A DNA stretch of 64,000 nucleotides from a virus, in the IMG/VR virus record IMGVR_UViG_3300027736_000021. One strand, given 5' to 3'. The position numbers were made by a program, and so were the translations under genes. How positions within the stretch are numbered: the stretch's first letter is position 1; the number at the start of each line of letters is the position of its first letter. Under the pieces are notes generated by a model. The model made no database searches, was not told the DNA's origin, and saw nothing but the letters and a program-made list of their open reading frames with translations. Shown here piece by piece: positions 1-64,000 of the stretch.

Positions 1-141
1 GAGTTGTTGTTGTTTTTGTTTGTGACCAATGATGTGAATTTGAAAGATAGTTATACCGAAAATGAAATGAAGTTTGTTATCTCTCAAATACCAAGTAGTC
101 AACGAAAAGTGATTACAAGGCACATTAATATTTTAAGGTAA
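1..141 (+). CDS. 3' end of a hypothetical protein truncated by the window edge
   Basis: Frame 1 is open from base 1 to TAA at 139-141 (ELLLFLFVTND...RHINILR*), just before the ORF at 150. Confidence 0.55.
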   Translation, partial: ELLLFLFVTNDVNLKDSYTENEMKFVISQIPSSQRKVITRHINILR

Positions 142-149
142 TTTATATT

Positions 150-857
150 ATGAAAAAGAAGTTATTAGTAGCATTAGTTCCATTAGTAATGTTGTCGGCT
201 TGTGGTTCAAACCCACCTAAAACAGCTATGGATTCTAGTTCACTATTTGGTAAAGGTGCTAAGACTGGCGATTCGGTTCGTATGCCAGATTGGTACATGG
301 AAAAACCAAAAGATGATGCTTTGTATTCCGTATCAAGTGAATATTCTGCTGACCTCCAATTCTCGGTTGATAAAGCGATGCTATCGGCAAAGCGTGAGTT
401 AGCCGCAAAATATTCATCTTATGTATCAGCGATGATGAAAGACTTTACCGCAGAGATTGGTAATGCAGATGGAGTGAACCGTGATATTGAACGAACTACT
501 AAATTGCTGGTTGCACAAGTGAATTTAGTTGGCATCCAACGACCACAATTTGAAATTCGCCATGAAGGCCGTGGGTTCAGAACATTCGTGCAATTACGCT
601 ATTCATTAGATGATTCTAATCGGTTACTGATTGAGAAAATTCAAAATGACAAGAAGTTAGAAATGGCTTTGCGTAAATCGGCAGCATTCCGTGAACTTGA
701 AGAATCGGTTAATAAAGTTAACAAGCAGAATGAACCAGTTATCATAAGTCCTGTTCCGCCTGCTACAACCGATGAAACAGCTAAACCCGTATCATTCAAG
801 GTAACACTTGATGATTCACCAAAGGTAGATAATACGCCTGTGAAAGTTAGCAATTGA
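150..857 (+). CDS. Lipoprotein (LPP20-like)
   Basis: MKKK + hydrophobic stretch + lipobox LSAC; 'MPDWY' and 'AMLSAKRELA' resemble LPP20-type lipoproteins. Confidence 0.65.
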   Translation: MKKKLLVALVPLVMLSACGSNPPKTAMDSSSLFGKGAKTGDSVRMPDWYMEKPKDDALYSVSSEYSADLQFSVDKAMLSAKRELAAKYSSYVSAMMKDFTAEIGNADGVNRDIERTTKLLVAQVNLVGIQRPQFEIRHEGRGFRTFVQLRYSLDDSNRLLIEKIQNDKKLEMALRKSAAFRELEESVNKVNKQNEPVIISPVPPATTDETAKPVSFKVTLDDSPKVDNTPVKVSN

Positions 858-1456
858 ATCTTGACCAAAAATATCTAGCACTTGACCTTGAACTCAATAA
901 TGCACCAGATGGTTCGACACCAAATCCAAGTATTATACAGATTGGTGTTGCCATTGGTTCAGCAAGAGAGCAACCAAGTGAATGGATTACTAAAAAGTGG
1001 TATGTCAAAGTCAATGAACCAATCTATCAGTTTATTACTGATTTGACTGGTATCACCAATGAAGATATATCACAATTTGGCATGACACACTATGATATTG
1101 GTCAAGAATTGAGTAGGCTGATTAAAGATAATGATGTGTTTGTGAATCCTGTAACTTGGGGTGGAGGAGATTCTACCGAGTTGAAGGATGAATTTGATAA
1201 ACACGGCATTGAATTCAAACACTTTGGTCGCCGATGGGTTGATGTGAAAACTTGGTATGTAATGAGAATGTTGGCCAATGGTAAAAAACCATCAGGTGGT
1301 TTATCATCAGCAATGGGTGTTTATAAAATGCAATTTGAAGGCAAAGCACACCGAGCTGATGTTGATGCCTATAACACTTTAAGATTATTTTTTGAAATAC
1401 TGAAACAACAAAAAAGAATGTTAGACATGATATCAATGGCAAAGGAAGTTAAATGA
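854..1456 (+). CDS. DEDDh 3'-5' exonuclease (DnaQ/ERI-1-like)
   Basis: ExoI LDLE, 'IIQIG', 'LTGIT', 'TWGGGD', ExoIII 'HRADVDAYNT'; TTG start overlapping the previous stop. Confidence 0.85.
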   Translation: MNLDQKYLALDLELNNAPDGSTPNPSIIQIGVAIGSAREQPSEWITKKWYVKVNEPIYQFITDLTGITNEDISQFGMTHYDIGQELSRLIKDNDVFVNPVTWGGGDSTELKDEFDKHGIEFKHFGRRWVDVKTWYVMRMLANGKKPSGGLSSAMGVYKMQFEGKAHRADVDAYNTLRLFFEILKQQKRMLDMISMAKEVK

Positions 1457-1632
1457 ACTTTATTGATTACCTCAGATATAGTGGGTTGAGTGTTATACTT
1501 AGCTTCAACCCATTACATTGGAAAGTTTTACCTTGGATCCAAAAAGAACTTGATCCTTGGGAGTCAGCAACATATAGTTTTGGTTTTTTATTTTTAACAA
1601 TCCGCTTTTGGATAGATGATGGGAGTTGGTAA
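1453..1632 (+). CDS. Small Trp-rich hypothetical protein (59 aa, not in ORF track)
   Basis: MNFIDYLRYSGLSVILSFNPLHW...WIDDGSW*; ATGA overlap with the upstream gene, AAGGA SD, TAATG overlap downstream. Confidence 0.7.
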   Translation: MNFIDYLRYSGLSVILSFNPLHWKVLPWIQKELDPWESATYSFGFLFLTIRFWIDDGSW

Positions 1633-1721
1633 TGAGTTGGCTTAAAAAGATATTTGGTAAAAAGAAACATTATGATTTTACAGAATTGGACAAAGTTGTT
1701 TATAATTGGATTAAAAAGTGA
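1632..1721 (+). CDS. 29-aa basic amphipathic peptide
   Basis: MSWLKKIFGKKKHYDFTELDKVVYNWIKK*; coupled on both sides (TAATG, GTGA overlaps); GGGAG upstream. Confidence 0.55.
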   Translation: MSWLKKIFGKKKHYDFTELDKVVYNWIKK

Positions 1722-2302
1722 ACATCTTCTACCTTGACCATAATGTAGCAAAATGTGCTGAATACCATGTTGACAAACATTGTATTAAGATGATACTTGA
1801 ATACTGTCAGTTATTATCAACAGCCCACAGAATGATTGATGGCACCGAAACAGTTGCTAAATCTAAAACTGGTCGTAATGTAAAACGCTGGATTCTTCCT
1901 GATGAAAGAGAAACAGTTTTGTATTCAGCTACACACATTAATCATCCATCAGCTGTATGGGCTAGGCAGAATAAAGATAACTATTGTTGGTTGCATAGTT
2001 TACTATGTGAATTGTGTAAAGAATATACCTATCGCTATGGTAAAACTCATAAATGCCAAGAAATTGGTTTGGTTGATAAATTGGCGATTGTGCCATACAA
2101 TTTAAGTGATGCAAAATTTACTCAACCAACACCAGCGATGCCTGATGATTGTAAAGTGCCAGGTGATTCATTACAATCATATCGCAATTATTATGTAATG
2201 AATAAAGGTCATTTATGGTCATGGAAAGGTAAAATAAATAGTAGAACACAACCACAATGGTTTATTGAAATGGTTGAACCTTTATCTCATGGATATTCTT
2301 AA
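1718..2302 (+). CDS. Pyrimidine-dimer DNA glycosylase (DenV/endonuclease V)-like protein
   Basis: MNIFYLD...DKHCIKMILEYCQLLSTAH, HINHPSAVW, EYTYRYGKTH, PTPAMPD, YRNYY signature. Confidence 0.75.
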   Translation: MNIFYLDHNVAKCAEYHVDKHCIKMILEYCQLLSTAHRMIDGTETVAKSKTGRNVKRWILPDERETVLYSATHINHPSAVWARQNKDNYCWLHSLLCELCKEYTYRYGKTHKCQEIGLVDKLAIVPYNLSDAKFTQPTPAMPDDCKVPGDSLQSYRNYYVMNKGHLWSWKGKINSRTQPQWFIEMVEPLSHGYS

Positions 2303-2628
2303 TGCCAACTTATAATTTTATTGATACTGAAACAGGTGAAGAATTTGAATTGTTTATGAAATGGTCGGGACGTGAAACCTTTCTTAAAGAAAATCCTCAT
2401 ATACAACCAATACTAACCGCACCAGCTATCGTGTCAAGTGTTGCAGGTATGGGTTCACACCGAGTGCCTGATGGATTCAAAGAAGTATTATCAAAGGTAG
2501 CAGAGAAACATCCTGGCTCGGCTGTAGGTGAAAAATATGGTAGGAAATCTATCAAAGAAGCAAGAACAGCTCAGGTTGTTAAAAAACACGTTGATAGAAT
2601 TACGAAACGATTACAAAGTAAAAAATGA
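2302..2628 (+). CDS. Conserved phage protein with an FmdB-like N-terminus (Zn ligands absent)
   Basis: MPTYNF...TGEEFE and DGFKEVL motifs. Confidence 0.55.
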   Translation: MPTYNFIDTETGEEFELFMKWSGRETFLKENPHIQPILTAPAIVSSVAGMGSHRVPDGFKEVLSKVAEKHPGSAVGEKYGRKSIKEARTAQVVKKHVDRITKRLQSKK

Positions 2629-3299
2629 CATTTGAGCATATTAAATTACCTGAATTAGATTTTGATTTAGAAGCAGTAACAACAGAAAGCGGTAGACAGT
2701 ATAAAACACCAAAGGGTAATTCATACCCATCGGTTACAACCGTTCTTTCATCTTACAATAAGAAAGCCATTTATGAGTGGCGTGCTCGTGTAGGTGAAGA
2801 AGAAGCAAATAAGATTTCTGGTAAAGCCTCAAGGCGTGGTACCGCATTACATACCGTTTGTGAAAAGTATTTACTCAATGAGATGAACGAATTGAGGATG
2901 CAAACGATGATGCCAAACATTAAAGAATTGTTTTTACAGTTGAGGCCAGAGTTAGACCAAAATATTGGTAAAATCTATTCATTAGAACAGGCGCTTTATT
3001 CTGATGGATTAAAAATCGCTGGCCGTGTTGACTGTATCGCTGAGTGGGATGGAGAATTGGCGGTCATTGACTTTAAAACCTCTAGTAAAGAGAAATGGGA
3101 AGATGGAATTCTTAATTACTTCATGCAATGCTCGGCATATGCAGAAATGTTTGGTGAAATAACAGGCAAACCTATAAATAAATTGGTGGTGGCAATTGCC
3201 GTTGAAGAAGGCAAACCACAGATATTTGTAAGGGATAAAGAACCTTACCTGCCTCAATTAAAACAGTATATTGCCAAATATTACTTGACAAATAACTAA
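2625..3299 (+). CDS. PD-(D/E)XK (Cas4/RecB-like) exonuclease
   Basis: YPSVTTVL, RGTALH, E..LYS, AGRVDCI, IDFKTS, Q..AYA motifs. Confidence 0.85.
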   Translation: MTFEHIKLPELDFDLEAVTTESGRQYKTPKGNSYPSVTTVLSSYNKKAIYEWRARVGEEEANKISGKASRRGTALHTVCEKYLLNEMNELRMQTMMPNIKELFLQLRPELDQNIGKIYSLEQALYSDGLKIAGRVDCIAEWDGELAVIDFKTSSKEKWEDGILNYFMQCSAYAEMFGEITGKPINKLVVAIAVEEGKPQIFVRDKEPYLPQLKQYIAKYYLTNN

Positions 3300-3313
3300 A
3301 ATAGGTGTATAAT
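3285..3313 (+). promoter_or_regulatory. Consensus sigma70 (early) promoter
   Basis: TTGACA (3285-3290), 17-nt spacer, TATAAT (3308-3313); upstream of two small ORFs and the tmRNA. Confidence 0.85.
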
Positions 3314-3319
3314 AGCTGT

Positions 3320-3445
3320 ATGAATAAATATTGGAAGAAGCTCTGCACACCAGAGCAAAATGAAAGACAGATTGGTGCCTTAAAGATATTAGCTGGTGGC
3401 CTATCTTTACTTTTTATCATTTGGTTTTTAGGGAATTATCTATAA
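3320..3445 (+). CDS. 41-aa single-pass membrane protein
   Basis: MNKYWKKLCTPEQNERQIGALKILAGGLSLLFIIWFLGNYL*; ATG 6 nt after the -10 box. Confidence 0.6.
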   Translation: MNKYWKKLCTPEQNERQIGALKILAGGLSLLFIIWFLGNYL

Positions 3446-3552
3446 TGCCAGATAAGAATTGTGTAGATAAAGTCCGTGCTAGTCGTGCTAATTTTTATTT
3501 TGGCGTAGTTGCTGTAGCAATTATTGCTCTAATAATTTTTTTGAATTCGTAG
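3445..3552 (+). CDS. 35-aa single-pass membrane protein
   Basis: MPDKNCVDKVRASRANFYFGVVAVAIIALIIFLNS*; TAATG overlap. Confidence 0.55.
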   Translation: MPDKNCVDKVRASRANFYFGVVAVAIIALIIFLNS

Positions 3553-3554
3553 AA

Positions 3555-3860
3555 GTTTTTAGAAAGTTATTTTGGACGGCAGTTCAATTCTGCCCACCTC
3601 CACCAAAAGTATATTGACGAACCGAGTTATCGGTAGCAAACACACATTATAGTTGTGGCAATATACTTCTGATGGGGGTGCCAGGTTTCGACAGAGTAAT
3701 AAGTATAAAAATGGAGAATCGTCAATGCTAAAGACGATAGGGTTGAGGATACTCGGCCGAAGAAGCAATTGAATTAACCGCAAACGATAATAAGTTCGCA
3801 TTAGCAGCCTAAAAACTGCTTAGGGTTTTGGTGAGTTCCTAGTAACAGAATACTCACCAC
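3555..3860 (+). ncRNA. ssrA: Circularly permuted (two-piece) tmRNA
   Basis: T-arm GGCAG-TTCAATT-CTGCC (3578-3594) and CACCTCC-A-CCA (3595-3605) precede the 5' acceptor strand GGGGGTG (3674-3680; G3.U70 Ala identity pair) and D-loop CCAGGTTTCGAC; intervening segment closed by a 10-bp stem; tag ORF ANDNKFALAA* at 3780-3812; outer ends approximate. Confidence 0.93.
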
Positions 3861-3969
3861 AAATTAGTAAGTCTTTGCTTGGTACAGTTCCCGATATCCT
3901 TGCTTTGATATCTTGGTCTGATTGATAGCGACAAACTGATTATATTATCAACTTTAATTGGAGTTTAAC

Positions 3970-4101
3970 ATGAAAAAACTAATCGCTCTCGTAGCTGCAA
4001 CTTTCGCTGTAACAGCATTTGCTCAAGCACCTGCTAAGAAAGAAGAAGCAAAGAAAGATGCACCAAAAGCTGAAGTGAAGAAAGAAGAAAAGAAGAAGTA
4101 A
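3970..4101 (+). CDS. 43-aa secreted Lys/Glu/Ala-rich peptide (not in ORF track)
   Basis: MKKLIALVAATFAVTAFA|QAPAKKEEAKKDAPKAEVKKEEKKK*; GGAG SD; Sec signal peptide with AFA cleavage site. Confidence 0.8.
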   Translation: MKKLIALVAATFAVTAFAQAPAKKEEAKKDAPKAEVKKEEKKK

Positions 4102-4115
4102 TTCTTTAAGGCTTC

Positions 4116-4150
4116 GTGGGTGGCCTTCTTCAAAACACCCACACCATTTT
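4116..4150 (+). terminator. Possible intrinsic terminator or hairpin
   Basis: GTGGGTG...CACCCAC stem followed shortly by TTTTT; large loop. Confidence 0.35.
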
Positions 4151-4163
4151 ATTATGAGATAAT

Positions 4164-4403
4164 ATGCCTTTATTCGTTGAAAAAATTGAGCCTGTAAAAG
4201 AATTACAGAAAATTGAAATTCAACCAGCAGTTACAAAGGTTGAAAATTCATCAGTTGGTGATTACGAATTATTGTTTATAATATCTCTTGTTCTGGTAAT
4301 CTATCTACTAAGAGCACCTCTACTTGCCTTATGCTTATTTGTTTTTAAGTTAGGCATCATCTCAATTTTTGCCTACTGTGGCTACATTTTAATGATACAA
4401 TAA
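4164..4403 (+). CDS. Membrane protein (two predicted TM segments)
   Basis: Hydrophobic C-terminal half. Confidence 0.6.
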   Translation: MPLFVEKIEPVKELQKIEIQPAVTKVENSSVGDYELLFIISLVLVIYLLRAPLLALCLFVFKLGIISIFAYCGYILMIQ

Positions 4404-4409
4404 ACTATT

Positions 4410-5072
4410 ATGAAAATTTATTTAAGTAACTACCGTTATCATTGGATTTCTCCATATACAATTCTGGAACATATTTTTTTCTGGACTGATTGGAGTAAAT
4501 GTGGCCGTAATAAAGGCGTAATTGAAGATAAAGATTATGTGGATCATCCTGAATGGGTTGAACGATGGGCTAATCGAATTACACCTATCAGTACCTCTAT
4601 CCGTGTAGTATTAGATTTTATTCACCCACCAATTAAATATGTAAAGATTGACCGCTGGGATACTTGGTCAATGGATCATACCTTGGCTCATATTATTTTG
4701 CCAATGTTGAAACAACTAAATGAAACCAAACATGGTGCACCTTATACCGAAGATGATGATGTGCCAGAATATCTGCGTAGCCACATGGCACAACCAAAAG
4801 AGAATGAATGGGATACCGATAGCTTACACTTCATGCGTTGGGATTGGATTCTCGCTGAAATGATTTGGGCTTTTGAACAAGAACTCAAAGATGATGATGA
4901 GCACCAATTCTTTGACGATTCAGAATGTGGTGATGAAAAATTCCCATGGGACAAAGATGGCCAATATGTAAGTAAAATTAAAGTTGACAATGAAGGTTTA
5001 GAAGCACACCAAAAACGAAAGGCAAACGGCTTTAAATTATTTGGTAAATATTATCAGAATCTTTGGGATTGA
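4410..5072 (+). CDS. Conserved hypothetical phage protein
   Basis: IDRWDTWSMDHTLAHIILPML, WDWILAEMIWAF, GFKLFGKYYQNLWD motifs recurrent in T4-like phages. Confidence 0.7.
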   Translation: MKIYLSNYRYHWISPYTILEHIFFWTDWSKCGRNKGVIEDKDYVDHPEWVERWANRITPISTSIRVVLDFIHPPIKYVKIDRWDTWSMDHTLAHIILPMLKQLNETKHGAPYTEDDDVPEYLRSHMAQPKENEWDTDSLHFMRWDWILAEMIWAFEQELKDDDEHQFFDDSECGDEKFPWDKDGQYVSKIKVDNEGLEAHQKRKANGFKLFGKYYQNLWD

Positions 5073-5148
5073 AATTAAAATTAACTAAATATATTATCGG
5101 CATCACACACAAAGCCGGTAACACACATAAACACACAGGAGATTTACT

Positions 5149-5424
5149 ATGTCTAATATGACAGCTTTTGAAATTCGCCTCGAGCTATTAAAGATGGCAC
5201 GAGATATGCTTTCCGATGATTACTTTGGCAAGCGTGAACAAATATCAAACCAATGGTCGACAGATTGTGAAACGGCCAAAATCAATGGGCAGGAACCACC
5301 GAGGCATCCAGGTTACCCGCCATTCCCATCAGAACAAGAAGTCATTAACAAGGCAAAAACCTTGAACGATTTCGTTTCTAACATTACCACAGAACAAAAG
5401 ACTACAAGCAAAAAGTCCGCCTGA
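5149..5424 (+). CDS. Conserved hypothetical T4-like protein
   Basis: FEIRLELLKMA...EVINKAKTLNDFVS; AGGAG SD; late-type CTAAATA upstream. Confidence 0.75.
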   Translation: MSNMTAFEIRLELLKMARDMLSDDYFGKREQISNQWSTDCETAKINGQEPPRHPGYPPFPSEQEVINKAKTLNDFVSNITTEQKTTSKKSA

Positions 5425-5430
5425 TGGATC

Positions 5431-5450
5431 GGAAAGGCTTCGGCCTTTCC
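5431..5450 (+). promoter_or_regulatory. C(UUCG)G tetraloop hairpin (stabiliser or weak terminator)
   Basis: GGAAAGGC-TTCG-GCCTTTCC, no long U tract. Confidence 0.65.
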
Positions 5451-5468
5451 TTAACAAAAAGGAGATGT

Positions 5469-6050
5469 ATGCGAAGTAAAACGATACTTTTAAGTATAAT
5501 TTTATCAGTAATTATTCTAGCAGCAACAGCTGCAAATGTTTATTCAAATGAAGGCAAGTATTATATACCTGCAAGCGTTGGATATAAAGCACTTTCTAAA
5601 CCAACACAGAAACAAGTTGATTGTTTAGCCGAGAATATCTATTTTGAAGCAGGCCATGAATCAAAAGATGGTCAGATTGCCGTTGCACTTGTTACACTCA
5701 ATCGTTTAGCCTCAGGAAACTATGGTTCAGATGTTTGTGGTGTGGTAAAGCAAAAAACGGTGATTAATGGTAATACAATTTGCCAATTTTCATGGATGTG
5801 TGATTCAATGTTTACCTCTAAAAGGTTGACAATTATACACACTTCATTGTATAATAGAGTGAGAGAAGTAGCTGTTTATGTTTTAATGAATTATGAGAAC
5901 ATGGCAGATATTACTAAAGGTGCCACATACTATCATGCAGATTATGTTAATCCTCAATGGGGATTGCCAAAGACTACACAAATTGGCAGGCATATATTTT
6001 ATAAGCGTCAGTCAGATTTAGTAACAATGAAAAAGGACATAAAAATATGA
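5469..6050 (+). CDS. Cell wall hydrolase, SleB/Hydrolase_2 family
   Basis: CLAENIYFEA, AVALVTLNR, CQFSW, GATYYHADYVNPQW, IGRHIFY; start moved to 5469 (AAGGAG SD, N-terminal signal or anchor). Confidence 0.88.
   Translation: MRSKTILLSIILSVIILAATAANVYSNEGKYYIPASVGYKALSKPTQKQVDCLAENIYFEAGHESKDGQIAVALVTLNRLASGNYGSDVCGVVKQKTVINGNTICQFSWMCDSMFTSKRLTIIHTSLYNRVREVAVYVLMNYENMADITKGATYYHADYVNPQWGLPKTTQIGRHIFYKRQSDLVTMKKDIKI
5826..5855 (+). promoter_or_regulatory. Intragenic sigma70 promoter
   Basis: TTGACA (5826-5831), 18-nt spacer, TATAAT (5850-5855). Confidence 0.65.
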
Positions 6051-6301
6051 ACGATTTAAGAAAAGATATCATAGGTGTTATTATTGCAAGTGCAATTGTT
6101 TTCATGTCTGCAATAATTTCTATAGCAGTTTATCATATAAATGATAGAGCGTTAATGTCAAAGAACATTGATGCTGCCATTGCAAAGGGAGTTGATCCTG
6201 TTGCGGTTCGTTGTTCATTTGTTCAACAAACAGATACCATTTGTGTTGCATATGCAGCTGCACAAGGTGGTCATACGGGGTCACCATCACCTAAAAAATA
6301 A
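6047..6301 (+). CDS. Hypothetical membrane-anchored protein
   Basis: N-terminal TM; 'KGVDPVAVRC...IC'; AAGGA SD. Confidence 0.65.
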   Translation: MNDLRKDIIGVIIASAIVFMSAIISIAVYHINDRALMSKNIDAAIAKGVDPVAVRCSFVQQTDTICVAYAAAQGGHTGSPSPKK

Positions 6302-6314
6302 TTGAAAGGTTATT

Positions 6315-6497
6315 ATGAAAAATGTGATTCTTATGGGTTCTATGGCATTATGTTTGATTGTTATTGTTCTTCACACGGTGTTTACATATGAATATAGCCG
6401 TGTGAAGATTTATGATTGCACAATTTCTGAAATTAGTGTAGATTATCCAATTGAAGTGAAAGAAGAATGTCGTAAATTGAAAAGGAAAATGATATGA
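6315..6497 (+). CDS. Hypothetical membrane-anchored protein
   Basis: TM plus 'YDCTISEISVDYPIEVKEECRK'. Confidence 0.6.
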   Translation: MKNVILMGSMALCLIVIVLHTVFTYEYSRVKIYDCTISEISVDYPIEVKEECRKLKRKMI

Positions 6498-6724
6498 GTA
6501 AGTTTACATTTATTTGTGAAGAAGAGGCGATGCCTTTTGCAGATGCCGTTTCATCTAAAAGAACGGTTGAATTCAAGGCTGAAACCATAAGTGATATTGT
6601 TAATGAATTTGAAATGTTTCTAAAAGGTTGCGGCTTTAATTTTGAAGGTCGTTTAGATTTGGTACAAGAAGAACATGAATGGGTTCAGGACAAGAGAGCA
6701 GACCAAGAGTTTGATTATAGATAA
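6494..6724 (+). CDS. Hypothetical protein
   Basis: 'TVEF...FEMFLKGCGF' conserved small phage protein; coupled overlaps. Confidence 0.65.
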   Translation: MSKFTFICEEEAMPFADAVSSKRTVEFKAETISDIVNEFEMFLKGCGFNFEGRLDLVQEEHEWVQDKRADQEFDYR

Positions 6725-6948
6725 TGCCAACTAAAGACGAAATGATGAAGTTTGCAATAGCAATTGATAAATTGGTTGCTGAAACAGACTACAACTACAT
6801 TGAAGCGATTGTGGAACATTGTAAGCGCACAGGATTGGAAATTGAAGTGGCCTCGACTTTGGTGAATGCCAACCTCAAATCTAAAATTGAAAATGATGCA
6901 ATGGAAAACAATTTATTAAAGAATAAAAGCCCTAGATTGCCACTATGA
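6724..6948 (+). CDS. gp33: Late promoter transcription co-activator gp33
   Basis: YIEAIVEHC...EIE..STLVNANLKSKIENDA...NLLK; synteny 33-59-32. Confidence 0.85.
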   Translation: MPTKDEMMKFAIAIDKLVAETDYNYIEAIVEHCKRTGLEIEVASTLVNANLKSKIENDAMENNLLKNKSPRLPL

Positions 6949-7532
6949 CAGGCTATGAAGCATTTTCAATATATCATACTCTAAAATTACACTTCACCAG
7001 CGATTACGATTATTTCAAGTATAATGGTAAGTGTAATATCAGTCCCACTACATTTGAAAATCGTAGGGACAAATACCATTTCTATAAACTGTCCCGTAAG
7101 TATCCAAATAAAGAACAATTTCAGAATTTTGTAATTGCCAACCTATTTGAGAATAGTGAGGCATGGGCAGGCACACTATTACAACCTGAAGCTGAGGTAA
7201 ATTACCTATTACGGCAGAAGGTAGTTCAATCCCTATCGTATACCTTTGAGAATGATTGTAAAGTTATTTTTGAAGATTGTAAAGATCCTAATGAATTATT
7301 GTCAACGAATGGAGACCATCCAAGACTGTTAACGATGGCTTTACGCAAAGAGATATCACCAGAAACACTAATCGTCCTAAACGCAATCCTGCAATTCTTA
7401 CCGATGTGGGATAGGAAGATTACCGATACAATACGATGGCCAGATTACCGAAGAAAACTAACCAAGTATGCCTCTTTTCTTACCTTTGATACTGTAAAAT
7501 ACAAGTTGTTATTAAAGAAGATTATATTATGA
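6945..7532 (+). CDS. gp59: Helicase loader gp59
   Basis: LKLHFTSDYDYFKYNGK, RRDKYHFYKL, ISPETL. Confidence 0.9.
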   Translation: MTGYEAFSIYHTLKLHFTSDYDYFKYNGKCNISPTTFENRRDKYHFYKLSRKYPNKEQFQNFVIANLFENSEAWAGTLLQPEAEVNYLLRQKVVQSLSYTFENDCKVIFEDCKDPNELLSTNGDHPRLLTMALRKEISPETLIVLNAILQFLPMWDRKITDTIRWPDYRRKLTKYASFLTFDTVKYKLLLKKIIL

Positions 7533-8032
7533 AATTATACTTAGATATGGATGGCGTAATTGCCAATTTTGAAAAGCGGTACATTGAGTTGTTTAATGAA
7601 TCGCCTGGTTCAGCACGAGATAGAAAAATGTTCAGTAAAAACTGGACTAAATTTATTGAAGGCAAACACTTTGAAACTTTAGACTGGTGGCCAGGTGCTT
7701 CAGAGTTAATAACATATGTTTCAACCAATTTTCCACATGAGAATGTTGAAATTCTTACTTCATCTGGCGGTAACAAATACCATGATGAAGTGGAGATTCA
7801 AAAAAAAGTGTGGGTTAAAAGAATGAACCTTTCTGAGAAATGGAAGGTCAATGTTGTAGCAGGAAGAAAATTAAAGGCAGATTATGCTACACCAAATAGC
7901 ATCCTGATTGATGATACCTTGGATGTTATTCAAGCCTTTAATGAAGCAGGAGGTATAGGTATTCATCACAAAGATGTTGGCAATACTATTATGTTGCTAG
8001 ATATTCTACTTGCAAAGCATATAAATAAATGA
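7529..8032 (+). CDS. HAD-family 5'(3')-deoxyribonucleotidase
   Basis: YLDMDGVIANF, ILTS, K..W, ILIDD, GGIGI motifs. Confidence 0.8.
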   Translation: MKLYLDMDGVIANFEKRYIELFNESPGSARDRKMFSKNWTKFIEGKHFETLDWWPGASELITYVSTNFPHENVEILTSSGGNKYHDEVEIQKKVWVKRMNLSEKWKVNVVAGRKLKADYATPNSILIDDTLDVIQAFNEAGGIGIHHKDVGNTIMLLDILLAKHINK

Positions 8033-8038
8033 TATACT
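8010..8038 (+). promoter_or_regulatory. Nested sigma70 and T4-late promoters for gp32
   Basis: TTGCAA, 17-nt spacer, (TGn)TATACT, with TATAAATA (8020-8027) inside the spacer. Confidence 0.65.
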
Positions 8039-8097
8039 ATGCATAATGTGGATAAGTTGCACATATTTTTTAATACATTTAATACGAGGTAATACAT

Positions 8098-8982
8098 ATG
8101 AGTTCATTTGCAAACCTAAAGCGCAATCGTAGTTCGTTGGATAAACTTACTAAGGCGATTGAAGCTACTCAATCCGGCAGTTCTGAAGCCGGTTCAAAAG
8201 ACGATACTCGCTTTTGGCAACCATCAGTAGATAAATCTGGTAACGGCATGGCGGTCATTCGCTTTCTGCCAGCACCAGCAGTTGACGGTGATGACGCCTT
8301 ACCGTGGGTTCGCACATTCAGTCATGGATTTCAGGGACCTGGCGGTTGGTTTATTGATAACTGCTTGACCACTTTGAATGATAAGTGTCCTGTTTGTGAA
8401 CACAATAATACATTATGGAATTCTGGAATTGAAGCTAACAAAGAGATTGCTCGCAAACAAAAACGCAAGTTGTCTTATGTTGCTAACATTCTAGTTGTGT
8501 CTGACCCAAGTAATCCTGATAATGAAGGTCAAATCAAACTGTTTAAGTTTGGCAAGAAAATCTTTGATAAGATTACAGAGGCGATGAATCCTGAATTCGC
8601 TGATGAAACACCAGTTAACCCATTTGATATGTGGGAAGGTGCTAATTTCAAATTGAAGATTCGTAATGTTGAAGGTTATCGTAATTATGATAAATCGGAG
8701 TTTGCTGATTCATCTCCATTATTTGAAGGTGATGATGCTAAACTAGAAGAATTGTGGAAGAAAGAGTTTTCTCTCAAAGAGTTTACTCAGAAGTCGCAGT
8801 TCAAACCTTATGAGCAATTAAAAGCTCGTTTGGATAAAGTTCTAGGCTTTGATGGTGAAGTTGTAAGAACCAAAGCTGAATCTGCTGATATCAGTCCTTT
8901 CAAAGACGATGATGTTGTCTTAAAGTCTGGTGTTGAAGATGAAGATTTGGATTACTTCAAATCACTTGCTGAAACAAAGTAA
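8098..8982 (+). CDS. gp32: Single-stranded DNA-binding protein gp32
   Basis: D.RFW, GNG.AVIRFLP, H.FQGPGGW.I.NCLTT, CPVC, FGKKIFDKI, acidic tail. Confidence 0.97.
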   Translation: MSSFANLKRNRSSLDKLTKAIEATQSGSSEAGSKDDTRFWQPSVDKSGNGMAVIRFLPAPAVDGDDALPWVRTFSHGFQGPGGWFIDNCLTTLNDKCPVCEHNNTLWNSGIEANKEIARKQKRKLSYVANILVVSDPSNPDNEGQIKLFKFGKKIFDKITEAMNPEFADETPVNPFDMWEGANFKLKIRNVEGYRNYDKSEFADSSPLFEGDDAKLEELWKKEFSLKEFTQKSQFKPYEQLKARLDKVLGFDGEVVRTKAESADISPFKDDDVVLKSGVEDEDLDYFKSLAETK

Positions 8983-9002
8983 TACAAAATCCCATGCAAG
9001 TC

Positions 9003-9027
9003 AACCCCGCTTCGGCGGGGTTTTTTT
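9003..9027 (+). terminator. Rho-independent terminator between convergent genes
   Basis: AACCCCGC-TTCG-GCGGGGTT plus T-run. Confidence 0.9.
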
Positions 9028-11143
9028 ATGCTGACATTCCTTGAGTTAAAAGTCTAGCTAATTCAGTATCATATGGACTAGCAGCTGATGATGATACAAC
9101 TGATTGTTTTCCACTTCCGCCACCAATAATATTTGTTGTTTGATTGCCACCAGAAGATGGAGAAGGAGTTCTATTGGCAGCAGCTGCAGCTGATGATGCT
9201 TCTCCAATTTTTTCTCCAGTTTTATTTAAAAAAGCCACTCTTTTTGCTTGAGCAGAAGCACTTTGGTCTTTAGGTCTTTCAACATCTATCATAAATGCTT
9301 TTGTTGCTTCTTCTGCTGTTTTTGCCTCTTTAAATCTTTTTGATTTTTTAGCAGCTTCTATAGCTAAATCAATATTAAAATTTGGATCTTTTAACTGTTC
9401 AACCGAATAACCTTTACCTAAACCACCTTTTCTATTCATTTGGAAAAGGCCAACACTATCTTCACCTTTAGTGTTATGAGCATTAGGATCAAGTCTTGAT
9501 TCTGCCATAGCATTTGCAACTGCTCCTTCAGCCTGTGCATCAGTAAATCCTGCGGCTTTAAATTTATTTCTAATTAGCGTTGCCATATCTCCACCACCAA
9601 CACGAGTGGGAGAGGTGTTATCAACTTGGTCAGCGTTAACACCTGTAGCAGCAAGCATATCTGCACCAAACTCTCCGCCACCTAAACTAGCATATGTTTG
9701 TTGTTGGCCACCTAAAAATGATTGTTGTTTTACTGCTTCTGCTGTGCCTGCTTTTGGTAAATTTGAAACTTCTGAAGCTGGTGTTGGTGATGTTGGTGTA
9801 GGTTGATTGAGTCCTAAAGCTTCAGCAAATGCACCTATTAAAGCATCTTCAAATGACATGGCTTCTGGTGCTGTTGCTGAATCGGAAGTTTTTTTTGCTT
9901 TATCCATTGCATCTAAAGCTGTTTCAATTCCATCTTTGCCAAATATAGCGTCATAAATCTGAATAATCTCATAACCCAATAATATAGCACTTGCAATTGT
10001 AATTAAAAGGGAAAATCCAGCAGTAAATGGTGCAGCTGCAAAACTAGCAAACATTGTTACAGCTTTAAATGCAATTGCTTTACCAACTTTTTCACCAAGA
10101 AGTTTAAAAAATAAAGTGTTTTGTTTTTTTGATGTTATCTTTACAGCAAATTTTCTTAATTTTTCTAATTTTTCACCCATAGATTTGCTGCCAACATCTC
10201 CAGCTTTAACCATTTTGCCACCTTTTTCAGCAATGGTCGATTGTCGCATTTCATATTGTGGCGCTCTGTTTCCTAGTGCTGATCCAGCTTTTAAACCTCC
10301 ATAAGCAAGAGCAGCTCCTCCAATTCCTCCCGCAGCTTGTCCTGCTCTGTCAAGAAAACCTCTTTGATTAGATTGACCTGAAATATCAGTACCGTCATTT
10401 CCTTTACTTAAAGCATTAGCAGCAAAAAGTCCTCCTGTAGCTAAAGCGCCAAGTTTTAAACCTTTCACTAATAATTTTCCACCAGGCAACATACTAATAA
10501 TGCCCATAATCAATTTAACTGTTCCCATTAATACTGTTCCAAGAACAGCAAATGTTCCAACTAATCCAGCAATAATTGAACCAAAACTTCCTAATTTTGA
10601 AGCCAATCCAACAAATAAAGAAGAAACTAAACCTAATATTCCAGTTAATTCACTTCCTTTTTCTTTACTCACCATAGTTGGTGTTGTGCCTTTAGCATTT
10701 TTATTAAATGTTGCTTCATAAGCATTTTCTCTAAATTTTGCACTAGAAAAATAACTTTGAGCTTTTGTAGATGGAGTTCCACCTTGCAATTTTACTAACT
10801 TAGCAATATTCTTTTGCATAATATTCATTTGGCTTGCCATTGCAGGCAAAGCCATAGAATTTTTTGCAGTTATTCTACTATTAATACTAATTTCTTGTAG
10901 AACACTTGAAGAACCGGAAATGGCAGATGACATTTCTGAAGATTTATTGGAACGGTCAATTGCTGAATATCCTTTGCCAAAAACTTTACGACCAACAATT
11001 GAACCTAAACCGGATCCACCAAACAGAACATTTCTAATGTCCATTTTTTCTCGGCTAGATTTACCAAAAGCTGATGCTGTTCCACCAATCAAACCTCTGG
11101 TTTTATATTCTTGTTGTAATATATCAGTTAACCTACTTGCCAT
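9026..11143 (-). CDS. Tape-measure-like (gp29-position) protein with a C-terminal phage tail lysozyme domain
   Basis: Ala/Gly-rich helical body with hydrophobic segments; GFTDAQAEGAVANAMAESRLDPNA...GLFQ...VERP; directly downstream of gp26/gp51. Confidence 0.7.
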   Translation of the reverse strand: MASRLTDILQQEYKTRGLIGGTASAFGKSSREKMDIRNVLFGGSGLGSIVGRKVFGKGYSAIDRSNKSSEMSSAISGSSSVLQEISINSRITAKNSMALPAMASQMNIMQKNIAKLVKLQGGTPSTKAQSYFSSAKFRENAYEATFNKNAKGTTPTMVSKEKGSELTGILGLVSSLFVGLASKLGSFGSIIAGLVGTFAVLGTVLMGTVKLIMGIISMLPGGKLLVKGLKLGALATGGLFAANALSKGNDGTDISGQSNQRGFLDRAGQAAGGIGGAALAYGGLKAGSALGNRAPQYEMRQSTIAEKGGKMVKAGDVGSKSMGEKLEKLRKFAVKITSKKQNTLFFKLLGEKVGKAIAFKAVTMFASFAAAPFTAGFSLLITIASAILLGYEIIQIYDAIFGKDGIETALDAMDKAKKTSDSATAPEAMSFEDALIGAFAEALGLNQPTPTSPTPASEVSNLPKAGTAEAVKQQSFLGGQQQTYASLGGGEFGADMLAATGVNADQVDNTSPTRVGGGDMATLIRNKFKAAGFTDAQAEGAVANAMAESRLDPNAHNTKGEDSVGLFQMNRKGGLGKGYSVEQLKDPNFNIDLAIEAAKKSKRFKEAKTAEEATKAFMIDVERPKDQSASAQAKRVAFLNKTGEKIGEASSAAAAANRTPSPSSGGNQTTNIIGGGSGKQSVVSSSAASPYDTELARLLTQGMSA

Positions 11144-11145
11144 TT

Positions 11146-11334
11146 TTAACGCCTTTGCATTTGTTTAATCTTTTCGTTTTCTTCTTCCAGATATCTCATT
11201 AGCATATTCACATAGATATCTCTTTCCCAAGGTAACATATTTTCCAATTCAGTCAAACTATACTTGTGATGTTGCATTAAAGCAAAGTTTGTTTGGTAAT
11301 AGTTCGTCAGGTTTTCATAACCAAAACTTATACG
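11146..11334 (-). CDS. gp51: gp51-like baseplate hub/tail assembly protein (not in ORF track; first ATG at 11277, frame open to 11334)
   Basis: RISFGYENLTNYYQTNFALMQHHKYSLTELENMLPWERDIYVNML...; probably reached by a -1 frameshift from gp26. Confidence 0.8.
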   Translation of the reverse strand, partial: RISFGYENLTNYYQTNFALMQHHKYSLTELENMLPWERDIYVNMLMRYLEEENEKIKQMQRR

Positions 11335-12062
11335 AAAAAATTTTGAATTCCTTCTACTTCAATTTTTTCTTCGTGGCCACATTTATTGCATTTAAAATCT
11401 ACATCTTTTCTTATCTTTGGCATCGTGTCAAAGAAATTTTTAATTTTTTCCAAATCTTTACTCTGCATGGATTCTATAAATTCAATTAAATCTTCCTCTT
11501 GAGAATCTTTTGCATAATAAATTTTATCGGCATCATACACATAATCAATACAATTTACTGTCATTTTAATAATTGAATCCGCTTCTGATACATCTTTAAA
11601 TTTTTTAAGAGTTTCAAAATTTGGATATTTCATTACAATACCAAGTTTTTCAGTAATTTGAATTTTATTTGTATGTCCTTCTTGTTTTTCTGGATGAATA
11701 TCTAAAACATTTAAATCAATTTGAACAACATTATTACATTTTTTTTCTTCTTTAGTTTCTTCATCCAAAACATCATTATTGCATTTATATTTTAGATTCA
11801 CCACTTCTCCTATTGACCTTGCACGAATATTTAAAAATAAATGTTCAATGTCAAATAAAGGTAAAGAATCTGCTTGAAACTCATCTAAAATACAATTATT
11901 AAGAATCTGTTTAATTGTATCAACAATCGTAGTTAAATCTTCACCTTCATTAGCCATCAAAAAGAGTTTTTCTTCTTTTACTGTAAATGGTCTAAATCGC
12001 AAGCTTTTGCCGGTGGACAATAACTTTACATTATAAATGGGCACATCAATTTTAGGTAACAT
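11328..12062 (-). CDS. gp26: Baseplate hub assembly protein (gp26 as annotated in T4-like phages)
   Basis: LPKI..P.Y, FRPFTVKEEK, FDIEHLFLNIRARSIGE, MKYP, FFDTMPK, C..CG, EGIQNFF. Confidence 0.88.
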   Translation of the reverse strand: MLPKIDVPIYNVKLLSTGKSLRFRPFTVKEEKLFLMANEGEDLTTIVDTIKQILNNCILDEFQADSLPLFDIEHLFLNIRARSIGEVVNLKYKCNNDVLDEETKEEKKCNNVVQIDLNVLDIHPEKQEGHTNKIQITEKLGIVMKYPNFETLKKFKDVSEADSIIKMTVNCIDYVYDADKIYYAKDSQEEDLIEFIESMQSKDLEKIKNFFDTMPKIRKDVDFKCNKCGHEEKIEVEGIQNFFV

Positions 12063-12078
12063 ATTAAATCCTCATCAA

Positions 12079-12849
12079 TTAAAAAATCTTCGCAAGCGTT
12101 TTTCCTATTGTATTGTTAATAGAATTTCCTGCTCTATCAAAAAAAGGCGCAGCTTTAACACCAAACAAAGCACTAGCGGCTGCAGCCAAATCGTAACTAC
12201 CTTCGTATATAACTTTATATCGCTGATATGCAAATTGCACCGATAACCGATGAAAGTTATCTTCTGACCAATTTAATGGTTGTGCAGCCACACCAATTGG
12301 AAAAGCATCAACCAATTCTACTGAGTAAATCTTTTTAATAAAATCATCATATTGAATAATTGTGATATTGCACATATAACGAGTTGAGTTTCCTTTTGGA
12401 AATCTCATATTGTTTGTATCTGATGGGTGAATTGCTTCTATCCAACGGTCAAACAATTTTCTCTCATAGAAATCATTTGTGCAAATAAATCCTAAATTAA
12501 TATCATTGTATTGTGATTGATATGGCACTTTAAATGTGGGACCATAAATCTTAACATCTTGTGTTAATAATGTTCGACCGGGCAACTCAGCAGTTTCACA
12601 TTGTAAAGCTAAGTAACGAGATAAAGAAGCATTGGTTGTTCTTGTTGCTGGATCCTGAGGTGCTGAAAAGATATCAGTTACAGATGATACAATATTATTT
12701 GGTAAATTAATCAATTGTTCAAGAACTGAATTACCTACAAATGAATTGATATAACTTGGAATAGGAAGAATCACCTCAAACCTAGAAGGTTTTGCCGGGC
12801 CATCGTGTGCTTTAATGTTAGTTAAAAATAATTGTGGTGAAAAAGACAT
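12079..12849 (-). CDS. Tail-tube-fold baseplate protein (gp54-like tube initiator)
   Basis: AKPSRFEV, CETAELPGR, ERKLFDRW, DAFPI...LNW, LSVQFAY. Confidence 0.72.
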   Translation of the reverse strand: MSFSPQLFLTNIKAHDGPAKPSRFEVILPIPSYINSFVGNSVLEQLINLPNNIVSSVTDIFSAPQDPATRTTNASLSRYLALQCETAELPGRTLLTQDVKIYGPTFKVPYQSQYNDINLGFICTNDFYERKLFDRWIEAIHPSDTNNMRFPKGNSTRYMCNITIIQYDDFIKKIYSVELVDAFPIGVAAQPLNWSEDNFHRLSVQFAYQRYKVIYEGSYDLAAAASALFGVKAAPFFDRAGNSINNTIGKTLAKIF

Positions 12850-13427
12850 TAGAATTTTTTCCTAGAATCTGCGTAAACTTTATTTTTTGTTGCGCCTATA
12901 AAATATTCATATGGAATTAAGGCAGCAATATCCCATTCTTCAGCAGGTATTTCTAAGAACCTACTGTCAACGTGTTTGTAGAGGTACCTCTTGATACAAG
13001 GAGTACCTTCAAAAATTCTGGAGGCATTTTTAAGTGTGTGATACCTCAAACGAAACTTTGTGGTTTCATCGTAGTCATCATTATTTAAAAATACACTCAA
13101 TTTGTCTAAAAGGATAATCCGTTGCTTTGGGCTGATATAATGCAAGTTCAGTCCTAAGAAACCGTCTGAGTATCGTTCAATTGGTATAACCAATGGGAAC
13201 CTATCGTAATATGGCAACGAATCCTTTAACTTAGGGTCGTAAAAGTAAAAATACATACAACCCAACATCGACCTATTTTTTATCTTATCACGGTCTTTCA
13301 TTAACGCCGTGCGCTGAGGTGATAAATTCTTTACCTTAGCTTTTAACCACTCTCTAGCTGCATTGGTTCTTGGTTCTAAACCTTCTTCCGATAGCTGCTG
13401 AGTGATTCTTTCTAGTAAATAAGCCAT
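12849..13427 (-). CDS. gp2: DNA end protector protein gp2
   Basis: MYFYFYDPK.K..LPYYDRFPL, GFLGLNLHY, CIKRYL. Confidence 0.92.
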   Translation of the reverse strand: MAYLLERITQQLSEEGLEPRTNAAREWLKAKVKNLSPQRTALMKDRDKIKNRSMLGCMYFYFYDPKLKDSLPYYDRFPLVIPIERYSDGFLGLNLHYISPKQRIILLDKLSVFLNNDDYDETTKFRLRYHTLKNASRIFEGTPCIKRYLYKHVDSRFLEIPAEEWDIAALIPYEYFIGATKNKVYADSRKKF

Positions 13428-13431
13428 ACTC

Positions 13432-13439
13432 TATTTATA
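13432..13439 (-). promoter_or_regulatory. T4 late promoter TATAAATA
   Basis: Exact match on the minus strand, 4 nt before the gp2 ATG. Confidence 0.85.
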
Positions 13440-13518
13440 CTCAAAAATAAAGTCCATTATTACCTTCTTTTTAGCAGCAAAACCTTATAAGTATCGGTGT
13501 TCCGTTTTAAAGATAAGG

Positions 13519-13965
13519 TTATAGTAATCCAAGTTCATGTTCCGTTACCACAAGGAACTTCCACCCATGTTCCTGACAGAATATATCCGCAGCTCTCCAT
13601 TTCTCCTGATTGACCGCATAGGTTGCCATCTCTTGTAGAAACCTTTTGGTTTTCCTTTTCTGAGTAGGCATCTTTGTCTGTGCCATTGGCTTTACCTCAA
13701 TAATATAAGTCATTACCTTGCCGTCTTTCAACCTCATTTTGGCGATAAAATCTGGAAAGTAGCGGTGCATTTTATTGTCGATTGGAGACTTGTATGGTAC
13801 TGCCAATTCTTCTGACGACCACCAGAGAACATTCGGATGTTCATCCAACCATTTCATTACCCTGCGTTCCCATGTTGACCGATAGACGATGTTATCCGCA
13901 TCACCTTTATATTTGGTGGGATGCCTTGGATTGAACCATCCTTTATAAGTTTTGCCAAATGTCAT
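13519..13965 (-). CDS. gp4: Head completion nuclease gp4
   Basis: KYKGD...IVYRSTWE, WSSEE, HRYFPDF, IEVKP, N..KW.AA. Confidence 0.92.
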   Translation of the reverse strand: MTFGKTYKGWFNPRHPTKYKGDADNIVYRSTWERRVMKWLDEHPNVLWWSSEELAVPYKSPIDNKMHRYFPDFIAKMRLKDGKVMTYIIEVKPMAQTKMPTQKRKTKRFLQEMATYAVNQEKWRAADIFCQEHGWKFLVVTEHELGLL

Positions 13966-13972
13966 ATAAATA
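13965..13972 (+). promoter_or_regulatory. T4 late promoter TATAAATA
   Basis: Exact match at the divergent gp4/gp48 junction. Confidence 0.85.
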
Positions 13973-13998
13973 TGTAGTAAATCTCCATAGGATACTAA

Positions 13999-15264
13999 AT
14001 GGCACTTTTCAATCTTACCGACATTAGTTTTAAGGCTCCAGGTTCAGCAAAAGGACCCCTTGCTTCTTTGACTGAAAATTCGGAGTATGCGTCATCAACA
14101 CTTCGTTTTCCTAGTGATGTTGGAAGTAGTGATAAAGCACACTACATGGTTATTAATATAAATGAACAAAAGAAAACTCAGTTTTCTGGTACTGAAGCTT
14201 CAGAAAAACCATTTGTTATTCAAAATCGCACCGGTAATCCAGCTTTACAACCAAATATAGGTGGAATAAAAACTCTTTTGGATACAGCTTTATCAACTGA
14301 TGCTGGTAAAGTTGTGCAAGAAAAATTTCAAACTAGTGTCAATTCTCTTTTAGGTGGTCTTTCCAGCACAGGTAAAGCAGGAGAAGTTTTAGCTGGTCTT
14401 GCAAGTGGAGTTGGTAATGAATTAACACAATATATAAAAGATATTGATCCTATTGGGTTTACAAGAACAATTCGTAGAATTAAAAACACAATTGTTTTGT
14501 ATATGCCTGATACATTAATGTTTTCACAAAGTCAAAATTATGACCAACTCAACATTGGTGGAGGTATTGTTTCTGGCATGATGTCCGCCGCTGGATCATT
14601 AATGGATACAAAAAAGAATAATCCGCAAGCCAATAGTCAAGATTTGTCTTATCTTTACGGAAAAAATTTAGCACCATTTTTTGCTAGTGCTGCTTTAAAT
14701 CAATCCGCACTTGGCAAAACAATTTTTGCCGCTGCTACAGGCACAGTTGTTAATCCAATGATGGAGATACTTTATAGTTCTCCAACGCCTCGTAATTTTC
14801 AATTCGATTTTCAGTTTAATCCAAGAGATGAAAAAGAAGCAAAAGAAGTTCAAGATATTATTGATAGTATTAGATTTTTTCAAGCTCCTGAAATTAAAGA
14901 AGGAAGCGGAGGTTTCTTTTTAATTCCTCCTGCTGAATTTGATATTAGTTTTTATTATAACGGAAAAATTAATCCAAATATACCACCAGTATCTACTTGT
15001 GTATTATCAAATGTTAATGTAAATTATGCTCCAAATGGTTTTTCTACTTATGAAATTCCTAATGAAACTAGTGCTCAAATTGGAAGAACTGGTATGCCAG
15101 TTTCAATTATTATGCAATTGACATTTATGGAAACCGAAATGGTTTATAAAAATAGTAATTTATTAAGAAGGCCAGCTGGAATAGCTTACTCTGGAAGCAA
15201 AGATTTTGAAAGAGAGAGAGAATTAAATAATATAAGAACAAGAGATGCAAATAACCCATTATAA
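13999..15264 (+). CDS. gp48: Baseplate tail-tube cap gp48
   Basis: LRFPSD, IVLYMP, VNPMME.LY..P..R.FQF.F.F.PR...E, CVL..V.VNYAP, L.F.ETE. Confidence 0.85.
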   Translation: MALFNLTDISFKAPGSAKGPLASLTENSEYASSTLRFPSDVGSSDKAHYMVININEQKKTQFSGTEASEKPFVIQNRTGNPALQPNIGGIKTLLDTALSTDAGKVVQEKFQTSVNSLLGGLSSTGKAGEVLAGLASGVGNELTQYIKDIDPIGFTRTIRRIKNTIVLYMPDTLMFSQSQNYDQLNIGGGIVSGMMSAAGSLMDTKKNNPQANSQDLSYLYGKNLAPFFASAALNQSALGKTIFAAATGTVVNPMMEILYSSPTPRNFQFDFQFNPRDEKEAKEVQDIIDSIRFFQAPEIKEGSGGFFLIPPAEFDISFYYNGKINPNIPPVSTCVLSNVNVNYAPNGFSTYEIPNETSAQIGRTGMPVSIIMQLTFMETEMVYKNSNLLRRPAGIAYSGSKDFERERELNNIRTRDANNPL

Positions 15265-15273
15265 TATAAAAAA

Positions 15274-15912
15274 ATGTCAAAATATTTTAATTACTTTCCA
15301 AAAACTTTTTATAAGTTAAATGAAAATTCAAACGATGTTGATGCTGTTACAAATATAACATCTCGTTTTGGATTTGAGCAATCTTTTAAAAATAATTCTG
15401 CTGTTTATTATGAATATGATGTGCAAGATAGTGATACTCCAGAAATAATTGCAAATAAGTTTTATGGATCTCCAGAACGCCATTGGGCAGTTTTAATGAT
15501 AAATGATATTGTGGATCCACAATTTGATTGGCCTCTTGACCAAAGAACAATCATTTCTTTTATTGATGAAAAATATACTGCAAATGCCAATTCAGGCCAA
15601 TCTGGAATAGCTTGGGCTCAATCAAATATACATTCATATTATAAAGTAGAAACACGCACCTCAAATTCAACTGAAGCTGAACTGCAATCAAAATTACAAA
15701 TTGATGCAAATACATATGCTAATGTGGCAGCAACAACAACAAATTTAACTTTGGATGATGGTAATTCAATTACAATTAAAGTATCTAAAGAAAACAAATC
15801 ATATTATGATTATGAGGTTGAAGAAAATGAATCTAAGAGAACCATTAAATTGTTAAAGCCAGAATTTGTTTCATCCATTGAAGAAGAATTTAAAATTATT
15901 TTTAATACATAA
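15274..15912 (+). CDS. gp53: Baseplate wedge protein gp53
   Basis: YFNYFP, DTPEIIA.KFYG....W..L..N.I.DP..DWP, YDYE...NE.KR.IKLL. Confidence 0.9.
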   Translation: MSKYFNYFPKTFYKLNENSNDVDAVTNITSRFGFEQSFKNNSAVYYEYDVQDSDTPEIIANKFYGSPERHWAVLMINDIVDPQFDWPLDQRTIISFIDEKYTANANSGQSGIAWAQSNIHSYYKVETRTSNSTEAELQSKLQIDANTYANVAATTTNLTLDDGNSITIKVSKENKSYYDYEVEENESKRTIKLLKPEFVSSIEEEFKIIFNT

Positions 15913-17207
15913 TGTCCGTTGAAATAAATCAAACCACACAATTTAAAATAAAAGATTTATCAATTATATCAAAGTTTGGTAAAATTGATATAGGCGGAGC
16001 ATTTGAGGAATTAAACATTTTTGATACAATGTTAATGCCTTGTATGTCAGGCAATATTGTTATTCGTGATGCTATAGGCCTTTCTCAAAAATTATATTTT
16101 GACGGTAGTGAGAGTATCAGTATTGATATTTCTAAAAGTGATGAAAATTTAGCTTCAATTAATATGAAAAAAGTATTTAAAATTTATAAACAAACAGATA
16201 GAAAAAATGAAAACCAAACTTCAGAAAGTTATATTTTACATTTTGTTTCTGAAGAATTTATATATTCCTTGCAACAAAAAATTAATCAATTCTTTACCGG
16301 TTCATATAGTTCTGCAGCTAAAAAAATATTAAAAAATTATTTAAAAGTTAAAACTCCAATTTTTGTTGAAGAATCTCAAGGCCTTCACGATTTTATTATT
16401 CCTCTATTATCACCTTTTGATTCTCTTAATTGGTTAGCTACTCGTTCTTTAAACAGTAAAAATTTACCAAATTTTATATTTTTTCAAAACAAATATGCTT
16501 ATAATTTTACTTCTTTAGATACAATTTTTTCAAATAAAGAAATTGCAAAAATTAATTTTAATCCAAAAAACACAGGCACTTCAGTAGAAAACGATGAATT
16601 TTTTGGTGCAAGAGATGTAAGAATAATATCTCAATTTAATATAGCACAAAATATATTAGATGGAGCATATTCTGGAAAATTTATTGGTTTTGATGTTTTA
16701 ACTAGAAATTTAAGCATAAATTCAATTCCTTTTAATAATGTTTATTCAAAAGGAAAACACTTAAACAAATATCCTAATGTTCCAGCTGCAAAAAATAGAC
16801 AAAATTTAAATGTTGATGAGATGACGGATTCTAAAATTAATTTGTATCCATTCATGTCAACAAGAGTAAATAGTTCATATGTTAAAAAAAATTACAATCG
16901 AAATGCAACCGTTATAGATGATACGGATAATTATGTGTTTCAAAGAGCTGCTTTGTTATCAAATCTAATTGCAACCAGGTTACAAATAACTTTGCCTGGT
17001 AATTTTTCTCTTTCATCAGGATTTAATGTTTATCTTAAATATCCAAAACGAGGAGTTTATGATAACCCATCTGAAGCTATGGATAAAACTTTAGAGGGTA
17101 AATACTTAATTGTGGCCGCAAGACACATAATTAGATATGATAGACATGAAACTTTACTTGAAGTTGCTAGTGATTCAAGCAATCGTCCTTTAGTAACACA
17201 AGGATAA
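15912..17207 (+). CDS. Baseplate hub protein (gp27-like)
   Basis: Position between gp53 and gp5; MSGNIVIRDA, PFDSLNWL, FIFFQN, LPGN..L..G, GKYLI...RH. Confidence 0.6.
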   Translation: MSVEINQTTQFKIKDLSIISKFGKIDIGGAFEELNIFDTMLMPCMSGNIVIRDAIGLSQKLYFDGSESISIDISKSDENLASINMKKVFKIYKQTDRKNENQTSESYILHFVSEEFIYSLQQKINQFFTGSYSSAAKKILKNYLKVKTPIFVEESQGLHDFIIPLLSPFDSLNWLATRSLNSKNLPNFIFFQNKYAYNFTSLDTIFSNKEIAKINFNPKNTGTSVENDEFFGARDVRIISQFNIAQNILDGAYSGKFIGFDVLTRNLSINSIPFNNVYSKGKHLNKYPNVPAAKNRQNLNVDEMTDSKINLYPFMSTRVNSSYVKKNYNRNATVIDDTDNYVFQRAALLSNLIATRLQITLPGNFSLSSGFNVYLKYPKRGVYDNPSEAMDKTLEGKYLIVAARHIIRYDRHETLLEVASDSSNRPLVTQG

Positions 17208-17209
17208 AA

Positions 17210-17506
17210 ATGGAAAAAGTGAATTTTGCTGGAGCAAACGGTTTTATATGGTGGGTTGGTGTGGTTGAGGATCGACTTGATCCTTTAGCCATTGGCCGGT
17301 GCCGTGTAAGAATATTTGGATGGCACTCTGAAAAAAAGACTTTAGTTCCTACAAAAGATTTACCTTGGGCTCACCCAATGCAACCAATTAATAATTCTAA
17401 GAATTTTTCTGCTCCAAGAATTGGAGATTGGATTGTTGGTTTCTTTTTAGATGGTGAAAATGCACAACAACCAGTAATGATGGGAGTTTTACCAGGAATA
17501 AAATGA
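17210..17506 (+). CDS. Stand-alone gp5 N-terminal OB-fold domain
   Basis: FIWWVGVVEDRLDPL..GRCRVRIFGWH...DLPWA...VGFFLDGENAQQPVMMG; stops right after the domain. Confidence 0.88.
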   Translation: MEKVNFAGANGFIWWVGVVEDRLDPLAIGRCRVRIFGWHSEKKTLVPTKDLPWAHPMQPINNSKNFSAPRIGDWIVGFFLDGENAQQPVMMGVLPGIK

Positions 17507-17730
17507 GTAAATTAATGGAACTACATAAGTTGGCTGCAAAAGTAAAAATATTAGAAGAAAAATATTTTGCTGGAGTATTAACTGAAAAAGAGTTTGCTGA
17601 ACAAATGGAAAAAACAAACTGCCATTGCCATGATGATATTGTGCTTGATGCTTGTCATGCAGACCAAGATGTTTGTTATCGTGAAATAATTAATAATGCA
17701 ATGAAAATGATTAAAAAAGGAACATCATAA
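17503..17730 (+). CDS. Small Cys/His-containing hypothetical protein
   Basis: 75 aa with CHCH..C.H..C; coupled on both sides. Confidence 0.6.
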   Translation: MSKLMELHKLAAKVKILEEKYFAGVLTEKEFAEQMEKTNCHCHDDIVLDACHADQDVCYREIINNAMKMIKKGTS

Positions 17731-18623
17731 TGGCTACGGAAGCTATACCAAGCCCTAATGTTGCAAAGATAGATTCTTTAACTTCTGCTGACACTAATGA
17801 TAAGAAAAAGAATTTGCCGTCAAACCCACCAGCTTTAGGTGTAGGCATTGTTGAAGGCACAATTGTTGACAATTTAAATTCTCAAATATCCCATGTCTGT
17901 GATTTTTCTTTAGATATTCAAAAAAATATTGGGTTAAAAAAATATATTAAAGCCATTTCTAGGTTTATTAGAGATGGAATTCGTGCTGTTAAACTTGCAT
18001 TAGGTTTTGGAGAGCCATCTGGACTTATTTTTACCGTTATTGAGAAATTAAAAGCTGCAGCTGCTTTTATTAGATATGTTCAAAAAGAATATATTCAACC
18101 TGTTCTTGATTTTCAAAAATATGTTCTTGATGTTGTTGTAAAAATAAAAAAACTAATTCAATGGATTTTAAGTTTGCCAGCAAAAATATTTGCCATGTTA
18201 AAAGGTTGTTTAACAAGACTTTATAAAACAATTGCAAGTATTTTCTCTGACGCTTGGAACGAAGCTACAGCTGAAGAAGCAGCTGACTTTGCCGCACAGA
18301 ATCCAACTAGCGATTTGATTACTGAACCACCAGGAACACCAGAAGAAGGGTCTTTCGCCGAATTAAGAGAAGCTGCTAGTGATTTGAATAATGCTAGAAA
18401 TGAACTCACTCAAGGAGTAGAAACTGTTGTTAAAGATACTGTAACAATATTAGCTTCTGCAACAAATTTAACTTCCGTTTCAACCACAGATGACGGTGAT
18501 TTGGATTCAGAATTACTAACAGAAATTCTTGTTGAAGTTGAAGAATCATCAACTAACGCTACACTTGTTGCTGAAAATAATTTTAATAATGTATCAAATA
18601 TTACTAACGCAAAAGGAGGATAA
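17730..18623 (+). CDS. Helical protein, probable detached middle region of gp5
   Basis: Lies between the gp5 OB and gp5 C-terminal genes; amphipathic helices, acidic C-terminus. Confidence 0.5.
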   Translation: MATEAIPSPNVAKIDSLTSADTNDKKKNLPSNPPALGVGIVEGTIVDNLNSQISHVCDFSLDIQKNIGLKKYIKAISRFIRDGIRAVKLALGFGEPSGLIFTVIEKLKAAAAFIRYVQKEYIQPVLDFQKYVLDVVVKIKKLIQWILSLPAKIFAMLKGCLTRLYKTIASIFSDAWNEATAEEAADFAAQNPTSDLITEPPGTPEEGSFAELREAASDLNNARNELTQGVETVVKDTVTILASATNLTSVSTTDDGDLDSELLTEILVEVEESSTNATLVAENNFNNVSNITNAKGG

Positions 18624-18625
18624 TT

Positions 18626-19468
18626 ATGGCAACGTATGAAAGACCTCCAATTGAAAGTACCTGGATTGAACCAGAATCTGCTGCGAACGATGAAACTAAA
18701 CCAGAATATCCATATAATAATACTCAACAAACTGAAGGCGGACATTCATTTGAAATGGATGACACACCTACTCGTGAAAGAGTTCGTATTCAACATGGCA
18801 AATCAAAAAACTTTATTGAAATGCACCCCAATGGTGACCAAGTTGTAAAGATATTTGGTGATGGGTATGAAATTGTAGCTAAAAATAAAAATGTTTTAAT
18901 AAAAGGTGTTTGTAATATTACTGTGCGTGGTGATTGTAATATGGAAGTTTTAGGTAATTTTAATCAATCTGTTACTGGTGATTATAATCTTGCTGTTAAG
19001 GGTCAATATAATGTTAGAGCAGTTAAAGATATTTCTATATCAGGTGATGATGATGTATCAATTTCTGCAAATGAAAATACTGGCGGTTCTGTAAGACTTG
19101 GTGCTGCAACATCGGTTGATATAAGTTCAGATTTAAATGTATATGGACCAGCTACTTGTGATTCGCTTGTTGCAACAACACGAGTAACTGGAGGTATGGG
19201 TGTTACAGCTGGGCCATATGGATTTACATCGGCTCTCGGAGGTCTTTCTCTTGGCAAACCAACTCCAGCAACTCCAGTTGCAATACCTGGTTCTATCACC
19301 ACGGTGGGACCAATTATTTCTGATGTATCTGTGGCTGCACCTCTTGGTAATTTTTTAATAATGACTTCTGTTTTGATGACAGATATAGTTAATACGACAA
19401 TGTATAATTTTCACCAGCATCCTGCACCAAGAGGAATTACAGGATTTCCAACTTTGCCAATGATTTAA
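18626..19468 (+). CDS. gp5 C-terminal beta-helix spike
   Basis: PEYPYN....EGGH.FEMDDTP..ER.RI.H, VxG repeats, terminal HQH. Confidence 0.85.
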   Translation: MATYERPPIESTWIEPESAANDETKPEYPYNNTQQTEGGHSFEMDDTPTRERVRIQHGKSKNFIEMHPNGDQVVKIFGDGYEIVAKNKNVLIKGVCNITVRGDCNMEVLGNFNQSVTGDYNLAVKGQYNVRAVKDISISGDDDVSISANENTGGSVRLGAATSVDISSDLNVYGPATCDSLVATTRVTGGMGVTAGPYGFTSALGGLSLGKPTPATPVAIPGSITTVGPIISDVSVAAPLGNFLIMTSVLMTDIVNTTMYNFHQHPAPRGITGFPTLPMI

Positions 19469-19487
19469 TTTATAATGGAGAAATAAA

Positions 19488-20366
19488 ATGACAACAATAG
19501 CAAATTCAGCGGGAGTTTTTGCAAGACTTGGATATAACTTTGATGATCCAAATGAAACCATACAAGTTTTTTCAGACGAAACAAAAGCACAACTAAATGC
19601 AGTTCCTGCTTTACTTGATTCTTGGGCTGGAAAAGATTTAGCAACTAGTAATGTAAATGCTTATTACAAAAATCCTGTGGCTACAGATGTGCAAACTATT
19701 AGTAATTCTGCAAATTCAATTATTTCACTTGTTACTGCAGCCAATGGATTACAAGGATTAACGGGAACAATTACTACTTTATTTGCTAATATTGCAAATA
19801 CTAATTTGGCTACTGTTTGCCAATCTTATAAATTACATACTGATAGGCTTTCGGGAGTAAGAAATTTTGATGATGATGTTGGTGCCAATACTTCAGCCAT
19901 TTACACCTCGCCATATAAAGATCCAGCAATTGGTTATGGCAAATCAGCAATGTATATTGTTAATCAAACAGATGGAATTGTCAACACCGCACCAATTTTA
20001 GGTAGTTTTACCAGTCTTTTTGTTGGTCCACAGATAAATGCAAACTCAAGTATAATTTCAACTTACTATAATATAATTAATAATAGTATAACAATAACAC
20101 AAGACACAAGTGGAGCTTACTCAAACACAGTCCACACCTCAAACCTTTCTTTATCGGTAGTTACAACAATTGATAGCCAGCTGGCGAACACCACTATATT
20201 TTTGGCAAACAGAGAAAATCACGATAAAAATTATTATGCCAATCTAAAAACTGTGTCGGAAGATTATCAAGAGCTTCGTAAATTACAAAATTTGGGACAA
20301 TCAGAAAGCACTTTGATTGAAGATTTTATTGGTACAGACAAACTACTTTCTAGGTTGAACGCATAA
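19488..20366 (+). CDS. Hypothetical virion protein
   Basis: Within the baseplate cluster; GGAG SD. Confidence 0.6.
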   Translation: MTTIANSAGVFARLGYNFDDPNETIQVFSDETKAQLNAVPALLDSWAGKDLATSNVNAYYKNPVATDVQTISNSANSIISLVTAANGLQGLTGTITTLFANIANTNLATVCQSYKLHTDRLSGVRNFDDDVGANTSAIYTSPYKDPAIGYGKSAMYIVNQTDGIVNTAPILGSFTSLFVGPQINANSSIISTYYNIINNSITITQDTSGAYSNTVHTSNLSLSVVTTIDSQLANTTIFLANRENHDKNYYANLKTVSEDYQELRKLQNLGQSESTLIEDFIGTDKLLSRLNA

Positions 20367-20373
20367 ATAAGAT

Positions 20374-20778
20374 ATGGCAACCGTAACCACAAACATCGCT
20401 CGGGAATATAGTGATTTAGACTTAAACTTCACTATTCATCCAGTTAAAAAAGACATAAACCGCCATGTTGGTGATATGGCGGTCATCAATTCTATAAAGA
20501 ATTTGGTGTTAACTAATCACTATGAGAGACCATTTCAACCAGACATTGGTAGCAATATTCGCCGACTTTTGTTTGAAAATATGGACACAATTACGGCTTC
20601 TTCCATAGAAAGAGAAATAGAACAGACAATATCAAACTACGAACCTAGAGCTAGAGTTTCAAGAATTAATGCTATTGCAGATTTTGACAGAAATGGGTTT
20701 AAGGTGGAAATGGAATTCTTTGTTATCAATAGAACTGACCCAATCACAATTAATTTTTTCCTAGAACGGATTAGATAG
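20374..20778 (+). CDS. gp25: Baseplate wedge subunit gp25
   Basis: YSDLDLNF..HP, SIKNLVLT...ERPFQP.IGS, LLFE, NYEPR. Confidence 0.93.
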   Translation: MATVTTNIAREYSDLDLNFTIHPVKKDINRHVGDMAVINSIKNLVLTNHYERPFQPDIGSNIRRLLFENMDTITASSIEREIEQTISNYEPRARVSRINAIADFDRNGFKVEMEFFVINRTDPITINFFLERIR

Positions 20779-20780
20779 AA

Positions 20781-22835
20781 ATGGCTAACGCTCGTTTACA
20801 AATCTCTGACCTTGATTTTGACCAAATCAAAACAAACTTAAAAACATATTTAAAACAACAATCTCAATTTCAAGATTATGATTTTGATGGTGCTGGATTA
20901 AATATTCTTTTAGATATTCTTGCTTATAATACCCACTACAATTCATACTACTTGAACATGGTGGCTAATGAAGCATTTTTAGATACTGCTTTATTAAGGG
21001 ATTCGGTTGTTTCTCATGCCAAAACTTTAGGTTATATTCCTTTTTCCGTTACTGCACCACGAGCTATTGTTAATGTAACTGTGAATAGTGGAACAACAAC
21101 ACCTGAAACATTGACTATTCCAAAAGGATTTACATTTAGTTCAAATTTAATTGATAGCCTTTCGTATAATTTTGTTGTATTAGAAGAATCCACAGTAACA
21201 AAATCCAACACTTCTTTTTTCTTTGAAAACTTGGACATCTATGAAGGTTCATTGGTAAGTTATGTTTTTAACTATACTGAAAACTCTAATCCAAAATCTA
21301 TATTTGTTTTGCCTGATAACAATATTGACACCACAACAATTTCTGTATCAGTATCACCAAATGTTGGAAACACATCAACACAAGTCTATAATCAAGTAAC
21401 GGATATATTGGATATTACTTCAACATCTGAGGTTTATTTTTTACAAGAAAGTAAAAACGGAAACTATGAGATTTATTTTGGCGATGGAGTAGTTGGCAAA
21501 GCACTCAATGATGGTGCAGTTGTTACTGTAACATATTTGGTTACCAATGGTGTTGCTGCCAATCAAACGGACGGTTTTATTGCTGCCGCTTCAATTGGTG
21601 CTTATTCTGATATTGTTATTGATGTTGTTGACGTGGCATCTGGTGGTGCAACTCGTGAAACAGTTGATTCAATTAAATATTCCGCTGCAGCTCAATACGC
21701 AACACAAAATCGTTTAGTTACAGTTAAAGATTATGAATCATATATTAAAAGTAAATACCCAAGTGTAGATTCTTTATCTGTTTGGGGTGGCGAAACTGAA
21801 ACACCAAAAGTATTTGGTAAAGTTTATATTGCATTAAAACCAAAAGCCAATTATTACATTTCTGAAACTGAAAAACAAAGAATTATTGATGAGATTATTA
21901 GTCCAAAATCTATTGTATCTGTTAATGCAGAGATTCGTGACCCACAATATTTGTATTTAATTATTGAAAGTAGAGTTCAATATGACCCAAAGAAAACTTC
22001 TTTGGATGAAGGCAGCATTAAAACAAATATTCGCCAAGCAATTTTAGATTATCGTGATATTAATTTGAATAAATTTGCTGGTACATTTGTGCTTTCAAAA
22101 TTGCAAGATGCAATTGATTCAACCAATGGCGATTCAATCATAGGTTCGGAGAGTGTTGTTCGTGTTCAACGCCGTTTTCAACCTCAATTAAATGAATCTG
22201 TAAGTTATACAATTAAATATAATGTTCCTATTCATCGTGGTACATTAATAAATAAATTAACTTCAACTCAATTTACAGTATTTGATGTTACTGGAGTAGT
22301 AAGAACAGCACAGCTTGAAGAAATTCCACAATCTTTTACTGGTATATCTTCAATTCAAATTACAAATCCTGGAACAGGATATACAACCACACCAACCATT
22401 ACAATTAATGGTGACGGAACAAACGCAACAGCAGAAGCCGTAATTGTTAATGGTAGAATTCAAACAATTAACATTACTAATCGTGGTACGGACTATACTC
22501 GTGCTACAATTTCTATTACTGGTGGTAATGGATATGGTGCAGAAGCTGTTGCTGTAATTGATGGTAAAACAGGAACACTCAGAACAGTTTACTACGACAG
22601 TTTAGCTCAAAGACAAATTATTAATTCTAATGCAGGCACTATTGATTATGACAATGGTATTTTAACAATTAATAATATTCGTTTTTTAACTGTTGATTCA
22701 GACGATGGGTTAATTCGTATAACTATTGAAGCAGAAAAAGGAATCATTGAATCAACAAGAGATACAATTCTTACAATTGATGAAACTGATCCAATAGCAA
22801 TTTCAACAATATTAGAAAAGAAATTTAATTTATAA
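20781..22835 (+). CDS. gp6: Baseplate wedge subunit gp6
   Basis: LDFDQIK.NLK, DYDF.G..L..LLD.LAYNTHY, YFGDG..GK, QNR.VT..DY, WGGE. Confidence 0.95.
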   Translation: MANARLQISDLDFDQIKTNLKTYLKQQSQFQDYDFDGAGLNILLDILAYNTHYNSYYLNMVANEAFLDTALLRDSVVSHAKTLGYIPFSVTAPRAIVNVTVNSGTTTPETLTIPKGFTFSSNLIDSLSYNFVVLEESTVTKSNTSFFFENLDIYEGSLVSYVFNYTENSNPKSIFVLPDNNIDTTTISVSVSPNVGNTSTQVYNQVTDILDITSTSEVYFLQESKNGNYEIYFGDGVVGKALNDGAVVTVTYLVTNGVAANQTDGFIAAASIGAYSDIVIDVVDVASGGATRETVDSIKYSAAAQYATQNRLVTVKDYESYIKSKYPSVDSLSVWGGETETPKVFGKVYIALKPKANYYISETEKQRIIDEIISPKSIVSVNAEIRDPQYLYLIIESRVQYDPKKTSLDEGSIKTNIRQAILDYRDINLNKFAGTFVLSKLQDAIDSTNGDSIIGSESVVRVQRRFQPQLNESVSYTIKYNVPIHRGTLINKLTSTQFTVFDVTGVVRTAQLEEIPQSFTGISSIQITNPGTGYTTTPTITINGDGTNATAEAVIVNGRIQTINITNRGTDYTRATISITGGNGYGAEAVAVIDGKTGTLRTVYYDSLAQRQIINSNAGTIDYDNGILTINNIRFLTVDSDDGLIRITIEAEKGIIESTRDTILTIDETDPIAISTILEKKFNL

Positions 22836-25339
22836 TGGCTGACCAAAAAACATCGTTACTGATTAATCGTCAGGTACCGGAGTTTGTTCGTGAAGAACAT
22901 CCTAATTTTATTGCTTTTTTAGAAGCATATTATGAATTTTTGGAAAATAAACAAGGCACAAAAAAGAATGATTTAGTAACTAAATCAAAAGACCTTCGTT
23001 ATGTTTCTGATGTTGATGCTTCCATAGCAGAGTTTGAAAATAACTTTTTCAATACTTACGGCAACTTAATTCCTCGTAATGTTGAAGTAGATAAAGCATT
23101 TTTAATTAAAAACATTTTGCCATTATATTTGGCAAAAGGTAGTGATAAATCATTTCAACTTTTATTCAGACTTCTATTCAATGAAGAAGTAGAAATTGTT
23201 AAACCAAATCAAAGCGTTTTGCGAGCTTCTGATGGTAAATGGTTAATTGAAAATGCATTTAGAACCGAACAAGGTGTGTATAGTGTATATACAGGAAATG
23301 GTTCAAATACCACATTTAAGTTAGCACAAATTGTTTCTGCTAGTAACATTTCTGTTTACATTAACAATGTCTTACAAACTTCTGGTTTTAATATTCGTAG
23401 AGAAACTAGAAAGTTAATATTCAATACTGCACCGGCAAACAACTCTGTAATTGAAGTTTTGTATAGTGATTTTGATTTTGATTTATTGTCAAACAGAAAA
23501 ATAACAGGTACTGTATCTGGTGCTACTGCTCTTATTGAAAGAACAGCTCAAAAAACTGTTAATGCTATTCCAATTTTTGAATTGTATATTAATACAAAAA
23601 CTTTACTTGGAACTTTTGAAAATGGCGAAACTGCTACATTAGACATTATTGATCCTGACGATAACACTCTTATTACTATTAGAGTTCACGGGTTATCCAT
23701 TCTTCGTAATATCTACATTATAGATGGCGGTGCTAGTTATAATGTTGGTGATCCAGTTATTATTTCTGGTGGTGAAGCAACACGAGATGCTCAAGCTGTT
23801 GTTTCTGAAGTATTTTCTGGATTCATTAATCAAATTAGAGTTTTAGCTGGTGGTGCAGGATTCAAAACCGGTTCTAATGTTTATGTAATTGGTACAGGTT
23901 CTGGTTCATTAAGTATGGCTATTGATTCTGTTGATGTTTCTGGTCAAAATACTTCTAACTTTTTTGTTGTAAATACAGATAGAATTGCTGATTATGGAAG
24001 CATTGCAATTAATGCTGCTAACTATGGATTTAATGCTTCAGTTGTTGCTGAAAATGTTAATTCAAAAATTGTTGATTGTTTAGTTTTTGAAAATGTTACA
24101 AGTATTGGTGCAATTACCAATGTGGCAATTTTATTTGCAAATGCAACTTTTTCTAGTGTTCCAACATTAGATGCTGATTCAGCTCCATTCTTAGCTAATG
24201 GAACAACACATCAAGTTTTAAGTTCTCATTCTTTAGGTCGAATTAGAATTAATAGTGGTGGATTAAATTATCAAATTGGTGATGAGTTAATATTTGCAGA
24301 AACACAACCAATGGCCATTGGCGTTGGTGCGGCCGCAGCGGTAACCAACATATCATCAACAGGTGCTATCACTAAGGTTGAATTACAACCATCAAGAATT
24401 ACTGGTACTGCAAATACTTTTGCTAACATTAATGTAACAGTTATTGGAACAGGAACATTATTTCAAGATGAGTTGCGTGTTGGCGACCGCATTATGATTA
24501 ATAATGAATCTCGTTATATTAATGCAATCAGTTCAAATACATCATTAAATGTTAATGCAAACTTTGTGTATGCAACCACAAGTAAAAAGATTGGTAAATA
24601 TGATGAGTATCCAATTGGCGGACAAAATTATAGTCAGACACACCCTCCAACAGTAACGGTATTATCTGCAACAGGTTCATCTGCTAATTTGTCCACAATA
24701 GCGTTAATGGGAGATGGTGAGAATCTATTTGCAACCGCAGACCAAGATCCTGGTGCAATTACAAAGATTCGTATTATTGATGCTGGTTCTGGTTATGTGT
24801 TTCCGCCACAAATTGATTTAACACAGTCTGGTGATGGAACAGCTTTAGCTAATTCAGCTATTGAACCAAGTTATGTTACATTCCCTGGCCGTTGGACAAC
24901 ATCTGATTCTATTCTGTCAACCACAGAAAGAGTTATTCAAGGTCGTGAATACTTTGTTGACTATTCTTATGTGTTATCTTCACAGGTTGAATTTACTAAG
25001 TTCAAAGATGTGTTCAAATCTCTAGTTCATCCAGCTGGGTTTATTGAATATGCACAATATAATATTAATGAAATTGTTTCTGCCAATAATGTTAGCCGTA
25101 GTAACATTACAGTTGCCAATACAATTTCTGGAACGGTCAATGTAAATAGCAGCATCTATATAACTGGTACAAACACTAAGTTTAATGTTGTAAACAATAA
25201 AGTTATAACAATTGGTTCTCAGATTGCGGTTAACTCTGAAATTAGATACATTAATGCTATTTACAGCAATGGAACAATGACAGTCAACACGGCATTTACA
25301 ATCACTTCAAACAATGAAACTCTTGTAATTGTTACATAA
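22835..25339 (+). CDS. Baseplate wedge protein (gp7-like)
   Basis: QVPEFVREEHP.F..FLEAYYEF, Y..KGS..S..LLFR.LF, YSYV, VHPAG; between gp6 and gp8. Confidence 0.7.
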   Translation: MADQKTSLLINRQVPEFVREEHPNFIAFLEAYYEFLENKQGTKKNDLVTKSKDLRYVSDVDASIAEFENNFFNTYGNLIPRNVEVDKAFLIKNILPLYLAKGSDKSFQLLFRLLFNEEVEIVKPNQSVLRASDGKWLIENAFRTEQGVYSVYTGNGSNTTFKLAQIVSASNISVYINNVLQTSGFNIRRETRKLIFNTAPANNSVIEVLYSDFDFDLLSNRKITGTVSGATALIERTAQKTVNAIPIFELYINTKTLLGTFENGETATLDIIDPDDNTLITIRVHGLSILRNIYIIDGGASYNVGDPVIISGGEATRDAQAVVSEVFSGFINQIRVLAGGAGFKTGSNVYVIGTGSGSLSMAIDSVDVSGQNTSNFFVVNTDRIADYGSIAINAANYGFNASVVAENVNSKIVDCLVFENVTSIGAITNVAILFANATFSSVPTLDADSAPFLANGTTHQVLSSHSLGRIRINSGGLNYQIGDELIFAETQPMAIGVGAAAAVTNISSTGAITKVELQPSRITGTANTFANINVTVIGTGTLFQDELRVGDRIMINNESRYINAISSNTSLNVNANFVYATTSKKIGKYDEYPIGGQNYSQTHPPTVTVLSATGSSANLSTIALMGDGENLFATADQDPGAITKIRIIDAGSGYVFPPQIDLTQSGDGTALANSAIEPSYVTFPGRWTTSDSILSTTERVIQGREYFVDYSYVLSSQVEFTKFKDVFKSLVHPAGFIEYAQYNINEIVSANNVSRSNITVANTISGTVNVNSSIYITGTNTKFNVVNNKVITIGSQIAVNSEIRYINAIYSNGTMTVNTAFTITSNNETLVIVT

Positions 25340-25354
25340 ATAGAATACTAAACC

Positions 25355-26911
25355 ATGGCAACTTTTTATACTTCCAAAAAACTTTCGTTTAATAACGCAG
25401 AACAATTCAAAGAATCGTTCTATGAGCCAGAGCCAGCTACAGTTGGTTATGTGACCATTGGTAACCATGTTCCGTATGCAAACGAATCTTCTCCAAACTC
25501 CATAGTTGATTCTGTATCAGACGAGAAATCTGTATGGGACAATATGTATGCCGCCAAAAAGATTACAGGCAACGATGTTGAGTTGGTTATTCCTCGTGTT
25601 AATTGGACATCCAGCACAAAATACAAACAATACGATGACAAGATTTCTGTTGACGATTTGCTAACTGGCAATACGACAATAAATGTGAAACCAATGTATG
25701 TTCTTACATCTTCACGGAATGTCTATAAGTGCCTATCTAATAATTCTTCTGCCAATTCTACGGTTGAACCATCTGGTGACTTTACAACGGCTAACGGAAC
25801 AATCTCTACTGCCGATGGATACATCTGGAAGTACCTGTATAATGTTAAACCTACCAATAGGTTTTTAACAACAGATTGGATTCCTGCACCAATATCAACA
25901 AATAAACTGGACTATAATGTAAGTCAGACCAGTCCGATTGATGGTGAAGTAACCACAATTGTTGTAACAAATCGTGGAACAGGTTATGCTCACCCAACAA
26001 TTAACGCTTCTGCATTTGGAACAGGCGTAACCACAATTACTCTTGCTAATACCACAAATGTGGCTGCCAATATGATTGTTACTGGAACAGGTATTGCGAC
26101 TGGAACATTAGTAACGGCTGTCAATTCGGTTACAAGTATTATTACAATAGATACTGCAACAAGCGCCAACGGTGGCGGAACAACAGCAAATGCTTTGAGT
26201 TTTTTAACAAAAATTTATATTCAAGGTGATGGCGCAAGTCTTGAAGCCTCCGCTAATCTTTTTGCTAATGGTGCGGTTTCTAAAATTACTGTTGATGTAA
26301 CTGGCACAGGATATTCTTATGCCAATGCCACAATCTATGGCTCTGGCACAGGTGCAAATACTCGTGTGATTTTGCCACCAAAGTTTGGCCATGGATTTAA
26401 CTCAGCAAAAGAATTAGACGCAACAAATGTGATGATATCAGAGAGAATTGGTTCAATTGATTCAACAGAAAATGGATTAATTTCTACTTCTACATCATTC
26501 CGACAGTATGGACTTCTAAGGGATCCGTATAAATATGGCAATACTTCACCAGTAATTAGTTCAAATGCTAATACTGTTATTTCACAGACCACAAACATAA
26601 CTCTAATTGCTGGTACAAATTTTGAGTTAAATGAGTTTGTCTATCAAGGCGCTGCTGCTAATAGTGCCTATTTTTATGGTTTTGTGAACTCACAGACAGC
26701 AAATGAAGTTAGATTGACTAAAGTTAGAGGAACAATTACAGTAGGTGGATTATTGATTGGTGCAAATTCGGGTGTCAATAGAACTGTTGTAAAATTGACC
26801 AATCCTGAATTTCAACCATACACTGGTGATGTATTGTATACTGAAAATATTCAACAAGTTACACGAGCAGATGGACAAGCTGAAAATGTCAAGTTTGTTA
26901 TTAGATTCTAA
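25355..26911 (+). CDS. gp8: Baseplate wedge subunit gp8
   Basis: IPR.NW, VYKCL.N, DGYIWKYLY, P..GHG, FRQYGL..DP, E.VK.VI.F. Confidence 0.9.
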   Translation: MATFYTSKKLSFNNAEQFKESFYEPEPATVGYVTIGNHVPYANESSPNSIVDSVSDEKSVWDNMYAAKKITGNDVELVIPRVNWTSSTKYKQYDDKISVDDLLTGNTTINVKPMYVLTSSRNVYKCLSNNSSANSTVEPSGDFTTANGTISTADGYIWKYLYNVKPTNRFLTTDWIPAPISTNKLDYNVSQTSPIDGEVTTIVVTNRGTGYAHPTINASAFGTGVTTITLANTTNVAANMIVTGTGIATGTLVTAVNSVTSIITIDTATSANGGGTTANALSFLTKIYIQGDGASLEASANLFANGAVSKITVDVTGTGYSYANATIYGSGTGANTRVILPPKFGHGFNSAKELDATNVMISERIGSIDSTENGLISTSTSFRQYGLLRDPYKYGNTSPVISSNANTVISQTTNITLIAGTNFELNEFVYQGAAANSAYFYGFVNSQTANEVRLTKVRGTITVGGLLIGANSGVNRTVVKLTNPEFQPYTGDVLYTENIQQVTRADGQAENVKFVIRF

Positions 26912-26923
26912 GGAAAATAGTTA

Positions 26924-29900
26924 ATGTCGTTAAATACCAATTTTAATGTCAATCCATATTATGATGATTTTGACGAAGATAAAAAGTTTCTTCGGATATT
27001 ATTTAAGCCTGGTTTTGCTGTTCAAGCTCGTGAATTAACACAATCTCAAACTCTTTTACAAAAACAAGTTGAGCGTTTTGGCGAACACGTTTTCAAAAAC
27101 GGTTCTGTCGTTTCTGGTGGTCAACTGTTCATCCATGATTCCACATATTTAAATGTGGTCACAGATTATGCTGGTACAGCGGTTAATATTAACAATTTTA
27201 ACGGCAAAACAATTACCAATTTGGCAGGAACAAAAACTGGTCAAGTTGTGGTTGTTTATGATGCTGATGCTGGTACTGGTGATCCAAAAACAATCTATGT
27301 AAAACAAATTTCAGGAACAGCTTTTGCTGCTGGTGATACAATTACCACAGTTGAAGCTGCTCCAGTTTTTGCTAATGTTTCAACAGGTGGTGTTGGAACT
27401 GGCAAAACATTTTCTGTAAGTGATGGTGTTTATTTTTATGATGGTTTTTTCATTAAAAACAGTTCTCAAACAATAGCACTCAGTAAATATAATACATCTG
27501 CCAATGCAAGAATTGGTTTTGAAATTACAGAATCTATTGTTGAATATACACAAGATACTTCTTTGTTGGATCCAGCACAAGATGCTTCTAACTTTCAAGC
27601 TCCAGGTGCCGACCGATTTAAGATTGAACTAATTCTTTCTAGCAGAACGCTTGATTCTACCGATGACACGCAATTTATTGAGTTAGCTAGAACTGTAAAT
27701 GGAACTCTATCTTACGCATTAATTTATCCACAATATGCTGTGTTAGAAGATACTTTAGCACGCAGAACATATGATGAATCTGGTAACTATACTGTTCGAC
27801 CATTCAAACTTGCATTAGAAACAAGTGCAGCTAATACTGCAAAGGCTAACGTCATTCTATCGCCAGGTAAAGCATATGTTTATGGTTATGAATTTGAAAC
27901 CATTGCACCAACAACAATTACATTTGATAAACCAAGAACAACCGATTCAGTAAATAATAAACGACTGACTGCTGACTATGGTTATTATGTGTATTCAAAT
28001 ACACATTTTGGTTCTTTACCAATTAACAGTTTACAAACAGTAGATTTACATTGTGTATCAAATAGCACAATCAATGTGGCAACTGCTGGTACAATTACTA
28101 ATACTAAGATTGGTACAGCTCGTGTTAAATCTATTGCATTTGATTCTGCATCCAATACACAAAATTCTTCAACATATACCTATCGCACATACTTGTTTGA
28201 TGTGAATGTTGGTTCTATTACAGGTGGTAATGTAGTTGTTTTAGGAACAAATACAGGTTATGTTCAGATTGCAAATAGTATAACTGGTTCACAATTATAT
28301 TCTACTGCTAATACCGCTTATGTTGGTGCCAAGTTTAGAGTTATTGCTGGTCCTGGTGTTGGTGAAACACCAAAAACAATTACCAATTACAATGGTGCAA
28401 CTCAGACAATTCAACTTTCTGAGCCTTTCATTACTACACCAAATTCATTATCTAATTGGTCTATTGACTTTGAAGTTAATGATGTTAAGTCATTATCAAT
28501 AGTTAGCGGTACAACTCGTCTTGCCGCAGCTGATATTGATACTTCATCTAAAGATCCAGCTTCAACGTATAACGACACATTTATTTCAGATAGCAACCTT
28601 GAGCCATTATTGTTTAATCTTGGCCAAAACTATATTGCACAAAATACAATTGCTGATTTTTCATACTCGTATAAGCGTCTGTATGCATCTCAGTCATTCT
28701 CATCTTCAGATTCTCCAGCATTAACTGTTGGTACTGGTGAAACAATTTCTGCTGCTACAAGTTCTTCTGCTAAGGCTGAGAATTATCAAATTGTTGTAAC
28801 AACTGCCGGCACATCACCATATACTGTTGGCCAAATTATTCCTGCTAACTTGTATACCGTAGATACAGGAACTCGTAAAATTACGGTTACTTCTGGTAAC
28901 AACATGGTTGCAAATATTACTGCAACTATTGATTCAAGTAATCCTGGTTCAAAAGGCAAAACATATGTTGCTGCCAATGCTACTGTGCAAACATCTGGCG
29001 GCACAAGTATTTTTGCAAATAATGGAGTAATTCTTTATACTGCAAATGGTCAAGTTCATATTATGGCCAACACAGTTTATAAAACTCCAGGTACAGTTCA
29101 ATCATTATTTGTTCCTGATGTTATTGAATTGGTTTCTGTTTTAGATTTTAATAACACTTTAATTACTGTTGCTAACTCAACAACTGCAACAGATGTTACA
29201 TCACGCTACACTTTAGATAGCGGCCAAAGAGATTCACTTTATGACCATTCATCTATCAGATTAAAAGCTGGTTCAGCTGCACCTACTGGTCCGTTAGTTG
29301 TTAAGTTTAATCGTTTCAGCTCATCTGGTGCAGGATTTTTTACCGTAGATTCGTATGTTGGATATAGTTACGGAAGTATTCCTACTTATACTTCTAAGGC
29401 AACAGGACAAGTTTATGAATTAAGGGATTGCCTTGATTACAGACCAGTTAGGTCAGTACCAACAACACCAGCAACAGCAAACACCGTCAGCTTTGATGTT
29501 GATTCAACCACGACTGGTCCTAAGATTCCAGAGAATGGTTCCGACATACTTTTAGACTATCAATATTATCTACCAAGAACGGACAAAGTAATATTGAATA
29601 AGAATCGTACCTTTGAAGTTCTCCAAGGCAACCCATCGTTAACTCCTGTTCAGCCAAACGATAAAGATGGTGCGATGACAATGTATATTCTTCGTGAGCC
29701 TGCCTATGTTGCCAACACATCTGATATTGATGTTGAATATGTTGATAACAAACGCTATACAATGCGTGATATTGGTAACCTTGACAAACGGATTGGCAAC
29801 TTAGAATACTATACTTCGCTTTCTTTGCTTGAACAAAATGCATTGAACAAACAAGATTTGACTATTTTGGATTCTACAAACTTACCACGATTTAAGAATG

Positions 29901-32854
29901 GTATTGTTGTAGATTCTTTTGATGGTACTTCTGTTGCTGATGTAACTAATAATGACTATTCTATTGCTGTTGATCCTAAGAGAAAAGAAATTAGGCCAAC
30001 ATTTAATATTACATCACATCTATTAACATTTGATTCAGCCAATTCATCTAATTATTTGAAGGCTGGTCCAATTGTGATGCCTACAGCAACACATACTGTT
30101 TTTGTTGACCAAAATAAATCTTCAAAAGTATATAATATTAACCCATTTAATATTGTAAACTACATTGGTAAAATTCAGTTAGACCCACCATCAGATGTTT
30201 GGATTGATACAGACAAACAACCAGATGTTCTTGTAAACCTTGAAGGTGATAAAGACGCATGGGCTTTAATTACACGAGATGCTTACAGTTATGAATGGGG
30301 TAATTGGGAAACTTATTGGACAGGAACAACAAGTTCTTCATATGTTGCTGATAGGCGCCCAGCACTCGTTCAAGTAACAACTACAACGACAACACAAAAC
30401 CAAACTCGCTCTGGTGTATTCTCGCAAGTTGTACCATCAACAATCACTCAATCCTTGGGTGACCGTGTTATTGATGTGTCAATTATTCCTTATATGCGTG
30501 ACCGTGGTATATTGTTTACTTGCTCTGATTTCAAACCAACCACAGAACTTTTTGGTTTCTTTGATAACATTAGTGTAAACAAATACATTGCTCGTGCAAA
30601 CAAGTTTACATTAAGTTCTAATAACTTGGGTTACATTACACAGTCTGGTAATGCAGAAAAAGTCAATGTAACTAATACTGCAACAAGTACCGTTAATGCA
30701 ACAGCATTTGTTGTTCGCACATCAAATAGAGAAGCATTTGTAGTTAATTTGAATCCATCAACATTGTTGAATGGCGCAACTATGAATTTGGTTGGCCAAT
30801 CTAGTGGCACAACAATTAAGATTAATGGGTATGACCATTATTCTGGATTTGTAACTTCTGCCACATCTAACACAATCGTATTGTCTGTGGATGCTACAAG
30901 TGCAAATAATACTGGTGATTATGCTGGTTCAACAGTTTATATTGTGTCTGGAACTGGCGCTGGTCAATCTGCCACAGTTTCTTCTTACACCGCAGGAACA
31001 AGAACATTAGCAATTGTTGGAACATGGACAACCACGCCAACATCCAATTCTATTTACTCAATTGGCAATTTAACAACAACATCTGCAGGCGATGTTGCTG
31101 GTGTGTTTAATATACCAAATGGAATATTCCGTATTGGTGAGAAAAACTTCCGATTGATTGACACCTCAAGTGGTGATATTGGTTCTTCATCTACAAATGG
31201 AGATGCCACATTTTTTGCACAAGGTATTTTACAACAAACAGAAAACACAATTATTTCTGCAACTGTTCCAACAATTCAACGTGTTGCTGTTAAAGATAAT
31301 CGTGTTGTTACGACAACAGCTGTTACTGAACGTGTTGTTGGTTGGTATGACCCATTAGCACAAACATTCTTAGTATCTCCTTCAAATTATCCACAAGGTA
31401 TTTTCTTATCTAAGGCTCGTTTCTGCTTCAAAACAAAAGATCCAACTGTACCTGTTACATTACAAGTTCGTTCTGTTGTAAACGGATACCCATCAACATC
31501 TTTGATTTATCCATATTCAACAGTTACATTAACACCAGATAAAGTTAAGACAACTACATCTCCTAATTTGGATGATGCAACCAAATACACAGAATTTGTA
31601 TTTGATTCTCCATTGTTCTTGCAACCTGGCGAACATTGTTTTGTATTGTTATCTAACTCTAACAAGTATGAAACATATTCAGCTGAAATTGGTAAATTAG
31701 ATACAGTATCAGCAAGACAAATTTCAGAACAACCATATCAAGGTTCATTGTTCTTATCACAAAACGGTTCTACATGGACTGCCGAGCAAAACTCAGACTT
31801 GATGTTTAGATTATTCCGTTATACTTTTGATACTGGCACAACTCAAACACAATTCAATGTTAATTATCCATCTGCGAATACGGCATATGATTTAATGCAT
31901 TTGATTGCAAATGGTATATCTGTTGAAAACACTTCAATTACATATCAATTTAATTCTGAGAAAGCTACAACTGGTGGTAAAACAGGTTTCTTGCCATTTA
32001 CTCCGCTGAATGATTATCCAATGACCGATGGTTATGGTCGCCGTGTATTAACAACAACTGCTAATACAACATTGACAGTTAAAGCTACAATGGCAACAAG
32101 CAATCCTGATATTGCACCATTTATTGATACTTCACGCATGAGCATGATTGCGGTTGAAAACATCATTAATGATTTGCCATTAAGTAATTCTGGAATTGTA
32201 TTGTCAAGTGGTGGTACGGGTTACTCTACTAACGCCAATGCCGTTGTAACAATTACAGGTGGCGGCGGTTCAGGTGCAACTGCAGCTGCCGTAGTTACTA
32301 ACAATGTGGTAACATCTGTATATCTAACTGCTGCTGGTTCTGGTTACGAAACATCACCAACAATTACATTGGTTGATGCTAATACAACACCAGGTAGCGG
32401 TGTAACAATTACCTATAACGGTGAAGATAAGAAGTCTGGTGGTAACTCCAATGTTCGCTACATTACTCGCAAGGTTAATTTAGCAGATGGCTTTGACTCT
32501 GGTGATTTGCGTGTTTATGTAACCGCATATAAACCATCAGGCTCAAATGTTCGTGTTTACTACAAACTATTGTCTATTTCTGACCCTGATGCATTTGAAG
32601 ATAAGAACTATCAGTTGATGACACAATTGAATAATACCAACTTTGTGTCAAATAGCTATGATGATTATCGTGAAATATCATATGCTCCAGGTGTGTCAGG
32701 CACAGCAAACAATTCTGTAAGTTACACTTCAGGTTCTACTTCATTTAGTAACTTTAGAACATTTGCAATTAAGATTGTATTGACTGGCACATCAACTGTT
32801 GATGTTCCTAAGGTGCGTGATTTCCGTGCAATTGCTTTACCTGCAGGTAGTTAA
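26924..32854 (+). CDS. Large virion structural protein (DUF4815/VrlC-like)
   Basis: NVNPYYDDFD..K.F.RILFKPG.AVQARELTQ.Q, APGADR, LARRTYDESGNY, DPLAQTF, GSLFLSQN. Confidence 0.85.
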   Translation: MSLNTNFNVNPYYDDFDEDKKFLRILFKPGFAVQARELTQSQTLLQKQVERFGEHVFKNGSVVSGGQLFIHDSTYLNVVTDYAGTAVNINNFNGKTITNLAGTKTGQVVVVYDADAGTGDPKTIYVKQISGTAFAAGDTITTVEAAPVFANVSTGGVGTGKTFSVSDGVYFYDGFFIKNSSQTIALSKYNTSANARIGFEITESIVEYTQDTSLLDPAQDASNFQAPGADRFKIELILSSRTLDSTDDTQFIELARTVNGTLSYALIYPQYAVLEDTLARRTYDESGNYTVRPFKLALETSAANTAKANVILSPGKAYVYGYEFETIAPTTITFDKPRTTDSVNNKRLTADYGYYVYSNTHFGSLPINSLQTVDLHCVSNSTINVATAGTITNTKIGTARVKSIAFDSASNTQNSSTYTYRTYLFDVNVGSITGGNVVVLGTNTGYVQIANSITGSQLYSTANTAYVGAKFRVIAGPGVGETPKTITNYNGATQTIQLSEPFITTPNSLSNWSIDFEVNDVKSLSIVSGTTRLAAADIDTSSKDPASTYNDTFISDSNLEPLLFNLGQNYIAQNTIADFSYSYKRLYASQSFSSSDSPALTVGTGETISAATSSSAKAENYQIVVTTAGTSPYTVGQIIPANLYTVDTGTRKITVTSGNNMVANITATIDSSNPGSKGKTYVAANATVQTSGGTSIFANNGVILYTANGQVHIMANTVYKTPGTVQSLFVPDVIELVSVLDFNNTLITVANSTTATDVTSRYTLDSGQRDSLYDHSSIRLKAGSAAPTGPLVVKFNRFSSSGAGFFTVDSYVGYSYGSIPTYTSKATGQVYELRDCLDYRPVRSVPTTPATANTVSFDVDSTTTGPKIPENGSDILLDYQYYLPRTDKVILNKNRTFEVLQGNPSLTPVQPNDKDGAMTMYILREPAYVANTSDIDVEYVDNKRYTMRDIGNLDKRIGNLEYYTSLSLLEQNALNKQDLTILDSTNLPRFKNGIVVDSFDGTSVADVTNNDYSIAVDPKRKEIRPTFNITSHLLTFDSANSSNYLKAGPIVMPTATHTVFVDQNKSSKVYNINPFNIVNYIGKIQLDPPSDVWIDTDKQPDVLVNLEGDKDAWALITRDAYSYEWGNWETYWTGTTSSSYVADRRPALVQVTTTTTTQNQTRSGVFSQVVPSTITQSLGDRVIDVSIIPYMRDRGILFTCSDFKPTTELFGFFDNISVNKYIARANKFTLSSNNLGYITQSGNAEKVNVTNTATSTVNATAFVVRTSNREAFVVNLNPSTLLNGATMNLVGQSSGTTIKINGYDHYSGFVTSATSNTIVLSVDATSANNTGDYAGSTVYIVSGTGAGQSATVSSYTAGTRTLAIVGTWTTTPTSNSIYSIGNLTTTSAGDVAGVFNIPNGIFRIGEKNFRLIDTSSGDIGSSSTNGDATFFAQGILQQTENTIISATVPTIQRVAVKDNRVVTTTAVTERVVGWYDPLAQTFLVSPSNYPQGIFLSKARFCFKTKDPTVPVTLQVRSVVNGYPSTSLIYPYSTVTLTPDKVKTTTSPNLDDATKYTEFVFDSPLFLQPGEHCFVLLSNSNKYETYSAEIGKLDTVSARQISEQPYQGSLFLSQNGSTWTAEQNSDLMFRLFRYTFDTGTTQTQFNVNYPSANTAYDLMHLIANGISVENTSITYQFNSEKATTGGKTGFLPFTPLNDYPMTDGYGRRVLTTTANTTLTVKATMATSNPDIAPFIDTSRMSMIAVENIINDLPLSNSGIVLSSGGTGYSTNANAVVTITGGGGSGATAAAVVTNNVVTSVYLTAAGSGYETSPTITLVDANTTPGSGVTITYNGEDKKSGGNSNVRYITRKVNLADGFDSGDLRVYVTAYKPSGSNVRVYYKLLSISDPDAFEDKNYQLMTQLNNTNFVSNSYDDYREISYAPGVSGTANNSVSYTSGSTSFSNFRTFAIKIVLTGTSTVDVPKVRDFRAIALPAGS

Positions 32855-32856
32855 TT

Positions 32857-33081
32857 ATGTTTGCTAAAGTAAAAGACCACGAAAACTTAGTAAGAGATAT
32901 GAACTCCAAAGCGATTCTAAATACAGATAAATTAGCTTTGCAAGAGTATTATCAGAAAAGAGAAATGGCAAAAAAAGAACTATCTGAAAAGGTAGAATCA
33001 AAACAACGCCTAGATAAAATAGAAAACGAAATGTCAGAAATAAAAGACTTGTTGCGTGAACTTATTGGCAGAGGTAAATAA
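32857..33081 (+). CDS. Small coiled-coil protein typically following the DUF4815 gene
   Basis: KVKDHENLVRD..SKAILNTD; EMSEIKDLL. Confidence 0.75.
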   Translation: MFAKVKDHENLVRDMNSKAILNTDKLALQEYYQKREMAKKELSEKVESKQRLDKIENEMSEIKDLLRELIGRGK

Positions 33082-33785
33082 TGGCTATTACACAATTATC
33101 AACAGCCAATACATTCCAACAATGGCTGATTGCAACACAAGCATTAATTACCACAGCAAACACATTAACTGATGGTAATGGCGCTTCGTTTATTGCTAAC
33201 ACCAAGTTAGATGTTTCAGGCACAGGTTCACAGTTAAATGTCCGCAATAGTGCTGGTATCAATACACTCTATGCGAACAATGCAATTCTTGGTGGCTTCA
33301 CTAATGTAACCACACTTAATGTATCATCTTCTGGTTATATTGGTGGCGATTTACAAGTTAATGGTAATGTAACTGTTTCTGGTAATATCATATTAGATTC
33401 TATTGGCTTTGATGATATTATTGCCAATGGTTCTATTGAAGTTGGAAACAATTTAACAGTTAGTAAAAATACAACACTTAATAATGTAACTGCGACATAC
33501 AGTAATTTCAGTACCGCCAACGTTACAATTTTAACTGGTTCGGCCAACACAGCAATATATAGCAATATTACAATAAGTCAGGCCTTTGCCACATCGGCTG
33601 GGTTATATGCTAACTCAGCATTTTTACGGGCTAACACACCAAGTTATACTGCCAACTCTGGCTCAGGGTATGCAAATAGTGCTTTTGTATCGGCAAATAG
33701 TGGTGCCGTGTATGCGAATAGTGCGTTTACGGCTGCAAATAACGCAATTGACACCTCAATAGCTTTGTCGATTGCACTTGGATAA
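33081..33785 (+). CDS. Fibre/adaptor protein
   Basis: N-terminal TFQQW; ANSA repeats; C-terminal SIALSIALG. Confidence 0.65.
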   Translation: MAITQLSTANTFQQWLIATQALITTANTLTDGNGASFIANTKLDVSGTGSQLNVRNSAGINTLYANNAILGGFTNVTTLNVSSSGYIGGDLQVNGNVTVSGNIILDSIGFDDIIANGSIEVGNNLTVSKNTTLNNVTATYSNFSTANVTILTGSANTAIYSNITISQAFATSAGLYANSAFLRANTPSYTANSGSGYANSAFVSANSGAVYANSAFTAANNAIDTSIALSIALG

Positions 33786-33820
33786 ATACATAAATAGAGT
33801 ATTAAGGAACATAAAATAAT

Positions 33821-34147
33821 ATGGCAAATACATTCAAATCAACTGCAAATGTAAACATTGAAGTTACTTCAAATACTGTTTACACTTGTCCGTCTGCTAC
33901 TCAAACAACTCTTATTGGAATGACATTATCCAATAAATCAGCTGGTACAATTACCGCAAATGTGTTCTTACGCCGAGCTGGTGTGGATTGTTCATTAATT
34001 TCCAATGCACCAATTCTAACTGGTTCAACATTAGTGCCAATTGGCGGAGACCAAAAAGTTGTTTTACAAGCAGCCGACACACTTAAAGTTACAGTAAGTG
34101 CAAACAATGCTGTTGACACAATTGTTTCACTATTAGAAATCGCCTAA
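33821..34147 (+). CDS. Small virion adaptor protein
   Basis: MANTFK...YTCPS....IG..L.N...GGDQKVVL...D.LKV...SLLEI. Confidence 0.7.
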   Translation: MANTFKSTANVNIEVTSNTVYTCPSATQTTLIGMTLSNKSAGTITANVFLRRAGVDCSLISNAPILTGSTLVPIGGDQKVVLQAADTLKVTVSANNAVDTIVSLLEIA

Positions 34148-34156
34148 GGATAATTC

Positions 34157-36001
34157 ATGGGATATATTGGAGCAGTAGGTCCTGCATACGATCCAACTAG
34201 AGCAACTGTACCTCAGTTTGATGCTGAGCGTTTTAGTGGTAACAATTCTGCCGTTGCATTTACACTTCTAAGACAAGTTGTAAGTCCAACTGATGTGGAT
34301 GTTTTTGTTGAGAATGTTCGACAAGAACCAATTGTTGCTTACAGTATTGTAAACGGTAGCACATTAACCTTTACAGAAGCTCCACAGACCGGTACAAATA
34401 ACATCTATGTTATCTACCGTGGCTCTGGTATGTCAAATTATGCTTTTGTACCGGATGGTTCAATCTCATATGCCAAGTTAGCAAACAATATTCGTCAGTT
34501 CAACGTAGATAATTTTACTGCAAACGGAACTGGTCAAACATTTACACTCTCTGAAACTCCTGCTACTGCAAATACTGTAATAGCAGCAATTGATGGTGTA
34601 GTTCAAACTGCACCAAGTAACTATAATATTTCAGGAAGCACAATCATTTTTACATCGGCACCAGCAGCATCTGCCAATGTTACAGTAAGACATTTAGGTT
34701 TTAGAACAACATCAACAGTTACCGCATTATCAGCAGCTTCTGTAACGGCTACTGAGTTAGCCGATGGTGCTGTTACTAATGCAAAACTTGCTGGTTCTAT
34801 TACATCTGATAAAATTTCATCTGTTAATGGTGCATCACTATTAGCAAATACTATTCCAGTTAATACAGTAAGTGGTAATGTTATTGTTGCAAATACTGTA
34901 AGTAACTCTGCGTTTACTACGGGTTCTATTGAGAATTATCTGCGTAACCAAACATTAGACTTCGGTATGCGGAACAGAATCATCAACGGCGCCATGCGAA
35001 TTGACCAAAGAAATGCTGGTGCAGCTGTTACTCCAGGAAGTGGTTCAACTTATACATTAGATAGATGGGCTAGTAGTCAAAGTGCTTCATCAAAATTTTC
35101 TGTGCAACAAGATTCTTCCGCTAACACGGTTGCAGGTTTTACTAGTTCATTAAAAGTTACTTCTTTGTCTGCGTATTCTCCAACATCGGGTGAAGAATTT
35201 ATTATGTATCAGCCAATAGAAGGCTTAAACATAAGTGATTTGGGTTGGGGAACAGCTTCAGCTAAACCGGTCACATTATCATTTTGGGTTCGTTCTTCAT
35301 TAACTGGTACTTTTGGTGGGTCATTAAGAAATAGTGCAACAAATCGTTCATATCCTTTTTCCTATATCATTTCTGTCGCAAACACATGGGAATACAAAAC
35401 TGTAACCATCGCTGGCGATACATCAGGCACTTGGTTAACTACTAATGGCGTAGGAATCTATGTTAGTTTTGGACTTGGTGCTGGTTCTTCAAGAGTGGGT
35501 ACTGCTGGTGCATGGGCTGGTGCTGATTATGCTTCTGCCACAGGCGCAACATCCGTAGTTGGTACAAATGGTGCTACTTGGTATATTACTGGCGTCCAAT
35601 TGGAAGAAGGCTCTGTTCCAACTTCTTTTGAATATCGCCAACACGGTACTGAATTTGACCTTTGCCGTAGATATTTTGAAAAAATAAACTTTACAAATGT
35701 TGGCGGTGCTAATCAATATGTTGGTGGTGGTGTGGGTATGGCATACGATACAAATGATGCTCGAATACAGCTTCAATATTACCCAAAAAGAGCATCTGCA
35801 ACTGCAACTTTTTCAGGAACTATTAAGTTTGCAAATGCTGGTTCAAATAGTGGAAATTTAACAACTGCATTATTTGACAATGCTGGAACAGATACCACAT
35901 TGCTATATCGCAATGATTTATCTGGGTTAACTCGTGGTCAAGCGTATCAATTATCTGCTCAAGCAACAAATACTTATGTTTCATTTAGTGCGGAGTTATA
36001 A
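34157..36001 (+). CDS. Tail fibre/receptor-binding protein (two beta-sandwich repeats plus RNRIING..QR domain)
   Basis: MGYIG start; two F.G.G...F.L...V.Q.P repeats; MRNRIINGAMRIDQR...TGVQLE.G...C.RY...SAEL. Confidence 0.75.
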   Translation: MGYIGAVGPAYDPTRATVPQFDAERFSGNNSAVAFTLLRQVVSPTDVDVFVENVRQEPIVAYSIVNGSTLTFTEAPQTGTNNIYVIYRGSGMSNYAFVPDGSISYAKLANNIRQFNVDNFTANGTGQTFTLSETPATANTVIAAIDGVVQTAPSNYNISGSTIIFTSAPAASANVTVRHLGFRTTSTVTALSAASVTATELADGAVTNAKLAGSITSDKISSVNGASLLANTIPVNTVSGNVIVANTVSNSAFTTGSIENYLRNQTLDFGMRNRIINGAMRIDQRNAGAAVTPGSGSTYTLDRWASSQSASSKFSVQQDSSANTVAGFTSSLKVTSLSAYSPTSGEEFIMYQPIEGLNISDLGWGTASAKPVTLSFWVRSSLTGTFGGSLRNSATNRSYPFSYIISVANTWEYKTVTIAGDTSGTWLTTNGVGIYVSFGLGAGSSRVGTAGAWAGADYASATGATSVVGTNGATWYITGVQLEEGSVPTSFEYRQHGTEFDLCRRYFEKINFTNVGGANQYVGGGVGMAYDTNDARIQLQYYPKRASATATFSGTIKFANAGSNSGNLTTALFDNAGTDTTLLYRNDLSGLTRGQAYQLSAQATNTYVSFSAEL

Positions 36002-36003
36002 AA

Positions 36004-36162
36004 ATGTATAAACAATATATTGGTGCTGATGGCACATTATCCAAAGGAATTATTCGCACAAGTGATAATGCCCATATACCTTGTGACGAAGCCAACACAG
36101 ACTACCAAGCCTACCTAAAATGGGTAGCTGAAGGTAACACTCCAGAACCTGCTGACGAATAA
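36004..36162 (+). CDS. Small fibre-associated chaperone-like protein (not in ORF track)
   Basis: MYKQ...IPCDEANTDYQAYLKWVAEGNTPEPADE*. Confidence 0.75.
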   Translation: MYKQYIGADGTLSKGIIRTSDNAHIPCDEANTDYQAYLKWVAEGNTPEPADE

Positions 36163-36196
36163 CAAATAAATAAAGAATTATAAGAGAAAAAAATAG

Positions 36197-36805
36197 ATGC
36201 CTATTCAGAAAATCACCACAGGTGTAATTGATTCAATTGCTAATACGCAAATTAGTGGTAATATTGTATCTTCGCAAATTACCTCTGTTGCTAACACGCA
36301 GATTACTGGTAATATTATAGCTTCTCAGATTGCGGCGGTTAATGCTTCAACAGTAACAACAGGAACATTACCTTCAGCAAGGTTAGGATCGGATGTAATG
36401 GTGTCAGGTAATATGCCAGCGTTTAGTGCTTACGCAAGCACAGCAACATCAATTTCTGGTGGTGTTTATACAAAAGTTACTCAAAATGTAGAGGAGTTTG
36501 ATACCAACAATAATTTTGCATCTAGTAGATTTACTCCTACTGTTGCTGGTTACTACCAAGTTAATGCTGGCTCTAATACTCCAGCCTCAAACTACGCAAA
36601 TTCTGCTATTTTTAAAAATGGTAGCGTCTACAAAAGTGGAACAAATGGTAGCGGTGCAGTAAACTCATCATGTGTATCTACGCTCGTATATTTAAATGGG
36701 TCTACTGATTATGTTGAATTTTATTTTATAAATGGTTCTAGCGTAACACTAGGTACCGGAGCGGAAAATTGTTATTTCAATGGTTGTTTGGTAAGGAGTG
36801 CGTAA
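36197..36805 (+). CDS. Short fibre with a C1q/TNF-like tip
   Basis: PAFSAY...FDT...RFTPTVAGYYQV...YLNGSTDYVE. Confidence 0.72.
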   Translation: MPIQKITTGVIDSIANTQISGNIVSSQITSVANTQITGNIIASQIAAVNASTVTTGTLPSARLGSDVMVSGNMPAFSAYASTATSISGGVYTKVTQNVEEFDTNNNFASSRFTPTVAGYYQVNAGSNTPASNYANSAIFKNGSVYKSGTNGSGAVNSSCVSTLVYLNGSTDYVEFYFINGSSVTLGTGAENCYFNGCLVRSA

Positions 36806-36978
36806 TGACATTAACTGAAAAAATTATGGATTTATATCCAGAATTAAAAATAGAAGATTTTTTATTTGGAACAATCACACTACAAAACGATTCAGATGGC
36901 AACGGAGCTTACATTGCTAAATGGGAACATCCAACGCTTACTAGACCAACACAAGAACAGCTTGATGCTGTATCATAA
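36805..36978 (+). CDS. XkdW-like small chaperone
   Basis: LYPEL...ITLQNDSDGNG.YIAKWEHPTL.RPT..QL; start at the TAATG overlap. Confidence 0.7.
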   Translation: MTLTEKIMDLYPELKIEDFLFGTITLQNDSDGNGAYIAKWEHPTLTRPTQEQLDAVS

Positions 36979-36991
36979 TAAATAGACCATT

Positions 36992-38257
36992 ATGCCATTA
37001 ACAAAAGTATCGTTTTCCGTAATTCAAGTTGCTAACAATGTAACTTCTACGACTGTTGGTAACACAACATCTATTCCGTCATTTACTTTTGACCAGAATG
37101 GCGTAATTACATCAGCATCAAATACAGCAATCTCTGGTGCTGGTATCACAGCAAACACGATTGCTAACTCAGCATTCCAGACAGGTTCTATTGAGAATTA
37201 TAGTAGAGCTACTGGATTGCTTTCTGGTATGCGGAATAGAATAATCAATGGTGCGATGGTGATTGACCAGCGTAATGCTGGAGCTGCTGTTACATCAAAT
37301 GGTGCTTTTCCTGTTGATAGATTTACTGTAAGCAACGGAACTGACGGAGCGTTTTCTGCTCAACAAGATTCCTCTGTACCAGCGGGTTTTACTAAATCAA
37401 CAAAAATAACCATAACTACCGCAGATACAAGTCTTGCCGCAACACAAAATCTTTCATTTCTTCAAAGAATAGAAGGCTACAATATTGCTGATTTGAATTG
37501 GGGTAGTGCAAACGCTAAAACAGTTACGCTATCCTTTTGGGTTCGTTCTAGTCTAACTGGAACTTTTGGCGGTGCATTAAGAAATAACGATACTAATCGG
37601 TCTTATCCATATACATATTCCATTTCAGTTGCTGACACTTGGGAATACAAAACAGTAACTATAACTGGTGATACTAGTGGAACATGGGCTACTGACAATA
37701 ACACTGGAATAAACTTAATTTTTGGTCTTGGTGCTGGTGCTGATAGAAGTGGAACTGCTGGTGCTTGGAATTCAAATACTAATTCTTCTGCTACAGGAGC
37801 AGTTTCAGTTGTCGGTACTTTAAACGCTACATGGTACATCACAGGAGTTCAACTTGAGGTAGGCTCTACAGCTACTAGCTTTGATTACAGACCTTATGGA
37901 ACTGAATTACAGCTTTGCCAACGCTATTATTACAATATTTTTGGAACAGCATCCGATTTTCAAGCATTTGGTTGTGGTGTTTGGCTTTCATCAACAGTTG
38001 GAAAAGTTTTGATAGACCTTCCAGTGCCTTTGAGAGTAGTTCCAACATTAGAAGCTGCAAGTCTTAGACTTTTTGATGCCGCAGCATCAACCACTAGGTC
38101 AGCAACTGGTTTTTCCATAGCTTACACAGTAACAGCAACAAATAAAGCTTTTATTGATGTTAGTGTTGGCAGTAGTTCAGCTTCTGCTGGAGATGCTTGT
38201 TTGGCTGTATTAAATACTTCAACCAGTGCAAGAGTTGGTTTTAGTGCGGAGTTATAA
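36992..38257 (+). CDS. Tail fibre/receptor-binding protein (RNRIING..QR domain)
   Basis: Paralogue of the 34157 and 42173 C-terminal halves; ends SAEL. Confidence 0.75.
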   Translation: MPLTKVSFSVIQVANNVTSTTVGNTTSIPSFTFDQNGVITSASNTAISGAGITANTIANSAFQTGSIENYSRATGLLSGMRNRIINGAMVIDQRNAGAAVTSNGAFPVDRFTVSNGTDGAFSAQQDSSVPAGFTKSTKITITTADTSLAATQNLSFLQRIEGYNIADLNWGSANAKTVTLSFWVRSSLTGTFGGALRNNDTNRSYPYTYSISVADTWEYKTVTITGDTSGTWATDNNTGINLIFGLGAGADRSGTAGAWNSNTNSSATGAVSVVGTLNATWYITGVQLEVGSTATSFDYRPYGTELQLCQRYYYNIFGTASDFQAFGCGVWLSSTVGKVLIDLPVPLRVVPTLEAASLRLFDAAASTTRSATGFSIAYTVTATNKAFIDVSVGSSSASAGDACLAVLNTSTSARVGFSAEL

Positions 38258-38258
38258 A

Positions 38259-38471
38259 ATGTATCAATTACAAAAAAATTTGATGTTAAACAAAGTTTGT
38301 GCCGTTAATAAAACTACGGATAATGGAATGATATCTATTCCCATCTATGTTGGCAACACCGACTACGCTAACTTCAAAAAAGAAGTCTTAGCTGGTGCAG
38401 AACTGCAAGATGCCGATGGGAATGTGATGACCACAGAAGAAGCTAATGCGTTCATTGGAACACTTTCATAA
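38259..38471 (+). CDS. Small fibre-associated chaperone-like protein
   Basis: IP....NTDY..F...AGAELQDADGNVMT. Confidence 0.7.
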   Translation: MYQLQKNLMLNKVCAVNKTTDNGMISIPIYVGNTDYANFKKEVLAGAELQDADGNVMTTEEANAFIGTLS

Positions 38472-38513
38472 TTAGCACATAAATAGAACATAACAGATTA
38501 AAGGTGAACTAAA

Positions 38514-38939
38514 ATCGGATATCTTGGCAACTCTCCGCAAAGCGGCGCAATCAGGTCAGAATTCTTTACTGGCAATAACTCTACGACCACATACAACTTG
38601 GCGTATGAGTATGGCAACGAAGCTTCGGTTCTCGTATTCATTGATGGCGTAAAACAAAAGACCGATTCATATGCAGTTATAAACGGTCAAATTATTTTCA
38701 CAACTGCTCCACCTAATTCTGGTACAAACAACATTGAAGTTGTTTATCTTGGTGGATCAGTTGTTACAACACCATATTTGTCCGCAGATGAATTTGGTAT
38801 CATAAGAATTAATGCTGCTGAGCTAACACAAAATGCAACCATTACCACCGGATATAACGCTAGCTCAGCCGGGCCATTAAAAGTGGCGAATAATATAACC
38901 GTAAGTGTGGCTAATAATTCCACATGGACAATATTTTAA
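38514..38939 (+). CDS. Fibre adaptor protein with an apparent ATC start
   Basis: (M)GYLGNSPQ...FTGNNSTTTYNL... is homologous to the MGYIG start of 34157; in-frame TGA at 38505; C-terminal NASSAGP...STWTIF. Confidence 0.7.
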   Translation: MGYLGNSPQSGAIRSEFFTGNNSTTTYNLAYEYGNEASVLVFIDGVKQKTDSYAVINGQIIFTTAPPNSGTNNIEVVYLGGSVVTTPYLSADEFGIIRINAAELTQNATITTGYNASSAGPLKVANNITVSVANNSTWTIF

Positions 38940-38955
38940 CTAAAGAGATAAATTT

Positions 38956-39747
38956 ATGGCCGGACTGATAAAAGCAGACACAATATATGGCGAAAGTTCG
39001 CTACGACTAAACGTTGGTGAAGTAACTCTCATCAATGTAAATGCTACAGCGTTTAATGTCGCACAACCACTCAATGTTCAAACCAATGCAACGATAACAG
39101 GTAACCTAACTGTTCTTACAGATGCTACTTTCTCTGGCAATGTAAGGATTGAAGGTACTCAGTTCATTACCAACACCGAGATTCTTGTTGTTGAAGATAA
39201 GAACATTGAAATTGCCAATGTGGCAAACCCAACTACGACAACTGCAAACGGTGCAGGTATCACAATTCGCACAGGTCTTACAGCTTCAAGTAATAGAGAT
39301 CCAACAATTCAATGGGAACTTCCAAACCAATCATTTCTAATCAATCAAGGTATTGACATTCAGCAAGTAACAGAGCGTGCCAATGTGTCCGCAAATACCT
39401 TAAATGGTGTTTCAAACTTTGATGTGCTAGAAGGTGCTGTTAAGTTCTATACAAACAACCCAACGGGTAACTGGACAATTAATGTCCGTGGTAGTTCTTC
39501 TAATAGTTTTGATAGCATGACCGCAACAGGTGATTCTGTTACCGTGGCTTATATGGCAAACAATGGTGGTACTGCATACTATCAGACAGGATTACAGATT
39601 GACGGATTTACTCGCACAGTAAAATGGCAAGGCGGTTCTGCACCATCTTCAGGTAATGCAAGTAGTATTGATATCTACTCTATTACATTATTGAAAACTG
39701 CTGCCAATACATGGACAGTATTAGCTTCACAAACACAATACGCATAA
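38956..39747 (+). CDS. Fibre/adaptor protein
   Basis: VEDKNIE...GAGI module; C-terminal KWQGGSAPSSGNAS.IDIY...KT domain. Confidence 0.7.
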   Translation: MAGLIKADTIYGESSLRLNVGEVTLINVNATAFNVAQPLNVQTNATITGNLTVLTDATFSGNVRIEGTQFITNTEILVVEDKNIEIANVANPTTTTANGAGITIRTGLTASSNRDPTIQWELPNQSFLINQGIDIQQVTERANVSANTLNGVSNFDVLEGAVKFYTNNPTGNWTINVRGSSSNSFDSMTATGDSVTVAYMANNGGTAYYQTGLQIDGFTRTVKWQGGSAPSSGNASSIDIYSITLLKTAANTWTVLASQTQYA

Positions 39748-39763
39748 TTTTAGGAATTAGATA

Positions 39764-41113
39764 ATGCCTTTATTTGGTACTCGTGGTGCAGCATCCGTAA
39801 CAGGCTTTGGCGGACTAGCCAAGCTTGGTTACCTGCTTCGTAATTCTTTAAGGTTTCGTGCTAGTGCCTCTGCTACTTTAAGCAGAACTCCAGCTAGTGC
39901 AACTAATCGTAGAACTTGGACATTTAGTGCTTGGGTAAAAAGAGGAAAATTAACATCAAACAATACAATTCTTAATGCTGGCTATCCAACTGTTTCTTGG
40001 TTTGCTTTTATCTTTGGTAGTGATGATACATTGCAAATTGCTCAAACTGCTGGTTCATCTGCTGGCTGGAAAACTGCGGCTCTTTTTCGTGACCCATCCG
40101 CTTGGTATCATGTAATTTGCGTAGTAGATACAACTTCTTCAACATCAACAATGAATGGAAGTTCTACCGATAGAATGCGTTTGTATGTAAATGGAGTTCA
40201 GTATGTGATGACTAGTGGAACAATTCCATCGCAAAACTCAGATTTACAAGTAAACAATACAATTTCACATACTATTGGTGGATATAGCAGTGAATACTAC
40301 GATGGAGAAATTGCTGAAGTTAATTTTATTGACGGAATAGCTCTTACTCCATCTTCATTTGGTAAAACTGATCCAGTAACAGGCCAATGGATTCCAATTA
40401 AATATACTGGTACTTATGGCACCAATGGATTCTATTTAAACTTTACTGATGCTTCAGCTGCAACAGCGGCTGCAATTGGTAAAGATTCTTCTGGTAACGG
40501 AAATAACTGGACACCAAACAATATTTCTGTAACTGCTGGCACTACTTACGATTCAATGACTGATGTTCCAACGCTGACTAGCGCAACTGCGGCGAACTAC
40601 CCTGTGTTAAGCCCATTGATGGGAAATGGAGCTACATTATCTAATGGAAATTTATCGATTTCTGGAGGTGATGACAATGCTTGCACAATGGCTTGTCCAC
40701 CAAGCGGCAAATGGTATGCGGAATTCTTTTACACCAATGCTTCAAATTCTTGCCATTTTGGAATTTATGACAATTCAAAATCTCCAATATCACTTAATAA
40801 TTCAATTTTGTATGTAAATAATGGTCAAGTTTATATAAATAATTCGCTTCAAACAACATGGGCTTCTTACTCTAGCGGTGATACTGTCGCTATTGCAATA
40901 GACATCACTGGCAACACAATTTATTTTTACAAAAATAATACTTTGCAAGGTTCTTACAACTTTGTTAGTGCTGCAGGTATTTCAACAAGTAATGTTATTT
41001 ACGGAGTTCGCTGTAATTCTGGTGTTACTGCCAGTGTAAACTTTGGCCAAAGACCTTTTGCCTACACTCCACCGTCTGGCTTCAAAGCTCTCAACACTTA
41101 TAACTTACCATAA
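39764..41113 (+). CDS. LamG/concanavalin-like plus SPRY-like receptor-binding protein
   Basis: SLRF, RRTWTFSAWVKRG, FRDPSAWYH, FIDG.AL.P..FG, YGTNGF.L.F, SGKWY.E, NFGQRPF. Confidence 0.78.
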   Translation: MPLFGTRGAASVTGFGGLAKLGYLLRNSLRFRASASATLSRTPASATNRRTWTFSAWVKRGKLTSNNTILNAGYPTVSWFAFIFGSDDTLQIAQTAGSSAGWKTAALFRDPSAWYHVICVVDTTSSTSTMNGSSTDRMRLYVNGVQYVMTSGTIPSQNSDLQVNNTISHTIGGYSSEYYDGEIAEVNFIDGIALTPSSFGKTDPVTGQWIPIKYTGTYGTNGFYLNFTDASAATAAAIGKDSSGNGNNWTPNNISVTAGTTYDSMTDVPTLTSATAANYPVLSPLMGNGATLSNGNLSISGGDDNACTMACPPSGKWYAEFFYTNASNSCHFGIYDNSKSPISLNNSILYVNNGQVYINNSLQTTWASYSSGDTVAIAIDITGNTIYFYKNNTLQGSYNFVSAAGISTSNVIYGVRCNSGVTASVNFGQRPFAYTPPSGFKALNTYNLP

Positions 41114-41115
41114 CT

Positions 41116-42141
41116 ATGCCAGTCATTAATAAACCAAATCAACATTTTGATGTTAACCTATGGACAGGTACAGGTTCTGCTGGTCAAGTGCAAACCAATA
41201 GTGGTTCAATGCAACCTGATTTTGTTTGGATTAAAAATAGAAGTAGTACCGGTGGACATTGGTGGTCAGATTCGGTTCGTGGAGCTGCAAATTATATTTC
41301 TTCTCAAAATACTGATGCAGAAGCTAGCAGTCCAGTAGGTCTTACTTCTTTTAATTCAAATGGTTTTACAGTTGGTTCAGATTCTTGGACTGGAGGCAAC
41401 GGTGCCACTTATGTTGGTTGGCAATGGAAAGCAGGCGGCACAGCAGTAACTAATACTTCAGGTACAATTACATCACAAGTGTCTGCAAATCCAACGGCAG
41501 GATTTAGTATTGTTACTTATACAGGCACAGGTAGTAACGCTACAGTAGGTCATGGTTTAGGTGTTGCACCATCAATGTATATTGTTAAGCGCAGAAGTAA
41601 TACTGGCAATTGGTATGTTTATCACATTTCAATTGGAAATACAAATAGACTAAGGCTTGATGAAACAAGCGCATCAACTGCTGAAAGTGCTGCATGGAAC
41701 AATACATCACCAACATCAACTGTATTTAGTATTGGAACTTCTGTAGATGTTAACGCCAGCACTAATACTTATGTAGCCTACTGCTTTGCACCTGTCGCTG
41801 GATACTCTGCATTTGGCAGCTATACGGGTAACGGCTCGACTGATGGTCCTTTTGTTTATCTAGGATTTAGGCCTAAATGTTTTATTGTAAAACGCACCGA
41901 CACTGCTGGATTACAATGGGAAATATTTGATTCTGCTCGTTTTACAATTAATGGAATGGATAATCCAACTTTGTATCCAAATGCAAATACCGCAGAAGCA
42001 AGTAATGCAGAAAACTATGGCGATTTTTTAAGTAACGGATTTAAACTACGTTATACAAACGGCAACTTTAATGCAAACGGTGGAACATATGTCTATGCCG
42101 CATTTGCTGAGAGCCCCTTCAAATTCGCTAACGCCCGCTGA
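41116..42141 (+). CDS. Beta-rich virion protein, apparent detached C-terminal half of the preceding lectin-like protein
   Basis: QPDFVWIKNR, YVGWQWKAG, GFSIVTYTG, GHGLG..P, FGSY.GNG..DGPF...GFRP, AFAE.PFK. Confidence 0.72.
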   Translation: MPVINKPNQHFDVNLWTGTGSAGQVQTNSGSMQPDFVWIKNRSSTGGHWWSDSVRGAANYISSQNTDAEASSPVGLTSFNSNGFTVGSDSWTGGNGATYVGWQWKAGGTAVTNTSGTITSQVSANPTAGFSIVTYTGTGSNATVGHGLGVAPSMYIVKRRSNTGNWYVYHISIGNTNRLRLDETSASTAESAAWNNTSPTSTVFSIGTSVDVNASTNTYVAYCFAPVAGYSAFGSYTGNGSTDGPFVYLGFRPKCFIVKRTDTAGLQWEIFDSARFTINGMDNPTLYPNANTAEASNAENYGDFLSNGFKLRYTNGNFNANGGTYVYAAFAESPFKFANAR

Positions 42142-42149
42142 TATAAATA
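42142..42149 (+). promoter_or_regulatory. T4 late promoter TATAAATA
   Basis: Exact match upstream of 42173. Confidence 0.8.
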
Positions 42150-42172
42150 AAAGAATAAACTAAGAGAGAATT

Positions 42173-43534
42173 ATGGCTGGAAAAATAATCGTTTCAACAT
42201 TACAATCTGATACCGATAACAGTATTTCGTTTGTCGCAAATACTGGTGCAACCATATTCTCTGCGAATATATCACATGGTATTGCAGGTTCATTTATTGC
42301 CAATGGTTCAATTACTGGTGCTAAGATTGCTTTAGGTACTATTACGGGTGATGATATTGCCACTGGACAAATCACTGGTAATTTACTCACAGCTAATTGT
42401 GTATCAGGAAATAATATTGTAGCTAATACTATATCTAATACTTCAATTCAAACTGGTGCAGTTGAGAATTATATGACAGCTCAAGGTTTAGATTTTGGTA
42501 TGCGGAATAGAATTATTAACGGTACCATGGTGATTGACCAGCGTAATGCTGGCGCAAATACTATTATTTCTTCAAATGCGCCATATACAGTTGACCGTTG
42601 GAGAGCACAAATTTCTCAGCATAACGGAACAATGAATGTTCGCCAAGATTCAACTTCAACCGTTGGATTTACCAAATCATTACGAGCAATTGTAACAACT
42701 GCAAATACATCTTTACCTGCTACTTCAGTAACTAGAGTTTGGACAAATATTGAAGGACTGAATGTTGCTGATTTAGGATTTGGAACAGCTAATGCTAAGC
42801 CAGTTACTCTATCATTTTTTGTTCGGTCAAGTAATACAGGAACATTTAGTGGTGCATTAACAAATTATGACGAAAATCGTTCTTATCCTTTTGAATATAC
42901 TATTAATACAGTTAATACATTTGAGAAGAAAACTATCACAATACCTGGTGACACTTCAGGCAATTGGTCAAGTAACACAGAAGGTTCATTTGCATTAAAC
43001 TTTAGTTTAGGTACAGGAACAACTAATCTTGGTACCGCAAATGCTTGGACAGGTTCTTGGAAAGTTGGCACAACCGGAAGTTTCTCGTTAGCAGGTGTTT
43101 TGAATGCTACTTGGTATTTAACTGGAGTCCAATTGGAAGAAGGCTCTGTTCCAACTTCTTTTGAATATCGCCAACACACTACTGAATTGGCTTTGTGTCA
43201 GAGGTATTACTATAAAATTAAATCTCTTGGAACTGGTTACGACTACGCTCTTGGTTATGCAGTAAGTTCGACTGTTTATAGGGACTTTACTCCATTTCCA
43301 GTAACTATGAGGACTAATCCAACTTCTTTAGAACAAACTGGAACAGCATCAGATTATTCAGTTCGTGCGCCAGCATCAACAGTTACTTGTTCAGCAGTTC
43401 CTTTTTATTATGGTGGTATAACCAACGGTGCAGTAACAGAATATACAGTAGCATCAGGTCTTACTACTGGTCAAGGTTCAAGTTCAAGATTTCCTAATGT
43501 AAACGGCTATGTTGCATGGAGTGCAGAACTATGA
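42173..43534 (+). CDS. Tail fibre/receptor-binding protein (RNRIING..QR domain)
   Basis: Third paralogue; ends WSAEL. Confidence 0.75.
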   Translation: MAGKIIVSTLQSDTDNSISFVANTGATIFSANISHGIAGSFIANGSITGAKIALGTITGDDIATGQITGNLLTANCVSGNNIVANTISNTSIQTGAVENYMTAQGLDFGMRNRIINGTMVIDQRNAGANTIISSNAPYTVDRWRAQISQHNGTMNVRQDSTSTVGFTKSLRAIVTTANTSLPATSVTRVWTNIEGLNVADLGFGTANAKPVTLSFFVRSSNTGTFSGALTNYDENRSYPFEYTINTVNTFEKKTITIPGDTSGNWSSNTEGSFALNFSLGTGTTNLGTANAWTGSWKVGTTGSFSLAGVLNATWYLTGVQLEEGSVPTSFEYRQHTTELALCQRYYYKIKSLGTGYDYALGYAVSSTVYRDFTPFPVTMRTNPTSLEQTGTASDYSVRAPASTVTCSAVPFYYGGITNGAVTEYTVASGLTTGQGSSSRFPNVNGYVAWSAEL

Positions 43535-43734
43535 TTTATAAATTACTCACAATAACCGAAGATGGTTTTAAAATACTTGCTCGAATAGATGACGATGGTT
43601 TATGTCGTTTAACTTGCACAGCACAAAATCCTGAGTTTCAAACACACATCAAAGCTGGTGCAGAACTGCAAGATGCCGATGGGAATGTGATGACACAAGC
43701 TGAAGCTGATGCGTTCATTGGAACACTTCCATAA
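43531..43734 (+). CDS. Small fibre-associated chaperone-like protein
   Basis: ATGA overlap; C-terminus AGAELQDADGNVMT shared with 38259. Confidence 0.7.
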   Translation: MIYKLLTITEDGFKILARIDDDGLCRLTCTAQNPEFQTHIKAGAELQDADGNVMTQAEADAFIGTLP

Positions 43735-43757
43735 TTAACCAGAATAAATAGACCAAT

Positions 43758-44096
43758 ATGCCAATCTCTCGCATCAATAATAATTCTATTGCCAATAATA
43801 CCATTGTTGCATCCGACTTAGCCGCTGGTTCTGTTACTGGTGATAAACTCGGTTTGACCGCAATCAATGCTAATAATGTGGTTGATGCTTCAATTACCGC
43901 TGCTAAATTAGCTGCAGGTGCAGGTGGTCAGTTTCTTGATAATCAAGCTGTTCATGTAGTGTATTTTAATGGCCAAAATCTTACATCAAATATTTCTGTG
44001 TCAGCAAATCAAAATGCGTTTACAGCGGGACCATTTACTATTGATGCTCCATATCAAGTAACATTGAACGCTGGTTCTACTTGGGTAATTCTATAA
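43758..44096 (+). CDS. Fibre adaptor protein
   Basis: MPISRI start; C-terminal NAFTAGP...STWVIL like 38514. Confidence 0.68.
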   Translation: MPISRINNNSIANNTIVASDLAAGSVTGDKLGLTAINANNVVDASITAAKLAAGAGGQFLDNQAVHVVYFNGQNLTSNISVSANQNAFTAGPFTIDAPYQVTLNAGSTWVIL

Positions 44097-44647
44097 TGGC
44101 AAATTTAAAATTAAAAAATCCTGCTGGCGGTTCATTAAACTTTGTAAGTGCTGATGGTGCTTCAGATTTAACAGTTACATTTCCAGCAAGAACTGGTACT
44201 GCAATGGTTAGTGGCAATATGCCAGCGTTTCACGCTTGGAATAACAGCTCTTTTTCTTCGGTTGGAACAACAAATACAAAAATGGTTTTTGATTCTGTCG
44301 ATTCTAGTGGCGGTGGTTTTGATACAAACAATAATTACAGCACGGCAAATTCAAGATTTACACCTACTGTTGCTGGATACTATCAAATAGGTGGTTCGAT
44401 TTGGGTAAATTCTCCGTCTAGTAACACTATTTTAACTCTGTATAAAAATGGTGGTGCGTTTAAAGAATTAAATCGTTTAAATTATTCAACTGGTGCATTG
44501 GGCATGAATGGTTCTGTTTTAGTATATGCAAATGGAACAACTGATTATTTTGAACTTTATTCATATACAACTAATACAACAACAATAGGCGGAACTGGAA
44601 ACAATGCTTATTTGTGGTTTTATGGTTCTATGATTCGGAGTGCATAA
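44096..44647 (+). CDS. Short fibre with a C1q/TNF-like tip
   Basis: GNMPAFHAW...FDT...RFTPTVAGYYQ...YANGTTDYFE; start at TAATG. Confidence 0.72.
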   Translation: MANLKLKNPAGGSLNFVSADGASDLTVTFPARTGTAMVSGNMPAFHAWNNSSFSSVGTTNTKMVFDSVDSSGGGFDTNNNYSTANSRFTPTVAGYYQIGGSIWVNSPSSNTILTLYKNGGAFKELNRLNYSTGALGMNGSVLVYANGTTDYFELYSYTTNTTTIGGTGNNAYLWFYGSMIRSA

Positions 44648-44829
44648 TGACTTTATATGAAAAAATTATTGCAATTTATCCTGATTTAACTGAATCAGAT
44701 TTTTTGCCGTTTACAGGCACAATCCAATTACAAAACGATTCAGACGGCAAAGGCGATTACATTGCCAAATGGGAACACCCTACTTTAACTAGACCAACAC
44801 AAATCCAACTTGATGGGGTAACAGAATAA
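44647..44829 (+). CDS. XkdW-like small chaperone
   Basis: MTLYEKI...LQNDSDGKGDYIAKWEHPTL.RPT. Confidence 0.7.
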   Translation: MTLYEKIIAIYPDLTESDFLPFTGTIQLQNDSDGKGDYIAKWEHPTLTRPTQIQLDGVTE

Positions 44830-45335
44830 TGCCATTAATTTTAGATGGAAACGGAGATATAACAGGATTAGTTGCGGGTGCATTGCCATCAACTGTGATT
44901 GGTGCTGGAGGTGTGTTGCAAGTGGTTTATGGTTCAACCACAACTCAAGTAGAGGCATCTTATAGCTCAGCAACGGATTTAGGATTATCGGCAAGCATTA
45001 CTCCTACATCTTCTTCTAGCAAAATTCTTGTTTTAGTTTCAGCAAACGGATTAGGGACAAGAAATAATGCAACATATTGGGATGGATATTTGATAAGAGG
45101 CTCTACAAATATTGGTGCTTTTTGTAATTACATGACTTCTTATACAGGCGGTCAAATCACATTTAGTGCTGGCAGTTTATGTGTTTTAGATTCTCCAGCA
45201 ACAACTTCTTCTACAACTTATAAATTGCAAGGAATTAGAAGAACTGGTTCAGATAATTGTATTTTTAATATAACAACTGGAAATGCTGGAACTGGAACTG
45301 TATCAACAATTACTTTGCTGGAGATTGCGGCATGA
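44829..45335 (+). CDS. Short fibre/tip protein
   Basis: G.VLQVV...LSASITPTSSSSKILV...LDSPATTS..TYKLQ...STITLLEIAA. Confidence 0.7.
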   Translation: MPLILDGNGDITGLVAGALPSTVIGAGGVLQVVYGSTTTQVEASYSSATDLGLSASITPTSSSSKILVLVSANGLGTRNNATYWDGYLIRGSTNIGAFCNYMTSYTGGQITFSAGSLCVLDSPATTSSTTYKLQGIRRTGSDNCIFNITTGNAGTGTVSTITLLEIAA

Positions 45336-45607
45336 TTGATAACAACACAGCTATATTCAAACTATATCCGCAAGTCGATATGATTCGTGGCGATGTTGCT
45401 TACGATGCTAATAACAATGTTGTAGTGTATGATACTGAAGCTGTTCAGGCCTATGTAGATGCTCACGCATATATTGCCAAGCGTCAAGCAGAATACCCAA
45501 ACCTACTGGACTATATTGATGGTGTTGTGAAAGGTGACCAAGCACAAATTGATGCCTATATTGCAGCCTGCCAGGCCGTTAAGACTAAATATCCAAAACC
45601 AGAGTAA
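45332..45607 (+). CDS. Small tail-fibre assembly-like protein
   Basis: Y..KR..EYP...Y.D.....CQAVK.KYPKP. Confidence 0.7.
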   Translation: MIDNNTAIFKLYPQVDMIRGDVAYDANNNVVVYDTEAVQAYVDAHAYIAKRQAEYPNLLDYIDGVVKGDQAQIDAYIAACQAVKTKYPKPE

Positions 45608-45610
45608 ACT

Positions 45611-46129
45611 ATGAGCGTCTTAAAATTAAATCAAATACAAACAGCTAGTGGCGTCATTATGGCTAACCTTAATTCCAGCGGAGCAAATGTTGGAATTCAA
45701 TTAGCATCCAATTTAGCACCAGCGTTTAGTGCTTATCAATCTTCCGCACAAAGCGTTTCTGGTGGCGCTTGGACAAAAATACAATTCCAAACAGAAGATT
45801 TCGATACAGCTAGTTGTTTTGATAGTTCAACTAACTACAGATTTACACCTAATGTTGCTGGTTATTATCAAGTAACTGGGAGAATCAGACCAAATTCAAC
45901 TAACGGAGAAGCGGAGATAGGAATTTATAAAAACGGCTCTGCTTGGTTTCATGGTTCAAATGTTAATGTCAGTTCAGGAAATCAATGGGGTGTTCTTGGT
46001 ACTGGATTGCTTTATATGAACGGATCAACAGATTATGTTGAAATATATCTTTATGTAACCAATTCTTGCACAGTAAGCACCTCACGACAGAACACATATT
46101 TTCAAGCATTCTTAGCAAGGACTGCATAA
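45611..46129 (+). CDS. Short fibre with a C1q/TNF-like tip
   Basis: PAFSAY...FDT...RFTPNVAGYYQV...YMNGSTDYVE. Confidence 0.72.
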   Translation: MSVLKLNQIQTASGVIMANLNSSGANVGIQLASNLAPAFSAYQSSAQSVSGGAWTKIQFQTEDFDTASCFDSSTNYRFTPNVAGYYQVTGRIRPNSTNGEAEIGIYKNGSAWFHGSNVNVSSGNQWGVLGTGLLYMNGSTDYVEIYLYVTNSCTVSTSRQNTYFQAFLARTA

Positions 46130-46305
46130 TGACTTTATACGAAAAGATTATTCAGCTATATCCTGAATTAGCAACATATAATTTTGCTCATGGCGATATC
46201 ACACTACAAAACGATTCAGATGGCAAAGGTGACTATATCAAGTCTTGGAATCACCCAACATTAACACAACCAACTCAGTCGCAGTTGGACGCTATTACAG
46301 AATAA
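46129..46305 (+). CDS. XkdW-like small chaperone
   Basis: MTLYEKI..LYPEL...ITLQNDSDGKGDYI..W.HPTL..PT. Confidence 0.7.
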   Translation: MTLYEKIIQLYPELATYNFAHGDITLQNDSDGKGDYIKSWNHPTLTQPTQSQLDAITE

Positions 46306-46324
46306 CTGATACCAGTTTAACAAC

Positions 46325-46352
46325 AAAACCCTCACTTGTTGAGGGTTTTTTT
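46325..46352 (+). terminator. Rho-independent terminator
   Basis: AAAACCCTCA-CTTGT-TGAGGGTTTT plus further Ts. Confidence 0.88.
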
Positions 46353-46417
46353 ATTACCGTCAATACCCAATTAGACTAAATAGAGAGTAAATCTAGTCAA
46401 ATTCAAGGAGAACTAAA

Positions 46418-46750
46418 ATCGCTGCTTTCACGGAAATCCTCATCGAGCAGGGTGCAACTTTTTCCACCACAGTTAATGTAGAAGATACAGCTGGAGCTGC
46501 TATCAATCTGTTTGGTTACTCTGCTTCATCTCAAATGCGTAAATCATATTACGCAACATCAAATACAATAATTACTTCAACCATTACTGGTAATGCTAAT
46601 GGTGAAATTACTCTTTCTATGACGGCAGCAAATACTGCCAATTTGACACCTGGTCGATCCGTTTTCGACCTTCTAATCACCTCACCAACTGGAGTAAAAA
46701 CTCGTGTGATTGAAGGAGTTATTGTGATATCGCCAGGAGTTACAAGATAA
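46418..46750 (+). CDS. Virion adaptor protein with an apparent ATC start
   Basis: (M)AAFTEILIEQGATFS...NLFGYSASSQMRKSYY...TRVIEG...PGVTR; AAGGAG 7 nt before ATC; in-frame TAG at 46394. Confidence 0.75.
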   Translation: MAAFTEILIEQGATFSTTVNVEDTAGAAINLFGYSASSQMRKSYYATSNTIITSTITGNANGEITLSMTAANTANLTPGRSVFDLLITSPTGVKTRVIEGVIVISPGVTR

Positions 46751-46998
46751 TGGCAGTTAATGCAAGAGTAAACACAACTGGTAACATAGGACAAGTTAAG
46801 TTAACACAACAAACTCGGTCAACGATTGCTGCTCAAAACTTTGCTCCTAAGCCAAATGTAGCATTAACTGAGTTAACAGATATGAATATTGCATCTGTTC
46901 AAGACAAGCAAGTAATTCAATTCAATTCTGCAACAGGTAAATTTGAAGCCAATACTGTTACTGCTACGGTTGTTGCAGTTAATGGTGGCTCGTTTTAA
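46750..46998 (+). CDS. Small fibre linker protein
   Basis: LTELTD repeat unit; ends NGGSF. Confidence 0.65.
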   Translation: MAVNARVNTTGNIGQVKLTQQTRSTIAAQNFAPKPNVALTELTDMNIASVQDKQVIQFNSATGKFEANTVTATVVAVNGGSF

Positions 46999-49862
46999 TG
47001 GCAAATACATTAATACAATTAAAGTCATCCACATCTAATGCGGCTCCAACCACATTAAATGTAGCTGAACCTGCGTATTCGTATGTAAGTAATACCCTAT
47101 TCATTGGTACTGCCGGTGGTACTGGCGTATTGCCTATTGGCGGACAGTTCTATGTAGCACAACAACAAACAATTTATAATACTGTAAATGCGGCTTTTGC
47201 AGCTGCTAATACAGGTAGTTCAGCCAACTCTGCAAGTTCTTATGCTAACTCATCATTTGCAGTTGCCAACTCCGCAGCACTATATGCCAACGCAGCTTTC
47301 TTAGCTGCTAACAATGCTTCAGATAGTTGGGTTCGCAACCAAGCAAACGCTGCCTTTATTCAAGCTAATGCGGCCTTTACTGCTGCTAACAATGCTTCAG
47401 ATACTTGGGTAAGAACACAGGCAAACTCTGCGTTCAATCAGGCTAATGCGGCTTTCTTACAAGCCAATACTCCTAGTAATGTTGCTAATTCAGCTGCAAG
47501 TTATGCTAATGCTGCCTTTATTGCAGCTAACACAAAATTAAGTTTATCTGGTGGTACAATTACAGGACCAATTAGTGGATTAGGAAATTCTAAACTAGAT
47601 TTTACTACTTACGGTTCCAACACCGCATATCTAACAACTACTAATGATGATTCTACTGCATTGTTTATCGGTGCGGTTACTGCTGAGTTATACGCTAATA
47701 CAAGTGTTAGTATTAGAGCCAATACTAAAGGAACATCACAGACATGGACATTTGGTGAAGATGGCACATTAACTTTACCAGCAAGCGGAACAATTTCTGG
47801 ATTAAAAGATGTAAACATTACTGGCAACTTGACTGTTGTTGGTACTACAACCTACGCAAATACGCAGACTGTATTAATTGCTGATAACATTCTAACACTC
47901 AATGCAGCTATTAGTCAATCTGGACAACCAGTAGTAAATGCTGGTATTGAAGTTGATAGAGGCGCTCAACCAAATGCACAGTTTATTTGGGTTGAATCTG
48001 CTGGTAAGTGGTCTGCAAACAATGGGAATGGGTCATTCTATATTGCGGCTGATTCGGCAGAAACTTATGCTAATGCAGCTTTCTTAAAAGCCAATACACC
48101 AAACTATGTTGCTAACTCAGCAGCATCATATGCTAACGCAGCCTTTATTCAGGCTAATGCGGCCTTTACTGCTGCTAATAATGCAGGCGGTACAGTATCA
48201 GGTAACACAATAAACCTTGGTTCAAACACAGTTGGTCTTTTAGTAAGTAATGCAGTAACACTTACAACAACAACAAAAGTAACTGATGGTTTGGCATTAA
48301 TTAATAATGTGTTAGGTAAATTAGTTCCACCTGGCCCACCTGCTTTCCCATCTTCTAATACTATTTCTATTGCTTCTGTATCTTCTTACAGAATGACAAA
48401 CTTCAGTCAGACAGATAGAACATCAAGTAGTCGTGGTGTTGCTGCTGGCACAACAGTTACAAATACAAGACGAGCTGCAACATATTCAATTACGCCAACT
48501 ATTCCAGACCAAGGTCCAGGTGATAGTGGTACTTTATCATTATATGTCAATGGTGCAAACACCGTTGCCTACACATTTACATCTTCAAGTGCCAATGGTA
48601 CATACACAAGTGGTGGTCACTCATTAGTTATTTCTGATAGCGTTGATTATGGTTCTAAGATTGTAGGTACTGCACAAGGCTTCTGGAGAAGTTTTGATTG
48701 TAGTGCCAACGGCACCGTATCAAATGGTTGGAACGAATTATACATTACTCATAGTGGCGCTTCTTCTACCAATACTCCATTCTGGTATTATGATGATAGT
48801 GCGCCAGGTACTGTTACTATTAATAACGGAAGTTTGACAGTTAACTCAGCTGCATACTCCAACTCATCTACAATTCCACACTATACAAGTGCCACATTAT
48901 TCAATCTTGGATTTAATATCTCTAAGTTAAGTGGCGATATGTATCCAACTAGTGATACATTTGTTGCCTCTGCAGCTGGTGGTGCATTTGGTGCCAACGC
49001 TGGCGTAACGTATGCACAAGCAGGCATCACAACACCACTTGTAAGAAATCTTTATGTTTCAAGTGGTCAAGCAACAGTCAACTTAACATCAGCAATTGTT
49101 TCAGGTTTTAGTAATAGTGCTACAGGCGTTGTTGTAACTGGTCAAAACAGTTATACCGCAGGCACATTATCAGTAACTCCAGGTGTTACTATTCAATACA
49201 AAACAGGCAATACAAGTTCCAATACTGTAATTGGCGGTGAAGATAATCTATTCTTTGGCTCAACAGTTGGTACCGGATCAACAGCGGCGTTTCGTATCGT
49301 CAATCCTGGTTCAACGGATAATCCTGCATATGCGAATGGTGCATCAGCATTTAACTCGACCTCTGGTACATTGGAAGCATATGATGCCACAGTAGTTGCC
49401 GCTACATTAAAACATGATATAACAAATTACTCCACAGGTTACTTGCCTGTTGGTCCAAATTTAAGTTCAGGCCGCTCAGGTCCACAATATTTTACATTCA
49501 AATTTGTTAGAACATCTTTGTCCAAATTTGATATTCAATTTACAGGTAATACTGCTGGTGTTTGGGTAGCCGCACCAGGAACTGTAATTGATTCCACTTC
49601 TTCGTTGAATGGCTGGTTGTCCATGACTACTGCATATGCAGGCTCTGGAATTCCAGGTGCTAATGCTCCAGGTAATGGTAGCAATGGTTGTGCTTTGGGT
49701 GGAACAATTACTGCAAATACAGCAGTTACAACACACAGAAAGACTTGCACATTCGGTACAGTATCAACATCTAATTCCACAGGTAATGAAGTTTATGTAA
49801 GAATTAAATTGTTGGCTGGTCAGACTATTACTGCACTTTCATTACAAACAGCGAATAATTAA
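46998..49862 (+). CDS. Long fibre protein
   Basis: MANTLIQLKSS...LNVAEPAYS (Mtd-N-like), ANAAF/ANSA repeats, NAGIEVDRG module, large beta-rich C-terminus. Confidence 0.72.
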   Translation: MANTLIQLKSSTSNAAPTTLNVAEPAYSYVSNTLFIGTAGGTGVLPIGGQFYVAQQQTIYNTVNAAFAAANTGSSANSASSYANSSFAVANSAALYANAAFLAANNASDSWVRNQANAAFIQANAAFTAANNASDTWVRTQANSAFNQANAAFLQANTPSNVANSAASYANAAFIAANTKLSLSGGTITGPISGLGNSKLDFTTYGSNTAYLTTTNDDSTALFIGAVTAELYANTSVSIRANTKGTSQTWTFGEDGTLTLPASGTISGLKDVNITGNLTVVGTTTYANTQTVLIADNILTLNAAISQSGQPVVNAGIEVDRGAQPNAQFIWVESAGKWSANNGNGSFYIAADSAETYANAAFLKANTPNYVANSAASYANAAFIQANAAFTAANNAGGTVSGNTINLGSNTVGLLVSNAVTLTTTTKVTDGLALINNVLGKLVPPGPPAFPSSNTISIASVSSYRMTNFSQTDRTSSSRGVAAGTTVTNTRRAATYSITPTIPDQGPGDSGTLSLYVNGANTVAYTFTSSSANGTYTSGGHSLVISDSVDYGSKIVGTAQGFWRSFDCSANGTVSNGWNELYITHSGASSTNTPFWYYDDSAPGTVTINNGSLTVNSAAYSNSSTIPHYTSATLFNLGFNISKLSGDMYPTSDTFVASAAGGAFGANAGVTYAQAGITTPLVRNLYVSSGQATVNLTSAIVSGFSNSATGVVVTGQNSYTAGTLSVTPGVTIQYKTGNTSSNTVIGGEDNLFFGSTVGTGSTAAFRIVNPGSTDNPAYANGASAFNSTSGTLEAYDATVVAATLKHDITNYSTGYLPVGPNLSSGRSGPQYFTFKFVRTSLSKFDIQFTGNTAGVWVAAPGTVIDSTSSLNGWLSMTTAYAGSGIPGANAPGNGSNGCALGGTITANTAVTTHRKTCTFGTVSTSNSTGNEVYVRIKLLAGQTITALSLQTANN

Positions 49863-50423
49863 ATGGCAATTTTAGATTCCGCAAAAGTCGACCTACTATA
49901 CAAAAAGCTCTTTGGTGTTGCTAAGACAGACACACCTGTTAATAAGGGTGCAAGTAATGAATCTATTGCTAGTCCTGCAATTAATCGTGGTGACAAAATT
50001 TGGACACAGGCATCAAGCATACCTGGAACTGCTGCGGCCGTTACTGGTATTGTTGAAGCATACCAAACAACTTCGGCTGTTCAATGTACCGCAGACACAA
50101 CATCAACTGCTATCAGTAGCGTTTTTCCAACTTGGAAAACTAATCTAACCGATTGGATTCCACCAGAGTTTGGTTCAACATACTTTGTGGCAGTCTATGC
50201 TGACACTTCAGGAGCAGCAAATCCTGTATCAACTGGAACACAAATGTTTGATTCTGGTATTGGTGGTGTAGGTGAGTGGTTCTTTGATTATCAATCAGGT
50301 GTATTAAATTTCATTGGTGGCACAATTCCAGCCACACTAACATCCGCTAAAGTTGTCTATGTTACAGGCTACAGATATGTTGGAGAAATAGGAATACAAA
50401 CAATTAAAGGTGGTAGTTTCTAA
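49863..50423 (+). CDS. Virion protein
   Basis: KVDLLYKK, WIPPEFGSTY, WFFDYQSGVLNF, GYRYVG; ends KGGSF. Confidence 0.65.
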   Translation: MAILDSAKVDLLYKKLFGVAKTDTPVNKGASNESIASPAINRGDKIWTQASSIPGTAAAVTGIVEAYQTTSAVQCTADTTSTAISSVFPTWKTNLTDWIPPEFGSTYFVAVYADTSGAANPVSTGTQMFDSGIGGVGEWFFDYQSGVLNFIGGTIPATLTSAKVVYVTGYRYVGEIGIQTIKGGSF

Positions 50424-50481
50424 CTACCGCAAAACATAAATAGCGAATAAAGAGCCTTACCCAATAGAGGATAACTAAAAA

Positions 50482-52197
50482 ATGGCAAATACAGTAATTC
50501 AACTAAAATTTTCTGACGTAACGTCAGCACCAGTATCACTTAATGTTGGTGAGGCGGCGTATTCAAATACATCACAAAAATTATTCATTGGTGACACAGC
50601 AAATAATGTCCTCACCATTGGTGGTAAATTTTTCACAGACCAACAAGGTCTAATATTCACAAAAACTAACGTAGCGTTTGATACTGCCAATAGTGCGGCT
50701 TCTTATGCTAATTCGGCTTTTGCATCTTCTAATAATAACGCTGGTGCAGCTACCGCAGGTTCATATGCTAACTCAGCATTTGCTACTGCAAATTCGGCAG
50801 GTGCTTATGCAAACTCTGGCTTTACTGCGGCTAATACGGCAGATGCTAAAGCCGTTTCAGCTGGATCTTATGGTAACTCGGCATTTACAACTGCTAATAC
50901 TGCTGATGCTAAAGCCGTTTCAGCTGGTGTATATGGTAATTCTGCATTTGCAACTGCTAATACTGCTGATGCTAAAGCCGTTTCTGCTGGTTCGTATGCC
51001 AACTCAGCATTTCTAACTGCTAATACTCCAACTCATGTTGCAAATTCAGCTGCTAGTTATGCTAATGCAGCTTTCACATCGGCTAACTCTGCATTTACTC
51101 GTGCTAATAACAGTATCAATGCAAACACAGGCGGTACGATTACCGCTGACTTGGTTATTACTGGTAACTTAACAGTTCAAGGTAATACAACTTATGTTAA
51201 TACACAAACAATCACCACACAAGATTCATTAATTCGTCTTGCTAATAACAATACTGCTGGTGATACAGTTGATATTGGTATTTACGGTGCATATAATCCT
51301 GGTAGTGGTGTAAAGTATACTGGTCTTGTTAGACAAGCTGGTGCAAATTATTTCTTATTTCAAAATTTATCTACTGACCCAACTTCAAACGTATTAGCTC
51401 CAGGATCATTAACTGCTGCTAACACGGGCACATTGACTGCCAATTTAACTTCATATGCAGTTTCAATTAACGGCATTGATGTTGAAACAAATCAAACAAG
51501 AATCTTCACACAAGCAAATTCAGCATTTACAACTGCCAACTCAGCAGGTGTCTATGGTAACTCTGCATTTGCAGCTGCTAATACCGCTAGTTCAACTGGC
51601 ACATCTGCTGGTGTTTATGCCAATTCAGCATTCCTTGCAGCTAACACAGCAGACACTAAGGCCACTTCAGCTGGTGTATACGGCAACTCCGCTTTTGCAG
51701 CTGCCAATACAGCTGACGCTAAAGCAACATCGGCTGGTTCATATGCCAACTCTGCCTTCACATCTGCAAATAGTTCTGGTGTATATGCTAACTCCGCTTT
51801 CTCATCTGCTAATACTGCTGATGTTAAAGCAACATCGGCTGGTGTGTATGCTAACTCAGCATTTGCAGCTGCTAATACCGATTTCACCAACTTAACAATT
51901 ACTGCTGCTCACCACGGTACTGCATCGGCAGTTGCTTCGTTTAAAGTTGAAGCAAATGGTCGTATTAGTTCTGCAAACAATACTGCAATTGCAATTGATA
52001 CCGCTGCGATTACTTCAGGTACACTAGGTGTTGCACGAGGCGGTACTGGTGCTGGTACATTCACAAACAATGGTGTTTTGTTAGGTCAAGGTACTTCTGC
52101 ATTTAGCACGGCATCATCGGCAACAGAAGGCCATGTGTTGACAATTAATGCTTCTGGTGTTCCAACCTTCTCTCATTTACAAGGCGGAACATTCTAA
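50482..52197 (+). CDS. Fibre protein with ANSAF repeats
   Basis: MANTVIQLK...LNVGEAAYS; SAGxY(A/G)NSAFxxANTADAKA repeats; ends QGGTF. Confidence 0.72.
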   Translation: MANTVIQLKFSDVTSAPVSLNVGEAAYSNTSQKLFIGDTANNVLTIGGKFFTDQQGLIFTKTNVAFDTANSAASYANSAFASSNNNAGAATAGSYANSAFATANSAGAYANSGFTAANTADAKAVSAGSYGNSAFTTANTADAKAVSAGVYGNSAFATANTADAKAVSAGSYANSAFLTANTPTHVANSAASYANAAFTSANSAFTRANNSINANTGGTITADLVITGNLTVQGNTTYVNTQTITTQDSLIRLANNNTAGDTVDIGIYGAYNPGSGVKYTGLVRQAGANYFLFQNLSTDPTSNVLAPGSLTAANTGTLTANLTSYAVSINGIDVETNQTRIFTQANSAFTTANSAGVYGNSAFAAANTASSTGTSAGVYANSAFLAANTADTKATSAGVYGNSAFAAANTADAKATSAGSYANSAFTSANSSGVYANSAFSSANTADVKATSAGVYANSAFAAANTDFTNLTITAAHHGTASAVASFKVEANGRISSANNTAIAIDTAAITSGTLGVARGGTGAGTFTNNGVLLGQGTSAFSTASSATEGHVLTINASGVPTFSHLQGGTF

Positions 52198-52222
52198 ATT
52201 ATTATCGTGAAAAGGAGTTATT

Positions 52223-52750
52223 ATGAATGTGGAGTTTTCAAATGCGTATCAAGAGGTTCTGCTTGAGAATTTAGATGTAATACTTAAGCAGAACTTTATG
52301 ATGCAAGCAAGATTAAAATTGCTTGAAAAAGAAGCAAATGTTCGTGCAGAAATGCAGGCAAAAATTGATGAGCTTACAGTAAAACACCAAGAAGCTTTGG
52401 AAAAAATTGGTCAAACGCAACATTATAAAATCCAAGCGGAAAATAATGATGCGATTGTTCAAGAAAAAACCAGAATTCAATCTGCTTTAAATGATACCAT
52501 GCGAGAACTTGGTACAACAAAAAGTAGTTTAGAAGTAAAAGATAGAGAGCTTGGTGAAATAAAAAACACCTTAGAAGCAAAAGAAAAAGAGATACAAGAA
52601 ATGAAATCTCGTGTTCTTGAATTAGAAAAATTAGTTCCTATTGCCTCTAAAGTTGTTAAAAAACCTACTGTAAAAACTGAAGAAAAGCCTGTTGAAATTT
52701 CTGCTACTGAAACCAATAAAGTAAGGGTTGAGGCTGGCGGTACATTTTAA
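52223..52750 (+). CDS. Charged coiled-coil protein
   Basis: E/K/Q heptads; ends AGGTF; AAGGAG SD. Confidence 0.7.
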   Translation: MNVEFSNAYQEVLLENLDVILKQNFMMQARLKLLEKEANVRAEMQAKIDELTVKHQEALEKIGQTQHYKIQAENNDAIVQEKTRIQSALNDTMRELGTTKSSLEVKDRELGEIKNTLEAKEKEIQEMKSRVLELEKLVPIASKVVKKPTVKTEEKPVEISATETNKVRVEAGGTF

Positions 52751-53820
52751 TGGCAAATACAGTAATACAACTTAAACACTCGACATTAACTGGCAATGTT
52801 CCATCATCGCTAGCTAATGGTGAAATTTCCATCAACAGTCGTGATGGAAAGTTTTTCTATTCCACTCCCGCTGGTGTAGTCACCACTCATTATCCTTATT
52901 TGGGACCAGCAGGTCTTAATAAGGAAATTCAATTCAATGATAGTGGCACTCTTGGTGCAAATGCTGGTCTTTCATTTGACAAAACTTCCGGTTCATTAAA
53001 TGTATCTACTACTCTTAATGTTAGTGGTAGAGATTTAGGTGCATATGCTAATGCGGCTTTCTTAGTTGCTAATACTCCAACTCATGTAGCGAATAGTGCC
53101 GCTAGTTATGCCAATTCATCATTTCTTGCAGCTAACACTCCAAGTAATGTGGCTAATAGTGCGGCCTCATATGCTAATGGTGCTTTCACTCGAGCAAATA
53201 ACAGTATTAATGCAAATACTGGTGGAACAATAACAGGCAATTTAACAATTAGTGGCAACCTGACTATGACAGGTGCCGGAAATATATCTGTTGCAAATAT
53301 TTCCATTACAAACAATTTAAGTGCAATTACAGCGGCTCTAACTGTTAACAGTATCACAACTGGTACTGGAACTGGCGGCACAATTGCAGGCGCAAATACA
53401 ATATATGCAAACACCTTTGTAGCTAATACTGGTGGTTTTATTCAGTTTGCAGATGGTTCAAAACAATTTACCGCTAATGCTGGCAGTGCTGGAACAACTG
53501 ATACTTTTGCAAGAGGCCAAGCTAATGCTGCCTTTATTCATGCAAATGCGGCTTTCAATCAAGCAAATACTGGCGGTGGTGGCACGACAGACTTTGGTTT
53601 TGGTATTATATACACCGCAAATAACAATACGTTTGCTAACGCCACAACGGCCAATGCTCAAGTTAATTTTGTGGGTGAAAACGGTACTGTTGTTTATGCA
53701 AACGCTACAACTAAAACAATCACTTTTGCTGGTACTCCAGGCCTTCAAGGATTAACCGTGGATTATGGATTTGTTAATGATCCAACTTACTATTCAATTG
53801 ATTACGGATCTTTAGCTTAA
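52750..53820 (+). CDS. Fibre protein
   Basis: MANTVIQLKHS...PSSL..GEI.IN..DGK.FY; IQFND.G; IQFADGSKQ; ends DYG..DYG. Confidence 0.72.
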   Translation: MANTVIQLKHSTLTGNVPSSLANGEISINSRDGKFFYSTPAGVVTTHYPYLGPAGLNKEIQFNDSGTLGANAGLSFDKTSGSLNVSTTLNVSGRDLGAYANAAFLVANTPTHVANSAASYANSSFLAANTPSNVANSAASYANGAFTRANNSINANTGGTITGNLTISGNLTMTGAGNISVANISITNNLSAITAALTVNSITTGTGTGGTIAGANTIYANTFVANTGGFIQFADGSKQFTANAGSAGTTDTFARGQANAAFIHANAAFNQANTGGGGTTDFGFGIIYTANNNTFANATTANAQVNFVGENGTVVYANATTKTITFAGTPGLQGLTVDYGFVNDPTYYSIDYGSLA

Positions 53821-53831
53821 TTTGGAACAAC

Positions 53832-53839
53832 TATAAATA
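53832..53839 (+). promoter_or_regulatory. T4 late promoter TATAAATA
   Basis: Exact match 6 nt before ATG 53846. Confidence 0.85.
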
Positions 53840-53845
53840 ACTATT

Positions 53846-56086
53846 ATGTCAACACAAGTTCAATTTAGACGAGGTAATACAGCACAGACCAGCACATTTA
53901 CAGGTGCTACTGCTGAGATTACCGTAGATACCGATAAGAAAACAATAGTTGTCCATGATGGATCGACTGCTGGTGGCTTTGCTTTAGCTAGAGAAAATTC
54001 AAGTAATACTGCTGGTTCTTATGCCAACTCTGCATATGCCACCGCTAACTCGGCACAGTCATATGCTAACTCTGCTTTTGCAACTGCTAACACTTCTGCA
54101 GCTGCTGGTTCTTATAGTAACTCTGCATTTGGTGTTGCCAATTCAGCAGCCAGTTATGCAAATAGTGGATTTGCCGTTGCTAACTCAGCATCTTTATATG
54201 CCAATTCAGCATTTTTAGCTGCAAACAATTCTGCTGGTGTAAATCTAACTCAAAACACCAACATAACAAATGCTGGTACTTACGCTAACTCCGCTTTCTT
54301 AGTTGCTAATACTCCAAGTCATGTAGCAAATTCAGCTGCATCATACGCTAATGGTGCTTTCACTAGAGCCAATAATAGTATCAATGCAAATACTGGCGGA
54401 ACAATTTCTGGTAATCTTGTAATTGCTGGTGCAAACCTTGTTGTTTCTAATGGTGCAACAGAAGTTTTTAATGTAAGAAGTTCAAGCACTTCAGGTTTAC
54501 CTGCTACATCCAACTCAACTGGTACTGTAACAATTACCGGTGGTGTTGGTGTAAAAGGTAGTATCTACGCTGATGCTGTTTATGATGGTGATATTGAAAT
54601 TATAGCATATGCTAATACTGCTTTCTTAGCTGCCAATACCCCAAGTCATGTTGCCAATTCAGCGGCCAGTTATGCTAATTCTGGTTTTGCCGTATCTAAC
54701 TCGGCTGCATCTTATGCTAACTCTGCATTTGCTGTAGCTAATAACGGTGTGGGTATTGATGCTACACAAAACACTAATATAACAAATGCTGGTACATATG
54801 CCAACTCAGCGTTTACAACTGCCAATACTCCAACTCATGTAGCAAATAGTGCTGCTAGTTACGCTAATTCAGGATTTGCAGTAGCTAATTCTAGCGCAAG
54901 TTACGCTAATAGTGCTTTTATAGCTGCTAACAACAGCCTTGGTATTGATTTAACACAGAATACGAATATTACAAATGCTGGTACATATGCCAATTCTGCT
55001 TACACAAGAGCAAACAATTCATTAAATGCAAATACTGGCGGTTCAATTACTGGTGATATTTCAATAACTGGTAATTTAACTGTAACTGGTAATACAACTT
55101 ACACCAATACAAGAACAGTTTTAATTGCAGATAATATTATTACAGTTAATGCCGCAATCGACCAAGCAGCACAACCAGCAGTTAATGCTGGTATTGAAGT
55201 TGACCGTGGCGCTCAACCAAATTCTTCGTTTTTATGGATTGAAACCTCTGGTAAATGGGCAGCAAATAATGGTAATGGTGCAATATTCATTGCAGCTGAT
55301 TCAGCAGAATCTTATGCTAATGCAGCTTTTGCTTCTGCAAATTTAATTAATGGTGTTGATTTAACACAAAACACCAACATTACAAATGCTGGAACATATG
55401 CTAATGCGGCTTTCTTAGTTGCTAATACTCCAACTCATGTAGCGAATAGTGCCGCTAGTTATGCCAATTCTGCTTTTATAGTTGCTAACAATAGTTTAGG
55501 TATTGATACAACTCAAAATACCAATATTACAAATGCTGGCACTTATGCTAATAGTGCTTTTGCAGCTGCCAATGCAGCTACAGCAACTGATACTACACAA
55601 AATGCTAGCATTACAGCTGCATTTACCGCAGCTAATGCTGCTTTCTTACAAGCAAATACACCAAGTAATGTAGCAAATTCTGCTGCTAGTTACGCTAACT
55701 CAGCATTTGTTTCTGCCAATTCCGCTGGTGTTTATGCAAACTCATCATTTATAACTGCCAATACGCCAAGTAATGTAGCAAACTCAGCCGCTTCTTATGC
55801 TAATTCAGGATTTACAACCGCTAATTCTGCCGCTGCGTATGCTAACTCTGCATTTTCAGCTGCTAATTCAGCTTCAGGTGCTGCAGCTGCCGGTTCTTAT
55901 GCCAATTCAGCATTTGCAACTGCTAATAATTCTGCTGGTGTAAATCTAACACAAAACACTTCTATAACATCTGCATTTGCTGCCGCTAACTCAGCAGGCA
56001 TATATGCTAATAGTGCTTTTGCTCAAGCAAATAGTGGTGGAGTTACAATTGGTGATGTGTTGGCTCTCTCAATCGCACTAGGATAA
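53846..56086 (+). CDS. Fibre protein (Mtd-N-like start, ANSA/TQNTNIT repeats)
   Basis: QVQFRRG.T.....FTGA..EITVDTDK...VVHDG.TAGG; ends LALSIALG. Confidence 0.75.
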   Translation: MSTQVQFRRGNTAQTSTFTGATAEITVDTDKKTIVVHDGSTAGGFALARENSSNTAGSYANSAYATANSAQSYANSAFATANTSAAAGSYSNSAFGVANSAASYANSGFAVANSASLYANSAFLAANNSAGVNLTQNTNITNAGTYANSAFLVANTPSHVANSAASYANGAFTRANNSINANTGGTISGNLVIAGANLVVSNGATEVFNVRSSSTSGLPATSNSTGTVTITGGVGVKGSIYADAVYDGDIEIIAYANTAFLAANTPSHVANSAASYANSGFAVSNSAASYANSAFAVANNGVGIDATQNTNITNAGTYANSAFTTANTPTHVANSAASYANSGFAVANSSASYANSAFIAANNSLGIDLTQNTNITNAGTYANSAYTRANNSLNANTGGSITGDISITGNLTVTGNTTYTNTRTVLIADNIITVNAAIDQAAQPAVNAGIEVDRGAQPNSSFLWIETSGKWAANNGNGAIFIAADSAESYANAAFASANLINGVDLTQNTNITNAGTYANAAFLVANTPTHVANSAASYANSAFIVANNSLGIDTTQNTNITNAGTYANSAFAAANAATATDTTQNASITAAFTAANAAFLQANTPSNVANSAASYANSAFVSANSAGVYANSSFITANTPSNVANSAASYANSGFTTANSAAAYANSAFSAANSASGAAAAGSYANSAFATANNSAGVNLTQNTSITSAFAAANSAGIYANSAFAQANSGGVTIGDVLALSIALG

Positions 56087-56096
56087 ATAAAACACC

Positions 56097-57050
56097 ATGT
56101 CTAAACCATCAACTCGTGCTGAACTAAAAGAATACTGTTTAAGAAAACTTGGTAAACCTGTCATTGAAATTAACGTGGATGATGACCAAGTAGATGACCG
56201 TATTGATGAGGCCTTTAGCTTCTTTGAAGATTATCATTTTGATGGTACTGAAAAAATCTTTATGAAGCACCAACTTACGGCTGAAGATATTAATCGCCGT
56301 TGGATTTATGCACCAGATGCGGTTACATTTGTAACAGGTGTGTTTCCGTTTGATGATTCTAATGCTTCTATTAATATGTTTGATTTGCGTTATCAGTTAC
56401 GCTTAAATGACCTCTATGACTTTACCTCAGTAAGTTATGTGTCTTATGAAATTACAATGCAACACATAAGAACTTTACAACTGCTATTTTCCGGCACACC
56501 ACAATTTAGATTTAATCGCAAACAAAACAAAGTATTCCTTGATATAGATTGGACAAGAGATGTTCAACCTGGCCAATATGTTGTTATTGAATGTTATCGC
56601 ACATTAAACCCACAAACAATTACTTTAACTGGCACTTGTGCAACAACAGCTAATGCAAATACAGTAGTTGGAACAGGTACAATATTTGACCAACAATTGT
56701 TAGAAAATGATTTTGTTACCTTTGGTACAGAAACATTACAGATTGATAAAATTAATTCACCAACATCTATCACAGTTCGTGGCCCATTTACAACAACACA
56801 AGCTGGTGCAACAATGACTGCTGCTGGATATTCAGATGTTTGGAATGATAGATTCTTAAAGAAATATACTACTGCATTGATTAAACTTCAATGGGGTAAT
56901 AATCTTAGTAAATTCGCTGGTATACAAATGCCTGGTGGTGTAACACTTGATGGTGTTCGCATTATGACTGAAGCTCGTGAAGAAATTGAAAAACTTGAAG
57001 AAGAAATGCAAATTATCAATGTATTGCCTGGCGAGATAATGATGGGTTGA
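56097..57050 (+). CDS. gp13: Neck protein gp13
   Basis: ELKEYCLR.LG.PVIEINVDDDQ..DRIDEA, YHFDG, QWG.NL.KF.G.QMPGGVTL.G. Confidence 0.95.
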   Translation: MSKPSTRAELKEYCLRKLGKPVIEINVDDDQVDDRIDEAFSFFEDYHFDGTEKIFMKHQLTAEDINRRWIYAPDAVTFVTGVFPFDDSNASINMFDLRYQLRLNDLYDFTSVSYVSYEITMQHIRTLQLLFSGTPQFRFNRKQNKVFLDIDWTRDVQPGQYVVIECYRTLNPQTITLTGTCATTANANTVVGTGTIFDQQLLENDFVTFGTETLQIDKINSPTSITVRGPFTTTQAGATMTAAGYSDVWNDRFLKKYTTALIKLQWGNNLSKFAGIQMPGGVTLDGVRIMTEAREEIEKLEEEMQIINVLPGEIMMG

Positions 57051-57056
57051 TAATGA

Positions 57057-57950
57057 ATGCCTACCAACTTTTACTTTAATCCATTTCCATTAAATCAAAT
57101 TACCAGCGAGCAATTGCTGGTGGAAGACCTTGTCATTGAGGCCATGCAAATCTATGGCATGGACATTTACTATATGCCAAGAAGTTCTCGTGATTCAGTA
57201 GATTTATTGTATGGTGAAGATACATTAAAAACATATACTTCGGCTTTTGCACTTGAAATGTACCTTGAAGATGTTACTGGTATGGAAGGTGAAGGTGATT
57301 TTATGTCCAAATTTGGGCTTGAAATCCGAGACGATTTAACACTTTTAGTTTCTCGCCGTAGGTTTGCATTTACTGTAAATCAACTTCGACCAAATGAAGG
57401 CGATTTGATTTATATTCCTATGTTACAAAACTTTTTTGAAATTACCTTTGTAGAGCATGAAAATGGTCAGGCCATGTATTACACATTAGGTCGTGGTCGT
57501 GGCGGTAATGTTTATGTGTATGCATTGAAATTAAAACAGTTTGTATTTTCTAATGAAGTTGTTGAAACAGGCAATGCTGAAATTGATGGTCAAATCAGAG
57601 ATGCATACCCACGCACACGCCTCACACTAAACGCTGGTGGTTCAGGTGCATTTGTTAATGATGAGATTGTATTTGTAAGTCCTGATGCCACATATGCTAA
57701 TGCAACAGCACAAGCTATTGTTCACAACTATGTAACTGGTAGTTCCGTTGATGTTTATAGAGTTAGAGGAACATTTACTACTGGCACATTAAGAGGTAAA
57801 ACTAGTAGTGCGGCTTGGGGATTAAATACTGTTTCTGACACCTCAACAATGGATAATGCCTTTGAAGATATTGTAGATAATAATCGCATTGAAACCGAAT
57901 CAGATGCTATTATTGATTTTACAGAACACAATCCATTTGGTGAAGCTTAA
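57057..57950 (+). CDS. gp14: Neck protein gp14
   Basis: EQ.L.EDL..E...IYG.D.YY.PR, SKFGLEI.D, RPNEGDLIY, DF.E.NPFG. Confidence 0.95.
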   Translation: MPTNFYFNPFPLNQITSEQLLVEDLVIEAMQIYGMDIYYMPRSSRDSVDLLYGEDTLKTYTSAFALEMYLEDVTGMEGEGDFMSKFGLEIRDDLTLLVSRRRFAFTVNQLRPNEGDLIYIPMLQNFFEITFVEHENGQAMYYTLGRGRGGNVYVYALKLKQFVFSNEVVETGNAEIDGQIRDAYPRTRLTLNAGGSGAFVNDEIVFVSPDATYANATAQAIVHNYVTGSSVDVYRVRGTFTTGTLRGKTSSAAWGLNTVSDTSTMDNAFEDIVDNNRIETESDAIIDFTEHNPFGEA

Positions 57951-58954
57951 TGTTAGGTAATGCACACTTTTATAACCGAACGATTCGCAAAATTGTTGTT
58001 GCGTTTGGTTCTATGTTTAATGATATTCTTTTGACTCGTTATTCAAAAGATGGGTCAACAGCATATGAAATTACTAAAGTACCTTTATCATATGGTGCAA
58101 AAGAAAAATACTTAGTTCGTTTACAGTCTGACCCAAATCTTACAAAGTCTATTGCAACAACTGTACCTCGCATGAGTTTTGATTTGGTTGGAATGACATA
58201 TGACACCACAAGAAAACAACAATCTACACTACAAAACTTTGGGTTTAGTTCTGGTTCTTTTAGAAGCCAGTATGCACCTGTTCCATATAATTTTGATTTT
58301 AACTTATCAATCTATGTTCGTAACACAGAAGATGGTACACAGATACTAGAACAAATACTGCCATTTTTTACACCAGATTTTACAGTAACAATTGATTTCA
58401 TTAGCCAAATGGATCAAAAGTATGATATGCCTGTTATTCTCAATTCAGTAAGCCCTGAAGTTGATTATGAAGGCGACTTTATGAACACTCGTTTAATTAT
58501 TTGGAATCTTACATTTACTGCAAAGGCATATATCTGGCCTCCAGTATCCGCTAATAATTCAAGTAAACTTATTACTAAAGCCAATACAAATATATTTACT
58601 GATTCTACTAATTTAGATGCACAAAAAGTATATGTTAATATGGCAACAGGTTTTGGAGTATATACAACAGGTGAAGATATTATAGTTGAAAAGCGAGGTG
58701 TAACAGGTAAAGTATTATACTTTAGTAATACCGCAGACGGTACATTGGTGTTAACAAACTTGAATAAAAAAGTTCAAGCAAATGATAAAGTAACTGGAGT
58801 TTATTCCAATTCAACTTTTACCATTTCAACTGTATCTCAATCACAAACAAAAGCGGTAGCAATTGTAATAACACCTAATCCAGCAAATGCAAATGGAAAT
58901 GGCGTATATGGATTTGAAGAAACATTTACTGAATGGCCTGATACTTTAATATGA
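57950..58954 (+). CDS. gp15: Tail sheath stabiliser/terminator gp15
   Basis: FYN.TIRK.VVAFG.MFN, VPL.YG.KEK, PRMSF, PVPYN, QILEQILPFF.P. Confidence 0.95.
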   Translation: MLGNAHFYNRTIRKIVVAFGSMFNDILLTRYSKDGSTAYEITKVPLSYGAKEKYLVRLQSDPNLTKSIATTVPRMSFDLVGMTYDTTRKQQSTLQNFGFSSGSFRSQYAPVPYNFDFNLSIYVRNTEDGTQILEQILPFFTPDFTVTIDFISQMDQKYDMPVILNSVSPEVDYEGDFMNTRLIIWNLTFTAKAYIWPPVSANNSSKLITKANTNIFTDSTNLDAQKVYVNMATGFGVYTTGEDIIVEKRGVTGKVLYFSNTADGTLVLTNLNKKVQANDKVTGVYSNSTFTISTVSQSQTKAVAIVITPNPANANGNGVYGFEETFTEWPDTLI

Positions 58955-59358
58955 AAAAATTGAACGACAACTTATCTGAAATCTTTGACATTGAACCAAT
59001 GGAACAACCAGAAGTTTTGCCTGCGGTCAAACCAACCACAGAGGTAATTGCCTCCGATGAAGTGGAAACTGACGCAGCTTTAGCAAGAAAAAACATTAAA
59101 GGTTTACTAGATAAAGGTGGTGCAGCCATAGATAATCTATTGTTAGTTGCACAAGAATCTGAGCACCCACGAGCATATGAAGTTGCCGCTAATTTTATTA
59201 AAACATTAGGTGACTTGAACAAAGACTTGTTAGAGATTCAAAAACAAAAACAAAGCTTACGACCAGTTGAGATAAACAATCAATCTATTAATGTTGAAAA
59301 AGCAGTATTTGTTGGATCTACCGCAGAATTACTTAAACAAATTAGAGAGAATAAATAA
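58951..59358 (+). CDS. gp16: Terminase small subunit gp16
   Basis: A.ESEHPRAYEV, VFVGSTAELLK. Confidence 0.93.
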   Translation: MKKLNDNLSEIFDIEPMEQPEVLPAVKPTTEVIASDEVETDAALARKNIKGLLDKGGAAIDNLLLVAQESEHPRAYEVAANFIKTLGDLNKDLLEIQKQKQSLRPVEINNQSINVEKAVFVGSTAELLKQIRENK

Positions 59359-59362
59359 TACC

Positions 59363-59797
59363 ATGGAACAATTAATTGAACAAATGAAAACAATTTTAGG
59401 TACAACCTTTGGGTTGTATTTTAAGGCACACTCATACCATTGGAACATTGAGGGTCCTGATTTTGCACAATACCATGATTTTTTAGGTAATTTTTACACT
59501 GGCGTTTTTGCCAATGTTGACCCAATCGCAGAACATATTCGTGCCTTAAATTCATATGCACCAGTATCATTAAGTAGAATGTTAGAACTATCTGATATTG
59601 AAGAAACAGATACCGTTCCATCAGCATTAACAATGTTGTCAAATCTAAAAAATGATAACGAAAGATATATGATGCATTTGCGTGCTGGTATTGCCGCAGC
59701 TGAAGGTGCAAATGAGCCAGCCGTTGGTAATTTTCTACAAGACATTTTAGACCAACATCAAAAACAAGGTTGGATGTTAAGAAGTTTTACAAAATAA
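59363..59797 (+). CDS. dps: Dps (DNA-binding ferritin-like protein)
   Basis: KAHSYHWNIEGPDF.QYH, D.IAEHIRAL, H.K..WML ferroxidase motifs; start set at MEQLIEQ. Confidence 0.88.
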   Translation: MEQLIEQMKTILGTTFGLYFKAHSYHWNIEGPDFAQYHDFLGNFYTGVFANVDPIAEHIRALNSYAPVSLSRMLELSDIEETDTVPSALTMLSNLKNDNERYMMHLRAGIAAAEGANEPAVGNFLQDILDQHQKQGWMLRSFTK

Positions 59798-59801
59798 TTG
59801 A

Positions 59802-61487
<1,686 letters not shown>

Positions 61488-61540
61488 AAAACTAAATAGT
61501 CTATAAAGAAAAAATTGACCCGTAAACTAAGGAGAAATCC

Positions 61541-63445
61541 ATGGCATTTCAGCTATCACCTGGAATAAATGTATCAGAAATTGACCTGACCACAATTGTT
61601 CCTTCCGTTGCCACCTCAATCGGTGGTATTGCTGGAAATTTTAATTGGGGTCCAGTAAATGAAGTGGTTACCGTGTCTGACGAGGTTACTCTTGTTGACC
61701 GTTTTGGTAAGCCAGACAGCACAAATTATGAATACTGGTTCTCAACTGCAAATTTTCTTGCATATTCAAATAATCTAAAAATTGTTCGTGCCGCTAACAC
61801 GACATCTACTCTTAATGCCACTGCTAACGCATCTGGTATTTTGATTGAAAATGAAAGTGATTATGAAAATAACCACGAAAACGCATCAAACGCAACTTAT
61901 GGACCGTTTGCAGCTCGTTGCGCTGGCGATTTAGGCAATTCGTTGCGTGTTTCTATTTGCCCTTCTTCACAGGCTTTTTCTGCTAACTTATCAGTTACAG
62001 ATTCATTAAGAACTAATGCTGTTACATCTGGTACTACCGTAATTAATGTTCAAGGTAATGCAAATGCAGCTGCAAATATTGCTGCCGGCGATTTAATTTC
62101 TGTTACTGGTGGAACATCATACATTCGTGTTGCTTCTGTTAACACAACCGCAATTATTGTTGCAACAGCAATTACTGCTAACGTAGCCAATTCTACACCA
62201 ATTTTAAAGAAATGGCAATATGCTGACGAATTTGGTGTTGCTCCAAGCACATCATCGTATGTAACAGATAAAGGTGGTAGTGGTGATGAAATGCACATTA
62301 TCATTATTGACGAAGATGGTAAATTTAGTGGTACTGCAAACACAGTATTAGAAAAATATGCTTTTGTTTCTAAAGCATCTGATGCAATTTCTAATGATGG
62401 ATCTTCAAATTTTTATAAAACGGTTTTAAATGAACAATCACAATACGTTTGGTGGATGGCACATCAGCCTGGTTCATCTAATTGGGGAACTGCAGCTTCA
62501 GGAATAACATATACAAACCTAAACAACGCATGGTATTCATCATTGAGTGCTGGTGCAAATGGTACAATTGGTAATTCTGAAATTATTACTGCATACGGAT
62601 TCTTTGCTAATCCAGATGTTGTTGATGTATCGTTACTTATTTCTGGACCAGGAAATGCAACAGTAGCGGCAAGTTTAATATCTACTGTTGAATCTCGTAA
62701 AGATTGTTTAGTATTTTTGTCTCCAACCAGAGCTTCTGTTGTTAACAATGCAGGTTCAGAATCGACAAGTATTCTTTCTTTCCGTGCAGGATTAACAAGT
62801 TCATCCTATGCTGTATTGGATTCTGGTTACAAATATCAATATGACAAATACAATGATGTTTATCGTTATGTGCCATTAAATGGTGACATAGCTGGTGTTT
62901 GTGCTCGCACAGACCTTGAGCGTGACCCATGGTTCTCACCTGGCGGTTTAAATCGTGGTATCATTAAGAATGTTATTAAGTTGGCTTATAATCCAACTAA
63001 AGCTGAGCGTGATAACCTGTATGTTCAAGGTATCAATCCAGTTGTAACATTCCAAGGTGAAGGTACAATTCTGTTTGGCGATAAGACAATGTTAAATCGT
63101 CCTTCCGTATTTGACCGTATTAATGTTCGCCGTCTTTTTGTTGTGCTTGAGAAGTCAATTGCTCGTGCAGCTCGTTCAACCTTATTTGAATTTAACGACC
63201 AATTTACTCGTGCTCAGTTTGTAAACTTAGTAGAACCATACCTGCGTGATGTTCAAGGTCGCCGTGGTATTACTGATTTCCGTGTTGTTTGCGATACTAC
63301 AAACAATACACCAGAAGTCATTGACAGCAATCGTTTTGTAGGCGATATCTACATCAAACCAGCTCGTTCAGTCAACTTCATTCAACTTAACTTTGTGGCT
63401 GTTCGCACAGGTGTTTCGTTTGAAGAAATCGTTGGCCGGTTCTAA
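61541..63445 (+). CDS. gp18: Tail sheath protein gp18
   Basis: SPG..V.EIDLT, F.WGP, PWFSPGG.NRG, GDKT, FDRINVRRLF, IKPARS.NFI.LNF. Confidence 0.97.
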   Translation: MAFQLSPGINVSEIDLTTIVPSVATSIGGIAGNFNWGPVNEVVTVSDEVTLVDRFGKPDSTNYEYWFSTANFLAYSNNLKIVRAANTTSTLNATANASGILIENESDYENNHENASNATYGPFAARCAGDLGNSLRVSICPSSQAFSANLSVTDSLRTNAVTSGTTVINVQGNANAAANIAAGDLISVTGGTSYIRVASVNTTAIIVATAITANVANSTPILKKWQYADEFGVAPSTSSYVTDKGGSGDEMHIIIIDEDGKFSGTANTVLEKYAFVSKASDAISNDGSSNFYKTVLNEQSQYVWWMAHQPGSSNWGTAASGITYTNLNNAWYSSLSAGANGTIGNSEIITAYGFFANPDVVDVSLLISGPGNATVAASLISTVESRKDCLVFLSPTRASVVNNAGSESTSILSFRAGLTSSSYAVLDSGYKYQYDKYNDVYRYVPLNGDIAGVCARTDLERDPWFSPGGLNRGIIKNVIKLAYNPTKAERDNLYVQGINPVVTFQGEGTILFGDKTMLNRPSVFDRINVRRLFVVLEKSIARAARSTLFEFNDQFTRAQFVNLVEPYLRDVQGRRGITDFRVVCDTTNNTPEVIDSNRFVGDIYIKPARSVNFIQLNFVAVRTGVSFEEIVGRF

Positions 63446-63471
63446 TAAATAGAAAAACAGGAGATATTTAA

Positions 63472-64000
63472 ATGGCATTTTCAGTAAACGAATTTAGAAG
63501 CCAAATGGTGGGCGATGGTGCTCGTCCAAATTTATTTGAAGTTTCTATGCCGTTTCCTGGTTTTTCTTCACCAGGAAATGCACAAACAAAACTTACTTTT
63601 ATGTGTAAAACAGCACAATTACCAGGATCAACAGTTGGTGTAGTTCCTGTTCAATACTTTGGTCGTGAACTAAAGTTTGCAGGCAATCGCACATTCCAGG
63701 ATTGGGTAATTACGGTCATTAACGATGAAGATTTTGTTGTTCGCAATGCTTTTGAGCGTTGGTTGAATGGCATTAACAGTCATAGTTTGAATGTTCGCAA
63801 CCCTTTAGCACAAACACCTGGTAGTTATACAGTTGATTCTGATGTAACACAGTTTTCTAAAGCTGGTGAACCACTTAAAAAATATAGATTTTTAGGTACA
63901 TTCCCAACAGACCTTTCACCAATTGATGTTGATTGGGGTTCAAACGATACTATTGAAGAATTTACCGTAACTCTGTCCTACCAATGGTGGGAATCAGTAG
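63472..64000 (+). CDS. gp19: Tail tube protein gp19 (runs off the window)
   Basis: MAFSVNEFRSQMVGDGARPNLFEV...CKTAQLPGS...FGRELKFAGNRTF..W..TVINDEDF...FPTD.SPI...IEEF.VT. Confidence 0.95.
   Translation, partial: MAFSVNEFRSQMVGDGARPNLFEVSMPFPGFSSPGNAQTKLTFMCKTAQLPGSTVGVVPVQYFGRELKFAGNRTFQDWVITVINDEDFVVRNAFERWLNGINSHSLNVRNPLAQTPGSYTVDSDVTQFSKAGEPLKKYRFLGTFPTDLSPIDVDWGSNDTIEEFTVTLSYQWWESV

Follow-up and report, generated by a model that had tools for sequence, protein, structure and literature searches.

The analysed stretch, 64,000 nt of DNA from IMG/VR virus record IMGVR_UViG_3300027736_000021 (hereafter the window), contains a phage-encoded, circularly permuted (two-piece) tmRNA gene with a complete tag frame. 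In general, tmRNA releases ribosomes that have stalled and tags incomplete proteins for degradation. We identify the gene as a permuted tmRNA because two independent detectors, covariation and synteny with published phage ssrA genes all point to it. We consider it likely that the gene is a functional phage-borne ssrA of the permuted beta type, passed down in a lineage of T4-like myophages that are aquatic and uncultured.

The sequence-only reading of this locus had proposed a permuted tmRNA with an intact tag, and had named ARAGORN and the Rfam covariance models as the means to check it. Across the 64 kb, the only RNA gene called by ARAGORN was a permuted tmRNA (tmRNA*) at positions 3513-3903 of the plus strand with the tag ANDNKFALAA. 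The Rfam model for permuted tmRNA (RF04321, tmRNA_permuted) matched positions 3545-3812 with 107 bits (cut-off 47, E 7e-20), while the beta-type model (RF01850, beta_tmRNA) matched positions 3495-3886 with 87.5 bits, marginally above its cut-off of 84. The proposal was therefore borne out by a tmRNA* call and by two models above their curated thresholds, as well as by the covariation and synteny described below. The 323-nt precursor was predicted to fold at -92.8 kcal/mol as compared to -69.4 kcal/mol for shuffled sequences (z -4.9; 0 of 100 shuffles as stable), and this fold recovered the T-arm, the acceptor stem, the intervening-segment hairpin, the PK1 hairpin, the tetraloop hairpin and the 3' hairpin.

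All sequence and structural hallmarks of tmRNA are present in the window gene, PK1 as a candidate pseudoknot (Table 1). The tRNA-like domain comprises a 7-bp acceptor stem with G3.U70, a discriminator A, an encoded CCA, a T-arm and the D-loop analogue GGUUUCGAC. Every coordinate given in the sequence-only reading matches the window sequence. This applies to the tRNA-like 3' half upstream of the 5' half, with its CCA end at 3605 and G1 at 3674, to the 68-nt intervening segment with its 10-bp closing stem and to the G3.U70 pair in the acceptor stem. It also applies to a P2-type pairing, which corresponds to proximal helix 2, to the pk1-like hairpin ATCGTC/GACGAT, to the resume codon at 3780 and to the 3' hairpin (GGTGAGT...ACTCACC). 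The tag stop had been placed within a GCAG/CTGC hairpin, and the TAA indeed sits in the loop of that hairpin.

Table 1. Positions of the tmRNA gene, its parts and neighbouring features in the window.
Feature	Position	Strand	Description	Basis
PDDEXK exonuclease	2625-3299			
Sigma-70 promoter	3285-3313	+	TTGACA-17 nt-TATAAT; 12/12 consensus positions	
ORF1	3320-3445	+	41 aa, hydrophobic C-terminus	translation
ORF2	3445-3552	+	35 aa, MPDKNCV..., basic stretch then transmembrane helix	translation
Acceptor piece	3545-3605	+	helix 2 distal and proximal 5' strands, T-arm, acceptor 3' strand, encoded CCA	Rfam alignment, RNAalifold, pair counts
First tmRNA helix	3545-3548 with 3716-3719	+		
Helix 2, proximal	3566-3574 / 3692-3700	+	9 bp, GTTATTTTG / CAGAGTAAT	
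T-stem	3578-3582 / 3590-3594	+	GGCAG/CTGCC; T-loop TTCAATT	sequence
Acceptor 3' strand	3595-3601	+	CACCTCC, then ACCA to 3605 (discriminator A and encoded CCA)	
Intervening segment	3606-3673	+	68 nt, predicted to be removed on maturation	
Closing stem	3607-3616 / 3659-3668	+	10 bp, AAGTATATTG / CAATATACTT	
Inner hairpin of intervening segment	within 3606-3673	+	CCGA-GTTA-TCGG, then TAGCAAAC	
Coding piece	3674-3858	+	acceptor 5' strand to 3' hairpin	sequence, Rfam, RNAalifold, fold, pair counts
Acceptor 5' strand	3674-3680	+	GGGGGTG; 7-bp stem with CACCTCC, giving G3.U70	
D-loop analogue	in coding piece	+	GGTTTCGAC	
PK1 hairpin	3718-3723 / 3733-3738	+	ATCGTC/GACGAT; stem 1 core 3720-3723/3733-3736	
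Tetraloop hairpin	3741-3758	+	after PK1	
Tag frame	3780-3812	+	GCA resume codon at 3780, ANDNKFALAA, TAA 3810-3812	ARAGORN
3' hairpin	3830-3858	+		
Helicase loader gp59	6945-7532			
gp32	8098-8982			

The 18 nearest relatives and the window all classify as beta-type (RF01850) and have the same flanking phage genes. When an explicit structure was scored over 19 phage copies, 85.4% of cells were paired as compared to 74.5% in shuffles, two-sided changes were found at 30 of the 50 pairs (reached by 0 of 500 shuffles), and the covariation score was 0.32, versus 0.05-0.14 for slid-partner controls. The register of the 3' hairpin in this count is off by a gap (43.9% paired); the RNAalifold register is valid, and RNAalifold detected compensatory change at 27 of the 44 pairs in the alignment of 19 copies. 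Two-sided changes had occurred at all four pairs of the PK1 stem 1 core and at four of the five T-stem pairs, both the proximal 9 bp of helix 2 and the distal helix covary, and G3.U70 was invariant (19/19). In the near-identical relative L001, the 3' hairpin shows compensatory changes and helix 2 A-to-G changes opposite U, while the flanking ORF diverges freely.

The closing stem of the intervening segment changed on both sides at all 10 pairs among relatives. Since bacterial beta-type genes have an equivalent stem, we regard it as a trait of the lineage; it is probably a processing platform. A different intervening segment, read from the alignment, was observed in the tmRNA at L098:6615-7053 (minus strand), where it is 170 nt long and contains a 52-codon ORF (MDEQDKLKELQ...).

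Several further pairings were considered. In the window, distal helix 2 pairs only in a register one base off the clade consensus. The candidate second stem of PK1 (TGCT/AGCA) amounts to 3-4 bp by eye, and no two-sided changes were seen in it among the copies. An AGGG/TCCT pseudoknot after the tag was 90.8% paired, yet it showed one-sided changes only and is thus unproven. Base pairing between the conserved loop of the 3' hairpin and the acceptor-piece 5' end was rejected, since this 5' end covaries with its distal helix 2 partner. Separately, the window holds a perfect 9-bp complement, AGTTTTTAG / CTAAAAACT (3554-3562 and 3809-3817), by which the tag stop codon would be paired with the acceptor-piece 5' end; in the MFE fold it competes with middle helix 2, and more distant relatives do not keep it. 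A scan for intrinsic terminators detected none 3' of the gene, so that 3858 is a provisional 3' end for the coding piece.

The tag is likewise conserved. Of the tags counted in 97 phage copies, 94 have AA at the end (78 of them LAA) and 87 start with AND or ANE. The tag ANDNKFALAA recurs in nine further IMG/VR copies (10/97 counting the window), and the exact tag was absent when its back-translation was searched in 185,579 bacterial species genomes. Purifying selection maintains both the structure and the tag.

By its gene content, the window belongs to an uncultured, aquatic T4-like myophage. The flanking genes are T4-like, encoding a dexA-like exonuclease subunit, the PDDEXK exonuclease, gp59, gp32, a baseplate hub, baseplate wedge subunits and tail fibres, and the G+C content is 30-40%. 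The closest cultured phages, as judged by gp6 amino acid identity, are the Methylophilales (OM43) phage Melnitz (41%), the Pelagibacter phages HTVC008M and Mosig (~40%) and cyanomyophages (~37%). No match was obtained at the DNA level among 50,697 phage records, a set that may exclude the phage's own record, neither by blastn with the tmRNA region nor by megablast with 25 kb, and the phage is known only from metagenomes. The nearest virus record (G001), a 37%-complete fragment, has no tmRNA.

The tmRNA gene holds a conserved slot downstream of the PDDEXK nuclease gene. A pattern scan of IMG/VR yielded 120 loci with 45 permuted tmRNAs. At nuclease-anchored IMG/VR loci with enough downstream sequence, a permuted tmRNA follows on the same strand and within 1.6 kb in 47 of 73 cases (about two thirds); locus L157 (G030) was left out of all analyses. 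Buchholz et al. (2022, PMC9004378) surveyed 18,146 phage genomes and reported 53 permuted tmRNAs, of which 50 belong to aquatic phages; of 47 Melnitz-like contigs, 17 had permuted tmRNAs. The earlier remark that phage tmRNAs are uncommon is thus an understatement for the aquatic T4-like group. A tmRNA database of 2025 lists 79 phage sequences (PMC11915505), and one-piece phage tmRNAs have been on record since at least 2014 (PMC4131195).

Closely related copies differ in a mosaic fashion. Relative to L186 and L187, of which the nuclease is 97% identical to that of the window, sequence identity is 97-100% for the promoter, for ORF1, for the intervening segment and for the tag, and 96-98% for the region of the 3' hairpin. 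It amounts to 87% for the acceptor piece, 69% for the acceptor-plus-helix-2 segment and 65%, with an additional 24-nt indel, for the PK1 region. The differences in helix 2 are compensated, close relatives having GTTGTTGTG/CATGGCAAT where the window has GTTATTTTG/CAGAGTAAT. Moreover, in 22 of 63 copies, including L184-L191 and L247-L249, a second T-loop class (UGCRAWU) replaces UUCRANU. The UGCRAWU loop mostly goes with the D-loop analogue AGAUUCGAC or AGAUUUGAC and not with GGUUUCGAC, while the window and L001 retain the canonical UUCAAUU together with GGUUUCGAC. This pattern may reflect co-variation of a tertiary contact. The two T-loop classes and the mosaic divergence indicate that the gene evolves by module exchange, in which the tRNA-like domain, the PK1 module and the intervening segment appear to recombine as cassettes within the beta-type phage clade.

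Two observations concern the intervening segment in this respect. Over window positions 3545-3779, comparison with the near-identical phages L184-L188, L247 and L248 gave, for the two mature segments that pair, 87% identity in the acceptor piece and 65-69% in the 5' half of the coding piece, and 99-100% for the 68 intervening nucleotides between them. Its inner motif ACGAACCGAGTTATCGGTAGCAAAC (3619-3645) is common to 16 of 63 distinct phage copies, which besides the window are L002, L012, L060, L184-L190, L204, L218 and L247-L249. This motif forms a CCGA/TCGG hairpin (CCA/TGG in L012) and is seen with either T-loop class, as though the spacer were mobile or under its own constraint.

The sequence-only reading had proposed a comparison with bacterial ssrA genes as a way to find the host. 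In trees of the mature-RNA core, the window nests inside clades made up of phages only (2, 18 and 34 sequences; support 99, 100 and 97, respectively). The deeper nodes of these trees mix phage and bacterial sequences and are unrooted. Bacteria with the exact acceptor stem and the permuted layout are high-GC Oxalobacteraceae and Azoarcus. In a sample of the order to which these belong, a strong permuted or beta-type tmRNA was found in only 4 of 151 genomes, and in a sample of one family of that same order in only 4 of 61. The four carriers of the family sample have small genomes (1.7-3.0 Mb) and a locus G+C content of 36-45%. Their tmRNAs have the PK1 sequence of the phage clade, a similar 3'-hairpin loop and tags that include ANDESYALAA and ANDENFALAA. 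These low-GC carriers are the best lead to a donor or host lineage, although their identity is only ~80% over 100-135 nt. As a side observation, permuted tmRNAs of Oxalobacteraceae (L121-L143) include odd tags, either without an LAA end (ANEPQFVAYGT, ANESQFLAYGT) or very long (VNNVYAK...), and a Noviherbaspirillum MAG among them has two permuted copies on separate contigs.

In a quick tree without a root, the beta-type clades of high-GC bacteria fall among phage sequences. It is a long shot, but conceivable, that aquatic T4-like phages have been vehicles and not just recipients of the permuted gene form, exchanging it with three bacterial lineages. The partners would be cyanobacteria, SAR11-type Alphaproteobacteria and some Betaproteobacteria, which are the lineages with the permuted form and also host groups of the phage assemblage.

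The promoter that the sequence-only reading had placed at 3285 stands, with 12/12 consensus positions. The arrangement TTGACA-17-TATAAT is kept in all close relatives (L001, L184-L191) and directly precedes the tmRNA in L189-191 and L247, which have no small ORFs. This promoter probably drives the tmRNA unit early. Another promoter-like stretch at 3509-3537, which falls in the promoter columns of the beta model, was rejected as it is not kept in L001. An Rfam scan of positions 3100-4300 (E up to 10) showed neither an RF01739 glutamine riboswitch nor any other credible family. The tmRNA is separated from the next gene by a non-coding spacer of 111 nt (3859-3969), which is common only to L186 and L187 (100%) and missing from L001, L184 and L185; its fold is not significant (z -1.1). 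The spacer is followed by an ORF for 43 aa (3970-4101) that has a good Shine-Dalgarno sequence; its product (MKKLIALVAATFAVTAFAQAPAKKEE...) has an N-terminus like a signal peptide and a tail rich in lysine and glutamate. This ORF is kept downstream of the tmRNA in L001, L184 and L185.

In the reading we favour, that of a functional ssrA, host RNA polymerase would transcribe the tmRNA early from 3285 together with the two small ORFs. Host RNase P would cleave before G3674, 3' processing would free the encoded CCA at 3605, and the 68-nt intervening hairpin would be discarded, with the acceptor stem and helix 2 holding the two pieces together. Host alanyl-tRNA synthetase (AlaRS) would charge the RNA via G3.U70 and A73. 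Host SmpB would then bring it to stalled ribosomes, the phage having no SmpB of its own, and EF-Tu would also be the host's; compatibility with host SmpB and AlaRS is an assumption. Translation would resume at GCA 3780 and append (A)ANDNKFALAA, a ClpXP-type degron. Infection would thus proceed with a raised capacity for ribosome rescue. This would be the usual pathway of a two-piece tmRNA, dependent on host RNase P, AlaRS, EF-Tu and SmpB. The further suggestion of the sequence-only reading, that the gene makes up for host tmRNA cleaved by toxins or by nucleases of defence systems, is speculative.

The position of the two small ORFs raises the question of a more specialised role. Two small membrane-protein ORFs between promoter and tmRNA characterise the sub-lineage of the window, and a PHROGs search matched no family to the small ORFs. 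ORF1 is 80-100% conserved in L001, L186 and L187, its changes being conservative, and overlaps ORF2 through TAATG (3443-3447). The ORF2 family is kept in L001 and L184-L188, and all its members end in ..S-TAG inside a common TTCGTAG; this stop (TAG 3550-3552 in the window) lies within the first tmRNA helix, where relatives without ORF2 read TTG. Whichever ORF leads (an ORF2-type gene comes first in L184 and L185), the first ATG is always 6 nt past the -10 hexamer, and the transcript is therefore probably leaderless. If the acceptor piece were cut out upstream of 3550, the ORF2 message would lose its stop codon. The RNA could thus control its own operon, with the product of a non-stop ORF2 mRNA being tagged and destroyed, or it could tag host proteins for amino-acid recycling, as suggested by Buchholz et al. 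(2022; PMC9004378). Such a regulatory job would fit with the embedded TAG of every ORF2-type gene and with the single leaderless transcript that the constant ATG spacing implies. We nevertheless consider it unlikely, since the 5' end of the mature acceptor piece is not fixed and selective tagging is conjectural, and since L189-191 and L247 keep the tmRNA without upstream small ORFs, which shows that the tmRNA is independent of the ORF arrangement.

The dependence on host factors could also be read differently. As the sequence-only reading had stated for the window, no SmpB gene was detected there by tblastn, nor in two 100%-complete relatives (170.8 and 169.5 kb), and a phage without its own SmpB must draw on the host pool. 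The RNA might then mainly be a competitor or decoy for host SmpB, EF-Tu or ribosomes that damps or redirects trans-translation, as proposed for the RNA of mycobacteriophage DS6A, which consists of the tRNA-like domain (TLD) only; a TLD-only molecule is reported to inhibit tmRNA strongly (PMC4131195). A decoy, however, needs the tRNA-like domain alone, while the full tag frame with its resume codon, stop and degron grammar is kept in 94 of 97 phage copies, and helix 2, PK1 and the 3' hairpin covary. This makes a mere decoy a distinctly improbable explanation. That the gene is a non-functional passenger, i.e. a host ssrA fragment from imprecise prophage excision or an attachment-site remnant, is scarcely credible: although ssrA is a common integration site and temperate phages contain fragments of it (PMC9004378), the window gene is complete and sits in a T4-like phage, no integrase was found among the larger ORFs scanned against PHROGs, the gene occupies one syntenic slot across dozens of divergent relatives with compensatory evolution, and its exact tag is missing from the 185,579 bacterial species genomes.

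The functional phage ssrA that we favour bears on the question why lytic phages carry their own ribosome-rescue RNA. The window locus does not overturn current understanding, and it shows that the beta type, as well as the published alpha type, fills the conserved slot in Melnitz-related phages. It also belongs to a gene that is common in these phages (~two thirds of relatives) and evolves by module exchange. Since a two-piece ssrA was described in the phage Melnitz (Buchholz et al. 2022, PMC9004378), this kind of tmRNA was already known; a literature search found no experimental processing, charging or tagging for any phage two-piece tmRNA.

The SsrA of Melnitz EXVC044M (MZ577097.1, gene 86) and those of the pelagiphages Mosig and HTVC008M are the closest parallels, Melnitz being a T4-like aquatic myophage with a circularly permuted gene and without SmpB. 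The order of its slot is PDDEXK nuclease, two small ORFs, SsrA, late-transcription coactivator, helicase loader gp59 and ssDNA-binding protein gp32, and the window tmRNA lies in the matching slot; both genes are located just downstream of an early-type promoter. In contrast to the window gene, which is beta-type (RF01850), the Melnitz SsrA classifies with the alpha type (RF01849, 106.7 bits), and 3' of it lies a glutamine riboswitch (RF01739, 52.8 bits) of a kind that the scan of the window locus did not find. The window further differs from Melnitz in its two small, probably leaderless ORFs between promoter and tmRNA, the second of which stops inside the tmRNA, and in its mosaicism, the mature pairing segments differing among near-identical phages while the intervening segment stays identical. 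No nucleotide similarity between the window clade and Melnitz, Mosig or HTVC008M was detected outside the tRNA-like domain, and consensus-like clade members match cultured phages only across this domain. Mycobacteriophages of the Bxz1 group, Bacillus phage G and, with its TLD-only RNA, DS6A (PMC4131195) likewise carry a phage-borne rescue RNA that relies on host SmpB. Their RNAs, however, are standard non-permuted or TLD-truncated, and their phage lineages and hosts are unrelated to those of the window.

Bacterial beta-type genes (RF01850; Azoarcus, Oxalobacteraceae and the low-GC genomes) share the gene order, the helix set and the stem-closed intervening segment with the window gene, and their tags (ANDENFALAA, ANDESYALAA, ANDERFALAA) are of the same family. 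The phage intervening segments are longer and vary more (26-170 nt versus 21-49 nt in bacterial beta-type genes), and the window scores 87.5 bits with RF01850 as compared to 277 for Azoarcus. Unlike its bacterial counterparts, the window tmRNA has an additional tetraloop hairpin after PK1, does without a terminal terminator hairpin and is embedded in a predicted polycistronic phage transcript.
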